Shown here: one piece after another, positions 1 to 64,000 of the stretch
Position numbering within the stretch: the first letter of the stretch is position 1
How the letters are laid out: the number at the start of each line of letters is the position of its first letter
Origin: Adineta vaga
Taxonomy: Eukaryota; Animalia; Rotifera
Length of the DNA stretch: 64,000 nucleotides
Direction of reading: 5' to 3'
NCBI GenBank assembly: GCA_021613535.1
Contig: CP075494.1
Coordinates: 8,122,001 to 8,186,000 of the forward strand
The notes under the pieces: model-generated
What the model was told of the DNA's origin: nothing
Database searches by the model: none
The model's input: the letters and a program-made list of their open reading frames with translations, nothing else
Made by a program: the position numbers and the translations under genes

Positions 1-2
1 CC

Positions 3-443
3 ACGCATCAAATAAAAACTAATCACTTTGATTTAGTTATTGTTCGTGATGCATTACAACATATGCATATTCAAAATGGTTTAAAAGCAGTACGTAATGT
101 AATCATGTCTGGAGCGAAATTCTTTGCTCTAAGTAGCTATGCTCCATATGGTAGATCATCGGAGAAAAGTACGCGTTCAATTGGTAAAAACGAATCATTA
201 CCGCAGACAATCCCAAATTGTGGATCGGTAGATTATTGTAAACTTGGACAAATAAAAGATGGTGGTATGTATTCAAATAATATTAACTGCTATCCGTTTA
301 ATTTTCCGTTGAATAAAGCAATATTATTACAACCATCTCATTATAAATTTCCTATTGATACTGATGAAATGCATATTTATATGATAGATGATGAATTAAA
401 ACGTATTGTAGCAAAATACGATACAGCTTGTCTAGAAAAATGA
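3..443 (+). CDS. 3' part of a class I SAM-dependent methyltransferase-like protein (5' end outside window)
   Basis: Frame is open from nt 3: THQIKTNHFDLVIVRDALQHMHIQNGLKAVRNVIMSGAKFFALSSY, resembling the 'DLI.CRD.L.H...G...L.N...SG..Y' methyltransferase segment; TGA at 441-443. Confidence 0.6.
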   Translation, partial: THQIKTNHFDLVIVRDALQHMHIQNGLKAVRNVIMSGAKFFALSSYAPYGRSSEKSTRSIGKNESLPQTIPNCGSVDYCKLGQIKDGGMYSNNINCYPFNFPLNKAILLQPSHYKFPIDTDEMHIYMIDDELKRIVAKYDTACLEK

Positions 444-1826
444 TTCACAAATTGAATCCAACTAGTTGAACATTAAATGTTTTGTTTTGTTTTGTTTTGA
501 TTGTCGATAGTTATTTTATCTTACTTCAATAATATATACGATACAAGAAAATGATTGCCAAGCGTCTTCATATCTTAGCATGTACTTCAAAGTCGTTGCT
601 TGTTTAGTAACATGAAATTTGAAGATTTTATCATTAAATGCCATTAAAACGACTTAAACTATGACGCAGAAGATTGATACATCATCTATTACATACGTCA
701 CAGTTTCTTTTTATCTTTTTTTTTATTGACGTCGTCATAGGAAGTACGTCTTGTCAGAACTCAACAAAGTAAATTTCAAGAAACGATCTCTCTAAAAAAA
801 AGGATTCTCTTTTAACTATTAAAACATTTTTATTTTTTGTGTATTGTCATTAGTCTTGATAGTCTCAATCTTTCCTGAATATGATGAAGATTTAGCATGA
901 TAAAAGTGTATTTAACGTGTCATAAGATGGAATGATTTCTCTTTTGCATCTGTCGACTAGTTATCACTCATTATAATTATTGATATATAATCGTCTTTTC
1001 AACTAAATAATAATAACATTCGTGTCAGGCAAATAACTATACTACGGCTAAGTTGAAGTATTATAAGAGTCAAAAAGAAAGTACATTCATTTGAAAACTT
1101 TACGATGTCTCATATCGTTTTTTTCATTTATAAAAACGTCCATTTCGATGCATAGTACATTTGACAAACACAATGTAATCACAAGCATTTTGTCCATAAA
1201 TACGCAAAGTATTCAGATAAGATTACATTTCAAAGGTGAATAGAATTCCAACCGAAGCTCTTTTAAATATTTGCGATCATTTTTCCATCTCAATAAGAAA
1301 ATGCTTTAAATTGACTTAATATTTTGAAGTACAATAATAATAACATGCGTTTAATCGTATATATTAACATTAATCCTTATTTATTTTTCTGTAATCTAGT
1401 TGTTAACAACAATCTCATATTGAGTATGCTTTTGAATATATATTAGCTGAATATCAGCGAGAAAGTTCTGTGTTCTTTGTCAGATCCAACACCAGTCGCA
1501 AGTTCCCTCTATCGTTTTAAAGTCGAGAGTATACGGAGAAGAAAGAATGCGAGATTCAAATCCACATAGCATGGTATTAACAGTGGCGTATTTTTTTATG
1601 ATGTGCCTTTTTCTCTTCTCTTTCTCTAACTCACGCTTTCCGTCTTCAGACAGTCACAATTTTGTAGGCGAAGAAAGCTGACACATAAAAAAAAATAATG
1701 ATCTATTCTTTTTACTTTTTTTATTCCGTTCTCATCTTTCTCTTTACAATCTAAGAGTTAGTTGTCTCAACAGAGATTATTTTGATCTCTTTGTTGCTTT
1801 TTTTCTTCTTTTTTTATTATTAATCC

Positions 1827-4800
1827 ATGTTGGCCATTGGAAATAATTCTAATAGTGGTTTTGATTTAATTTTACATATTTTTTGTTACTTACTTCTTCC
1901 CGGTTGGATTCTTCTTGCCATATTTCATCTACTTGGTTTTACATTTGGGTAAGAGAAAATTTGATATGTAGAAATGGATATTCGAACTATACTCTATAAT
2001 TCACATATAAAATTGTCCTTGGTATTCAATTTCGATAACATTTACTATGATTCATTCATACAAAAATGAGTCATTAGAAACGAAAAATAGATTTTTTTAT
2101 GATTCACCAAAAAAGGAACAAGATTAGTAATCAAGATAAGACGAAAACTTAATTAAGTACATCATAATTCTATGACTCATTTTTCGTAGAAAAAGGAGAC
2201 TATTAAAAAAATTCATTTACATAATTATGATATTAAGATCTATGTAGATAGAAAAAAGTACATATTGTCACATACCGCAATCATTTGTTAGGAAAAGAAT
2301 GCTTTTGATAGTTTTCTAAATAAGCAAAGTATATAGAAATATGAATGTATCTATTGACTTTCTCTCAGACTCTTGACAACAATCAAATTGAAATAAAAGA
2401 AAATGTTTTGAACATCGTACATAGTAGCGATGAAATGGAAAAAAATAACAGTAAAATGGTTGTCATAGGCAATTCTTTTTCCTCTTCTTCTCGACAGTCT
2501 GGAGAATCGTTACTAATGCATTACCTCTCTCTGTCTCTCTCATTCATTCCATCATTTTTCTCATTTCATTCTGTCATTTATTTTATTAAAAAAATCGTTA
2601 CTCTCTCTCTCTCTCTTTTTCTTCTTTACTTCGTTCTTTAACTTAGTTTTTACATTGAATCTCACCGTCAATCAGCTATTTATTTTCTTTTTCCTGTCTC
2701 ATCTCTATTCCTTATACTCTGTTATATATCTCGTTACATTCTTAACAACAAATACAAATAAATCGGTACACAACAAATGCAAAAGTGTCGATGAAAAAGT
2801 TCTATTCAAGTAGTCTCAGCAATTGGTCATGTTATTCCTTCATTTTGTTTATCTTCTCGCTCTTACCATCACTCTTGTTCTCTCCATACTAGTCATCATT
2901 TTAGTTTGGTTATTTCATATGGGTGGCATGAGTTATGGGTAAGAAATCAACATACATTTATTTCTCGAACAACAATCGACTTTCAAGACGTTTCATCTTA
3001 GTTTTCTCGAGAAAGTATAGTTATCGAACATTGAGTCTTCTCGTAATAAGGTCTATTTCTCACTTGGATATCACAGTAATAAGGTTAAGAAAGAAGCTGG
3101 AAATTGAAGAGTTGTTGGTTATTTCCGCATGCCATCAAATCAATGTTTATTCTCCCCGTCTGTTTCTATTTATCTATTTCTATGAGTCAATAAATGATCA
3201 TATTCTCAATAATGAGAATTTGACACGATCGGTATGACTATTTTTTCGGGGAAAGATTCAAAAAGACAATCGTCATTTGTGTATGCGGTAGACATGTTAT
3301 GATTACGATCAGAATCACAAAAATTCTGTTTTCATGTTCTTGAAAGTAGATGAGAACGAGAAGAAAAATATAGGTTAAAATGAATAAAATCAACAATCTA
3401 TTCACATATTTTACGCAAAACCTTCAACTATTTTTTAATTTTTCTTTATTAGTTACTATACATTCCATCGAAAACCATCACCAAATAATATCAAAGAATT
3501 ACCAGGAATCTCAATTATCAAACCATTAACATGCACTGATGCTAATCTATATGAAAATTTGAAGACATTCTTCAATTTAAAATATCCTCGTGTATGTCAA
3601 CACATCATTTTATTTTTGTTCATACAGAATTCATCTTTCACTTTCTATTTTAGTATGAAGTTCTTTTTTGTATTCAAGAACATAATAGTGAATTAATTGA
3701 TATTATCGAACGATTACGTGCACAATATCCACATGTTGAATCACAATTATTCGTTAGTATGTACAAACGAAATGCCTGAAAATTTGAGATAGAAACAAAT
3801 AATCTTTGATTTTTTCTTTAGGCTCAAAAAAGTTTCCGTCCGACGATGAAACATCTAAAGTTGAAACAAATGAAATAAAAAATCCGAAAATATTTAATAT
3901 GTTATCAGCTTATGATAAAGCTCAGTATCCATTATTTTTAATATCAGATAGTGGTTTATTGATGCATGAAGATACATTATATGATATGGCTTTATGTATG
4001 AGAGATGATGTTGGTCTTGTTCATCAGATGCCATTTACTTGTGATAGAAAAGGCTTTGCTGGATCAGTTGAAAAGGTTCGAAAAATAAATAGAAAAAAAA
4101 GTGCTTCTTTTTCTTTTCAATAGATCAAAGAATGCTTGATTAGATAGGGAAGATTAATCGAGATAGAGATTGATAGCTATCCAAGCATGTGATTATATCA
4201 TAATTTGTTAATAATCCTTTTTTTCAGTCTTTTGGACAATCGACTTGACATATTGTATTTTGCGATGAATGTGACTGATTTTTAGGATCTAATAAAGAAA
4301 ACATTTTTCGTCTTTCTTTTAGGTTTATTTCGGTACTCAACATGCGCGTATGTATATGACGATCAATCTGATTGGTATCAACTGTGTGACGGGAATGTCA
4401 TGTTTAATGCGTAAAGAAATCATCGATCGTGTTGGTGGTTTAAAAGCTTTTGGTAATTATATTGCGGAAGATTTTTATTTTGCTGCTGAAGTTACTAAAC
4501 AAGGTTGGAAAATTCGTGTTGCACCTATTCCTGCTCTACAAAATTCTGGTGATTATTCTATATCAATATGGCTTGAACGAATGATTCGTTGGTTTAAATT
4601 ACGAATGCGTTTAAGTCCATTGGCTTATATAGAACCATTACAAGAATGTTTTACTTCTGCTGCTCTTGCCGGTGTTGTGACAAATTATTTATTTGAATGG
4701 AATGCGCTTGTTGTTGCTGCTTGTCATATTTTGTTATGGTTTCTTTTTGATTATTTTATGCTTCGAATAACACAAGTAAGTTTTAAGAAAAAGGAAAACA

Positions 4801-5132
4801 AAGGAAATTATTTTGCTTTGAAACAATTACTTTTTTCTTTCTTTCTTTCAAAGGGTGGACCACTTCCTTTTTCTAAATTTGAATTTGCTATTGCATGGCT
4901 TGTGCGAGAACTTTCGGCATATTACATCTACTTCAAAGCGTTTACCGGCTCATCGACAATACGTTGGCGAGGAAAGGAATATCGTTTAGGATCCGGTACG
5001 CGAGCTGTGGAGATCTTTTCTCCACCTACATCATCCGTTCCTACAATTGTTGTTGAAACATCATCTATATCATCGTCATCGTCATCGAATTCCATATTGG
5101 CAGGAACACATCTATTATCTCCTTCATTATAA
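1827..5132 (+). CDS. UGCG: Ceramide glucosyltransferase (glucosylceramide synthase, GT21), multi-exon
   Basis: Exon 1 1827-1948 (N-terminal TM) splices to 3453 (LPGISIIKPL..DANLYENLKTFFNLKYPR); later exons give ISDSG, VHQMPF, CVTGMSCLMRK, IAEDF and RMIRW (D,D,D,(Q/R)xxRW motifs). Confidence 0.95.
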
Positions 5133-5946
5133 AGTTCAAAAAATAATTCTTTATTTTCTAATTACGTGCTGGTCACGTTGAACTTTTCATATTATCGAAG
5201 TCAATGATGGAGATAATATGATACTATTATTCACCGGAGACATTTCAATACAAGATTTGCCACGCCAAAATGTAGCATTTATGTTTTTTTTCGTTCTTTC
5301 TTGTTGTCTTTTATATGTTTACTGATTAATATATTACAAAGAGAAAAAAAAGGAATAGAATATTTCCAAAAATGAATCATTAAACTATGTTCGACTAGCA
5401 AGAATATCACACATTCTGTAAAAGAATGTCAGTGAAGAGAAAAGAGCGTGATAATATGCTTGAAATATAATGTCTAGAATTATTATTCTTTTTATTACAA
5501 GACTGTTTCTATATGGTCTATTCTACTAATGAAGATTGCCGATAAAAAAAAGTTCATATAATACTTATTGAATTGCGGCAGTATTTATAATTTATGATAG
5601 TATTATAAGATTCATTGTATTACAAGTCATATCAATCGGTCTATTCCTTTTAAACATTGTAAATAAAAATTTGTCGTTGAGTGCAAAAAACAAGGGATCT
5701 AATTAGCATTTTTTTTTCAGGCAATTTATAATTTATTAGGAAGTTAGATATTCAGAAACAATAGAGAATGTCATGATGAGAGGAGATGTTTTATTAAAAT
5801 ATAAGAAAACAAATTGGACAGAATGAGACTAAAAGAATGATAAATCTTGTTTAATGAAAGTTCGTTTCGATTGAATAGATTCTTTTATCTTGTCTCTAGG
5901 AAAAATAAATGAAATTATTTTCATCGAGAATAAGAGTTTTTTTTCA

Positions 5947-6503
5947 TTACCATTCATCTGTTGTTTGTGATTCAATTTGTTTTTCATTATTCGCAACATT
6001 TGTTGTTGTTTGGGATTCAACTTGTTCCTCCTTATTCATCACATTTATTGTTGATGTGTCATTAGTAGATTCTTCAACAATCTTTACTTCATATTCTTGT
6101 TCATTTGCTGTTGATACAGTAGCAGTACTTGTTTCTGGTTTGATAATTCCACGACGAATACAAGCATCTCGAAGTTCTAATACATCTTTACTTGGTGCAT
6201 CCGATTGACGACGTGAATTATCTTGACCATTGAGAGAATCATAGGACATATATAACCCGTACCACTTACAAGTTTTCGTATATATGCTGATGATGATATG
6301 ACACCACCATCTGTACCTGTACATTTATCTAGTGTTGCATCTAAGGATTTTTTATTTTTAACATGTTCTTTCTTCTTGGTTTTCTTTTCTAATGTTGCTG
6401 CTTTACCATTTTGATGAGTCGTAACTGTAACCGTACTTTTTTCGTGTCCATTGACTGTTTTTAATGTTGATATTGCTTTTGATTTACCGATGATGCTACC
6501 CAT
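5947..6503 (-). pseudogene. Small Lys-rich then acidic protein (MG start, possible myristoylation) interrupted by a frameshift near 6250
   Basis: MGSIIGKSKAIS...DKCTGTDGGVISSSAYI in one frame and SYDSLNGQDNSRRQSDAPSKDVLELRDACIRRGII...TTDEW* in another; removing one AT unit from 'ggttatatatgtcc' joins them (GYMSYDSL). Confidence 0.55.
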
Positions 6504-7065
6504 AATTTGTAGGATAAATAATGTACTAAGACAAACGTGATGGTCAACAACGCTTGTATGCGAAAAATGAAACAAGTTTGTCTGAGAATAGAGAGCGGCA
6601 AGAAAAATGAAGGTGGAGATAACAATGGAATGTAGATGTGCGTGTGAGAGAAAGGGGGGGGGGATGGTTCTTTCCTCAAATCTTGAATTGTATTCATATT
6701 ACTAAAAAAACCAATTCGTGCAGATTATCTTTTCTGAATGAGAGAAGTATTTATTACATTTCGGACAACGTGAAAATATGAAGAATGTAATTCGTAATGA
6801 ATGTTTTAATAAATTTAGTTGTAAGGGAAATATCATATCAACTGATATACTTTTGGTTTGAATTTATGATGAAGAGGAAAAATTCAGAATGAAAGGTATT
6901 GATAGACGAAGTCGCCCTCTCTCTTTCTCAGTAAATGATAACTTTGTCGTTAATATCGTGGTAGAGGTTTCGGTGTTGTTTCTTATAGGTCGAAAAGATT
7001 TACACGTGAAGTAAATGTCAATAATTGATATTGATTCTCAGCTCACTTTCATTTGACAGTACATC

Positions 7066-7576
7066 ATGGCTTCGTGGTCATTATTTCGTCTCGTTTGTTT
7101 ATTTCATGCTTTTATTGATATATTCATGGGCTTATTGATGATATTTAGTATTAGTACTATCTCTCGTATAGCTCATGGTGATGAAATAACAAATAAATTG
7201 CATTTAATCGATGACGATGAAAAATCTCGATTGATTCAAACATCAGAATCTCTTGTAGGTATGATGCTTATCTTCATCGGTGTTCTTCTTTATATGGTAT
7301 CATCTCTAGAAGATAAAAAATTTCAACGGTAAAAAGTTCAATTTGATTTTTTCCATTGTCTAATATATTTTATTTATTCAATACAGATATTTTTCAAAAG
7401 GTTGCATTTTAATCCATATATTATTAGCGTGCTGGAGAATATTTGTCGAAGCTAAAATTCAAGTACTACAAAAAGATGTCCATGGACAAATTATAACAGA
7501 TTTAGTCTTTGCTGGAACATGGCTGATAGTTCTTCTTCTTACGAGAGATGCAACTAAAGCTGTAAAGAATGAATGA
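7066..7576 (+). CDS. Uncharacterised 4-TM membrane protein resembling a land-plant family; 2 exons (7066-7328, 7387-7576)
   Basis: Spliced product MASWSLFRLVCLFH...HGDEITNKL...LIQTSESLVGMMLIFIGVLLYMVSSLEDKKFQRYFSKGCILIHILLACWRIFVE...QIITDLVFAGTW; 58-nt GT-AG intron. Confidence 0.8.
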
Positions 7577-7828
7577 CATTGAAGATATTCATCAGAAAGA
7601 ACATTTCGATTTTTTCTGGTGGTAACTCATTGCTTTGCTCTAGATGATTGGATATCTGTATAGACTAGTATACCTATTTCGTGTATATGGATCGAGGTTA
7701 TACTTCAACATCAGTTTTAATGAATTTCTTATTCACTATATGTATTTATTCAGAATAGTATGATTTGAATATTTAAAAAAATCATGTAAAAAAACCACAA
7801 AACAATCTGAAATATTTGTTTTTCTGTT

Positions 7829-9115
7829 TTAACTAACAATCAAATGTCGAGTGAAATACCAAATAAATACCGGTTGAATACAAACAACTAATAAAAGTAA
7901 ATAAATGCGACGTTTACTTCGACTTGAATTATACATCTGAGAACCACCGGTATCCGATAAGATTTGTAATCGTAAACATTTCATCTAAATGAACGTATTG
8001 AAAAAGAATTCATCAATATCATGAAAGATTACATACAAGAAAGTATGAAATTGATAAATTAATATAAAGTAACGAACAATAATAGATAAATACGGAATGT
8101 GTTATTAAATAGGAAAATATAACAGCGATCATACCAACATATTTATAACCACAATATGCAATTAAATCAAATGTACGTAATTTAGATTGAATACTGAAAA
8201 TGTAAAAAATAAAACGAATAAAACAAAGTTCGATCAGATTCCAAACCAGAACAGAAAAGGCATGTGCGCCTAATTGTTCCGGCGTAAATCTATAAAATAA
8301 TGATAAATTTTCTTTGATATAAAAACTACGAATTACCGATTTTGTATACCAAGAACAAGACCAACAACAAGAACATAAGTCATAGCACTCATTACTGAAA
8401 AAGAAAATCATCTTCTCATGAAAACTATCATATTGAAATAAAGATAATTACATGGAATGTAATAATCAGGTGCATTTGTGTCTACTCGAGGTGGAACTGG
8501 TTCATCAGCACTGTAATTAAGTGACCAATTCTATATATATATATGAAAGAACAATTCAAATCAATATAATTAGTCAATGGATTGAAATCATCCTACTCTT
8601 GGTCGAAATGGAAATAAAATTAACCAAAGTTTTTTAAAAACATATGCTTGATCAACAGCAAAATAGTATCTTATTGATGATAGAGATTTTTTCATCTAAG
8701 ATTATGAAATTATTTAGTGAAGAGAAAAAAACAGGATCAAGTTATATCGTACATCATCTGGTAACATATTAACAGTTTTGCCGGTAATATCTTTCATACC
8801 GTCACCAACAGCTTTCATTCCAACATGAAGAAATGGATTATTTGTTAGCAGTTCCATGCCATGTATTGGTTGATTTGATGGAGGATAGAATGCCGTTTGT
8901 GGAGAGAAAAACGCATTTGCAGATGAAGTTGAATGAGCTATAGATGAAAAGCATAGAATCTTTTTTCAAATCGGTAAAAGAAGCGGAAGAATAGAAACCG
9001 TTTAGTTCTGTAGTTCGTGGTTGAAACGGAGCAGTTGGTCGATCCATGGGATCACCTATAAACGATTCAATGAATAAAAAAAATGAATGTAGATTACTAA
9101 TTTACTAGAGTCCAT
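7829..9115 (-). CDS. YIF1: YIF1 family ER-Golgi trafficking membrane protein, multi-exon
   Basis: Motifs [56 protein letters not shown]; ends [10 protein letters not shown]. Confidence 0.9.
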
Positions 9116-9699
9116 GATGTTTCTTCTTGATTATATTAGATTACGCAATGAAAACGTGGTTCTGATGATTCAGACAAGCCACATGTAAAGTGAATATATT
9201 GGTTCGCAAATATTCAACAGAAAGAAGTGCAGGTGTTTCTTCTCCTATTAGATTAGTGACATCTACTATTTCGAAAGAATTCTACAATTAATTTCATATC
9301 TAAGTTTGTATTCTTTTTCTTCTCCTCCCTCATCTTCAAATCACTTATAATTACATGTCTAATATCATCAAATCAATTAGGCCATGCATTCTTATTTCAG
9401 ATATAAGACTATAGACATTCTGATGAGAAAATAATTGCCATAAATTAACAAGATTATTTTGATGAATGTCTTCTCTAGAGTTTCTATTTCAATCAAGGTG
9501 TAACTGGTTTTACATCATTCAACAAATGATGAATATATAAAATATACTACTAGCATATTATTTTATTTCGTTGTTATTCAACGATAGTAAAGTCAAAGAC
9601 AAAAAAAAGAAGAAAAACAAAGATTTCTATACAGAAATAATAGACAAACAAAAAGAGAGGAAAAATAATAATATTACAATGAGATCTGTTTCTTTAATA

Positions 9700-12103
9700 T
9701 TAACCATTAGTGATTTTTAATGATCTAAAAGCACTTAACCATTGTTGTTTATCATAGATGTCACGTGCTTGTAATAACATTGAATTATTTCGATTATTGT
9801 TATGATCTGAGGATGAAATAGATGAACAACGAAATACATTACGCGCTAAAAAGAAGAATTCAATTGATTCAGATATTTTTCACGGAAAATATTTTTACCT
9901 GATTTTGATCCAGCTAATGTTCTTGAAAAACTTCCTGATGATAATTCGGGAATTTTCATTCCATCTTCAATATCTTCAATACGTAAGAATTCTACTGAAA
10001 TTGGATAATTTGTTAGTTGATAAGATTTCACACCATTCCGTGTAGCAATACGAGTAAACAAAAGTATTTCATCAAATAAAAAGACATGGAGTTTCTAACA
10101 AAAAAGAAAAATATCGAAATTTTGTCTTTTCAAACACGAAATTATTCATCATACTTGACCACGATTGTTTTTCAATTCACCTTGACAAACTAAACGTGTT
10201 TGTGTTTCAATTAATGAATGTTTCTAGAAATTGAAAATAAAATCTTTGCTACAAAATTCTTTGAAAATCATCCTACTTGTTCATCATTTGTATAGACAAG
10301 TTTAGCAATTATATTCGAACAAATTTGTGCTGATGTTGCTTGACTAACATCATTGATTAATTCTTCGACAATATTAATCTAAAAGTAAACAATTTTATCA
10401 TCAATCTTCTCTATGTATGAATTTTAACATACCGTTTCGAGTAAGATTCGTTTATCTTCATGGCCATCTTTAGTCTAAAAATGGAAAAGAAATTTGTTAC
10501 TGTATGTCTGAGAGTATCGATTATGAAGAAGAAAAATACTCAATTTTAGTACAGTTAATTGTTTCTATTTTTTTCACACTTTAAGTCGAACAAAAACATG
10601 TTAGTATCGTTTTCAATCGGTTATATCAAAATGTGAAGTCAATCGTTTTTTTCTCTTTCTTCTTCTTCTGAAGATATCTTACTCGTTTATGTATACGTTT
10701 GAATAGAATTGGATATTTCATCAGACGACTTCGTGGTTGATCTAAAAGATTGAAATTCATGTGAACAAAGATTAGAAGAAATGGATGAAATACAAACCAA
10801 GAAAATCCCATAGATCAAGTTTACGACTAAAACCTGAATCAGTACATCGTTTGAGATAATCATCAACACGGCCATTTTCTTCACATCGTTTTGCATCTAA
10901 TAACTCTTTTGCATTGATTAAATTCGAACAATAGGATACATAAGATGAACGAATACGTTGAAACTAATTATTTATACAAATCAATACGAGAAAAATAATG
11001 ATTATATTTTAAATCTTACCCATTCTAAATAGATTTGACCAACAGTATCAATCGATGAATTACTTTTTGGTTTCAAACGATAGAGAAGATCTATGGAAGA
11101 AAAAGAAAACAAATATCAACTCTTTTTTCATTGGTAGTCAAAATAGAAATAAAACCTCCAGAAAGAATATCGTCCACGTTTTCTCTCGAGACGATGAAAC
11201 GAATGAAATATTCATACAAAAATCAAATGCTTACCTTCATGTAATGGTAAAATATCTTCTAATGGTCCAAAAATTTGTTTTAATTCTAAATCATTGAGAA
11301 TATTCAATGTTTTCATTCCATTTCGATAAACCTATTTAATGAAATATTAGTTTTGATAAAAAAATATATCGATTGGAAATTTCTTACTCGTTGTGCTAAA
11401 CCAAGATTTTCAATCATTTGTTGTTCTTCTGAAAATAATTCATAGAGAACATTTTGTCGTTCAATTTCTGTTGCTGTCATTGTTTGTTTTAATTTTTCTC
11501 CATCACAAGTTTCCGACCAAGCAGCACGAAACTTTTTTATTGTATTCGGTGATGAGACACCATTCGTTGTTTGTTGAGATGTTGAACCTTTTCGTCTGAT
11601 ATTATAACCATGAGTTGTTGTCGTGTTCGCATTATTACTATTCAAAAGATTATGTAGATTAGCTGATGATGATTGTTTTGTTGTTTGTAACATATTAATA
11701 ACTCTATCACACATCGGACTTAACAGTTCAGATACAGATGATAATCGTGGTAAAGAGAGACGTTTTTTTCGTTGAAAATGATCACCAACAAGTTCTTCAA
11801 GTGAACGAAGCGAAACTGTATCTGGTTCAAGTTTACGTTTACGTTTTTTCTTTAAAAGTTAAGAAGAAGAAGAAAAAAACATTAATCTATTGAAGAATTT
11901 CATTTATGATTACAAACCTTGAAACGAAGTGAAACTGAATTTTGTAATGCTGTAATATTCAATCGATTAGATATCGTCAAATCATCATTTATTGATAGTT
12001 GAGAAGATACTGATGGTGGTGGCATTTCATCGATAGATTCCATGTCGCATGAAGAAAGAGCAGGTGAAGGTGGTTGCCGTTCATAGGAACCAAACATTAT
12101 CAT
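9700..12103 (-). CDS. DH-PH Rho guanine nucleotide exchange factor, NET1/ARHGEF3-like, multi-exon
   Basis: EIERQNVLYELFSEEQQMIENL (DH start), LDLWDFL|DQPRSRLMKYPILFKRI, PH segment LHVFLFDEILLFTR...SYQLTNYPI, KQQWLSAFR; start codon approximate. Confidence 0.85.
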
Positions 12104-13586
12104 GGATAGGATGTAGATCTATAAATAAAAAAGAGCTATCATTCATTCGTTTGATCAGTAGAAAGAAAGAAGAAAGGAAATGTCTCAGGGTCAGTAGAGA
12201 GTAACAGCTGTCACTTTCTGTTCATCCAATAATCATTAGTTCGACGTCTATCTGTGAGTTGACCTCTTATGATAAGATGATGTAATCAAATTGTACAGTA
12301 TATTCTTTAACGATGATCAATCATCGTATATACAAAATGTCTCTTGTAGACAGTGAATGACCACAAATGATCATCGTCATCGTTGCTGTTCAATTCAGTC
12401 TACTTGTCTTGTCTGTACTGAAAACGAAGCAATCAATATAATTAGATTAGAATTGATCAGAATGACGGCAAGAAAAAGCAATCTTCAATTAAACACGAAC
12501 TGAAATACATTCTCATTTTCTTGACGACGAATAAAAACATGTCAGAAACGTTTTGTTGATATGATAAACAAATCTCTATATCATCTTCTGATGACACGCT
12601 AAAAGCGTCAAAAGGACTATCTCATTTTGTCGTCTACTATTTACTAGATAACTTTGGCAATGCAATCCACCTCTGCATGTCAACAGTCTTATTTGTCATT
12701 TCTATTACGCGGAAAGATATGAATAAGAATTCTTTGCGCAGTACAGTATAAATCGATCGTTTAGTCTTTTCTTTGTGCGTTAAAGAAGAAAAAATTGAAC
12801 TTATTGGTCGATTGAGACTACCATTTGAATCGTATAAGAAAAAATACAGCTGATATTTCTTTTCTTTGATAGAGGTCTATTGCCGAGACATCAAACAATT
12901 GAGATGGTTTTAAAATTTAATGATATTGAGTGCAATAAGTCTCGTTTCAGTTATTATTTGTTTACATTTCAAGTGCAAAGATCTTTTCTAGTTGACTTCA
13001 TTTCTTCGACAAAAGTATCGTCTGTTTTTGTCGAATGATACCCGTCAAACAATTATCTAATGTCTAAGTAAATATCCTATATATCAATAAAAGAATAACG
13101 GTTTGAAAGAAGAAATGCACTCTATATGTTTAAATTATAGATTAGTAATAAACTATGAAGTACAACTCTATAGACATCAAACAGATCGATAGACAATTAT
13201 ACGTTGCTTGATGATGGATATGATGAAACTTAATTGTCAACGTCTTACTATTATCACTAGAGAAGCGTCAAAAAATGTACCTAGATTTCGTCTGCAATAC
13301 TTGCAAAGGATTTATTGACCGAGAAATGAAATTTCGAATTGAAAATTATTCAATACTTTTGTAGGACATCAGAACGTTCTGGCATAATGCCAAGTATAAA
13401 ACAAATAGAATAAAGAACATACGTGATTAATTTTTTTTCTCTTCTTTCTCTTTTTTTGAATGAGAACAATTTTCAAACATGCAACTGTTTCTTATATACT
13501 TTCAAACATTTCTAAAGGCAACAGACATATTGTTATGTAATTATTCACCATTTTCTTTTGTAGAATTTTTATTTTGTACATAAAAA

Positions 13587-16500
13587 ATGATGGCCCTTGT
13601 GCCATCAAGTAATGATGAGAGCGACAACCGGAATACAAATAATGAAAAGGTTATCGATCATATTGATTAGTTAAATTATATTATAATTGTTGTTCTATTG
13701 TATTTAGGATAGAAAAAATAGTATGATGAATGTGTTCAATAGACATAATAGTTCTTCATTATCGGTGAATCAATTTAATGTAAGACCTGCACAAGATAGA
13801 TCTACCTATGAACAACTCTATCAATTTCAAGAGTCTCGTGATCGACTATCAAGCAATTCAAAGTTAGTTTGCAATTTTTTATATATTTTTCTCGATTTCA
13901 AATCTTATATTGATAGTCGTCAAAGACATTCAGATGGTAAACCTATTGTAATGATCGATACTACATATAACAATCCTCCACCTGAAAATTCTGGTCTTCA
14001 ATTACCATTGATTGAAACGCATCATTCACGAGTAATCAGTCATTTACTTTTGTTAATCTACATTTTATTTATTTATTTATATTAGCCTAAATCAAGAAAC
14101 TCGCTGTCGAGAAAGCCATCCGAATCACTGGGTATCTTACCTCTTAAACATCGACGAACCCTTCTCGTAAACATCTCTTAGTATTCCGTTAACACTATAT
14201 ATATATATATTATTTTGTAGAATTATAACATTCCATCATCATCAGATGATGCTAAACGAGAACTTCTTAGACTGGCTGGACATGAAACAACGATACAGAT
14301 TACTTCTTCGACTTTTGAATCATTACCATCAAGAACAAATAGTTCAATACAACGAATCCGAACATACAGTAGAGGTTAGAATATTGCAAGTTTCTCGTTA
14401 TAATTCTTATATCTTCACTAAATTTCAGAAGATTACGATGGAAATATTTATCATCATGAACCAACAACTATCTCAAATGTTAAATCATTCAACCATCGAA
14501 ATCAAAAACCTGTTCCAGAACGTTTGAGTTCAGTAAGTAATTAAGAAATAATTAGTTAAATATTATGTCTCTAAATATAGACTCATCGTTTTCTTGGACA
14601 CAACGGAAAAGAACGAGCTGCTATTGTGATTCAATCTTTCTGGCGTGGTGTTCGTACACGACAGGCTTATAAAAAATTAAAAAAACGTAAATGGGCAGTA
14701 AATGTAATTGCATCCGCCTGGTTAACGCACTCGAAATTATCTCAAATTCGAAATCACTTGAAATTAACACGACATCGTCAATTAGAATTCTTTCATTTGA
14801 AACAAAATGAATTCAAAGAAAATTGGTTATTGATATCATCAAATCGTCGTGTGATTGTTCATTTACCATCCTTAGGTTTAACAGAACATACACGAAAAAA
14901 ATTAAAGAATTTATCACTTAGAGAAAACTATCAAATTGGGCGATTATGTGAATTAGAAGATCCGAATGTTGATATCATCTATGTATCCTCCGTGGATGTC
15001 AATGATGAAATTCTACAATATTATAATAAATTAGTAAGATTTATTTCAATTCTGAAAATGATGTTTTTTTTCTCTTGATATCGTTTTGTAAAATTTAGAT
15101 TCATTTACGAACTATGGTTGAACAAGGTAGTGAGCAACCTCTACCATCAACATCTAATCATATATATGAAAGATTTAAAATTATTATACCTGAAGCATTA
15201 CATAGTTTTCCAGTAAGTTAGTTTCGTATCGTTCACGTATACACATTCGTCTTGTCATTGTTTAGAAACATAATATGTGTTTATCTACTCTATTGAAATA
15301 CAGTCCTAAAGCTTTGAAACAGTACGTAGAATTATGAAAGATATAAATGATGATTTATGAAGTATTTTAGAATAAAAACATTGATAAAAGATCGTCAAGC
15401 TTATCTTGTATCAGGTATTTCACATATGGATGATTTACATATTGCTGAATATCTTAATATTCCTATATATGGTTTGTTGAATTTATTGTTTTATTGAATT
15501 AATTTGATTGAAAAAAACAAACTTTTCTAGGTTGTGAACCAGAAGCATCCTATTTATATTCCACAAAATCTGGTTCAAAACGGATTTTTAAATCTAGTAA
15601 TGTTCCAATGCCATTTGGTGAATACGATATATATGATGAAAAACATCTACTGAACGCATTAACTCAATTAATTATTGATCATTCGGATGTTCAACGATGG
15701 TTATTTAAAATCGATGATCAATTTGATGGATTAGGTATTGCTTACTGTGATATTGCTATTTATCTTCCATGTTATGATGATTTTGTGAAGGAAGTTGAAA
15801 ATTCATCAAAGAAATCCGTATCGGTGAGGAAATCGATTAAACAGATTGTTAAGAATCTCTCTTTATTTTAGAAAGATTTTTATGGAAAAATTCTTTCTGA
15901 ATTACCGAATGTTCTCGATAAATATACAATCTATGTAAATAAAGCTCAATTCAATTCATGGAAAACTTTTATGTCAAGTTTCTTATCTCAAGGAGGTATT
16001 ATTGAAGCATATCCACCATCGGATTCGATAACATCATTAACTATTTGTCTTGCTATTGAATTCGATGGACAAAATTCATTGATCTGTTCCGGTGATCAAC
16101 TTCATGCTGAATCACAATATTCTTGTTGGGGCTTAGCTTTTCCTCAATCGAGTGTTGATCCGAAAGAATTAAACAACTATTGTGCATTAATTGCTGAACA
16201 ATGTAAACAAAGACATATCTATGGTTATATTGATCTTGATTTTGTTACATTTATTGAAACAAAAACTGATAAACAACAAATTTGGATAACAGATTTATCT
16301 GTTGGTTATTCTGAACATCTTTCTCTTTTTCGTGTTATGAAATACGTAACAACTGGACAATTTAATTCTCAGAAACATTCATTTACTGTTCAAATGAAAC
16401 AACCAAAACAACGTCTAAGAAACTGGCAAAATGGTGCACCTGAATATACAGTAAAAGAACCTTTTCTTTATCTATAAACAAAGAATTTCAAAGAACTATT

Positions 16501-16947
16501 TTAGATCATAGAAAGAAATCGTTATGCTATTTGGAGTTCTCGACTTTATCATACAAATTTATCTACCATACCTTATAGTATGTTTTTTCAAATTTGTCGA
16601 TCACATGCTGTTGGTTTTGATGTTCGAGAAAAACAAGGCAGTATTTTTACTTTACTCGAAGGAAATCATCATGATCATATTGGAATGATTACGATAAGTG
16701 AAACATTACAACAGACTTTATCGAATTTTATTAGTAATCTAAACGTCATTCATCGAGAAATTGTAAAAACAACAGAAATACAAGGTCAAAATAATTTTAT
16801 GGTTTGTTCGATTATTTTGTTTATTGAAATACAATAAAAGTCATTATTCTTCTTCAATTTTAGTTAGCAGTGAATGAAATAGAAAATATATTGGATACTA
16901 CGCAAGACAATGCTTCAAATGTTTCACTAAATACAACTACATCTTGA
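13587..16947 (+). CDS. IQCH: IQ motif-containing protein H-like, multi-exon
   Basis: IQ motif IQSFWRGVRTRQAYKK, then RRVIVHLPSLG, QIGRLCELEDPNVDIIYVS, YSTKSGSKRIF, WLFKIDDQFDGLGIAYCD, FLSQGGIIEAYPPSDSITS. Confidence 0.85.
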
Positions 16948-17466
16948 ATATACTTTGTTTTCTTGTTTTTTAGTCACTTAATCATTCACACATGTTCTTT
17001 ATATAATAAATCATTTTCACAAGGCAAACTACAATGAACGACTATGTATAATTAAGTTCAAAGAAATTTTGATGTTCTATAGTTTTACTTTGTAAATTTA
17101 TTCAAATGACACAAGTAAGATATAAGGTATGTATTCGATCGAAAGAACATTACAATCAAATATAGTAATATCATTTATGGCATTCGTAACATATTACTCA
17201 AAATGTTGATGACGTACGTAGTCAAAAATTTTATTACACAACTACGGCTCGATAAACTATTAGTAAACTATAGTGTGTTCTTTTCTCGTGGATCAGTCTG
17301 AAAAGAAAATGTCAATATATCATCTTTCTTTTACACTTCATCATAGGTCAATAGAATGTCATTTTGAAACAAACCTCCCACACATCCAACTATATCTGTA
17401 CATATTTATATAATAAACTGTGTTAAATATGCTATTCAGACAGTAAAAAAAACCCAAAGTGAATAT

Positions 17467-17793
17467 ATGAAATTCTTGTGTTATATACTCATTTTTCTAA
17501 TACCATTTTCTTTCTCGTATCCTCGTCAATATCCCAATGATCTAAATAATCTTCTTCAAATGTATTTGAAACAACGTGAAACCATGTTGGATACATCAAA
17601 ACAAAAATTTGGCTCTCCAAGACAAAATTTATTTCGAGTAATGCCAATACATTATCAACAACTACAAATACATAATCCAACATGTTTACCACAAGTATGG
17701 ACATGTGGACCCGGTTTACCACTCTGCTGTCCTGGCCTTATGTGTTATGATGGTAATGCTAAACGTGGTCGATATTGTGTAGCTAGAGGATAA
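17467..17793 (+). CDS. Secreted pre-pro-peptide with C-terminal inhibitor-cystine-knot (knottin) domain
   Basis: Signal peptide MKFLCYILIFLIPFSFS, spacer, then CLPQVWTCGPGLPLCCPGLMCYDGNAKRGRYCVARG* (C-C-CC-C-C, terminal Gly); intronless. Confidence 0.85.
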   Translation: MKFLCYILIFLIPFSFSYPRQYPNDLNNLLQMYLKQRETMLDTSKQKFGSPRQNLFRVMPIHYQQLQIHNPTCLPQVWTCGPGLPLCCPGLMCYDGNAKRGRYCVARG

Positions 17794-18048
17794 AATAATA
17801 CTGACAAATGTTGTTGTTTTTTTTCTTTTATAAATCTCATTTTTTCCAATAAAATTTTGAAATAAGTATTATTATACAGTTTTCTTATGTTGAATAATCT
17901 TGATAAAAATTCGAAAACAACCTATATGTGCATAATATCGCGTCTTTCACTATGACTCGTGAAATGTACAGGTAGTTGTGAAAAGAATATTATGTGTACA
18001 TGCTTGATTATATAAATTTATTTAAAAAAAAATTATAAATTTTACAAT

Positions 18049-18829
18049 TTATGCAATACGTGGTGTTTCACTAACAATTCCTTTTTCATCAACAGCAACA
18101 CGTACACGATCATTACGAAAATCCATTGTCATTGGTGAATTACGAGGAACTGTGAAGACCTGAGTAAAACCTATAAATTCATAACAAAACAAGATCAATC
18201 TATTGACTAGAGATACGTATTGACATACCAGTTTGTTCTTTGATATGTTCTACAACATATGAACCTTCTTTTCCAACCATTTCTGGCCATGCTGTTTTCT
18301 TCGCATCATTGAACAGCATTCGTGTATCAGCTTCTAATGGATCTGAAGATCATTAGTTTTATCGTTTGTTAACTTAGTATAAAATTTCTTCAAACCTGAA
18401 TTGATGCTAACAACTGGAATATCTTTTGTAATTGTACTATCACTACTGATAGGTACGCGAACATGTTGATCAGTGATAAACAAAAGATTAGTTCCTTTAC
18501 TAATTCGAACTGATAATGTATATATTCTTTGGGAAGAAAGGTCATTTGGTATTTCCATTTCGAACGCATATGGAAGTGAGAATAAATCGTCAACTTGAGT
18601 TTGTTTGATAATAATTGCTGCACATCAGCCATTGTTGTATCTTGAATAGAAATTGTCATTTTTGAACCAGATGGAATACGAATCGATTTATTAACATCAC
18701 CATCCACAAGAACTTGACCACGAATGATATTGCCAACTAATAAACAAATAAAATACAAAACGACAAAAGAAACAAAAACAACATACCACATAGTGGTAAT
18801 AAACATGTTAAAATAATTAAACGAAACAT
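18049..18829 (-). CDS. Secreted YbaY-like domain fused to potato inhibitor I (I13) serine-protease inhibitor; 4 exons (18829-18787, 18736-18396, 18342-18229, 18170-18049); 1-nt frameshift near 18622
   Basis: Signal MFRLIILTCLLPLCVG; IPSGSKMTISIQDTTMADV/AAIIIKQ...LPYAFEM...YTLSVRI...LLFITDQH (YbaY-like); KTAWPEMVGKEG...SPMTMDFRNDRVRVAVDEKGIVSETPRIA* (I13); three 50-58 nt GT-AG introns keep phase. Confidence 0.8.
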
Positions 18830-19939
18830 ATCTAAAACGTTTTCGTTTACAATCGTTAAATTTATTGATCTAAAAAAAACGGAATTATTTATTCGTTTAC
18901 AAACATATTATAAATACATAATAAATATAGGAAGAGCATGACAAATCGACAGAAAATATCCTTCGAACTGAAGCTGAAATGAAGAAAAAAACAACGTGTG
19001 CAGGTAGAAAGCAAAAGAGAGGGAGAGAGAGACAGTAGTCGCTTAGACATAACTATGCCTGAGTAGAATGATTTGTTGTCATTAGAAAAGAAAGTACGTG
19101 ATTGGTGAAACGATTGAAAAGAAACACAAATCGTTTTTTAATTAGATAAGAAATATAGTTTAAAAAAGTAGTCACAGTTAATTAATTGTTTTTATATGTC
19201 GACGTACGAGGTTAAAAAATACCTCTCATCAATCAATAATTTAGAACGTCCATGAAAAGAACAGCAGGATAGCTTGTGACATGTTTCCTTTAATCTAAAA
19301 ACATGGCAAAGAATTTCATCCAGCAAATTTAAAAATTAATCATGACATTATGAATCAATGGAGCAAGTCTCGTAAGAAAAATACTATTGTTGGCACTCCA
19401 AGAAAACAGTATTGAAATATGATAACATAGTTCTATTATAAATCGATCCTGATCTGAAATAATGTACTTGCTGTTAGTTCCAAACTGACTGTGATAGTTG
19501 GTTTTTCTGGATTAAAGTAAGTTAGATAATACCAGAATAAAATATCGTGTAGGTCAATTTAGACTTTTTTGTTTTTATTTACACCGACACAAAATAACCG
19601 GTAGTTGGAGAGAAAGAAAAAAACGACTGTTCCCTAATGAAACAAAATAATGAAGGGAGCATAAGTATACATATACAGACAACAAGAACGATAGTATGTG
19701 TCGGTCAATGGGCAGAGGAAAGAAAAGTGTAATACGAACAACAATGACGAATGACATATAAAAAACAATATGAGAAGAGAAAAATAAATAAAGACATCAA
19801 TGTTAATCAGTCTTGACGACAAACAGCAGCACGAACAACAACAACAACAACAACAACGATGAATTTAATATTGCACAGCAAGTAAAAGAACAAAAAAAAA
19901 GAATCAATGTGTAGGACAATAAAAAATAGGAATGATCAT

Positions 19940-22433
19940 TTATGATGGTTTGCCATCTTCCGGATCTTTTAATGAATGCCATTGGGCAATCGGTCGTCGC
20001 GGTGATGCAAGCATATCAGACCAATGCCGTAATTCTGTACCAGTTGCATTACAACCTAAAACAACTTTACCAATTGGTTCAGATGTGCCGATACGATCAT
20101 AATCGACAACAGTAACGACTAGTTGTACTTTCTAAAACAATAAAGATTTCAATTCATAGAAATATATATTTTCGTAAATCAATATACGAACTTGAATTTG
20201 TTCAAACGGTACTTCAAATGTAAATGATTCGTTATAATATGGATTTAATGTACATTTTTTAATCGATGTTTTCTTCTTTTTCAAACGTTTGCCATTCATC
20301 ATTAATGATAATTTAACATATGGATCTAAAAAATAATACATTACCAAATGTATATCAGTATTCAATTACGTACCAGAAAGACCACCAACGTCCATTTTTT
20401 TCAGATTTTTCGCTTCGAGTATGGTAATTGTTAGTTTACCTGCTGTTGGAACATATCGAAGTGAAAAACAAATGTCACCTAATTTATTTTCCTAGAAAAC
20501 ATGAAATAATAAATGAATTACATCATTTTTTTTCTTCTTCTAGAAAAACTTACCGCCTCTTTATCTCCTGGAGGTGGTGATAAATCTTTAATTTCTCTGA
20601 TAACTTTGCCTAAATCGACTGTATTTAATGGAATTTGTACTTCACCAATTTGATCATGCCTTGAAAATCGATCGAAATCATATACAGCGAAGACCAAGGT
20701 TTTTCCACCAATTTCACCATAAGCCAAATTCTATATACAATGAAAGAAAAAAGATTTCTTTGATGACATAAATTTTTCATTGAATTTACTTTAAATATAA
20801 ATGTTTCATTGAAAATAGGATTTAGCGTTTTTCGATAGACTTTTGTTTCAAATTTTTTCTTCTTATCAGGTAATACATAAACTTTCACATATGGATCCGA
20901 TGTTCCACTCATATCCATAGCTGGTAATTCTTGAGCTTGTATAACTTCGACTTTGAGCTAAAGAATTCATAATTAAAATTAAGATTCTTTGACAATCAAA
21001 ATAATTCTACTTCTTGTTTTTGAAAATCATAATCAAGTGAATATTCTAATTTGCCTAAATTAGGTGCTTCACTTTTCTTCGAATCAGCATCTTCGTTATC
21101 TTCCATATTTGGTGTTAATTCTTCAATATCAGGTTGGACCTAAAAGAAATCAATCATTTTCAATAGAATAGAATACGTTTGAATTATGTTTACCTTCTCT
21201 TTAAGTAAACCAAATGTTTTGACAGCCTGTAAATCGATACCTTTACCGCCTTTGACACCTTTCTTTTTCCATAGTTTTCGACATGTTCGACGAATACAAC
21301 ATGCAATACATGTACATAATGCAAGAAGTACAATAATAACGAGGATAATTGTAGCCCAAGGTGGCACTAAAAAATGAAATTCGATGAAAAATCAATCGTT
21401 GCCCAAACACTGACTCAAACAGTGGACCTACTCTTTACGCGAGACGCTTTACCGACTGAGCTACTTGGGCAATAAATATGCGAACTAATTCAATAAAAAA
21501 AATTTCATTATCAATTATTCTCAATCTCTTGAGAATTGACGTTCTATAGTCAACTATCGAACATCGAACAACATATATTTATATGTGTACGTTATTTTAC
21601 CTGGTATGATCAAGCCGAATAATCTTGTTTTTCTTTCTATATTATGATCTAATTTCGTTGAATTGTTCATTTCTAACTAAACATATCTCTTTTAACCATA
21701 TGCGAAAAAGTAATATATAAGTCAATGATTGTAAATATCTATTCACATCAAAATACACCGGTAAATGTTGGTGGTGTGCACTTTTTTGTCAGTCGAATGT
21801 TTTACGAAAAAAAATATGTAGAAGAGAGGAAAGAAAAAGTTTTTTTCCTTTTGGTCACAATCTTTTTATGTACATTATCGATTACCATAGTTAAGAATAA
21901 CATGAGTAACGAATCTCTCTCTCTCTTTTCTCTTTTTCTGTAGTTGATTGTCAATACAGAACATAAAGTCATCTATTCGTTTGCTTCATTTCAAATGTAT
22001 TGTAATAAGAGAAGAATTCAAGAAAAAAAACCCGTCCAATATGTTGATTTGCATCACGTCAGTTAACTTTCGTCGTTCTACAATTATCGAATGACTCCTA
22101 CACAAACATAAACACCTTTACAGGTGGATACAAATATATTTTTCGTTCTTGACTCATTTTGACAGATGACAATAATGATTCAGGTAAAAGATTTCAAATT
22201 GAATAGAAATACTTACTAGGAACTTTTTCGATGACATCTTTTCCAATTGCTTTGGCCTTTTCAAATTGATTTTCGGTAGTTGTCAATGGAAGACCTGCGC
22301 CTGCTGGAGTCGTGGCTGAATCGTCATCGTCATCATCGTCTCCATCTCCATCTTCATCATAATCATCTTCTGCATCATCATTAGTTGATTGCAATTCTTG
22401 ACGACGAAAACGACGATGCCGTAAAATACCCAT
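19940..22433 (-). CDS. SYT1: Synaptotagmin-1 (TM, C2A, C2B), multi-exon
   Basis: TM with Cys cluster; [95 protein letters not shown]. Confidence 0.95.
21400..21470 (-). pseudogene. Degenerate tRNA (probably Thr-CGT) inside a synaptotagmin intron
   Basis: GCCCAAG-TA-GCTCAGTCGGTAAAGC...CGTAA...AGGTC-CACTG-TTTGAGT-CAGTG-TTTGGGC-A; acceptor, D and T stems form, but the anticodon arm is about 2 nt short and the T-loop reads TTTG. Confidence 0.7.
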
Positions 22434-24619
22434 ATGATATATTTGATAAGACTAATCAAAACTACTGACAACTAGAAAAAAAGAAGAAAGGCGAATTGTT
22501 GATGAGCATTTCTGTTTTCTTTTGTATATTTTTATAAACGATAAAATGGCGTGTGTCGTTAGACGATAGAAACATGTAATATAATGAAATGTAAAAAAAA
22601 TGAGAAGGATGTCAAGAGGAGAGCAGCAATATAATCGTAGGAAGATTAATGCAACATTTTTCTTTCTTTGTCTATCATTTTCATCATGAGCTGAGAATAG
22701 CAGGATAGCAATAGGTAGCCTCTAACTTACGGATTTGTAATATCATCAACGCCTATGGTCGTGAATTTGAGTAGAAAATAATCGTAGGTTTCGCTTACTT
22801 GTTTTATATATGATGCTCGCAAATACGGAGGATAAAGATGATGGCAGTTCTGACGAACAGTTCACAATAACGACAACAACAACAAGCAAGTTTTTCTCGT
22901 TTTTCTTCTCTCTCTCTCTCTTCGCTCTTTTTCTTTAATAATAGTAGTAGTCGATGAAAGAGAAAAAATATGAATGAACCATTTTTTTCCTTCGTGTCTT
23001 GTTCGTTCTAAACATCGAAGTAAAACGACGAGGACGACGACGACGATGCCGCTCATCGTCGAAGCGAATGTTTGTTCTTAGTATTGACGTTTTCTTTTCC
23101 AGTCTCTCTGCTCGTCGTAACACGCATCCACAATTACTTGAAGGCGGAAGAAGAAATGGAGAAAGTCGTCATCGGACTTTTTTTTCTCTCTCCCTCTGTT
23201 TTCTTGTCGTTGTAGCAATTCGAAGTAAGAATTGAACGTTGTTACAGACGTCGTTGCTGTCTCTAGCCGATAGTCTGATGTTCAACCAGCATGACTGATT
23301 TTTTTTCTCGCATTTCCATACCAATGGAAAGAGAAAAAGGAGAATAGGACCGCGAAAGCTAACGTACTTATGGAAGAGAGAAAAATGAGTTTTTTCTTTT
23401 CTAAATATTCAATGTAAAGAAGGTTTTTTTTTACGATATAAGGAAAACTACGATAGTTTCTTTCACTAATCAATCAATGGGTAGAATGGCAAGAGAAAAT
23501 AGAAGAAGAAGCAGGAGAAGGAAAAGAAACGCCTAGTCCAGTAATGAACACTTAAGGGCCTGAGATACAAAAGAGAAAGAAAACGAAAATTATATATTGC
23601 TGTTACATCGCATTCGGAACTGAGCGGAAGAAATATGCGATTATATTGCCTCAAAATAAAAATAAAAACTAACAATTTTAAGCATATAGATTTCATCTAA
23701 GAACAAATAACTTGTATCTTGGTTTGAATATAAGAAATAAAAAACGAATTGAAGAATGGTGATAATATATTTTTTTTTTTGTGACAAATAAAAATCGTTT
23801 TGCATTTCAATGATTCATTGATTGTTGACAACCTTCGTCATTCTATATAAAGGTGAATTTATGATTACCTATACTCAAATTCATCTTTTTCCTATGACGT
23901 CAGTTTGTATTGTATAGGTAGTCTATTGAAATACTATTAGCAAGATCTAATTTAATAGTTTTCCTTTCTTAATATTCTCCTAGTCTCGTAGGAGAAGAAT
24001 CAGGTAAAGTCGAAAAGCAACACACTAAAGGTATATATATATATATATTAATATTAGTGCATAAAATGGACTTGTATTTAAGTAGAAACATATGCGATCA
24101 AACATCATTAATTAGAACAAAGGAAGTTATAAAATGAAGTTTACAACTTCATTTCCGAGCAGTTCTATTCGGAAAGACATGAAATTAATATCAAAAGATT
24201 ATATAGAAAGTTTCTTACATTTGTCGTAGGATTTTCTGAAACCTTGCAATGTTTCTCGAATAGAATATAAAGAATTAATGAGTTTCAGCATGCTTACATT
24301 TTAATCTTAAGATTAAACTGAATAATATCATGCCTCATATTTCTTCTGAAGAAAATAAAACCTATAAAACTTGTATCATACTCACATACTTCAGCATTTT
24401 TTCATTCTATAAATATATTCTCAAAGAACTGACACATTGAATAGAAATAACGATCAAAATGTGCATATAAATCAAATAATTCTTTTCAATATATCCGACT
24501 CATTGAATTTATTTTCTTTATACCATTTATTGCATATATACAATATTTACAATCTTTCCATTTCTTTCTGTTCGTTATAAATTCAACTATCCTGTCATTT
24601 GTCCATGTATTTTTAAATC

Positions 24620-25642
24620 TTATGATGTTGCTGCTGCTGCTGCTGCATCAAATGGTGCTCCATGAATTTGTCCCGTTTTCCATCCACCTTTTCTCGAACC
24701 ACTCAAACCTTCTTCTAGACGATCAAGATCATAATCATAACCATGTTCAGCATCGATTCTTGGCAATGGAATATGATTGAAACGATAATCCCACACACTT
24801 GCATACTGAAAACGATATGATCCAAATGCAAACATTGTACCAATAGTGGCACCAGCTAAAATATCGTACCAATGATGATAATGATCAATCGTTAATGAAG
24901 CAGCAATAAGAACAGCACCAAGGAGTGGAGTATAGAAAAGAACAAGTTTCCACAATTGAGGACGATAATTCGAAAAAATCTTCAGTTTACCGTTCAAATA
25001 TAGAGAGCAATAAACAAGACTAGCAAATGCTGCTGTTGAATGTCCTGATGGCATTGATTGTAATGCAAAATTAATTTCTTTTTCATCACCTGTACATATG
25101 GATCGATCAAATAATAAACCATCAAAACCTTTTCCAGAACCAGCATTTGCTGCATTAATATTTGGTTTGCATACGGAAAGAAAATGTGGTCTTAAACCTC
25201 CAATTAACCATTTAATAAGTACTTGAAAAGCTGCTCCAGATACGATTGCATATATTAAACCCATAGTTGCCGTATTAGCATCATTAAAACTTCGTACACG
25301 TATTTGCATTAACATGATAAATATGAATGGAATGATAAATGCTAACAGACCAGATAACCATGTCGGTATAATATTTTTCATCAATGGATAAGTTAATTCT
25401 GGATTAACAATTTCACCATTACGAAAATAAATAGGAAAAAGACGATTTGGTACAGGTCGAAGAGCATTTGCAACAATTCCTATAACTCCTAAGATAATCA
25501 ATAGAAGATAATCCATCCAAAATGTACGGATATAAATTCGAAAGGTCATGACTTCTTGTCTTTGTCGAGGGACATTTCTTTGTTGTTCATTCATATTTTG
25601 TTCTTGCATAGTCATAAGATTATTATTGGGTTCGTTCATCAT
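24620..25642 (-). CDS. PAP2 lipid phosphate / diacylglycerol pyrophosphate phosphatase, fungal-like, copy A, intronless
   Basis: KWLIGGLRPHF (C1), PSGHS (C2), SLTIDHYHHWYDILAG (C3); multiple hydrophobic segments. Confidence 0.92.
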   Translation of the reverse strand: MMNEPNNNLMTMQEQNMNEQQRNVPRQRQEVMTFRIYIRTFWMDYLLLIILGVIGIVANALRPVPNRLFPIYFRNGEIVNPELTYPLMKNIIPTWLSGLLAFIIPFIFIMLMQIRVRSFNDANTATMGLIYAIVSGAAFQVLIKWLIGGLRPHFLSVCKPNINAANAGSGKGFDGLLFDRSICTGDEKEINFALQSMPSGHSTAAFASLVYCSLYLNGKLKIFSNYRPQLWKLVLFYTPLLGAVLIAASLTIDHYHHWYDILAGATIGTMFAFGSYRFQYASVWDYRFNHIPLPRIDAEHGYDYDLDRLEEGLSGSRKGGWKTGQIHGAPFDAAAAAATS

Positions 25643-26073
25643 TTTGCCGTGTTTTTATGCTGTTAACGTAAAGTTAATATATCGTAATTCACGATGTTAC
25701 ATGAAAAAAAATGTTTTAAAAGAAGAAATACAAAAAAATTTTTTTCTAGGATCTGCTGCCAGAGAAGAGAAGAGAATAGAAAGAACTCGTTTATTCTTTT
25801 TCTTTCTTACCAACGTGGAGCCACCATGGGTCATATAGTAGAATATAAAATGACATAGAAATTCTTTTCGTTCGGCTCTCTTGCTCTCTCTCTCTCTAAC
25901 TCTGACGTAACATCGAATAGGATTGGATCTAATAATGCGTAATTAAGATTATATTATTCTGACCCTCAATTCGATGGCTCCATATAATGAAGATTCCAAA
26001 ACTTGCGATGAAATGTATATTTTTATTAAACAAATAGTTTTTTTAGACACTTTTCATTTGTTTATAAAACTAT

Positions 26074-27108
26074 TTACACTCTCAATTGTCTCTCTGTTTG
26101 TAAAATCGATAAATTTGTCGCTGCATCAAATGGTGCTCCATGAATTTGTCCTGTTCTCCATCCACCTTTTCTTGAACCACTCAAACCTTCTTCTAAATAA
26201 TCAAGATCATAATCATAACCATGTTCAGCATCGACTCTTGGCAATGGAATATGATTGAAACGATAATCCCACACACTTGCATACTGAAAACGATATGATC
26301 CAAATGCAAACATTGTACCAATAGTGGCACCAGCTAAAATATCGTACCAATGATGATAATGATCAATCGTTAATGAAGCAGCAATAAGAACAGCACCAAG
26401 GAGTGGAGCATAGAAAAGAACTAGTTTCCAATACTGAGGACGATAATTAGCAAAGATCTTCAATTTTCCATTCAAATATAAGGAACAATAAAGTAGACCA
26501 GCAAATGCTGCTGTTGAATGTCCTGATGGCATGGATTCTAAAGCATCATTTATTTCTTTCTCGTCACCTGTACATATGGATCGATCAAACAATAGACCAC
26601 TAAAACCTTGTCCTGTACCAACACTAGATGCATTAATATTTGGCTTGCATACAGAAAGAAAATGTGGTCTTAAACCTCCAATTAACCATTTAATAAATAC
26701 TTGAAAAACAGCAGCAGATATCAATGAAAATAGTAAACCCATAATTGCCGTATTAACATCATTAAAACTTCGTACACGTATTTGCATCAACATGATAAAT
26801 ATGAATGGAACAATAAATGCTAATAGAGCAGCTAACCATATAGGTATAATATCTTTGCGAAATGGATAAGTAAATTCTGGATAAACAATTTCACCGTTAC
26901 TGAAATAAACAGGAAAAACACGATCAGGTGCAGGTCGTAGAAAATAGATACCAAGTCCAAGGCCACCTAATACTGCCATTAGTAAATAATCCATCCAAAA
27001 TGTTCGAAGATACACTAGAGGTGTCATTACTTCTCGTCGATGTTCAGGAGGATTTTTCTGAACAGGATTTGTACCTGGCGACTGCATAACAAGATTAGTG
27101 TTCATCAT
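26074..27108 (-). CDS. PAP2 lipid phosphate phosphatase, fungal-like, tandem copy B, intronless
   Basis: Same three catalytic motifs; ATG at 27108 (MMNTNL) is equivalent to the copy A start. Confidence 0.92.
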   Translation of the reverse strand: MMNTNLVMQSPGTNPVQKNPPEHRREVMTPLVYLRTFWMDYLLMAVLGGLGLGIYFLRPAPDRVFPVYFSNGEIVYPEFTYPFRKDIIPIWLAALLAFIVPFIFIMLMQIRVRSFNDVNTAIMGLLFSLISAAVFQVFIKWLIGGLRPHFLSVCKPNINASSVGTGQGFSGLLFDRSICTGDEKEINDALESMPSGHSTAAFAGLLYCSLYLNGKLKIFANYRPQYWKLVLFYAPLLGAVLIAASLTIDHYHHWYDILAGATIGTMFAFGSYRFQYASVWDYRFNHIPLPRVDAEHGYDYDLDYLEEGLSGSRKGGWRTGQIHGAPFDAATNLSILQTERQLRV

Positions 27109-27639
27109 TTTCTCGAGTGCAAACAGGGATCTATAAAGTAAAAAGTGTGTGTCACTGTTAACGACAACACGCAGAAAAAGAAAAAAAAATGTCCTATAGA
27201 GTTTGTTCTCACGTAGAAGAATCAAAAGAAAATTCGTCTGTTCTGTTTTATTTTGTCAACATAAAATCATCATAGGTTACATAGTAAAATGAAAGAGATG
27301 AAATCAAATCCTTTTCTTTCAATTTGGGTTCTTTCTTTCTACAACATATGATAAATTGATGTCCTTTTCTTTAGTTCTAAATTCTAAAGAAAGAAATCAT
27401 TATATCATCGTTTGAACAAATATTTGATATCAAAAAGACAATGATCTAATATGAATCTTTATGTTTCTTTTTTATTTATTAAGAATAAACATTCTTTAAT
27501 TTAAATATTAATAATCGAAGAGATCTTATCAATTCCATAGGATGACAGAATAAATTGCATAGAACAAAAAAACAAAACAATTATCTATGATCGAAAACAA
27601 AATGCTATACTGAATTTATCCTCATTTCCATTCATTACA

Positions 27640-27882
27640 ATGGCAAATGTTTCATACCTTAGTCTTCTATCCGATTGGTTTCGTGTTCATATTCCAATTC
27701 CAATTAAAACAAATTCAATGACTAAACATCGAACAGGTTATGCTGCAGCTTATCCAAAAATGAAATTACATCATCGTCGACAATGTTCATGTTTTTCATT
27801 TTGTCATCAATCGAAGAGAAATATGTCAATACGAGGATGTGCAAGTTTTGCTCGATCTGGTCGATATCCGAAGGTGATGTAG
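27640..27882 (+). CDS. Small basic orphan protein (80 aa)
   Basis: ATG-initiated ORF with codon style like neighbouring genes; HHRRQCSCFSFCH motif; no family recognised. Confidence 0.45.
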   Translation: MANVSYLSLLSDWFRVHIPIPIKTNSMTKHRTGYAAAYPKMKLHHRRQCSCFSFCHQSKRNMSIRGCASFARSGRYPKVM

Positions 27883-28341
27883 ATGAAGCTTGTTAATATT
27901 TGAAAAAGAAAAATTCAACACTAATTTATATTCTAATCTTCTTTTCTTCGATGTCGATCATGTAATAAATATTCTTTCAAATAAAACAGTTCATTGTCAA
28001 AATCAATGAACGATGATAGACAAGACTTTTCTTTCAATAGTGAACGATTAGAAAGATCTACACATATTCAGTATTATATTTTTCGTCGATGTGCAATAAC
28101 AAATGAAAAAGAAAACAATAGACGTGCTCGAGAAGAAAAAACAGAAGAAATAAACTATACATAGAAGCTCATTTGAGAATGAAATTAACACTTGAATAAG
28201 TGAACGAAATGCATAGAAATAAACGAAAGGTGAATTAAATATTTATTCACAACATATATAATGAGAAAGAATGGAAAGACTTATGGGCAGAAAAATGATG
28301 GTATACTTGAAAAAAGTGAATGATAGGTGTTTAATGAACAA

Positions 28342-28946
28342 TTATAATCTGGTTATTGTTACTTCAGATTCATCGGATTTAGTTTCATCAGAAACAGTGA
28401 TGGTTGGTATAGAAGTTGATTGGTAATGAACAACGAATGAGTTTTTTGGATATTGATTATCTAGTTCTTTAATCGAATTGTTTGATTCATTTTGATTTCG
28501 ATTTATATGATCTAAGAAATAAAAGATGTTAATATAATTCATGAAATTTTTGAAATAATATTACCACTTTTTCGTAATAATATCGGTGTTAAAAAACCTT
28601 TGATCGTTCCATGATTATTATCATGATTGTGATGAAATCCTAACAATCGTGTTTTCCAACGATGTTTATGACTATTTGATGTTGATGTTGATGTTGTTAG
28701 ATGAGATACACTTTGTTTATCATATTTTTCATCTTCAGTTTGAATATATCCTAATGCATAATACGATTTAAATAAATGAAGACTTGTATCAAAAAAGCGA
28801 GAATCATTTGTAAAAATTGATTGAAAATGTTCACGATTTTCATAGAGATTATTTGATGAATTAACAGCAAGGTCATCTGGCGAAATAGTTGTCATTGTTG
28901 CTGTTGATGCCGATGAACCAATACTAATCGAACGTGACATAGACAT
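28342..28946 (-). CDS. Ser/Thr-rich hypothetical protein, 2 exons
   Basis: ORF 28946-28566 joined by a short GT-AG intron to HINRNQNES...IPTITVSDE...EVTITRL*. Confidence 0.6.
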
Positions 28947-30489
28947 TATACTATTTAATATTATTATGAAAATACAATAAATTCTTCGTTAAATACAGAT
29001 GATTCATAATATCTATTCATCAGATCATTTCGGTTATTCTTATTGACGAATTTATATTCAAATCCGTAGTTTATTCCAATTAAAATGTGATATGTACATG
29101 TGCACCTATTACCTGACAGGTATTCTAGATGACGCTATTAGACACTTCAATAGTTCTACAAAAAAGAAATGACACATTACAAATCGATTTTTGTATTGTT
29201 CCCCGAAATCCTCCTATGATCATCAAAAACATATACCTTTCAACTTCAATGGAATATTTGATCAAATGAAAACAAATGTTTGTTTTTTTACAATTAATAA
29301 AATTGAATTCTAATCTCAATATCATAGACATAACTTACTCTTCAAACAATCGTTATGTAATTGATACGATATATGATGTATACAGGATGAAATCCTATTG
29401 TTTATATTTCTACTGATTCAAAGTAAGAATTAATCTTCTTAAGGTTTGTATAATGATATTATTTTTGATTATATTTGTCAATTGAAATCATCTTATATAA
29501 GTTGAATTCATTCTTACTTATTAATGAGTAATATATTTTTTTATTTCGAGACGATTTGATTGCAACAACTTCACGCATTCATCATCATCATATGTATTCA
29601 GTGATTAATCTTAGATGACTTCATCATAATATACTTATTTCTTTTTCTTTTCTCTAAAAAAAGACTTCAACATGATCGATATTAGAATCATTGATTGAAC
29701 ATATTCTCTTCTTTTCTCTCATACAATTGACACAAATAAGTAGGTAAGTGCATATGTATATTCTCTCCTTCTCTCTATGCTTGTCTATTCATTAATTGAT
29801 AATGATTTTCGAAAGGACATTTCTGCTAAGATGATCATATCTAACAATGTATATACTAGACTACCCATGTCGATTATTATTATCATCGTCATTAAATTCT
29901 TTTTTTCTTTTTGCACATTGATAAAAACGAAATATATGTGAGGATTACTTTATACAAATAGAAATCAAAGTATGTATCAGGATTCTTTTAAGCAATTTTG
30001 TTGATGAACAATCGTTCTCTTTCGTTTTTAATGAGCTTTTTTTCTTCTTCGTATTGTAACAAATGAAGCATATAAATAGTAGACAATATATGATGAATAC
30101 CAGATGAAATTGACTTAAGACGATTAGAAACATCCAATGACAATCTGTTTTATTTTGCATAAAATCACCTTTTAAACTTTATTCAAAGGTCATTTATAAA
30201 ATAAAAAGAGAAAACTTTTTTTCTTCATTTCTTCGACCTGTTCATTTGAATTACACTTCAATGATGTAATCATCGTTCACCCTCATCCAATACACACCAG
30301 GTTGGAAGTCATTCGACTTCCTGCGGTTAAGTTGTTGTCGTTTCTTTTTTTTCTTCTAAATATTTGCAAGAGAGTAATTCACTTAATGATTATGTATTTC
30401 ATTGAACAGTTTAATTGCATGAATGTGATGTAAGCATGTTTCAATGGTAATATTCATTTTAGATGTTAAAAATTCGTACAAGATTGAAA

Positions 30490-32554
30490 ATGTTTTCATA
30501 TGTACTTATTTTTTGTCAGTTATTTATTATCAATGCAAATGTTCAAGTATGTAATGGTCCATTAGGAATGATTAATGGAGAAATACGTGATTGGCAAATA
30601 ACAGCATCATCAACACTACCAGATTATGATTGTCATGAGAAGCATGCACGATTATATCAATCATCGAATCGTGCTTGGTGTGCTCGACAGAAATCTGATT
30701 CCGAATGGTTACAAATTGATTTGGGAATATCTGCAAAAGTAAATTTAAAAATAATATTTTCCCTATAAAAAAATTTCTATTCATGGTAGATATCAGGTGT
30801 ATTAACACAAGGTCGAGCAAATAAAGACGAATATGTAACGTCATTTATGATATCATACAGTACAGATGCATATCGTTGGCAATATCTTGTTGATCAATAT
30901 GGAAATCAAAAGGTTTTGTATTTCAATAGATATGTATAGATTGTTTTAATTCGAATTTTACTTCTAGATATTTTCGGCAAATACAGATCCATATTCAGTT
31001 CATAATAATTACTTTGATGAACCTATTATGACGCGTTTCATTAAATTTCATCCTATGGAATGGTATTCACATCCATCTTTACGTGTGGAAATTATCGGTT
31101 GTCAAGGTTTTTATTAATCATATTTTCTCTTCTCTTTTCTATTGTTTTTGAATTGATTTTTTGTAGAATGTAAACAATATTTGGGTTTACCACCTTATGG
31201 TAAAATCAGTGCATCGACAACATGGCCATCTCGTCATCGAGCTACATGTCAAGCAGAAGATGGATATCTTCTTACTAATAAAGGATGGTGTTCAAAGAAG
31301 AAATATAGTTTGTTCTCGAAGATATTTGATCTTTTATACAGTCATAATTTTGATTATTTAGAACATGATCAATGGTTAGAATTTGATTTGGGACATCCAT
31401 CAACGGTGACATCTTTAATAACCAGAGGTCGAGCAGATACTAATCAAGAACAATGGGTTACCAAATATCGAGTTTCATTTTCGAATGATTCTCGTCTATG
31501 GATTTATTATAAAGATAAACTACAAAGTGAACCGAAGGTAAATCTTGCTTTTTATAAATACATCTCTGCAATACGTAAGTGTTTCATGAAGAATGAAGAT
31601 GAAACTTCAAAATGAAGGACGTTCAATCGAACACTTGAAGTCGAAATGACTATACTTGAACAAATTGAAAATTTCTTTTTTTGCAATTCAAATCTAGGAA
31701 TTTGCTGGAAATAATGATCCTGACAGTGAACGTATTCATTTTTTAAATGAACCATTCTTTGCTCGACATGTTCGAATTCATCCAACTGATTGGCATAATC
31801 ATGTCAGTATGCGTGCAGGAATTCTTGGATGTCCACATCAAGGCAATTGTTTTCCAGGATATTTTCGTGTAAATAATGAAGCACAATGTGGTATGTTGGA
31901 GTAAAGGAAGTATAATATAATATTTTTCTCTCGTTTCTAGTGGAAAATTTACTTATGGAAAACGAACATGGACAAATGATCGAAATCGTTATCGACGAAA
32001 AAATTTAATAAATGAAATTCAATATCGTAGTACACGAGAAACGAATGGTGATTCATCATTAGCTGTCGATGGTATTGAAGAACCATTGGAGTGGTCTAAA
32101 TGTGCAACTATCGATAATTATTTTGTGGAAAAACCTGTATGGATGGTTGATTTAGGTCGACGAAAGAATATTGCTGGTGTTATGATAAGAACATGGCATG
32201 ATGATAAAGGTATAAGAAAAGAAGAACTAACGGTATAAAATTCAAAGAAATATTTTTTATATTTATATAGAATCAAATGGATCTGCATCAATCTATCGAG
32301 ATTATTTAGTAAATTTAAATCAATATAATGTTTATGTGGATCATTATCCACGTCGATATCGTTTTAAAAATACTAGTTTATGTTCATCGATCAAACGTAC
32401 AGATCAAACATTAACATCATTATCTCGTCTACATTTTCAATGTCAACATTCATTACATGGTCGTTTTGTCTATATCGAAGCTGATGGTGTTAGTAGCCGA
32501 TGGAATAAATTATTTACTGCGGTTTTGTGTGAAGTATTCGTTTATGAGCAGTAG
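30490..32554 (+). CDS. Secreted discoidin protein: two F5/8 type C domains plus a C-terminal F-type-lectin-like domain, multi-exon
   Basis: Signal peptide; CNGPLGMINGEIRDWQITASS, EWLQIDLG, GVLTQGR, LRVEIIGC; second repeat QWLEFDLG..TRGR..WVTKYRVSFS..MRAGILGC; then SLAVDG..PVWMVDLG..GRFVYIE..LCEVFVY. Confidence 0.85.
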
Positions 32555-32984
32555 ATTGAATTCTATGGACATTTTGTATTTGTTTATCTGTCAGATTCAT
32601 TGTTTTTCTTTTGTTTATATAATTGTCTTGCAGTAGAATTGTATGGTCGATTGAAATCATATCATATGAATAAATGATTAGAGAAGCTAATATAATTGTT
32701 AATTTTGTGTGCTGATTTCATAAAAATTCATGTTGAATGATCATCGATAATATAAATAAAACAATCGAGTGAATTGTATAGATTTTGAATCGACACTATG
32801 ACAATCGTATGCATATTTCACCTTACATCTTGAAATGAAACATATGAAGAGAAAACGAAGCAATAAATAACAAATTTTTTTGCATTATGAGCTACTCTGT
32901 CATAGAATTGGTTGGCAAAAAAAAGTACAAGAAAAGAAAAAAAATTCCTTCGTTTCGTTATTAAATATACTTTATTCTGACAGA

Positions 32985-34785
32985 ATGTTTGTTCGCGCAA
33001 CCAAGCATCGCAGCCTTCTGTTTCTAACTCTTCTTAGTGCAGTTACTTTTGCAGTTATAAAACGACTTCTATCTTCGTCGGAATTTAATCTGGAAAATCA
33101 TGAAACGAAATTATTTTTACACAGATATTCTTCTAATTATTTTATATCACCAATACATAATGAACTTCTTCAACTAACGTTTCCTGTACCTAGGTTAGTC
33201 AATCAATTGTTATTTAATCTTTACATATTGTTCACGATATAAAATGCGAAATTCATCGTTAATTTCAAAGATATATCCATCATTTTAAATGTAATCTCTT
33301 TCAATTTTTAGAATTTCTCCAAGTGAAATTGTTAAACCATTGTCACTGCGTGAATATGTGACTAAACCTTTATCTTATGATGAAACTGTATTTCGTCAAG
33401 CTTCTTTTCCAATCTTATGGTTAGATAGACAATATGACGTTCGTTGGAATCAAGCTGCTGAACGACAAATGCTTGCTTATCTAACAGAAAAACAATTTCC
33501 TAATGTTGAAAAATCATCGTCGAATGATTTTAATATTTCAAATATCTGTCGTGGACGATCATTGTTCTTTCTACATCAACATTTATCAGGATTTTTCAGC
33601 CGTGTACTTTGTTTTATTGCTCAATTCGGTCAAACTCTTTATACACCACGTATTGGTGTACTTGGCGGTTCATCATTTATGGTTGGCCGTGGTCAACATG
33701 ATGATTTCCTTGGTCAAGGTATTCTACGATATTTCCTTCCGTTTTCAATCTGTTCAGCATATATGTATCATCGAAATATAAGCGAAATCAGAGCGATTGT
33801 TGAACAATCATTACATCAACATCAAATAATTCGCAGTGAGGATTTACATTCACATGGCAATGATGAAAATAATCATGTTTTATCTTCAAGAGAATATTGG
33901 AAATTAGATTATCATCATGTCCCTATACGAAAATGGTTATTTGATCGGAAGAAATCGGATGTTAAATATGGATCTTCAATTGAGATTCTATCCAATCATT
34001 CTGATGAACATATTTACGCACCAGGAAATGCAGAAAATGTAACTATTGGAGATTGGATTCATCGAAATAAGCCCGATGCATTTTCTTCAGATCTTTTACC
34101 GAATCGTGGCAAATATGTTCTAACTTGGAAAGATTATGTATTCGGATCTTTTCTTCGTTATATGTTTGTACTATATTTCACTTCACAAAATGCACCACGC
34201 ATCGAAGTAACTCGTCGAATTCTAGCTGAATATTGGTCAAACTTTTTAATTGATAAATATTCTTTACCTAAAACTAAAACAGTGGATCCTTTCGATGATC
34301 TTGCTGGATTATATATCCGTCGAGGGGATAAATCAACTGAAGATACATTTTGGCATAAACATCGTCGATGGCGTAATATTTCCTATTATGTCAAAGGACT
34401 TGTGGATGAAGAAAATCAACGAAAAACAAAATTTAAATCAATTTTTGTTATGACAGACGATGCTTCTGTAATGCAATCATTGATTGATTATTCGAATCCA
34501 CAATCGAAGGGAACTGATGAACCATATGCTCGTGAACATTTGACAAACCGAAATATTCTCTATAATGTCTTAGCTCCGCAAACATGTTTTGATCCATTTC
34601 ATCGTAATGGTTTTGATCAATTTCTTGTTAGTATGAGATTTCTTATCGAATATTCAAGATTTACTATTGGTCATACTGATTCAAATGTTTTTCGATTCTT
34701 TCGAGAAGTTATCTATGCTCAAAGACAACACCATCAACATATACAATCGTTTACATTTGCTAAAAATGCGCCTGATTCTTTATAA
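32985..34785 (+). CDS. Type II membrane alpha-1,6-fucosyltransferase-like glycosyltransferase (GT23/NodZ-like), 2 exons
   Basis: N-terminal signal-anchor; motifs GLYIRRGDKSTE, IFVMTDD, IGHTDSNVFR. Confidence 0.75.
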
Positions 34786-35625
34786 AATGTTCAATCTATT
34801 CTCAACCATTACTTCATTCAACGATCATTTGTCTACTTTACATGCAGGAAGACGGATCTTTCTAATAAATATATTCTTATCATAATGTTAAATAAGTAAA
34901 TATTTACTCATCATCATCATCATTGTATGATTGACAAAATAAAATATTAGTTATTGTTGTTGTTTTTAATAATATTGAACCAGTTGGTAACTGATTAATG
35001 CGAAACAATAAAAGTTTCCAATGAAATTTAGTTATTTTTAAAATTCTATTAACAATAAAAGTGTCATTCTCTTCATCAAAAGTTCATAGCAAATATATAT
35101 TTGAAACGATTCTTATTGCTTACAAAAGAAGCTTTTCCGCTTGTCAAATACTTTTTTTTTTATAATAATGTTAAGAAAAATATTTTCTTTTTTATCAATG
35201 TACGTCAATAATTTCTATTCAATCAGTTTACTGAAGAGTTTAATCGATACATTCGATATGTATACATCACTACGCAAGTAATTATTACCATATTATTTTC
35301 TTATTTGTTCGTTTCTCACGTTATCTTCATCATCTACATTGAATTCTTTCGTGAATAACTATTCGATCATTGAAATTAAATATTTTTTTCTTTCTTTCTC
35401 TCTTTCTTTTTTTTTATGTTGATTGACTTACAGCGCTTTTATATCGTTAACATGCAAATATACTTCTGACGTCGAATAACACTAGTGTGCGTTTTTTCTT
35501 TACCTGTTGACGAGGAGAAGAAAAAACTCACATATGACAAAATACAATACCGACTAATATGTCAATATAAGCTCAATAGCAACCAGTATTTTTTTGGAAA
35601 AAACACGACATTGTTTGACATAAAT

Positions 35626-37032
35626 ATGGCTTTTTCATTGAAAAAACGTTCTCGATCAAAATCTCAAGTAAGTTCAATAGTAGATGAAGTTCAATCGAAT
35701 TTCTGTTTAGACCATTTTAGTTAACGGTGAACGAAATAAATCATTAGGTGAAATTCTTCATCGTTCAACAAAAACGAAAAAAAACGATAAGAATCTCATA
35801 CCGCCAAAAGAAACACTTTCTCCACCGAGTGATGATATTCAAATAAAAACTCCATTGTCAACACATGAGAAGCCAATTCTTTATCGAACACGTTGCCCTT
35901 GTGAAACACATCATGAAAAAGAATTACTCGAACAAAATTATGAAATAAATGTTGATAAATTATTTGATTTAATCTTTGGTTCAAATGAATTCGTTCGAAC
36001 TTATCGACAAGCTCAACGATTCTATGGTAAATTTCTTTTCAAAACTAATTTCTACGTTCTTTTATTTTGTTTCTCTGATTTAGATGATACAGCTACTGAA
36101 TGGACAAAAAATCCGATTACAAATTATCGAGAACGAATATTAAATTATAAAGTGCCCTATGAATCCACTTTCATTGGTAAAGGTACTATTTCTACTCGAG
36201 AAACACAAGTACGATGTGTATATTATTTTTTTGTCTTACACTCAATTGAAAATTGTGTTTTAGATACTTTTTCATGAAGTTCCCGGTTCTCATTATATGG
36301 TCGAAACGAAAGTATCTAATGAAGGTGTAAAATTTAGTGACACATTTTCGTTAACAATTCGTTTTTGTCTTGTTCAAACGTCATTAACGATAACGAATCT
36401 GTGTGTAACTGCTCAAATTGCTTATAGTAAAGCCGTAATAGGATTTATTAAACGTTTGTATTTTGACATCCGAGTTCTTTTGCCTAAAAAGAAACCCATC
36501 GATGTATTTTTAGAACTGATCGAACGAAATGCATATTCTGCATCATTAGAAGGATTAAAAGATCTAAGTAAGGAAAAAGAAATATGTTTTGAATGAAAAT
36601 AAAATAATGTATTGTATTTGATTATAGATAATCGTTTAAATCTTATCTCGAATTTTAAAATGGGTAATGAAAAATGAATTTTTGTATCTTTATTGAAATA
36701 TTTTAGAACGACGTTTGAGTCGAAGTGAAATCATATTAACAGTACCAACAATTGAACCTGTCCGTCGAATGAGTCAACCAAAAGTTCTTAGTCTCAACCA
36801 AACAGTATCTATTCAAACTGATATACAAGCTCGATTCATCGATTCAGATAATATCATGTATTTTGTGATCTTCTTGTAAGAATTTAACAAAAACGTCTTC
36901 TAACTCTTCAGATAGAATTTATGTTTCTTTTCTAGACTTGGATTTTTGCTCCTCATGCATTTATATCTATGTATAAAGCTCAAACATATGGTTTTTATTG
37001 TGGATAATTTGGCTCGTCTATCAAATCTATAA
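35626..37032 (+). CDS. VASt (StART-like, Aster/GRAMD1-type) domain protein with C-terminal TM, multi-exon
   Basis: YEINVDKLFDLIFGSNEF, W..N..RERILNY, YMVETKVSNEGVKFSDTFSLTIRFCL, IKQLIERN; C-terminal hydrophobic helix followed by HLYLCIKL. Confidence 0.8.
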
Positions 37033-39168
37033 ACAAAACTTTTCTTGTTTTTTTTTAAAATATTTATTTGATAAAAAGAAATTGACTTTTCATTGTCAAG
37101 AATGGTTAATATCATTGAAAAAAACAACAACTAACATGATGTATTTACTTCAAAATGAAATCATAATTTCATTACACATCATATTTTTTATTCTCTCAAG
37201 CATATAGCGGAAAGATTATTTTCAGTGCACTATATTTATTTCAACCATGTGTCAAGAATAATTTCCTTCCCCATTGACATGTTTTGTCTAAGTAAAACAT
37301 GACACTTCGTAGATTTCCAAATAGATATGAAATTGTAAACGATATTCTATAAAAGAAACAAGCAAAGATTATTAAATGTTAAAAGATTTCCTGATTCAAA
37401 GTGTACTCATATTATGAAGCTTTGCAATGAGATGAATTTTAATAAAACTTTACAAGAGATCTGTTCTTACTCTCACCTTCACACAGTCAAAATCTGATAT
37501 ATAATATAAATTCTTTTGAAAAATTCAAGTATGATATTCTTTTCTAATTTCCGCTTGGACTTCCTATATGGATTATTCGTACTGAAGAAAGTAAAACAAA
37601 ATATAAACACAATGCCGCAGCACATAATAAATCCAAACATTGATGTCATCTTTAGGAACAATTTATTAAAATAGAATTCTAATCGTTAATAACAAATGTA
37701 ATATGATTAAATTCCAACATGGAAAATGATCTTTCATGCTGTGAACAATGAAGAAACATCAGAATATATTCATATTTATAAAAGAAACAGATCGTTTTTA
37801 ATGCGCAAGAGATTAAGATGATTTCGTTTGATAACATACATTCGATTAAACAAGAAGAAAACATGTTCTCTTTGTAGTTCTTCAATGGGAATAACATATA
37901 AGTCAACTGAAAAGTTTCATAACACATTCAACTAGATAATCATAAGCTAATATTCATCTAAAATCATTCCACATATCTTATAGAGCATTCAATTTTCTTT
38001 TTTTTTCTGCGGATAGTTCGGAACATAGTAAGGAAGTAATACTCTTTATATCAAATAGTATAAGTAATCTAACTATCGTCAATTGTGTTGTTGAATAATC
38101 GAATAGTACTTAGATATGTCGTTTCTTTTTCTAGTATAAAAGCTTAGAAGATATTATTATTTTTTAAATAGCGCATCATTTGAACTTCATACGTAATGAC
38201 TTGTTTGAATGATTTTTCTTTGTCAATAGATTATTAACGAATTTTATTCGAACATTTCATTATCTGAAAGAATATTTTGATTAGATAAAAGAAGAGAATG
38301 CAGTTATTCAGGAATGTGTAACTTAAGAACTAAATAACTTTAATAGTTGAAGATAAAAAGTATTTCGTTAAGTTCTTTCGACGTGCTTGGATATATTTAT
38401 AAATAAATCAATTGCAAATACTTCAATAAATGAAGGATTAATATTTCGAAATTGGAAGATTTAATGCATACAACTGATGCCTGTTAATTGTTTTGCTGTT
38501 TTTCTCTTCTTCGATTGATATGTGGTTAGTCATTTAGGAAAGAAAAATGTGGTAACAGATTTTTTCTTATTTGTTTTTATAAAAAATGAAAATTTATAGC
38601 GTGTTTAGAAGTTATTGAAAGAAAAAGAAAGACTCTAGTATTATTATCATCAGTGGTAGTAAGAAAATCATAGAGTAGCAATGAAAGAAAGAAAATGATT
38701 AATCGAAAAACAATCTATTGTTGTTTAACTCGGAGATTTATTTTCTTTTCATCTTGGATCGAACTTCTCATCGATTAGATGTCATGTGAGTAGATCTTAT
38801 TTATCATTTTTTTTTCATATAATGAATGTCTTCTCTTTTTACAAAAAAAAAGTAATAAATGATTCTATAAAGTTTTTCTTTTCAGAATTCGAAAAAATAT
38901 ATTACAGCCTCTATACGATAGATATGATAAATTACTATTCATAATGAGTTTTAGTCGGTGACATGTGAGATGACTGACACTCATTTGCTTGATGAATTCT
39001 GTTCTGCTTTCTCCGAACGTTACGATGGTTGAAACATTCTTAGTATGTTTCTTCGCACTAGTAATATGAGTCTCTCTCTCTCTATCATTAAGAGAAAATT
39101 CTCGCCGAGATTTGAAAGAATTTTTCCGTGCTTGTCTCATTGGAAATTTTAGATGTTATTTTGATGGA

Positions 39169-39342
39169 ATGACTGCTGTTAATCAATCTAATAATCAAAC
39201 ATTCACAAATGATTATCGTGGTGATTTCCACATGATCTATAGATGTCTATTGGCTTTGATTATGTTTAGTCTTGCTATTTTGACAATTTTTGGTAATACA
39301 GTAGTTATTTATGCATTACGAACCAATCGTCATTTGAGAACG
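39169..39342 (+). CDS. Alternative first coding exon A (N-terminus and TM1) of the aminergic GPCR
   Basis: MTAVNQSNNQTF...LAILTIFGNTVVIYALRTNRHLRT then GTAATA donor in phase 0, compatible with the acceptor before 41196 (VGNLFILSLASAD). Confidence 0.75.
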
Positions 39343-40794
39343 GTAATATTTTATGTTTATTACTTTATTTGATCAATCTTTAGATAAAAATCGTAGAAGC
39401 TTATTCTTCAATGTTTGTTTTTAAAAGTAATTGTGCTCTATTATTAATAGTCGTGTTGAGAATTTTCTATATTTAAACATAAACATAATATACGTATTTA
39501 GGATAAGATTGTTTAATAGACATGAAGTCAAAAAGTCAAGATATTATTATGTGGCTTAAGCGTAGATAAATTTATCATCAGAACAATTATTTAGATTATC
39601 GATCATTTAAATAGTTGTCTCAGATTAATTATACCATGAATAGAAAAACTTCCTGTTTTCTATTATTTTTTTATTCAAGTATCTTTTGTAATAAATGAGC
39701 TGCGTGTTCAACAATCTATTGTTAAGATAAAAAAAAGATAAAAAGTCAGGATTGTCATAAAGAGAAATTAGAAATACAAGACACCATCAAAGATTGTAAT
39801 GTAAAATGATCTATGTCGATAAAAGAAATCTATAGAAATGTACTTTTGCTAAATTGATTTGAACATTCATCAAAATCACCTCATATTTGCGCTGAGAAGA
39901 ACCAAGTGATTTAGAATTGAATGTAACGACGTCATTGTGAAAATTCCTGAATCTTTTATTCTGTATAAATATACATTTGATTTGAGAAGTGTCGTATGTG
40001 TGTATTTCTCTTGATTTATCTATACCGACTATTCAATTAATATTTTGCATCACCTCGTCTTTGTCAAATAGATTGAAAGAAACAAAAAAAGACAAATAAT
40101 GTTCTTTCCATCCGTTTGTGTACTTTATCTATATAACAAACGAATGCTTATGTACATTAAATTAAGAAAATACAGAAAATATAAAAAAAAGGATGTCAGT
40201 CTCGACTCTTTTTTCTCATTTATCTGAGAACTAGAAACAGATGGACAGTATTTGTCAAAAGATCCAATCATGCTTTCTTTCATCACGTTACATTGCGAGA
40301 ATGAGTCAATGACATTTTCATTCTTTTGTACGAAGTTGTCAGAAACATTCCCTAAGTAAGACTTCGGAAGAAGTCTATGTTCTTCTTTTCCTTCTAAATC
40401 AGTTTTTAATGACATTTTGAAACTACATTTTCATCTACAGGCGACAAGTATCACTTCAATCTTTACACTTACGTCCATTTTCTCTCACCCACATATTTCA
40501 GATAATAAGTGATAAGAATTCTCAAACGCTTTTTTCGTCATTATGAGGATCATTTAAGTAAACTTTTTACAGAAAGAACAACTGAAACGTATTACATTGC
40601 CTTTTTGCATATTAACAGCTGAGTTCTTTTTTTCTCTTTCTTCTTCCGTAAATATACTACAACTTCTTTTCTTCTCTTTCCATTTTCTCTGTCATTGTTG
40701 AAAATCTTATTTAATAAAGATAATGTAAATACTTGCTTTTAACCATCTTATCGTCATCATTAACATCTTCTTATTGAATATATCCTAATCAAAC

Positions 40795-43351
40795 ATGAGT
40801 ATCATCGATAGTCATTTCTTTATTGAAGAATCAAAATCCTACCATCAACAACAGCAGAATACATATTCTTCAGTTAGTTCTAACATTCATTCATTTTCAT
40901 TGAATGATATGACAGAGATTGATTTGACACATATATCTCATCAGAATGCGAATGGTAGTACCACTGATATCATAATCAATTTTAAATATTCAATCTTCAT
41001 ATTTCAAATCAGTTTGGGATTGATTTGTGCTTGTCTCTGTCTATTAACAATAACGGGTAATCTTCTTGTACTTATTACATTTCGTCGTATACGAACAGTA
41101 AGTATTTGACGATAAGTTAAGATTAAGAACACAAAAAGCAAAATCAAAATGAAGTTTTTATCAATCTCTTATAATGTTTTCTTCATATTTTGTAGGTTGG
41201 TAATTTGTTCATATTGAGTCTTGCTTCTGCAGATTTAATAGTCGGTTGTTTTGTCATGCCCATAGCTGGGATATATGCGATTATGGAAAATTGGAATATG
41301 GGTAGGTCATGTGATTTTGTTTTCATGTCCAAAAAATTTCAAGTATTCTATAATTTTCTACATTGAATCTTCCCACTAATCAATGATAAATTATATAGAG
41401 CAGACATAAAACATGTAGTTAAGAATGCTTTCTTTAGAATTACAATAAATATTATGTAGGAGCAAGGGCATTTTTTTGTGATCACATGAAAGTCGAACGA
41501 TATACTCAAAGGAATATAAAAGAAGTTGTTAATAAATATACATAATATGCAGTTATGTCGGATAAGGCACGCCGAACAAAATTTAATTAATATATATACA
41601 CAAATGTATCTAGTGTGATTAATGTCCATTAATCAAAATAATACTATTTTATTTCATGATACATGAAAAGACATTGACATAGGAATATCTGTTCTTTTAG
41701 GTCTTCTTCTCTGTCAGATATGGATTTCAGTTGATTTTACTGCTTCAACTGCATCAATATTCAATCTTCTTACATTAAGTCTAGATCGTTATTGGTCTAT
41801 AACATCTCCATTACAATATCTAAGTAAACGAACACGAACACGAGCTCTCTTATTAATTGGTTTTGCATGGGGTTTATCACTTCTTTGGGTAATTCCAATT
41901 TTTGGTTGGCATCGTTTGGTTAATAATGGTACAAGATATATTGATGTAAGTATTCAATTGTCAGAGAATAGAAGAGTAGAATGATTTTTTCCTATCAATC
42001 AATCTAGTCAACAAAATGTGAACCTGAATATACTCATTCAAAAGTCTTTAAAGTATCAACAGCGATAATCAATTTTTATCTACCATTATTGGTATTAATG
42101 TCATTAAATGGTCGAATCTATTTCGAAATTAAACGACGTTATAAAAATGCACTCTTACAAAGATATTCGAATAAACCAGTAAATGATTCTCCAAATACAT
42201 GTAAATTACATTCACAAAGAAAGAATTCTCGTTTACCAATAACAATGATGTTATATGATAGTGAAAAACAATTATGTCCATCGACATCTAATCTAATTGA
42301 TACTGATTCAGTAAATGTATCGAAACGTTTACTAAGTAAACAGGATAATATTTCATCACTACGAATAAATTATACAGAGAGAAAAAATCGACCAATTCTT
42401 TCGCCACATATATCAAATCCACGACGATTATCAACAAAATATTCGTATCCATTTGTAGAAAATAATCATTGTACTCAAGTAAATATTGTCTGTAGAATTT
42501 CGTAGATATGTATATATGTCATCTAGGATGAATTAACATGGTTTGCTCATCATGAACGTACACGTTCTTCAATAAGTCCAACACCAATTTCACGTCGTCA
42601 TCGTGCTGGATCAAAATATCGTTTAAATGTCGATGAACGATGTTTTAAACATTCAAATAATTGTCCTTCATGTTCAATTTATATCAATGAACATGTCGAT
42701 ACTTTTCCAAGACATCATTGTGATTGTTATCAATCGTATTCTACATCACGTCGAGCAACTGTTGTCTGTCGTCGTTGTTCATCCATTGATACCATGCGAA
42801 CATCAACAGGACAAACAACAGCAACAACTACAACATTGAATATATTTAGTCTTTGTCATTGTTGTTCATCAGCAACATCAGCTATAACAATTCATTCAAA
42901 TATTGATTCATATGAAAGGACACGAAAACTATCTGCTACATCTGTATCATCAACAACAAGTCGTAGACAACGTCGAATGTCTTCATATAGTTTATCACGA
43001 AATAGTGTTGTATCAAATCTTTTACCTCATTCAAATTCATATCTGTGTACACGTCCACCGAATAAAATCAAACAAGCAACTGTATGGAATCAACAAGAAA
43101 AAGCATTTCGACAATTATTTGCTATCGTTTTTGGTTTTACGATATGTTTTCTTCCATACTTTATTCTTTATATGGTTGTTGCTTTCTGTGGTTCATGTGT
43201 ATCGGAACGATTTTTAACTGTGACAATTTGGCTTGGCTATGTTAATTCAACAATAAATCCATTTCTATACGCTCTTTCCAATAAACATTTTCGACGAACA
43301 TTCAATCGGCTTTTAAAACGTGATCACCGGCGGCAGTCTTCGTATAATTAA
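40795..43351 (+). CDS. Class A aminergic GPCR, histamine-H1/muscarinic-like (first exon B 40795-41097, shared exons from 41196)
   Basis: TGNLLVL, VGNLFILSLASADLIVG, TM3 VDFTASTASI..LDRY, WVIPIFGW, INFYLP, long ICL3, KAFRQL..CFLPYF, WLGYVNSTINPFLY. Confidence 0.92.
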
Positions 43352-43554
43352 GTCAACTAAAGAGAACTCTACCAATATTGTTTGTTTAATAAAATTTTTT
43401 ATCAAAAGAAAAACGTAATTCAAACATTTCCCTTTGAACTTGTCTAGTACTATGTACTCATCATCGGATGTTTACTTACAAACAGTGAAAAAAGTAAATT
43501 GTTTATTCAAGAGAAATGTTTTCATTTACAAAATAATTTGTACAAGATTTATTA

Positions 43555-44347
43555 CTAATGAAAATATTCATTGGGTAACCAATGATTAAGACCAGTTATA
43601 ATCCAACTATCATCTGTCGTATTTCGACTCAGATTACGTAAAAATTTATAATTACAAACAATAATATGATCACGCATATTTCGTAATGTTGCGAACCAAT
43701 TTGCTGCAGTTACATTAGTACTTTGCATCATTTCTTCTTGATAAGATTCAGGATCTTTAAGTATATGAAAGATCATGGATATTTCTACTGAACGTGTATC
43801 TAAAGAATCTTTCAGATTGGAATTATTGAATAGCAGTCAATTTCATTTACTTGTTTGTTCATTCATCATCATATTAATTGAATATGGATGAGAGAAAATT
43901 ATTTCATTATCTTCAACAGGAATTTGTTGTCGTTGTTTAAATGATAGTTGATCGTAATTTTGTTTGACTTCATGAATAACCTAAATTATCGATCATATTT
44001 TGATGTGTATGATTCGAAAAATACAAGACATATTCTACCTCTTGAGTAACAAACTTAGGTAAGTCATCAAATTGACCATTACCAACAAGATGTGAAACAA
44101 CAGTTAATGCTTGTCGTGCACCTTGACAGAATGGTTTAATAGCAAATGTGGAATCAAAATAACCATTGATTATGATTCGAGAAAAGAAATTTTTCATCAT
44201 TAGACCTAAATTTGGAGCAGCAACATGAGGAAGATTCATTAACATTAATGGACGATGATGATCGGTAGACATAAAACGAATTATCTTCATCAAAGGAGAA
44301 TATTTAGGAATAGATCTAAGAAATGATTGACTGATGATCGAAGCCAT
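43555..44347 (-). CDS. MAIP1: m-AAA protease-interacting protein 1-like (mitochondrial), 3 exons
   Basis: Basic presequence-like N-terminus; YFDSTFAIKPFCQGARQALTVVSHLVGNGQFDDL..VTQEV; IVCNYKFLR...SWIITGLNH. Confidence 0.8.
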
Positions 44348-44601
44348 CTACTACTAAAGATGAATAAATGAATGAATAAAGCAAATATTTGACATAGCTT
44401 GGATAAAATCCAATAGAAATAAGAACTTTCTTCAACAGATGGCATCAGCTGATACAACTCATCCGTTAACTATTAACTACTACATAGTCATTTTCATAAT
44501 GAGCACAGTTTTTCAGCATAAAAAAGAAATTCCATAGAATATTCTGATAGTTTACCGAATGATATATCTTTACTCTGCACATATATTTCATCGAATTATA
44601 G

Positions 44602-46004
44602 TCATGAAAAAATATAAAAAACGAATAGATTTAGAATGATTAAAAGCATAGACATTTCATTATGAATAACACCTTTGGAAATGAAATCATTCGTTTGAAG
44701 ATAATTATTTACTGCTCGTGTCCATATTGCATAACCTTGTTCATTCATATGTAAATTATCTTCGATGAATAATTCTTTTCGAGGTTTACCATCAGCTGTT
44801 AACATTTCATTAAAAATATCGATATAAGAAACATGATGCATAGTTTGAATATCATTTTGTATGAGATAATTTGTTTGATTCACTTGTTGAATTTTATCAA
44901 AACGACTTGGACTTGGTTTAATCGAAATATAAGCAATGGGTAATGATGGAAAAAATCGACGAATCATTGAAATCAATTGACGAAATATTAAATGAATGTT
45001 TGCTGATGTTTCACCAGAAGAAATGTCATTTTCACCAGCATAGATAAATAATATACGTGGTTCTAATGGTAGAATAATTCGTTTAAATTGTTGATAACAT
45101 TGTTTTAACGTTGATCCACCAAAACCTCGATTAATAAGATTCATTCGTGTATGAGAAAAATCATTGTTTAATGATGACCAATATCGAATTGATGAACTAC
45201 CATAGAAAACAATCGATTGTTGTTTCATATCTTTTAATGAACGATCAAATCGAAGTAAAGCATTTTCAAATGAACTATTCGAAAGAATTTCATTTGGATT
45301 TTCATCATTAACATAGGTACAATTCATGGCATTTCGTGTATAACGTGTTGATGTATCAGAATCATCCAATTCAAATGATGGTGTACATGTACCATTCGAT
45401 AGACGACTCCACAGAATATCACCATTAGAAATTTGTCGCCGCCAAAAACAAGACGTTTTATTAACATAAATTAGAAGACCTAAGAAATGATTTTAATATA
45501 AAAGATGATTTTTTTAGTTCAAATAATTGATACCCTTTGAAGTATCAGTCAATATTTGATAAGTTCCTTGATTATCAGTATTGTTAATCTGTATGAAATT
45601 ATTTATCTAAATGAAAAAAGAATTAACAGATAAATACAAGAAGATTCTAATGAATATACCCAAGTGTCTTGAATATTATTCAACCAATTTAATGTAAATG
45701 TTTCATTATTATAGAAAAAAGCTTGACCAATTTGTCGATAAGAATTCTGATTCCCTGTACTAATACACCATAAACCACGAAATTCAACCGGTGTTGATGG
45801 ATAATGATCTATTTTATTTCATATTGATAATTACAAAAACAAAAGATCTAGTCTTGTCTTACTTTGACATAGAAGAACTTCGATAAAAACGAAAAGAAGA
45901 GCTATTCGGTACATTTGCAAATGATCTTTGAAACATTCGTTGTTATTGTTGTTTTTATATTTATAGAAATGATATTTACCTTTTGGATTAAATCCAGTTT
46001 TCAT
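44602..46004 (-). CDS. SGNH/GDSL hydrolase (bacterial-type catalytic domain) with signal peptide, unknown N-terminal domain and hydrophobic C-tail; multi-exon
   Basis: Blocks FYGSSSI, NRGFGGS, YAGENDI, DNLHMN; 5' small exons encode MYRIALLFVFIEVLLCQ; C-terminus MSMLLIILNLFVFYIFS*. Confidence 0.85.
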
Positions 46005-46543
46005 AAGCTGTATGATTAGATCTTGATGTTATTGATATTTAAAGAACAGTGAATTTTAGAATATTTATTTTTCAGTATTTGGTTTGTGCTTCTCGCTCTT
46101 ACCCACAGAATGTAATTTTTGTCTATAACATTTTAACCGATACATATTTCTTTATTGTATAATCTGAATTAAGGAAAGTGTATCTGACAGATATTATGAC
46201 CAATATGTTTTGATAAACTTTCGAATGAAAGTATAACTGATCAGTTTAATTAACAATTTCATGCATTAGTTAGTGTAGACATGTTATTGTAAACATTGAA
46301 TATCGATCATCAATCGATAAAAATAAAAAGATAAGATCTGTCTATCTTTATCATCAGTTGTTATTGATGATACGATGTCTAAACGACAAGATCATTATAT
46401 TATAATTATATCATTTAAATCTATGATAACAGAATCAAAGAAAATTTAACACATTTGTTTGTTCATAGTTTATTTCGAATGATTGATGAATTTCAATATC
46501 TTTATTGTTTATGTCTTTCTGTTCTAATTATTAGAAATAAAAT

Positions 46544-46870
46544 TTAATTTTCTTCCATCACGGCATTCACACATCGAGTTCGACATGAACACATTGGTCG
46601 ACAACATTTTTGTGTACTTGCACAGTTACCGTCATCTTTACAAAGTGGAATCAATTCTTCAGGACGACATACCCGTCGACGACAATGAATATGTATCAAT
46701 AAATTACTCGATGGACATCGACCTAAATTACAATCAAAATCATTCTCGTTATAATTCTATGCCAACTCACCTTCATGTACAATTACATCACGACGTTGTT
46801 TCGATCCAGCATAGATCGAACTAATAAGTACTAATAAAAGTACGAAGGTATGTTTAAGTGTAAAAGTCAT
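46544..46870 (-). CDS. Secreted WAP (four-disulfide core)-like peptide, 92 aa, 2 exons (46870-46771, 46722-46544); absent from the ORF track
   Basis: MTFTLKHTFVLLLVLISSIYAGSKQRRDVIVHEG|RCPSSNLLIHIHCRRRVCRPEELIPLCKDDGNCASTQKCCRPMCSCRTRCVNAVMEEN*; 48-nt GTGAGT..TAG intron. Confidence 0.85.
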
Positions 46871-47154
46871 GTGAAAAAGTATCTACGTGTTCATATTGAA
46901 GCGTATTTATAAGTATTCAAACATTGATGTGAATATTTCCATATGTTTATTTTTATCATCGACTTCGATCTTTGATATTAACTGCGTATGATTCTCGAGA
47001 GAGAGAGAGAAAAAAAACATCTATTACGAAGTGGGTTGAATGATTCATCGAATTTATTTAAAGAAAAAGGTTTTCGAAAGGACAACAGTTTGACGGCTAC
47101 GAAAAAAAAGAAGGAGACATTTGAAATACAATGTGTTTTATTTTGTGAATCTAT

Positions 47155-49066
47155 CTACTGAAATATTTGTGTAATAATTGCTTTTTCTTCGTTATTATTA
47201 TCAATCAAACGTGTTACCATTTTACGGCCAATACCCCATGTTTCGATCTTATCAGCAATGATTGTATCACCTATTGATCTTGCCGAATTAGGACTATTTT
47301 TCGATAAAATACGAATTGTTTGTCTCGGTCGTAAGTAGAATGTTGGTGAAAATTGATAGACAATTTCGGGTTCTTGATCAATTTGACGGCGAATAATCCA
47401 TTTTTGAAATGATTGTTCATTACCACTATACTTTTCATTGACTAAGATTACACAATCGAGTTCTAAATCGACTGAATCAAATGAGATTGGACCTATAGAA
47501 AAAGAAGAATGAATTCTTTTATAATGAAATTCTTTTATTCTATTCTACCTCGTGCTGTTTTTTGTACAGTCATTTTCTTTGTTGTTAAATCACTTGGAAT
47601 TCGTTCAACTGTTGGTTGACTTTGATATGTTCCAATGGAAGCTGATGGTGCTGATGATGATGATGAAGAAGTTAATGGTAAATTTTGTGCTTGTTGTTCC
47701 ATTCGATTTAAATGTTGTTCTTCAACATGTAATAAACGTCCATAAGTTGACAATTCAAAACGTAATGAAACATTATTTTCTAAAAGATTATCAATTGTTT
47801 CTTGTTTATCATTGATAAGTTCTCGTAATTGTACTATTTCTTGATCATGTCCTTGTCTATCACGTGCATTTTCTTGTTGAATTCTTTCTAAATCTTCTAA
47901 AATTGCATCTAATTGTGATTGTAATTGTTGATTTTCTTCTTGAAGAGTGTAAAATACATCTTGATTTTCACGTAATGATGATGTTAAATGTGTTTTATCC
48001 ATGGATTCAATAACACCTTCATTAGCTAATAAACGTTTTCGTTCAGTTTCAGCTTCCATTTCTGCACGAACTTGTTCAGTTTTAATACGATAATATTCTT
48101 CTAATTCATTAACTTGTGATTGAGAAAGAACTTCGAAATCTTGTCGAATATCTGATATAGCATGAGCTAATTCAGCACGATAGAAACCTGAGACATCGAG
48201 TACAGGTGTACCTAGAAGATGACAATCAATTGTATGAATGATTTCTAACAAACATAAATTGATTTCTTACTAAGTGATACTAATTCATTTCGTTGAGCTT
48301 GATGAATAGCATCTTGAAAAGCGGCATGTTCACGTAAAGTTTGTAATTCATTTTCAATAACAATACGTTCTAACTGTTGATTGTCTAATTCATTTTTTAA
48401 ACCATCTATTTCTTTAAGTAATTCTTCCATAATACTTCGTTGTCGAGCTAAATCACCTATACGTTGATCAAATTGATTTCGTAAATGCTCTAATTCACGA
48501 TTTGTATTATCTAATTCTTGTTTTAAATGATTCAATCGATTAATATCTGTTAAATCATCAAATGTTGCGATTTGTTGTTGAATTTGCCAAAGATCATATT
48601 CATGTCGTTTTAATTGAAGTTCTTGAAAAGCTCGATCACGCATGGCATTATCAATTTGTTCTCGAAGTGCTTGTAATTGAGGATTATAAACTGCTTGTAA
48701 TTGAGTTGCATCACCACCCCAAGCTTGTTTTAAATCGTTTAAATCAGATGATAATTTATGATTATGATTTTCAAGATAATGCACACGATCCAAATAGACT
48801 GCAAATTTATTATTTAATTCTTGTAATTCACGTTGTTCATCCTGATGTTGTTTAACAATTGTTGTCATAACAGCTGTAGCTGATGTATGTCCACTTGGTC
48901 GATTATCATCACTAACTGGTCGTAAACCACGTTCTATCAATGTTCGACGAATTACAGTTGAATCATCATGTTGTGATGCTGGTCTTGGAGAATTATTTCC
49001 ATAAATTTTATTTCTCTCGGATTCATTGGAGGTGGAAGGGTTCGTATTATCATTTGTGTTACTCAT
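47155..49066 (-). CDS. Protostome-type cytoplasmic intermediate filament protein with lamin-tail domain
   Basis: LQELNNKFAVYLDRVHYLE (coil 1A), ELSTYGRLLHVEE (coil 2 end), QKTARGPI and lamin-tail domain (WIIRRQID, WGIGRKMVTRLID); no CaaX end. Confidence 0.9.
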
Positions 49067-50744
49067 CGTTGTTCTGAGTAGATTAAAATAAATACAAAAG
49101 AATACAAAAGAAACCTATTTATCGTATCTTCAAGAACCACTATTCTCAATAATATGGTTAATACAATGCAAGAAAGAATGTACGAAGACAAAAAAAAAGA
49201 AAAAAAAAGGAATAAGTGATAATATGCTTCTAATATATTTTTCTCAGTACGTGCAAGTATATTGCTTCTCTTGTTGCGGTTAATAATACAATCAGCTGCA
49301 ATATCTTCCTTCTTCTTCTTACACTCGGTCTCGCTTTTTCCTTTCTATGCCCATCTGTACAGAACGACAGTTGTGTCCAATCGATTAGTTGTGCCTTTCT
49401 AACAAGTTAGAATACAGACGAATATTTGCATAGAAGAATATGGTTAATTTTTATCGTCCTCCTTTTCTTTTAACCTGTCTGGTCATGCATCATTGATCCT
49501 TTCCTTTCTTTGTAATTGCATACTGATGAACAACATGCAAAGAATATATCGAAGAAACGAACGATAGTTTTCTTTTACCCAATAAAAACAGACACTATTC
49601 ATCATGATACATATCTATAAAAAAAAGAAAAGGAAAAAGAAAATTAATAGAAAAAACTTATACTTGAAATACAAATATTTGTCATGGTTTAGCACTAGAC
49701 TTGTTTCAAGAGGAAGCAAGATAATTAAAACAATCTTAAACATTACATCTACTACAGATTCAATTAATTGCTTGTATTTACCTATCATCGTTCAAGGTCT
49801 AGGAAAAATGATGATATTCTTTCTCACTCTCTTTCAACATATATCTTCATGAATAACGTTTTCGATTAATTATATTTGATAGCAATTAACAAACAAACAA
49901 TTAACTGTTTAATTAAAGGTCATGTGACTTGTTGGCTATATCAATTTCCATCTCAGCAGAAAAAATAACAAATCATACCTACTCTTTCGTTAATTATATG
50001 TTGATCATCAGAGAGAAAAAACATACTCAATATTAAACTAAAATTTCTCATTAGCAAAAAAGAAATAATAGTTGAAGATTAGATTACTCTACAGTAAATC
50101 ACCTGTTAACTTCATGCAGAATAGTTGCTATGCTTGAGATCAAATCATAATTATTTTTACATATGATTCTGATGTTCCTGGAATGATTAATTACTTATAC
50201 CGACTAGTAGAGATTTATTTTGTACGATGATATACAATCGATCAAGTACGTATCATAAAAATAGTTTTATTAGTAAATTTTCTTCAATCAAAACAAAACA
50301 AACCTTGAAAAGAATCTGTTCATACATGTGTCAATCAATACAAAAGAAAAATTCTATCAAGGACAATCATACATAATAACAATTATCCTTAATAGACACG
50401 TATATATCAGACATATTGAAAGTTCAATCGTCGTATATGTTTTATAAACGAAAACATGACCTATATATTACACAATCATAATATTTAAATTTCAAAAAAT
50501 CAATGTCTATGTGTAAAAAAATAGACTAGTTTTTAACAATAAAAACCGTGTTCTTGACGTACATATGAATGATTCAACTGATACGTTTTTTTCGTAATTA
50601 CAATCATCAATACACACGCGCATATCGATTGATAAACATCATTCAATAAAAATCATTTGTCCTTCTCACATATTTTCTTTCCATCGTTCTATACAAAGAA
50701 GTACATTTGAATAATTATTGATTGATAAAAAATAACCTTAAACA

Positions 50745-52231
50745 ATGCCTGAAAGTAAGTTCCATAAAATTTAGAATTATCTCTAATCATTTATCTTTAT
50801 ATTTTTATTCTGAAAGTTATCGAATGTTGTCGATCATTTAAACATAAAATGTGCTCAAAAAATTTCCGTGTTTTTATTATGTTTATTCTTACAATTACAA
50901 CAGCAACTGTTGAAATTATCTTTGGTATTCGTGTACATTCAAATTCTTTAATTGCAGATGGATTATATTCATTTGCTGAAGGTCTATGTTTAATTGGTGT
51001 TATGTTAGTTCTTCATTATTCACGTGGAAATTATGCTCAAACAAATAATACATTTGGATATGAACGATTAGAATTATTATTTGGTTTAATTCAAGAAGTC
51101 TTTCTTCTTTCGATTTCATTAGGTATTATTGTCGATGCTGTTAATCATTTAGTTAATCCAATACATGTTCATGATCCAATGTTAATGATTGTTCTTGGAA
51201 TAAGTGGAATCTTTGTTGGATTACTTGGAATGATTATGTTTTGGGGTTATCATCATGATCATGATATTAAAGAAGAAATAACTGAGAAGAAGAAAAGAGA
51301 TTTTCTTGCTTGGACAAGTAAGCATACGAAATTGAAAAAGAAATCACCTGTAGCATCGCCTCAACATACGATTGTAGAAACGCCATTGTTGGAAAATAAT
51401 GAACCCAATGAACAACAAAATACTGATGCAGATATTGAAGTAAAACCACAATCAATACCTGAACTTGAAGCATTCACATATGAAAATGTTGAAATTGAAG
51501 AATCAAGAGTTTATGCAACTCTACATGCTCTATGTTTACATTCATTGGTAAAGTTTTTCAGGAAAATATACTCTAATCTAATCTTCTTTAGTGTACATAC
51601 AGGTCGTTTTATTTGAATCAATCATTGTTGTTTCATCAGGTTTATTGATTCATTTTATTCCACACATTGATCCAATAACAGGAAAAGAAATAAATACTTG
51701 GTTGAAATACGTTGATCCATGTTTAACTTTGATCATGGTTGTTATCATTGCAATTCGTGCTATTCCTGTTATTCTATCAATAAGTGAAATTTTAATTGAA
51801 AATGTTCCGGCAGGTATTGATACTGAAGTAGTAATGAAAGAGATTATCGAAGCTATACCAGCAATTAAAAGTATACATAGTTTTCATATTTGGAGGTACA
51901 TTTAATTCTATTTGATTATTCGAGAAAAAGAATGTTTTTAATAAATTTTAGAGCATCAGCAAAGGAAATCTATGCAACATTACATTTAGTCTGTGATGAA
52001 GATATAATGATAAGCACATGTACAAATGAATATGGACGAAAAATACAAAAACTTTTCAAAACTTATTGTATTCGATATTTTACTTTACAATTTGAATATG
52101 TCACATTAAAACAATCTGATCGAGTATCTGTTTATCGTTGTGCTCATGTTTTACATCGAAGACAACGTGGTCATACGTCAGATGAACCGGTTATGAACTC
52201 AGCAAAAGAAGCAATTGCTCGTATTAGTTGA
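50745..52231 (+). CDS. Cation diffusion facilitator (ZnT1/SLC30-like) with atypical metal site, multi-exon
   Basis: SNSLIADG, NTFGYERLELLFGLI, His-rich loop YHHDHD, YVDPCLTLIMV, ILIENVP, IHSFHIW, ATLHLV, TLQFE. Confidence 0.88.
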
Positions 52232-53713
52232 GAAGAAACAAAATTTAGTAACTGTTCAATTCGATTTTTCTTTTTTCTAGTTTTTTTAAACGAAAAACGA
52301 TAAAAAATAAAGGTGAAATTCTTGTCGAATGAAGATTAATGTTTTACTAACCTATTCATCATAGGCTGACGTGGAAGAACACAAATATATATTAGATTTT
52401 GATTTTATAGCAGAATCAGTTTAGTCAAAAGATCAAGACAAATAAAATCGTTTTTCTATTGCATTAATATGACATCATTGGAAGTCATAAAATATCAATT
52501 TTCTCGCTTATATTTCGTATTTATGATCTAGAACAAAGCAAAGCCATTTTCTTTTTCAAGGACAAAACTTCATTGACCGAAAGAAAAAAACAAAGAAATT
52601 TCGAACATTAAATTTGTTCATTCCGTGAACAATTATAACGAATCTCATAGAAAAGACGAATCCAGAGGAGATCAAAAGTCGATAAATATGTACCTGTCTA
52701 CTTAACAAACTGTACAATAATGTTAATATATTGAATTGTAGACGCTACTCATCTCATTTCAGTAATGGAAAAGATATATTCTATTCGTATTTCACCGACG
52801 ATCATTATATCTTTCATACTACATAATTTTGCAATCGTTTGGAGAAGTTTCCAAAATATTTTAATGATTCGTACCAAGAAAATGTGTTTATTCACATGAA
52901 ATATCAGAAGTTGTCTGTAAATGATCATTTATTTCATATAATTTGTATTACTCTATTGTTATGATATATTTAGGATGACTCAGTATGAAGATATTGCCGT
53001 TTTAAACGAATTTTTCTACGGTTCATTGCACTGATCAAAGTCTAATTCGCTGCTTATTTTCTTTTCTTTTCTTTCAGTTTAAGGAAAAAACACACACGAC
53101 CGATAGAAATCTGATAAATAGTTAATTAAAATAAGACATTTCTTGATAATACTTAGAAGATGATTTGTTCTTCAGTAGCATGTTTCTTCTTTAGCATTGC
53201 ACAATTCTTTGCAATATTTCACGAACCATTGAATACATGAGACAAGGAGTATTACGGTTGTAGTTTTTGTTAAAGATACTCAATACAAATTAGTTCTTGT
53301 GATCAATAAGAAGCTTTACTATTCAGATATTTTATCTATATTCAGTTTAATTTCATCTCTTATGAAATAAATCAACTTATTTTGCATCGAAAATTATCTT
53401 TGTAATCGAAACTTCCTTTTGATTGCTTGATATTATTAATTAAACACCACTTATCACATAAATGTTTTTTTACTAAGCATAACCTTCAACGTCACTCATT
53501 ACAGAGAGAAAATAATGTAATTATGGCCTTATAGCATTTTTTCTCTCTTAACTAGGATTTTTTTTCTTGATACAATATAATTATTCACTGTCTATGTTTC
53601 TGATACAACCATTTTTCTCTTTCTCTTCTCTGTCCAAATAAATCGACACTCGATCTAGGAGATTATTACTTTGATATTTCACCAGACCACAAGCTAAGAC
53701 TCATTTCGGTTTT

Positions 53714-53737
53714 CTCTCTCTCTCTCTCTCTCTCTCT
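53714..53737. repeat. (CT)n microsatellite
   Basis: About 12 consecutive CT units. Confidence 0.85.
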
Positions 53738-54040
53738 CCTCGTAACTATGTACACTCTTATTTGCCGTCATCTTCGCCCGATTCGATGAAAGCTTACCTA
53801 TTTATGTGTGTTTTTTATCTCTCTCTCAAGGCAAAAAAAACAACATATGTATTAGCAAATATGTTTATCGATGTTCCAGCTGAATGCGCCTCTGTCTTTC
53901 GTTCTTACACATAAGCATCCAATCACATATATCAGTCCTTCTTTAACCGCATTACTATTGATATATCATTATTCAAAAATAAATATATCATAAGAACAAC
54001 ATTCATTATACGTTTATTTCAAAATATATCATAATAAAGA

Positions 54041-54439
54041 ATGTATACGACAACTACTGTTGCTTTTGCTAGACGACCAGGATTTGGTGTTGGTCAACCA
54101 GTCATAACCGTTTTGGTTCCATGGAGTCAACAATTCGGTCAGGCATACCAACAATTTGTTAATGGCGGTTATGGATCTTATGGTGGTGGATTTCCAGCAG
54201 GTGGACTTGGTGGACTTGGTGGTGGTCTACCAATTGGCGGTGGCCTACCAATTGGTGGTGGTCTTCCAATCGGTGGTGGTCTACCAATTGGTGGTGGTCT
54301 TGGTGGTTATGGTACTGGCTTTCCTGCTGCTGGCGGTCTTGGAGGTTATGGTGCTGGTTATCCTGCCGCTGGTGGTCTTGGTGGTTATGGTGGAGGAATC
54401 CAAGGTTATCCAATTGGTTTTGGTGTAACAACATATTAA
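54041..54439 (+). CDS. Glycine-rich low-complexity (structural-like) protein
   Basis: 132 aa ORF with (GGGLPI)x4 and GGYGxGxPAAGGL repeats; repeat units vary at synonymous positions. Confidence 0.85.
   Translation: MYTTTTVAFARRPGFGVGQPVITVLVPWSQQFGQAYQQFVNGGYGSYGGGFPAGGLGGLGGGLPIGGGLPIGGGLPIGGGLPIGGGLGGYGTGFPAAGGLGGYGAGYPAAGGLGGYGGGIQGYPIGFGVTTY
54218..54301 (+). repeat. 18-nt coding tandem repeat (GGGLPI) x4 plus a partial unit
   Basis: ggtggtggtctaccaatt and variants. Confidence 0.85.
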
Positions 54440-54983
54440 ATAAATTAGAATCAATTATATATGAAAAATAATGATATAACATCATTGTTGATTTTTTTTA
54501 TTTTCTTGAACAAAGACAAATCTTTTTCACGCAAGTTGTGCAGATTTCTTTTATTGTTTCTGTTTTCATATTAGTGATAATATCATAATAAAAGGATATG
54601 CACTTGCTCTCAGTTAAATGTGCCTAATACGTTCTTGATCAAACGATAAAATCATTCATTCAATGATATTTTAGTAAAAAGATAGTATATCATATAAATG
54701 TAGAGAACTATATGATTTCTGTGGGATGAAATTGATCTCGTCATAGACGTCATTGTAATGAAACTGACAGATATTTATTCTTCTTTCTTCTCAAACGTGA
54801 CTTCACATGAGATAATATTCCATGATAAAGAGTGACAATAAAAGCTTAATGAAAAAAGAAAAGAAACCTGTATGTTATTGATCATCATGAACGTGATCAT
54901 TAGAAGTTGACGTCAAAGAGTAATTCTTTTTTTTTTGCTTTATATATAACAATTTTCCTTGCACTATTCTATATCAAACTATC

Positions 54984-55366
54984 ATGAGAACAAATTGTAT
55001 TCTTCTATTGTTCACGCTTTTTTTCACAGTTTTACAATACACAAATTGTTATCGTAAGTACTAGGTTGTTCTATGAATACCATATTGATTTATTTTGGCT
55101 TTTTAGCACGAGGAATCTTCTTCTATGAAGATGATGAACTTGACGATATTGATGAAAATCGTATGGAGAATTTCAGACCGTTTGTAGTTGATGACCCAAA
55201 TAAAGATAAACAGAAAATGCTTGATGCACTTGAACTTATTTCTAAATCATCGGAAGAATCAGACAGTGACAGTGATGAACAAGAAAGTCACGAAAAAGAA
55301 ACGGTCTTATCAAATTACATCGATATCCAACAACAGAAAATATTAGACGATAGTGACGAAAACTAA
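54984..55366 (+). CDS. Small secreted acidic protein / possible peptide precursor, 2 exons
   Basis: Signal MRTNCILLLFTLFFTVLQYTNC, intron GTAAGT..TTTTAG, then RGIFFYEDDELDDIDE...SSEESDSDSDEQES. Confidence 0.7.
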
Positions 55367-55548
55367 GTCGTAGTTTTTTATTGCTTGTGTTATTAAATTA
55401 TATTGCTTACTGGACTGTGTTTTAAAAATAAAAAGAAGCATCGTACGGTTGTTTTTTGTTTCAATGATAAAGCTAATTACAAGAAATTTTTATGATGAAT
55501 AGAATTGAACATTGAGAATTGAAATTTAAGCATACGAAGAAAAGATTC

Positions 55549-55630
55549 GACGAGGTGGCCGAGCGGTTAAGGCGTTAGACTGCTAATCTAATGGGCTCTG
55601 CCCGCGTGAGTTCGAATCTCACCCTCGTCG
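55549..55630 (+). tRNA. tRNA-Ser(GCT) copy 1
   Basis: 82-nt cloverleaf GACGAGG..CCTCGTC-G, anticodon loop CT-GCT-AA, long variable arm, TTCGAAT, T-run terminator. Confidence 0.97.
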
Positions 55631-55999
55631 CCATTCTTTTTTTTTCAAAAAATTGTTCCCAATTAAAAATAAATTCATGACAAATATGATACAAGACATA
55701 TGCAATCAATTTCTGATTTACAGAAAAGAGATCTTACTTTTACTCTTTTGATTGACTTAAATTATTTTGAATTAATCAATCCTTAACGTACTTTAGAAGC
55801 AACATAAATCCATTCATGTAAACGTATACTGTGAACTAGTTTCTATTAGATGGCTGTATTTTTTTATGTGATATTATTCATCAACGATATCTGCAAGTTT
55901 TTATATGAAAAACAAACATGAATTTATCAGAGAAATATTGGTATAACGATAATCATAAAGTTAACTAATTTATTATATCATTTTTTGACAACTCATTTC

Positions 56000-56081
56000 G
56001 ACGAGATGGCCGAGCGGTTAAGGCGTTAGACTGCTAATCTAATGGGCTCTGCCCGCGTGAGTTCAAATCTCACTCTCGTCG
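56000..56081 (+). tRNA. tRNA-Ser(GCT) copy 2
   Basis: Same cloverleaf with a compensatory A-T pair at position 7/66 and T-loop TTCAAAT; T-run terminator. Confidence 0.93.
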
Positions 56082-56626
56082 CCATTTTTTTCCAATTTTT
56101 TATTCTGTATAATTGTAAGCATATGACACGTTGCATGCTGTCACAGTCAGTATCAATAGGATGATTTCGTCATTTAACTGATGCTCTTTTTTGTGAGATA
56201 GATTCTATTGTTAAGCAACATATGTGCTTCACCACACAATACTTTAGGTATGAAATAGAACTGAATCGTTTGACTATTTGGGGTATCAAGATCAACTCAA
56301 CTAAAAGTTTAATATAGATCGTTAAATCATTTTTCGAGGCAGAAAAATTCAAATTAATCTTTCTCTTCTCGTCTCATTTTATTCTCGTTAAAATGTACGT
56401 CAGAATATAGCACGTCTAAGACGAAGAGAAATGTTCTTCATTCTTTATGATATCAGTAATAATATACAAAAAAAAACACGTTACATGGGTCAATTTAACA
56501 GAAATCAATCTTATCTCATGTGATGTCTTGATTTTTATTTATTCTTTTTTCTCTCTCGTCCTGTGTATATGTATATATAGAGATAATCGTTGATGATCTG
56601 TATTCATTCTCCTATTACAAGAAATC

Positions 56627-57226
56627 ATGCATATACTTTCAATTGTTCTAATTGTTTACGGAACTTTGGATATTATTTCATCATCAACTATCGATTATGA
56701 TTTAATCGAGATTAGTAATCTGAAACAAGATTTTATAAAATATTCACCGGAAATAATTCGTCGTGTCACTCAAGCTACATGCGATATGATAACCCAATGT
56801 TGTCCTAAAAAACAATCAAAATTAGTTTCCATGGCTTTGGCAGGTAATACAAATGCCTTTGCCGATGAATGTTTCGATGGCCAAACGACAGCAAATGTTC
56901 TTGCAAACTTGATTTCATGTTCACCATTCGTCCAAATATCCACAATGGTTACAGATTCGGATTTTTTGGAATATATAAACTTCATTCGAAAAAATTTCGT
57001 GGTCGATAAAGAAGAAACTCAACTAATTCTTGATCTTTGTACTGAACAAGAAATGTATTCAATGATTTGTGATTTGAATCAAACCAATGAACAAGATACT
57101 TGTCAACTTAAAATACTGAAAAAATGGCTAGAAAACGGTGAAGGCATTTATGCTAAGAAAGTTCAACAAACAAAGGATCAATATATAAAACTTATTGATG
57201 CATTAAAAAAGACTTTCAATCATTAG
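56627..57226 (+). CDS. Secreted Cys-containing helical protein, unknown family, intronless
   Basis: Signal-like N-terminus, C-x4-CC..C..C..C..C..C pattern, 199 aa. Confidence 0.75.
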   Translation: MHILSIVLIVYGTLDIISSSTIDYDLIEISNLKQDFIKYSPEIIRRVTQATCDMITQCCPKKQSKLVSMALAGNTNAFADECFDGQTTANVLANLISCSPFVQISTMVTDSDFLEYINFIRKNFVVDKEETQLILDLCTEQEMYSMICDLNQTNEQDTCQLKILKKWLENGEGIYAKKVQQTKDQYIKLIDALKKTFNH

Positions 57227-57651
57227 TCGATGTGTTATTACATTGTAGCGTTAGTTCGGTTTTTCATTGTTGTTGTGTGTTATATAACTGTTCGAAATAA
57301 ATAGATTGTTTTAGAAGATAATGAAAAACGTTTGATAATCATTCTAATAAGGCCAACTGTTACACTTGGATAGATATAATACATTAATTACATACGTGAT
57401 TTCAGATTTTGAGTCTGTTGAAAGACAAAAAAATGATGATTAGTTTTTCACGATAAAGCATGTACGTAATCTCTTCACTATTTATGATCTTTGTTCATAC
57501 GTGATTCTTCTTTCTGACTTCATGATAAAAAATATCGTTTCTTCCGAAGTATATTTCTTATATTAAACGTATAACAAAATACATTTGCAAATATCTGTTT
57601 TTTTGAACAGAAAAAAAAACGAAAAATCTTGAAGATAAGCAAAGTGTTTTC

Positions 57652-59097
57652 TCATCCATATAATGAGTTATTATTTGTTGTTACACGTGCCATAATAACA
57701 AGAATATCATCCGGTTTAACATAATATCGAACAGCATACGTTACTAAGTCATTAGCTGCTTGTTTTAGTGAATTCGTCTATAAAATGATACTAAAATAAA
57801 ATGAACCGAAGAAAAAAAAGAATGTGACTAACTCGAGCAAGAATTTGTTCGATTTGAAAATCGGAAACATTATCGAAAAGACCATCGGTCGATAGAATAA
57901 TAATATCATTCAACTCCAAATCAAATGATTGACAAATAGCATCAAAAACTCTAAAATAAAATCGAGATGTCATAAATAATTTTATCTCATGTCAATCATA
58001 ATCATCGATCATTATGAAAAACTAATTACTCTGATCTCCAATAGAAAGAAAATAAAAAATATTTTTTTCTTATTATCAGATAGACAAGGTTAAACGAGAA
58101 AATTTTTTCTTTAGAACACGTACGATATTTGCGTGTAATTGAGACCTTGTCCTTTCAATGCAGCAGTCCATGGATAAACATCTAATTGTCTTGGACAATC
58201 ACCATTCATTTCTTGCGATTTTGATCGATAAATAACAAAGCCTTGTCGAACAATAACATAACCTGAATCACCAATATTGACTGAATGAAGTTGTCCAGTA
58301 CGACCGTCAATACCCAAAACACATGCCGTTGCACTACCTTTGAGAACACAAAGTTTTTCATAGATTATTTTAAGCGAAGGAATTCATCAAAAATAAAGCA
58401 TACCAAAACAATTTTCCGTTTGGACACGATCAAAAGCATGACTGAGAAGACGTTTCGGTTCGGTAATCGAATAGTTTCCTGTAAGTGCTAATTTAGAACA
58501 ATGACGCATTAATGCTTCCGAAAAAAGACGTGGATCATAACCATACATTAAATTTCCACCAGCACCATCAGAAATTCCTAGAGAAAAAAAAAGAAACTAA
58601 TACATTTTGAATCGTTGTATTTTACCAATAAAATTCTGATGATTTCGTTGCATTGTAAAGCCAGCATCATCACCAAATATTCCATTGGTTAACGAGAAAT
58701 TCTCATGAGGAACTGGAAGTTTAGTATTCTTTTGTACACCACACGTAGCAATTTCTAAAGCAAATGTGTCAGCATACTCAGCTGGGTCCGATTTTGTTGG
58801 TTCATCATAGACATGTTTCGTGGCGTGTGAATGATGATGATGATGGTGATGATGATGCCGATGATGATAACGATAGTTATCATTGAGAGGTTCAGACATA
58901 TCTTCTATGATTCTGTTAACATAAAAATCTAGAGATATACCGTCTTGATCATTTCGTTCAATATTTGTTAAGTCTGAAAGCGATCGACTTTGTTCTTTCA
59001 GATATGATTTCAAATTTTTCATATCAACATCAGATAATGTATAAAAATATTTATCGATGTATGTTGGTTTCAACTGATTATAACTAAGGCCATTCAT
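57652..59097 (-). CDS. PPTC7: PTC7-type PP2C protein phosphatase with long N-terminal extension, multi-exon
   Basis: FGDDAGF, GISDGAGG, GSATAC, VNIGDSGY, ILSTDGLFDNV, KPDDILV. Confidence 0.85.
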
Positions 59098-59534
59098 GAT
59101 TAATAAGCGATTGATTTGAGCAACCTTTTTCTTATTTAATAATGCGATACGTCCTTCACATTCAGTATACTATCATGTATATATATATATATGTATATAA
59201 TAAACTGTTTTTGCACTTGATTTACTTAGATAAATGATACTTACATAGGTTGATATAAACGACTTGTTTAATTCAAAAGAATGAGAAACAAAAAGTAAAG
59301 ACAAGAGAAGATAGATACACTATGGAACTATTCGAGCGAAACAATCAATAATTACTAAGTTGTTTCTCACTTTTCATAAGGCTCTTTTTTTTGTTCTCTT
59401 TTTCTGTTTACTATTCATTGATTTTTTTTACCAGACAAAATAGAAGACAGACAAGGACGTACTTTCAATTGACAATGATTCGTTCAGACAGAAAGAAAAG
59501 CCCGAATAATTGATTTAATGATACGTAATTTTTA

Positions 59535-62500
59535 TTATAACGAAGTAGTCTTTAACCAAGTACAATGATCATTATGACAAGTCATCCACATTGATTGTTG
59601 ACAAAGAGGACACGTTTCTTGTAATGATCTATCAAAAGAAAAGTGATTAGTTTAAATTATTAATAGGAAATTAAAAAAAGGTTAAGTTTTATTTTGATGG
59701 TAAAGAATTTCTATCAAGAATTTTGATTATACATAAATAATTAGCGACTTTAATCAATAATCGATTATGAATAATTCCAATAAATGGTTTGACATCTTTA
59801 TGAATGAATAATTTCACTATTTCTTTACCATTCGATATTTCATACATTCGTAATAATTGATCATGACAAATAACAAAGAGATATTCTTCAGAATTCTCAT
59901 TTCGAATACATAAATCTAAAATTTCATTATCTATTTGTATATTTTGACGAACTTGTTTGTGAAGATCATAGATAATAATTGTTTTCTTGTTCGTACTAAT
60001 GAAAATTAATCGCTTATTTTTTATCAATGAACGTTCAGTCGATTCGAATTGTACCATTGGTTTGGTTTCATTCCACCAAAGAAATGTTTGATCGTCTTCA
60101 GTACGAAAGATAACATAATCACAAACGGAATGCATTTCAATAATTTTAACTGAATGAAAAGGAATCGATGGAATAATTTTCATTTGTTGATTGTTAACAT
60201 TAAATTCGACGAGAGATTTTTGATCTTTTGATAAAGCAAACAGTCGATTATCAGATGTAAATGTAGTTAAACAACATTCAATTGGAAGTTGTTGAAGACT
60301 AAGCATTTTGAATGAAATTGTATCGATATGAAAGATTTGTTTCGTTTGTAAACAAATCAAAAGAAACGATGATTGTAAAGAATGAACTTGTAATATTCGG
60401 TGTTCAAATTCATTGCTTGTCCATAATAATTTAGTAGATTTTAATGAATAGATTGATACAATATTCTTTCGATTAATGAATAAAATATGCGATGAATTTG
60501 GAGTAAAATAATATTGTTTAATCGCATGAACTGAAAGATGTAAATCGAATGTATTCGTTGTTTCATTCAATGTTAAAATTTTAAAATAACTAAAACAATT
60601 CTTTGAAAAAATAAACAAACAAATTTTCATTTGAACTTACTGCTCATTGTCTGTAAATGTTAAATATTTATCGAAATAAATATTTGGTATTTGATGAACT
60701 GTGAACGATGGAACACGAGATATCGATTGCGAAAGATAAGTTAACATTGTTGCATTGTATTTGTAGATACTATTCGAATTCGTACAGTAGAGAGCAATAC
60801 CATCGTACCAACCTATATTCAACTGGATCATTTGTTGAAAGTAGATTAAATGGTTTGAAAAGTTTTTCATCATATATCGGATGACAGATCAACAAAGATG
60901 TTCGTGTTAACCATGCAATGGATTCACTTTGTGAAAGATAAAAAACTGCTATTGGTACACAGAGAAAATCAATATTGTCAATCATTTGGTTGCTTTGATT
61001 TTCATGAGAAATAAGTAAGATTGCTTTGGAAGATTGAAATGAATAGTAAAATTCCGCATGATTGTTTAATAAAATTTGATAAGTATAATTTTGAATCTTT
61101 TCATTTACTATTCGATGTAATTGAAAATGATAATCTTGATCGATTGTTAAATGAAATAAACTTTCATTTCGTTTTAATATTACTTTAATAATTGATTTTC
61201 GGTAGATACAATTGTCAATACTATTATCAGGAAAATCATAAGCTGATACGAGAAGATTTTTTGAACAATTCCATATTTCTAATGAATCATTTGTGGATGA
61301 GATTATAAGAATATGTTCATCGTCAATAAACGATACGAGTTTTCCGCATGGCATTTGCATTATCATTTGTTTCTCTTGATAATTTAATGTTATCATAGAT
61401 AAATTCGATGAAAGACAACATACATATAGATATCGACATAGAAATGAAATTAATCGTTCTTTTCCTCTTCGTTTCTTATATGATATGTCGAAATAACCTG
61501 TTCTTAATAAACCATAATAACCATGAGAATAAATATATAATTGATCATTTGAAGTTAAAACAAATAGACGATGTTGATCAATATTTAAACATGTAATATC
61601 TGATAGGAAATGTTCAACGAGAGATTGTTGTCGTTCATTATCAGTTAATAATTGTAATGGACAATGATTAATACATTCAACAAGTAAATTATAGGTTAAC
61701 TCGGGTAATTGATCGATAAATGGATAGAAATGATAGATTAATTCAAATGGTAAATTTGTTGGATATTGATTAAGTATTGTTAAAGATGATTCATATTGTT
61801 TTAAAAGAAATCGTAATTCACCTTCGGGATCAATAGCACCAATAGAAAATTCATAGAGAAGATCTGACATTTGAAATTCTCGACAAAGAAGATATGTTAG
61901 AAGAAAATCATAATTAAAAATTGTTGACGAATGAGCAAAATCATAACGATTAAGATTAATACATAATTGATGAAGACGTCGAAGATTATATTGTTGATGA
62001 TGAGATTGTTGTAAAGGTTTTTGTTCAGTTAAACAACGATTAACAGATATGATTGTTGATGGTAAATTGTATTTTTTGATTAATTTTGATGAATAACTCA
62101 TATCAAATGTTGAATTATATTGATTAGAAAAATATGTGAGACGATTCTTTTCTAAAATTACTTTTTCCTGATTATCAACTATCAATTGTTTAACATCCAT
62201 CGGTTGATAATATTGAAAACTTCGATGATAACTGCAACGATTAACATACAAATCATTGTTATAATTCAGATTTTTAAATTTTAATTTAACTTACAAATAA
62301 ATACATGGAACATCATCAATATCTTTTTCCACTAAATACTTATGCATATCATTTCGTATACGAATCCAAAGATTCGATGGTAAACGAAATAAACTCATTG
62401 GTGGTAAATAATGAACAAAAACGGCTTGTAAAACTTCATCATCTAGCAAAAGAATATCTTCTATTTCAAGTTCACTTAATCCACCAGATAATTGAATATA

Positions 62501-64000
62501 ACGCATCGAACGTCGAAATAAAATTTGACCATGTTTTATACCTAGTTGATTGTATAAATATCAAATGGCATCACGTGTAGTTTTAATTGAGAGAAATGCT
62601 TTATCAGGTATTTCATTATATGAATGCCATGTTAATGTTTGATCATAAAGTAAAGAAATCAATAGTGGAGAGATATGATGACGTATGGAAAATTTCGGTT
62701 TTAACCAGTCATATTGAATTGTTGTTAGAAAACGTCGATCTTTCTCTAACCATGATTGAAAAACTTGTTGAGCAATATGTTCATCAAATGGTTTTATTTC
62801 AATTTCAGTGAATTGATTTTTATAGATTGTTTTCAATTGATCATAAATTTGATAAGCTGTTCTTTCGATTTCAATTTCATCAATCGTTTCCAAATGATAA
62901 AGTGAACAGATTTGTTCGATTATGGATATTAATGGACGACGAATATCACTTGAAGATGGAATAGCACCCAAAAAACGAATTATTATAGAGACAGAATTTG
63001 ATTGGGAATACCATTTAGGAATCTACAAAAACATACTAATGATTAGTTCTGGTAAAACACGATTATGTCTTACTTCATTCACAAGTTTTGCCATAATTGA
63101 TGATTTTCCTGTTCCAGATTGTCCAACTAAAATACAAGACCCATGCTCTGTAGTTGTAATATATTCTTTAACCTATAGATGAGTATGAATGGATTTCGTC
63201 TTATATAAAATCATTCAATACTACTTGATCAAAGATTTCTGATCGAGGAAAGAATCGTTGAACTAATAAATTTGATTGAATCGCGTGTTCTAACACTTGA
63301 TTGTATAATTTATCCTCTCGTTTATGTTCATGAATTTTCATATGAAAATCAATTTGTATTTTAAGTGCTTGATAAAATCCTCGAAGAACTGATTCAGATA
63401 TTTCGCTCTACTAATATCATCTTTCCACTGTACCTAAGAAAAATCACTGAAGAATGTTATGGTGGATATGAAACCATGTGACAGACTTGATACGAATAAA
63501 TATCTGATGGATCCAATGACTGATGAAGTAAATTTTTAATATCATTTAATAATTGTTGTGTTTCAGTGATATTTTCTGTCTCTGGAAATTTAGAATCAAG
63601 TTTTTCAAGATCATTTATTTCACGAAAAAAACAAATCATTCGTCGAACTTTATCTTTATTATTTTTCAAAGCTCGATATATTTCTTGTGCCGTCACTAGA
63701 ATTGAAAATATGATCATGTTTGTTTCCTCTCTCTCTGCGAAAATCTTTACCTGAGATATGAAATTCATCTCGTTCATTTTTGGAAATCAATTTTTGTTCG
63801 TAACAAAGATCTGCTGCTTTTCGTAAGATATTTTGTAATTTCTTTTCTGATTCATTCCATTCTTGTTGATCTTCAATTGATCGAAGAAAATATCGTTTAT
63901 CAACATAATTCTCATCTAATTGATACATTTGCGATAGAAGATTTTTCTCTTCGACATTCGATAAAAGACATTGTTCAAACGATTGAAATATATAAGAAGG
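59535..64000 (-). pseudogene. NACHT and WD-repeat (NWD1/NWD2-like) STAND NTPase, 5'-truncated by window edge, with several lesions
   Basis: SVTAQEIYRAL, Walker A GQSGTGKSS, GLSELEIEDILLLDDEVL..LPP..RLPSNLWIRIRNDM; in-frame TGA at 62563-62561, no Walker B segment, frame break near 60810. Confidence 0.75.

Follow-up and report, generated by a model that had tools for sequence, protein, structure and literature searches.

A spliced bdelloid rotifer gene joins a YscW/YbaY-like domain to an I13-type inhibitor domain and belongs to a wider set of predicted secreted fusions

The window analysed here, a stretch of 64,000 nt from contig CP075494.1 of Adineta vaga, raises the question of whether one animal gene can combine a domain of a bacterial lipoprotein type with a potato-inhibitor-I (I13) protease inhibitor. 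The open reading frames at the locus are fragments, and the initial annotation proposed that three short canonical introns assemble them into a signal peptide, a YbaY-type domain and an I13 inhibitor with Met at P1. The gene that we reconstructed occupies 18829-18049 on the minus strand of the window and consists of four exons and three introns, with the following features.

18830..18857, minus strand: 5' UTR, minimum extent, reached by the RNA-like contig of run X13
18787..18829, minus strand: exon 1, start codon and signal peptide (MFRLIILTCLLPLC and the first base of a Val codon), from reading of the sequence
18737..18786, minus strand: intron 1, 50 nt, GT..AG, phase 1, skipped in X13 and kept in the DNA contigs
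18396..18736, minus strand: exon 2, YscW/YbaY-like domain, a phase 1-1 cassette, from PF09619 matches in two frames
18621..18622, minus strand: site of a missing base in exon 2, an apparent frameshift, from the read contigs of all four runs
18343..18395, minus strand: intron 2, 53 nt, GT..AG, phase 1, skipped in the X11 and X13 contigs
18229..18342, minus strand: exon 3, linker and N-terminal half of the I13 domain (KTAWPEMVGK... helix), PF00280 positions 1-21
18171..18228, minus strand: intron 3, 58 nt, GT..AG, phase 1, inside the I13 domain, skipped in X11 and X13
18049..18170, minus strand: exon 4, C-terminal half of the I13 domain with the reactive-site loop and TAA stop, PF00280 positions 28-63
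18121..18126, minus strand: reactive site, P1 Met (18126-18124) and P1' Asp (18123-18121), from the HMMER alignment with LUTI
17997..18048, minus strand: 3' UTR, with AATAAA at 18022-18017 (read from the sequence) and a poly(A) site near 17997 (X11 contig)

Counting the missing base, exon 2 is 342 nt long and the coding sequence 621 nt (206 codons and a stop). Intron 2 joins the YscW exon to the I13 exons. The signal peptide was called by eye, and the hydrophobic N-terminus is similar in the relatives P0060 and P0066. A convergent neighbour lies on the plus strand at 17467-17793, where a 108-aa open frame begins with a signal peptide and has a cysteine-rich, knottin-like C-terminal end; its stop is about 200 nt from the poly(A) site of the window gene.

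Four runs from four studies were aligned over 17800-19100, two of them DNA-like (X1, X2) and two RNA-like (X11, X13). The RNA status of X11 and X13 was the tool's guess, for which the splice joints themselves argue; the contigs give no expression level. Introns 2 and 3 were skipped exactly in both X11 and X13, and intron 1 in X13, whose contig extends from 18857 to 18061, covers all four exons and includes the joint 18787/18736 between exons 1 and 2. The DNA contigs of X1 and X2 contained no splice joints. The X11 contig terminated at 17997 with a loose run of T, the poly(A) of a minus-strand mRNA, about 20 nt beyond the AATAAA. All three proposed introns were recovered in this way, and the joint over 18343-18395, which links exon 2 to exon 3, was present in the contigs of two runs. 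The YscW-like and I13 domains therefore share one mRNA.

The runs also differed at single positions. An Ala to Thr change at 18290/18292, just ahead of the Trp that starts the I13 domain, was found in X1, X2 and X11. Two substitutions in the core of the signal peptide, at 18795 and 18810, occurred on one allele in X2 and X13 and leave the core less hydrophobic, and a difference among runs at 18067 was silent.

Domain identities were assessed in searches with exon or piece sequences, with the truncated public protein of the locus (P0065) or with a full-length relative (P0060). Exon 2 matched the YscW profile PF09619 at positions 3-36 (13.7 bits) and 43-99 (26.9 bits; cut-off 22.6), and these pieces, lying in two different frames, were collinear with full-length bdelloid fusions. 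PF00280 (potato_inhibit) was matched at positions 1-21 by exon 3 (20.5 bits) and at positions 28-63 by exon 4 (42.8 bits; cut-off 24.5). The window gene passed the gathering score for both families, and YscW scores of up to 64 bits were reached by A. vaga paralogs. When a profile of the family was searched against PDB sequences, 5wec was matched at 1.1e-17 and CI-2 entries at about 1e-16; matches of the I13 part were CI-2, LUTI, HPI and eglin c.

The fold was modelled with AF2 on P0060 from A. steineri, the closest full-length relative, which is 49-70% identical per piece to the window gene; the alignment had 29 rows, with the window's pieces as separate rows. The model (mean pLDDT 86, pTM 0.56) comprised a β-sandwich at 18-124, a low-confidence linker and an α/β domain at 141-196, and at this pTM the packing of the two domains against each other is not predicted. 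Foldseek against the PDB aligned the N-domain with 5wec_A (E 2.6e-6, TMt 0.70) and the C-domain with CI-2, eglin c, HPI and LUTI (TMt 0.83-0.89, rmsd 1.4-1.7 Å), the values for CI-2 complexes being TMt 0.86-0.89 and rmsd about 1.5 Å. The relative thus has a YscW/YbaY-type β-sandwich and a CI-2-like α/β domain with an exposed reactive loop. The YbaY-type assignment of the N-domain held in the profile match, in the 5wec match and, through the A. steineri relative, in the structural comparison.

The HMMER alignment of P0065 placed TMDF opposite TKDF of LUTI, so that Met stands at P1; we take the P1 of LUTI to be the Lys of TKDF and that of CI-2 to be Met59. Over the canonical reactive site, with Thr at P2 and an acidic P1', and the Arg-x-x-Arg-x-Arg scaffold that follows, T-M/D-F-R-N-D-R-V-R-V of the window gene aligned with T-K/D-F-R-C-D-R-V of LUTI and with the paralogs, and both the W-P-E-M-V-G start and the S-P-M-T-M/D-F-R-N-D-R-V-R-V loop are kept among paralogs and orthologs. 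Together with the PF00280 matches in both exons, this bears out the reading of a complete I13 inhibitor with P1 Met. Pfam, the contigs and the HMMER alignment agree in placing it on a single spliced mRNA with the signal peptide and the YscW/YbaY-like domain.

The I13 domain of the window gene resembles barley CI-2, leech eglin c and flax LUTI in its length (60-64 residues), its α/β fold and its lack of disulfides, and shares with them the W-P-E-x-V-G start and a loop that reads T-M/D-F and then R-x-D-R-V-R in the window domain; barley CI-2 likewise has Met at P1. The known members are single-domain proteins, many of them without a signal peptide, whereas in the window gene a signal peptide and a 110-residue β-sandwich precede the I13 domain, which a phase-1 intron interrupts. 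The N-domain shares the PF09619 profile and the β-sandwich fold with the YscW/ExsB/YbaY lipoproteins and with 5wec, the 'alternative pilotin' of the Vibrio cholerae T2SS. In contrast to these lipoproteins, it is eukaryotic, lies on an exon flanked by introns, follows a eukaryotic signal peptide instead of a lipobox and is fused to a protease inhibitor, where the bacterial domains occur alone or with META. Of the features that mark the bacterial lipoproteins (lipobox Cys, Lol sorting), none was found in this eukaryotic gene, whose signal peptide is on its own exon without lipobox context. The domain is therefore a homolog of YscW/YbaY and not a functional YscW or YbaY lipoprotein. To our knowledge, no secretin partner is to be expected in animals, and pilotin function is not transferable to the domain from the family name.

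The occurrence of the architecture elsewhere was examined in a scan of the A. vaga genome (100.8 Mb, six contigs, about 30% GC), which returned 21 YscW matches and 33 I13 exon matches. At three further loci, C3:6.39 Mb, C3:6.40 Mb and C6:10.33 Mb, a YscW exon is followed on the same strand by two I13 exons, and in all three the YscW frame is unbroken. The C3:6.39 Mb copy (I4U23_012712), read base by base against the annotated protein, has four exons with all introns in phase 1, and the same exon blocks were found by tblastn in the copies at C3:6.40 Mb and C6:10.33 Mb (I4U23_030493). The three paralogs therefore have the four-exon plan and domain order of the window gene. The latter stands alone on C5 and represents a separate subtype: its YscW part is 31-32% identical to that of the main subtype, and its last exon is 56% identical to those of the paralogs. 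Its nearest full-length relatives are P0060 (A. steineri) and P0066 (R. sordida). Most members have Met or Leu at P1, and the C3:6.40 Mb subtype has Lys. At the DNA level, a search of the A. vaga genome with the locus returned only the self match because the paralogs are too diverged.

Word and profile searches found proteins with both PF09619 and PF00280 in A. vaga, A. ricciae, A. steineri, Rotaria socialis and R. sordida, and such proteins were also present in Rotaria sp. Silwood1, Silwood2 and Didymodactylos carnosus. All carry the public names "unnamed" or "hypothetical". With our own sub-profiles, both domains were detected in 40 of the retrieved proteins. The ESM Atlas contained one YscW+I13 cluster of 54 members, all eukaryotic and mostly from Rotifera, and the next nearest clusters were bacterial YscW families. 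Names were mostly lacking for multi-YscW and single-domain metagenome matches, and a word search with the N-terminal piece of the window gene (region 23-62 in an open frame of 138 aa) gave no candidate protein. In the searchable literature we found no account of potato-inhibitor proteins from rotifers or of YscW/YbaY in eukaryotes, and no mention of the locus tags. The suggestion that the architecture was new thus stood in part: we found no paper on it, but it is not unique to this locus, with four paralogous copies in this genome and database proteins across bdelloids. The YscW+I13 architecture does appear to be undescribed, though it is visible in databases bdelloid-wide.

The open frames downstream of every A. 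vaga YscW locus were inspected and scanned with Pfam. A Kunitz_BPTI domain follows the YscW exon at C6:10.43 Mb (L003) and C3:6.31 Mb (L005), with scores of about 69-70 bits, and antistasin plus Kunitz follows it at C6:5.31 Mb (L002). At C6:0.48 Mb (L016), YscW occurs with CBM14 chitin-binding and EGF domains, and at C3:11.63 Mb (L035:1630-4398) a 923-aa open frame contains several weak YscW-like repeats. About ten YscW-like loci stand alone, several of them without an obvious hydrophobic signal peptide; among these, L007/L009, L008/L010, L011/L013, L032 and L033/L034 form C1/C4 and C3/C6 duplicate pairs and one C3/C5 pair. The genome scan gave no YscW match on C2, so no ohnolog of the window gene was detected. 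In all, about 7 of some 19 YscW loci are joined to a serine-protease inhibitor, from three unrelated families. The phase-1/phase-1 YscW exon thus also stands ahead of Kunitz or of antistasin plus Kunitz in other bdelloid genes, a new finding of this survey.

Annotated proteins with PF09619 and PF00014 were found in A. vaga (I4U23_030526, I4U23_012684), A. ricciae, A. steineri and four Rotaria species, named publicly only as 'BPTI/Kunitz inhibitor domain-containing protein', and two transcript-like 1-kb contigs carried YscW, antistasin and Kunitz in a single open frame. The Kunitz and antistasin fusions begin with the same signal peptide and phase 1-1 YscW cassette as the window gene; their inhibitor modules are of the disulfide-rich I2/I15 families, in contrast to I13. 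The Kunitz fusions share the C3 and C6 neighbourhoods of the I13 fusions, the two kinds lying within about 85-100 kb of each other on each contig, and the C3/C6 copies pair as duplicates in a tree of the YscW domain. In the L002 locus, tblastn with P0149 and P0192 revealed a second antistasin-like and Kunitz-like unit at about 2319-2848 on the minus strand, probably a tandem neighbour located upstream of the YscW-antistasin-Kunitz gene, with its own N-terminus outside the locus.

What does the protein do? The gene model, expression from a single mRNA, both domain assignments and the bdelloid-wide architecture were observed directly, and we consider it likely that the gene is intact, transcribed, spliced and polyadenylated and encodes a secretory YscW-like/I13 protein in which the I13 domain is inhibitory and the YscW-like domain an accessory module. 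The predicted product of about 206 aa would comprise a cleavable signal peptide, the YscW/YbaY β-sandwich, a flexible linker of about 20 residues and a canonical, disulfide-free I13 domain of the CI-2/eglin c type with a Thr-Met/Asp-Phe reactive site. Secretion and protease inhibition are predicted from sequence: the I13 domain may act by the standard mechanism as a tight-binding extracellular inhibitor of subtilisin- or chymotrypsin-like serine proteases. The YscW-like domain may be an accessory module with no catalytic role, providing an anchor, a partner-binding surface or an exosite, a function suggested by its repeated pairing with inhibitors.

Two readings of the biological role, each possible but tentative, go further. 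In bdelloids, a β-sandwich of the bacterial pilotin/YbaY type may have been domesticated as a general adaptor that recognises a common target and so aims or concentrates I13, Kunitz and antistasin inhibitors there; the target could be the surface of a microbe, the cuticle or the egg or gut matrix of the rotifer, or an exosite on a protease. If true, the lineage would have its own extracellular system for defence or homeostasis, with some of its parts gained by horizontal transfer. We regard with similar reserve the idea that the protein is not an anti-pathogen weapon and that it regulates serine proteases of the rotifer itself, whether secreted or digestive, or guards extracellular matrix or eggs, the YscW-like domain tethering it to a host structure. 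A multi-copy family with a varying P1 is consistent with such a role, as is the fusion of the N-domain to Kunitz, to antistasin and once to CBM14 and EGF. The initial annotation's proposal of a secreted defence protein, perhaps against subtilisin-secreting fungal parasites, with the YbaY-like part as a targeting module, is speculative. A fungal-challenge study of bdelloids (Nowell et al. 2024, PMC11258130), with 200 of its supplements, did not mention such genes among those responding to infection, but the lack of text matches in a single paper is weak evidence.

It is improbable that the I13-like domain no longer inhibits proteases and has been reduced to a small, stable domain with a binding or structural role. 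The divergence of the window subtype from the main subtype in the YscW part could be taken to suggest such a change; however, the reactive loop and the W-P-E-M-V-G start are canonical and conserved in paralogs and orthologs, and the score of exon 4 is well over the cut-off. The preferred reading thus remains that of an inhibitory I13 domain with an accessory YscW-like module.

How the two domains came together was considered from intron phases. Phase-1 introns flank the YscW exon on both sides, which makes it a symmetric 1-1 cassette, as read in two I13 fusions (the window gene and C3:6.39 Mb) and in one Kunitz fusion. A stand-alone I13 gene at C6:2.335 Mb (L018:1360-1615), which encodes 70 aa without a signal peptide, has its intron at the same position and in the same phase 1 as the intra-domain intron of the fusions. 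About 700 nt downstream lies a second tandem stand-alone I13 gene with the same beginning; both start at a Met right before W-P-x-L-V-G, with no signal peptide. The cassette, the shared I13 intron and the same cassette ahead of Kunitz form the plan predicted by exon shuffling, the origin that had been proposed for the gene. Intronic recombination that brought a YscW cassette together with an I13 unit already present in rotifers would be expected to produce this arrangement. By the same process, bdelloids may have paired the YscW-like domain with at least three unrelated inhibitor families, I13, Kunitz and antistasin.

The shared I13 intron and the phase 1-1 cassette argue against import of the whole fusion from a bacterium. 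Such a gain en bloc, from a donor with a ready-made fusion of YscW to an I13/I78-type domain, would fit a YscW family that is overwhelmingly bacterial (among 14 control genomes only E. coli had a PF09619 match, and the nearest Atlas clusters are bacterial) and the weak PF11720 (I78) co-hits in the Pfam scan and among related proteins. We consider it very unlikely, however, since all named two-domain proteins come from bdelloids, bacterial profile matches pair YscW with META and not with inhibitors, the internal I13 intron is common to fusions and stand-alone rotifer I13 genes, and the cassette recombines with Kunitz exons. A bacterial origin of the YscW-like domain itself is plausible, given that both the control genomes and the nearest clusters show the family as bacterial. 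Deep nodes of the YscW-domain tree lack resolution, and the tree speaks neither for nor against a single origin of the I13 fusions or monophyly of the rotifer sequences relative to bacteria.

The reference sequence has a break in exon 2: the frame switches at 18621, and just ahead of this point the downstream frame has a TGA, so that a frame correction was needed, as the initial annotation had assumed. Every contig of X1, X2, X11 and X13 carries an extra base (T on the plus strand) behind 18621. With this base, exon 2 is a single frame reading ...M-A-D-V/A-A-A-I-I-I-K-Q..., in agreement with relatives such as P0107. An A>G difference at 18622 in X1, X2 and X11 represents a Val/Ala allele, and this heterozygous site adjoining the gap may explain the consensus error. 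The frameshift in the window is an assembly error and not a pseudogene lesion, and the missing base lies on C5 at about 8,140,621. The reading of the locus as a decaying copy of the intact C3 and C6 paralogs, to which the break, the shortened public protein and the missing C2 ohnolog in the genome-wide profile scan might point, is barely credible and was dropped on the read evidence, given that the frame-restoring base occurs in four of four runs, DNA and RNA, with 0 contigs lacking it, the transcript is spliced and polyadenylated, and intact full-length relatives of the window subtype exist in A. steineri and R. sordida.

The public product of the locus is P0065 (UJR21398.1, "hypothetical protein I4U23_024488", 132 aa, A. 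vaga). It was identified by an exhaustive profile search and local BLAST, with 100% identity over the last part of exon 2 and over exons 3 and 4, exon 3 corresponding to residues 56-92. It starts at an internal Met just past the frame break, and the assembly error at 18621 has deprived it of the signal peptide and of half the YscW-like domain. The public model was thus shortened by a single-base error in the chromosome-level A. vaga assembly.

Bdelloids are known for the uptake of foreign genes, and the fusions described here provide a clean example of intron-phase-compatible exon shuffling in such a lineage. In them a fold of bacterial lipoproteins and pilotins is found in a new context, that of an animal and, by prediction, outside the cell, where its repeated recruitment to three unrelated inhibitor families suggests that it is probably functional and not accidental. 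The comparison of loci points to the YscW exon as a reusable accessory module for secreted serine-protease inhibitors, and the family offers a way into the control of extracellular proteolysis in bdelloids and possibly into their defence against pathogens.
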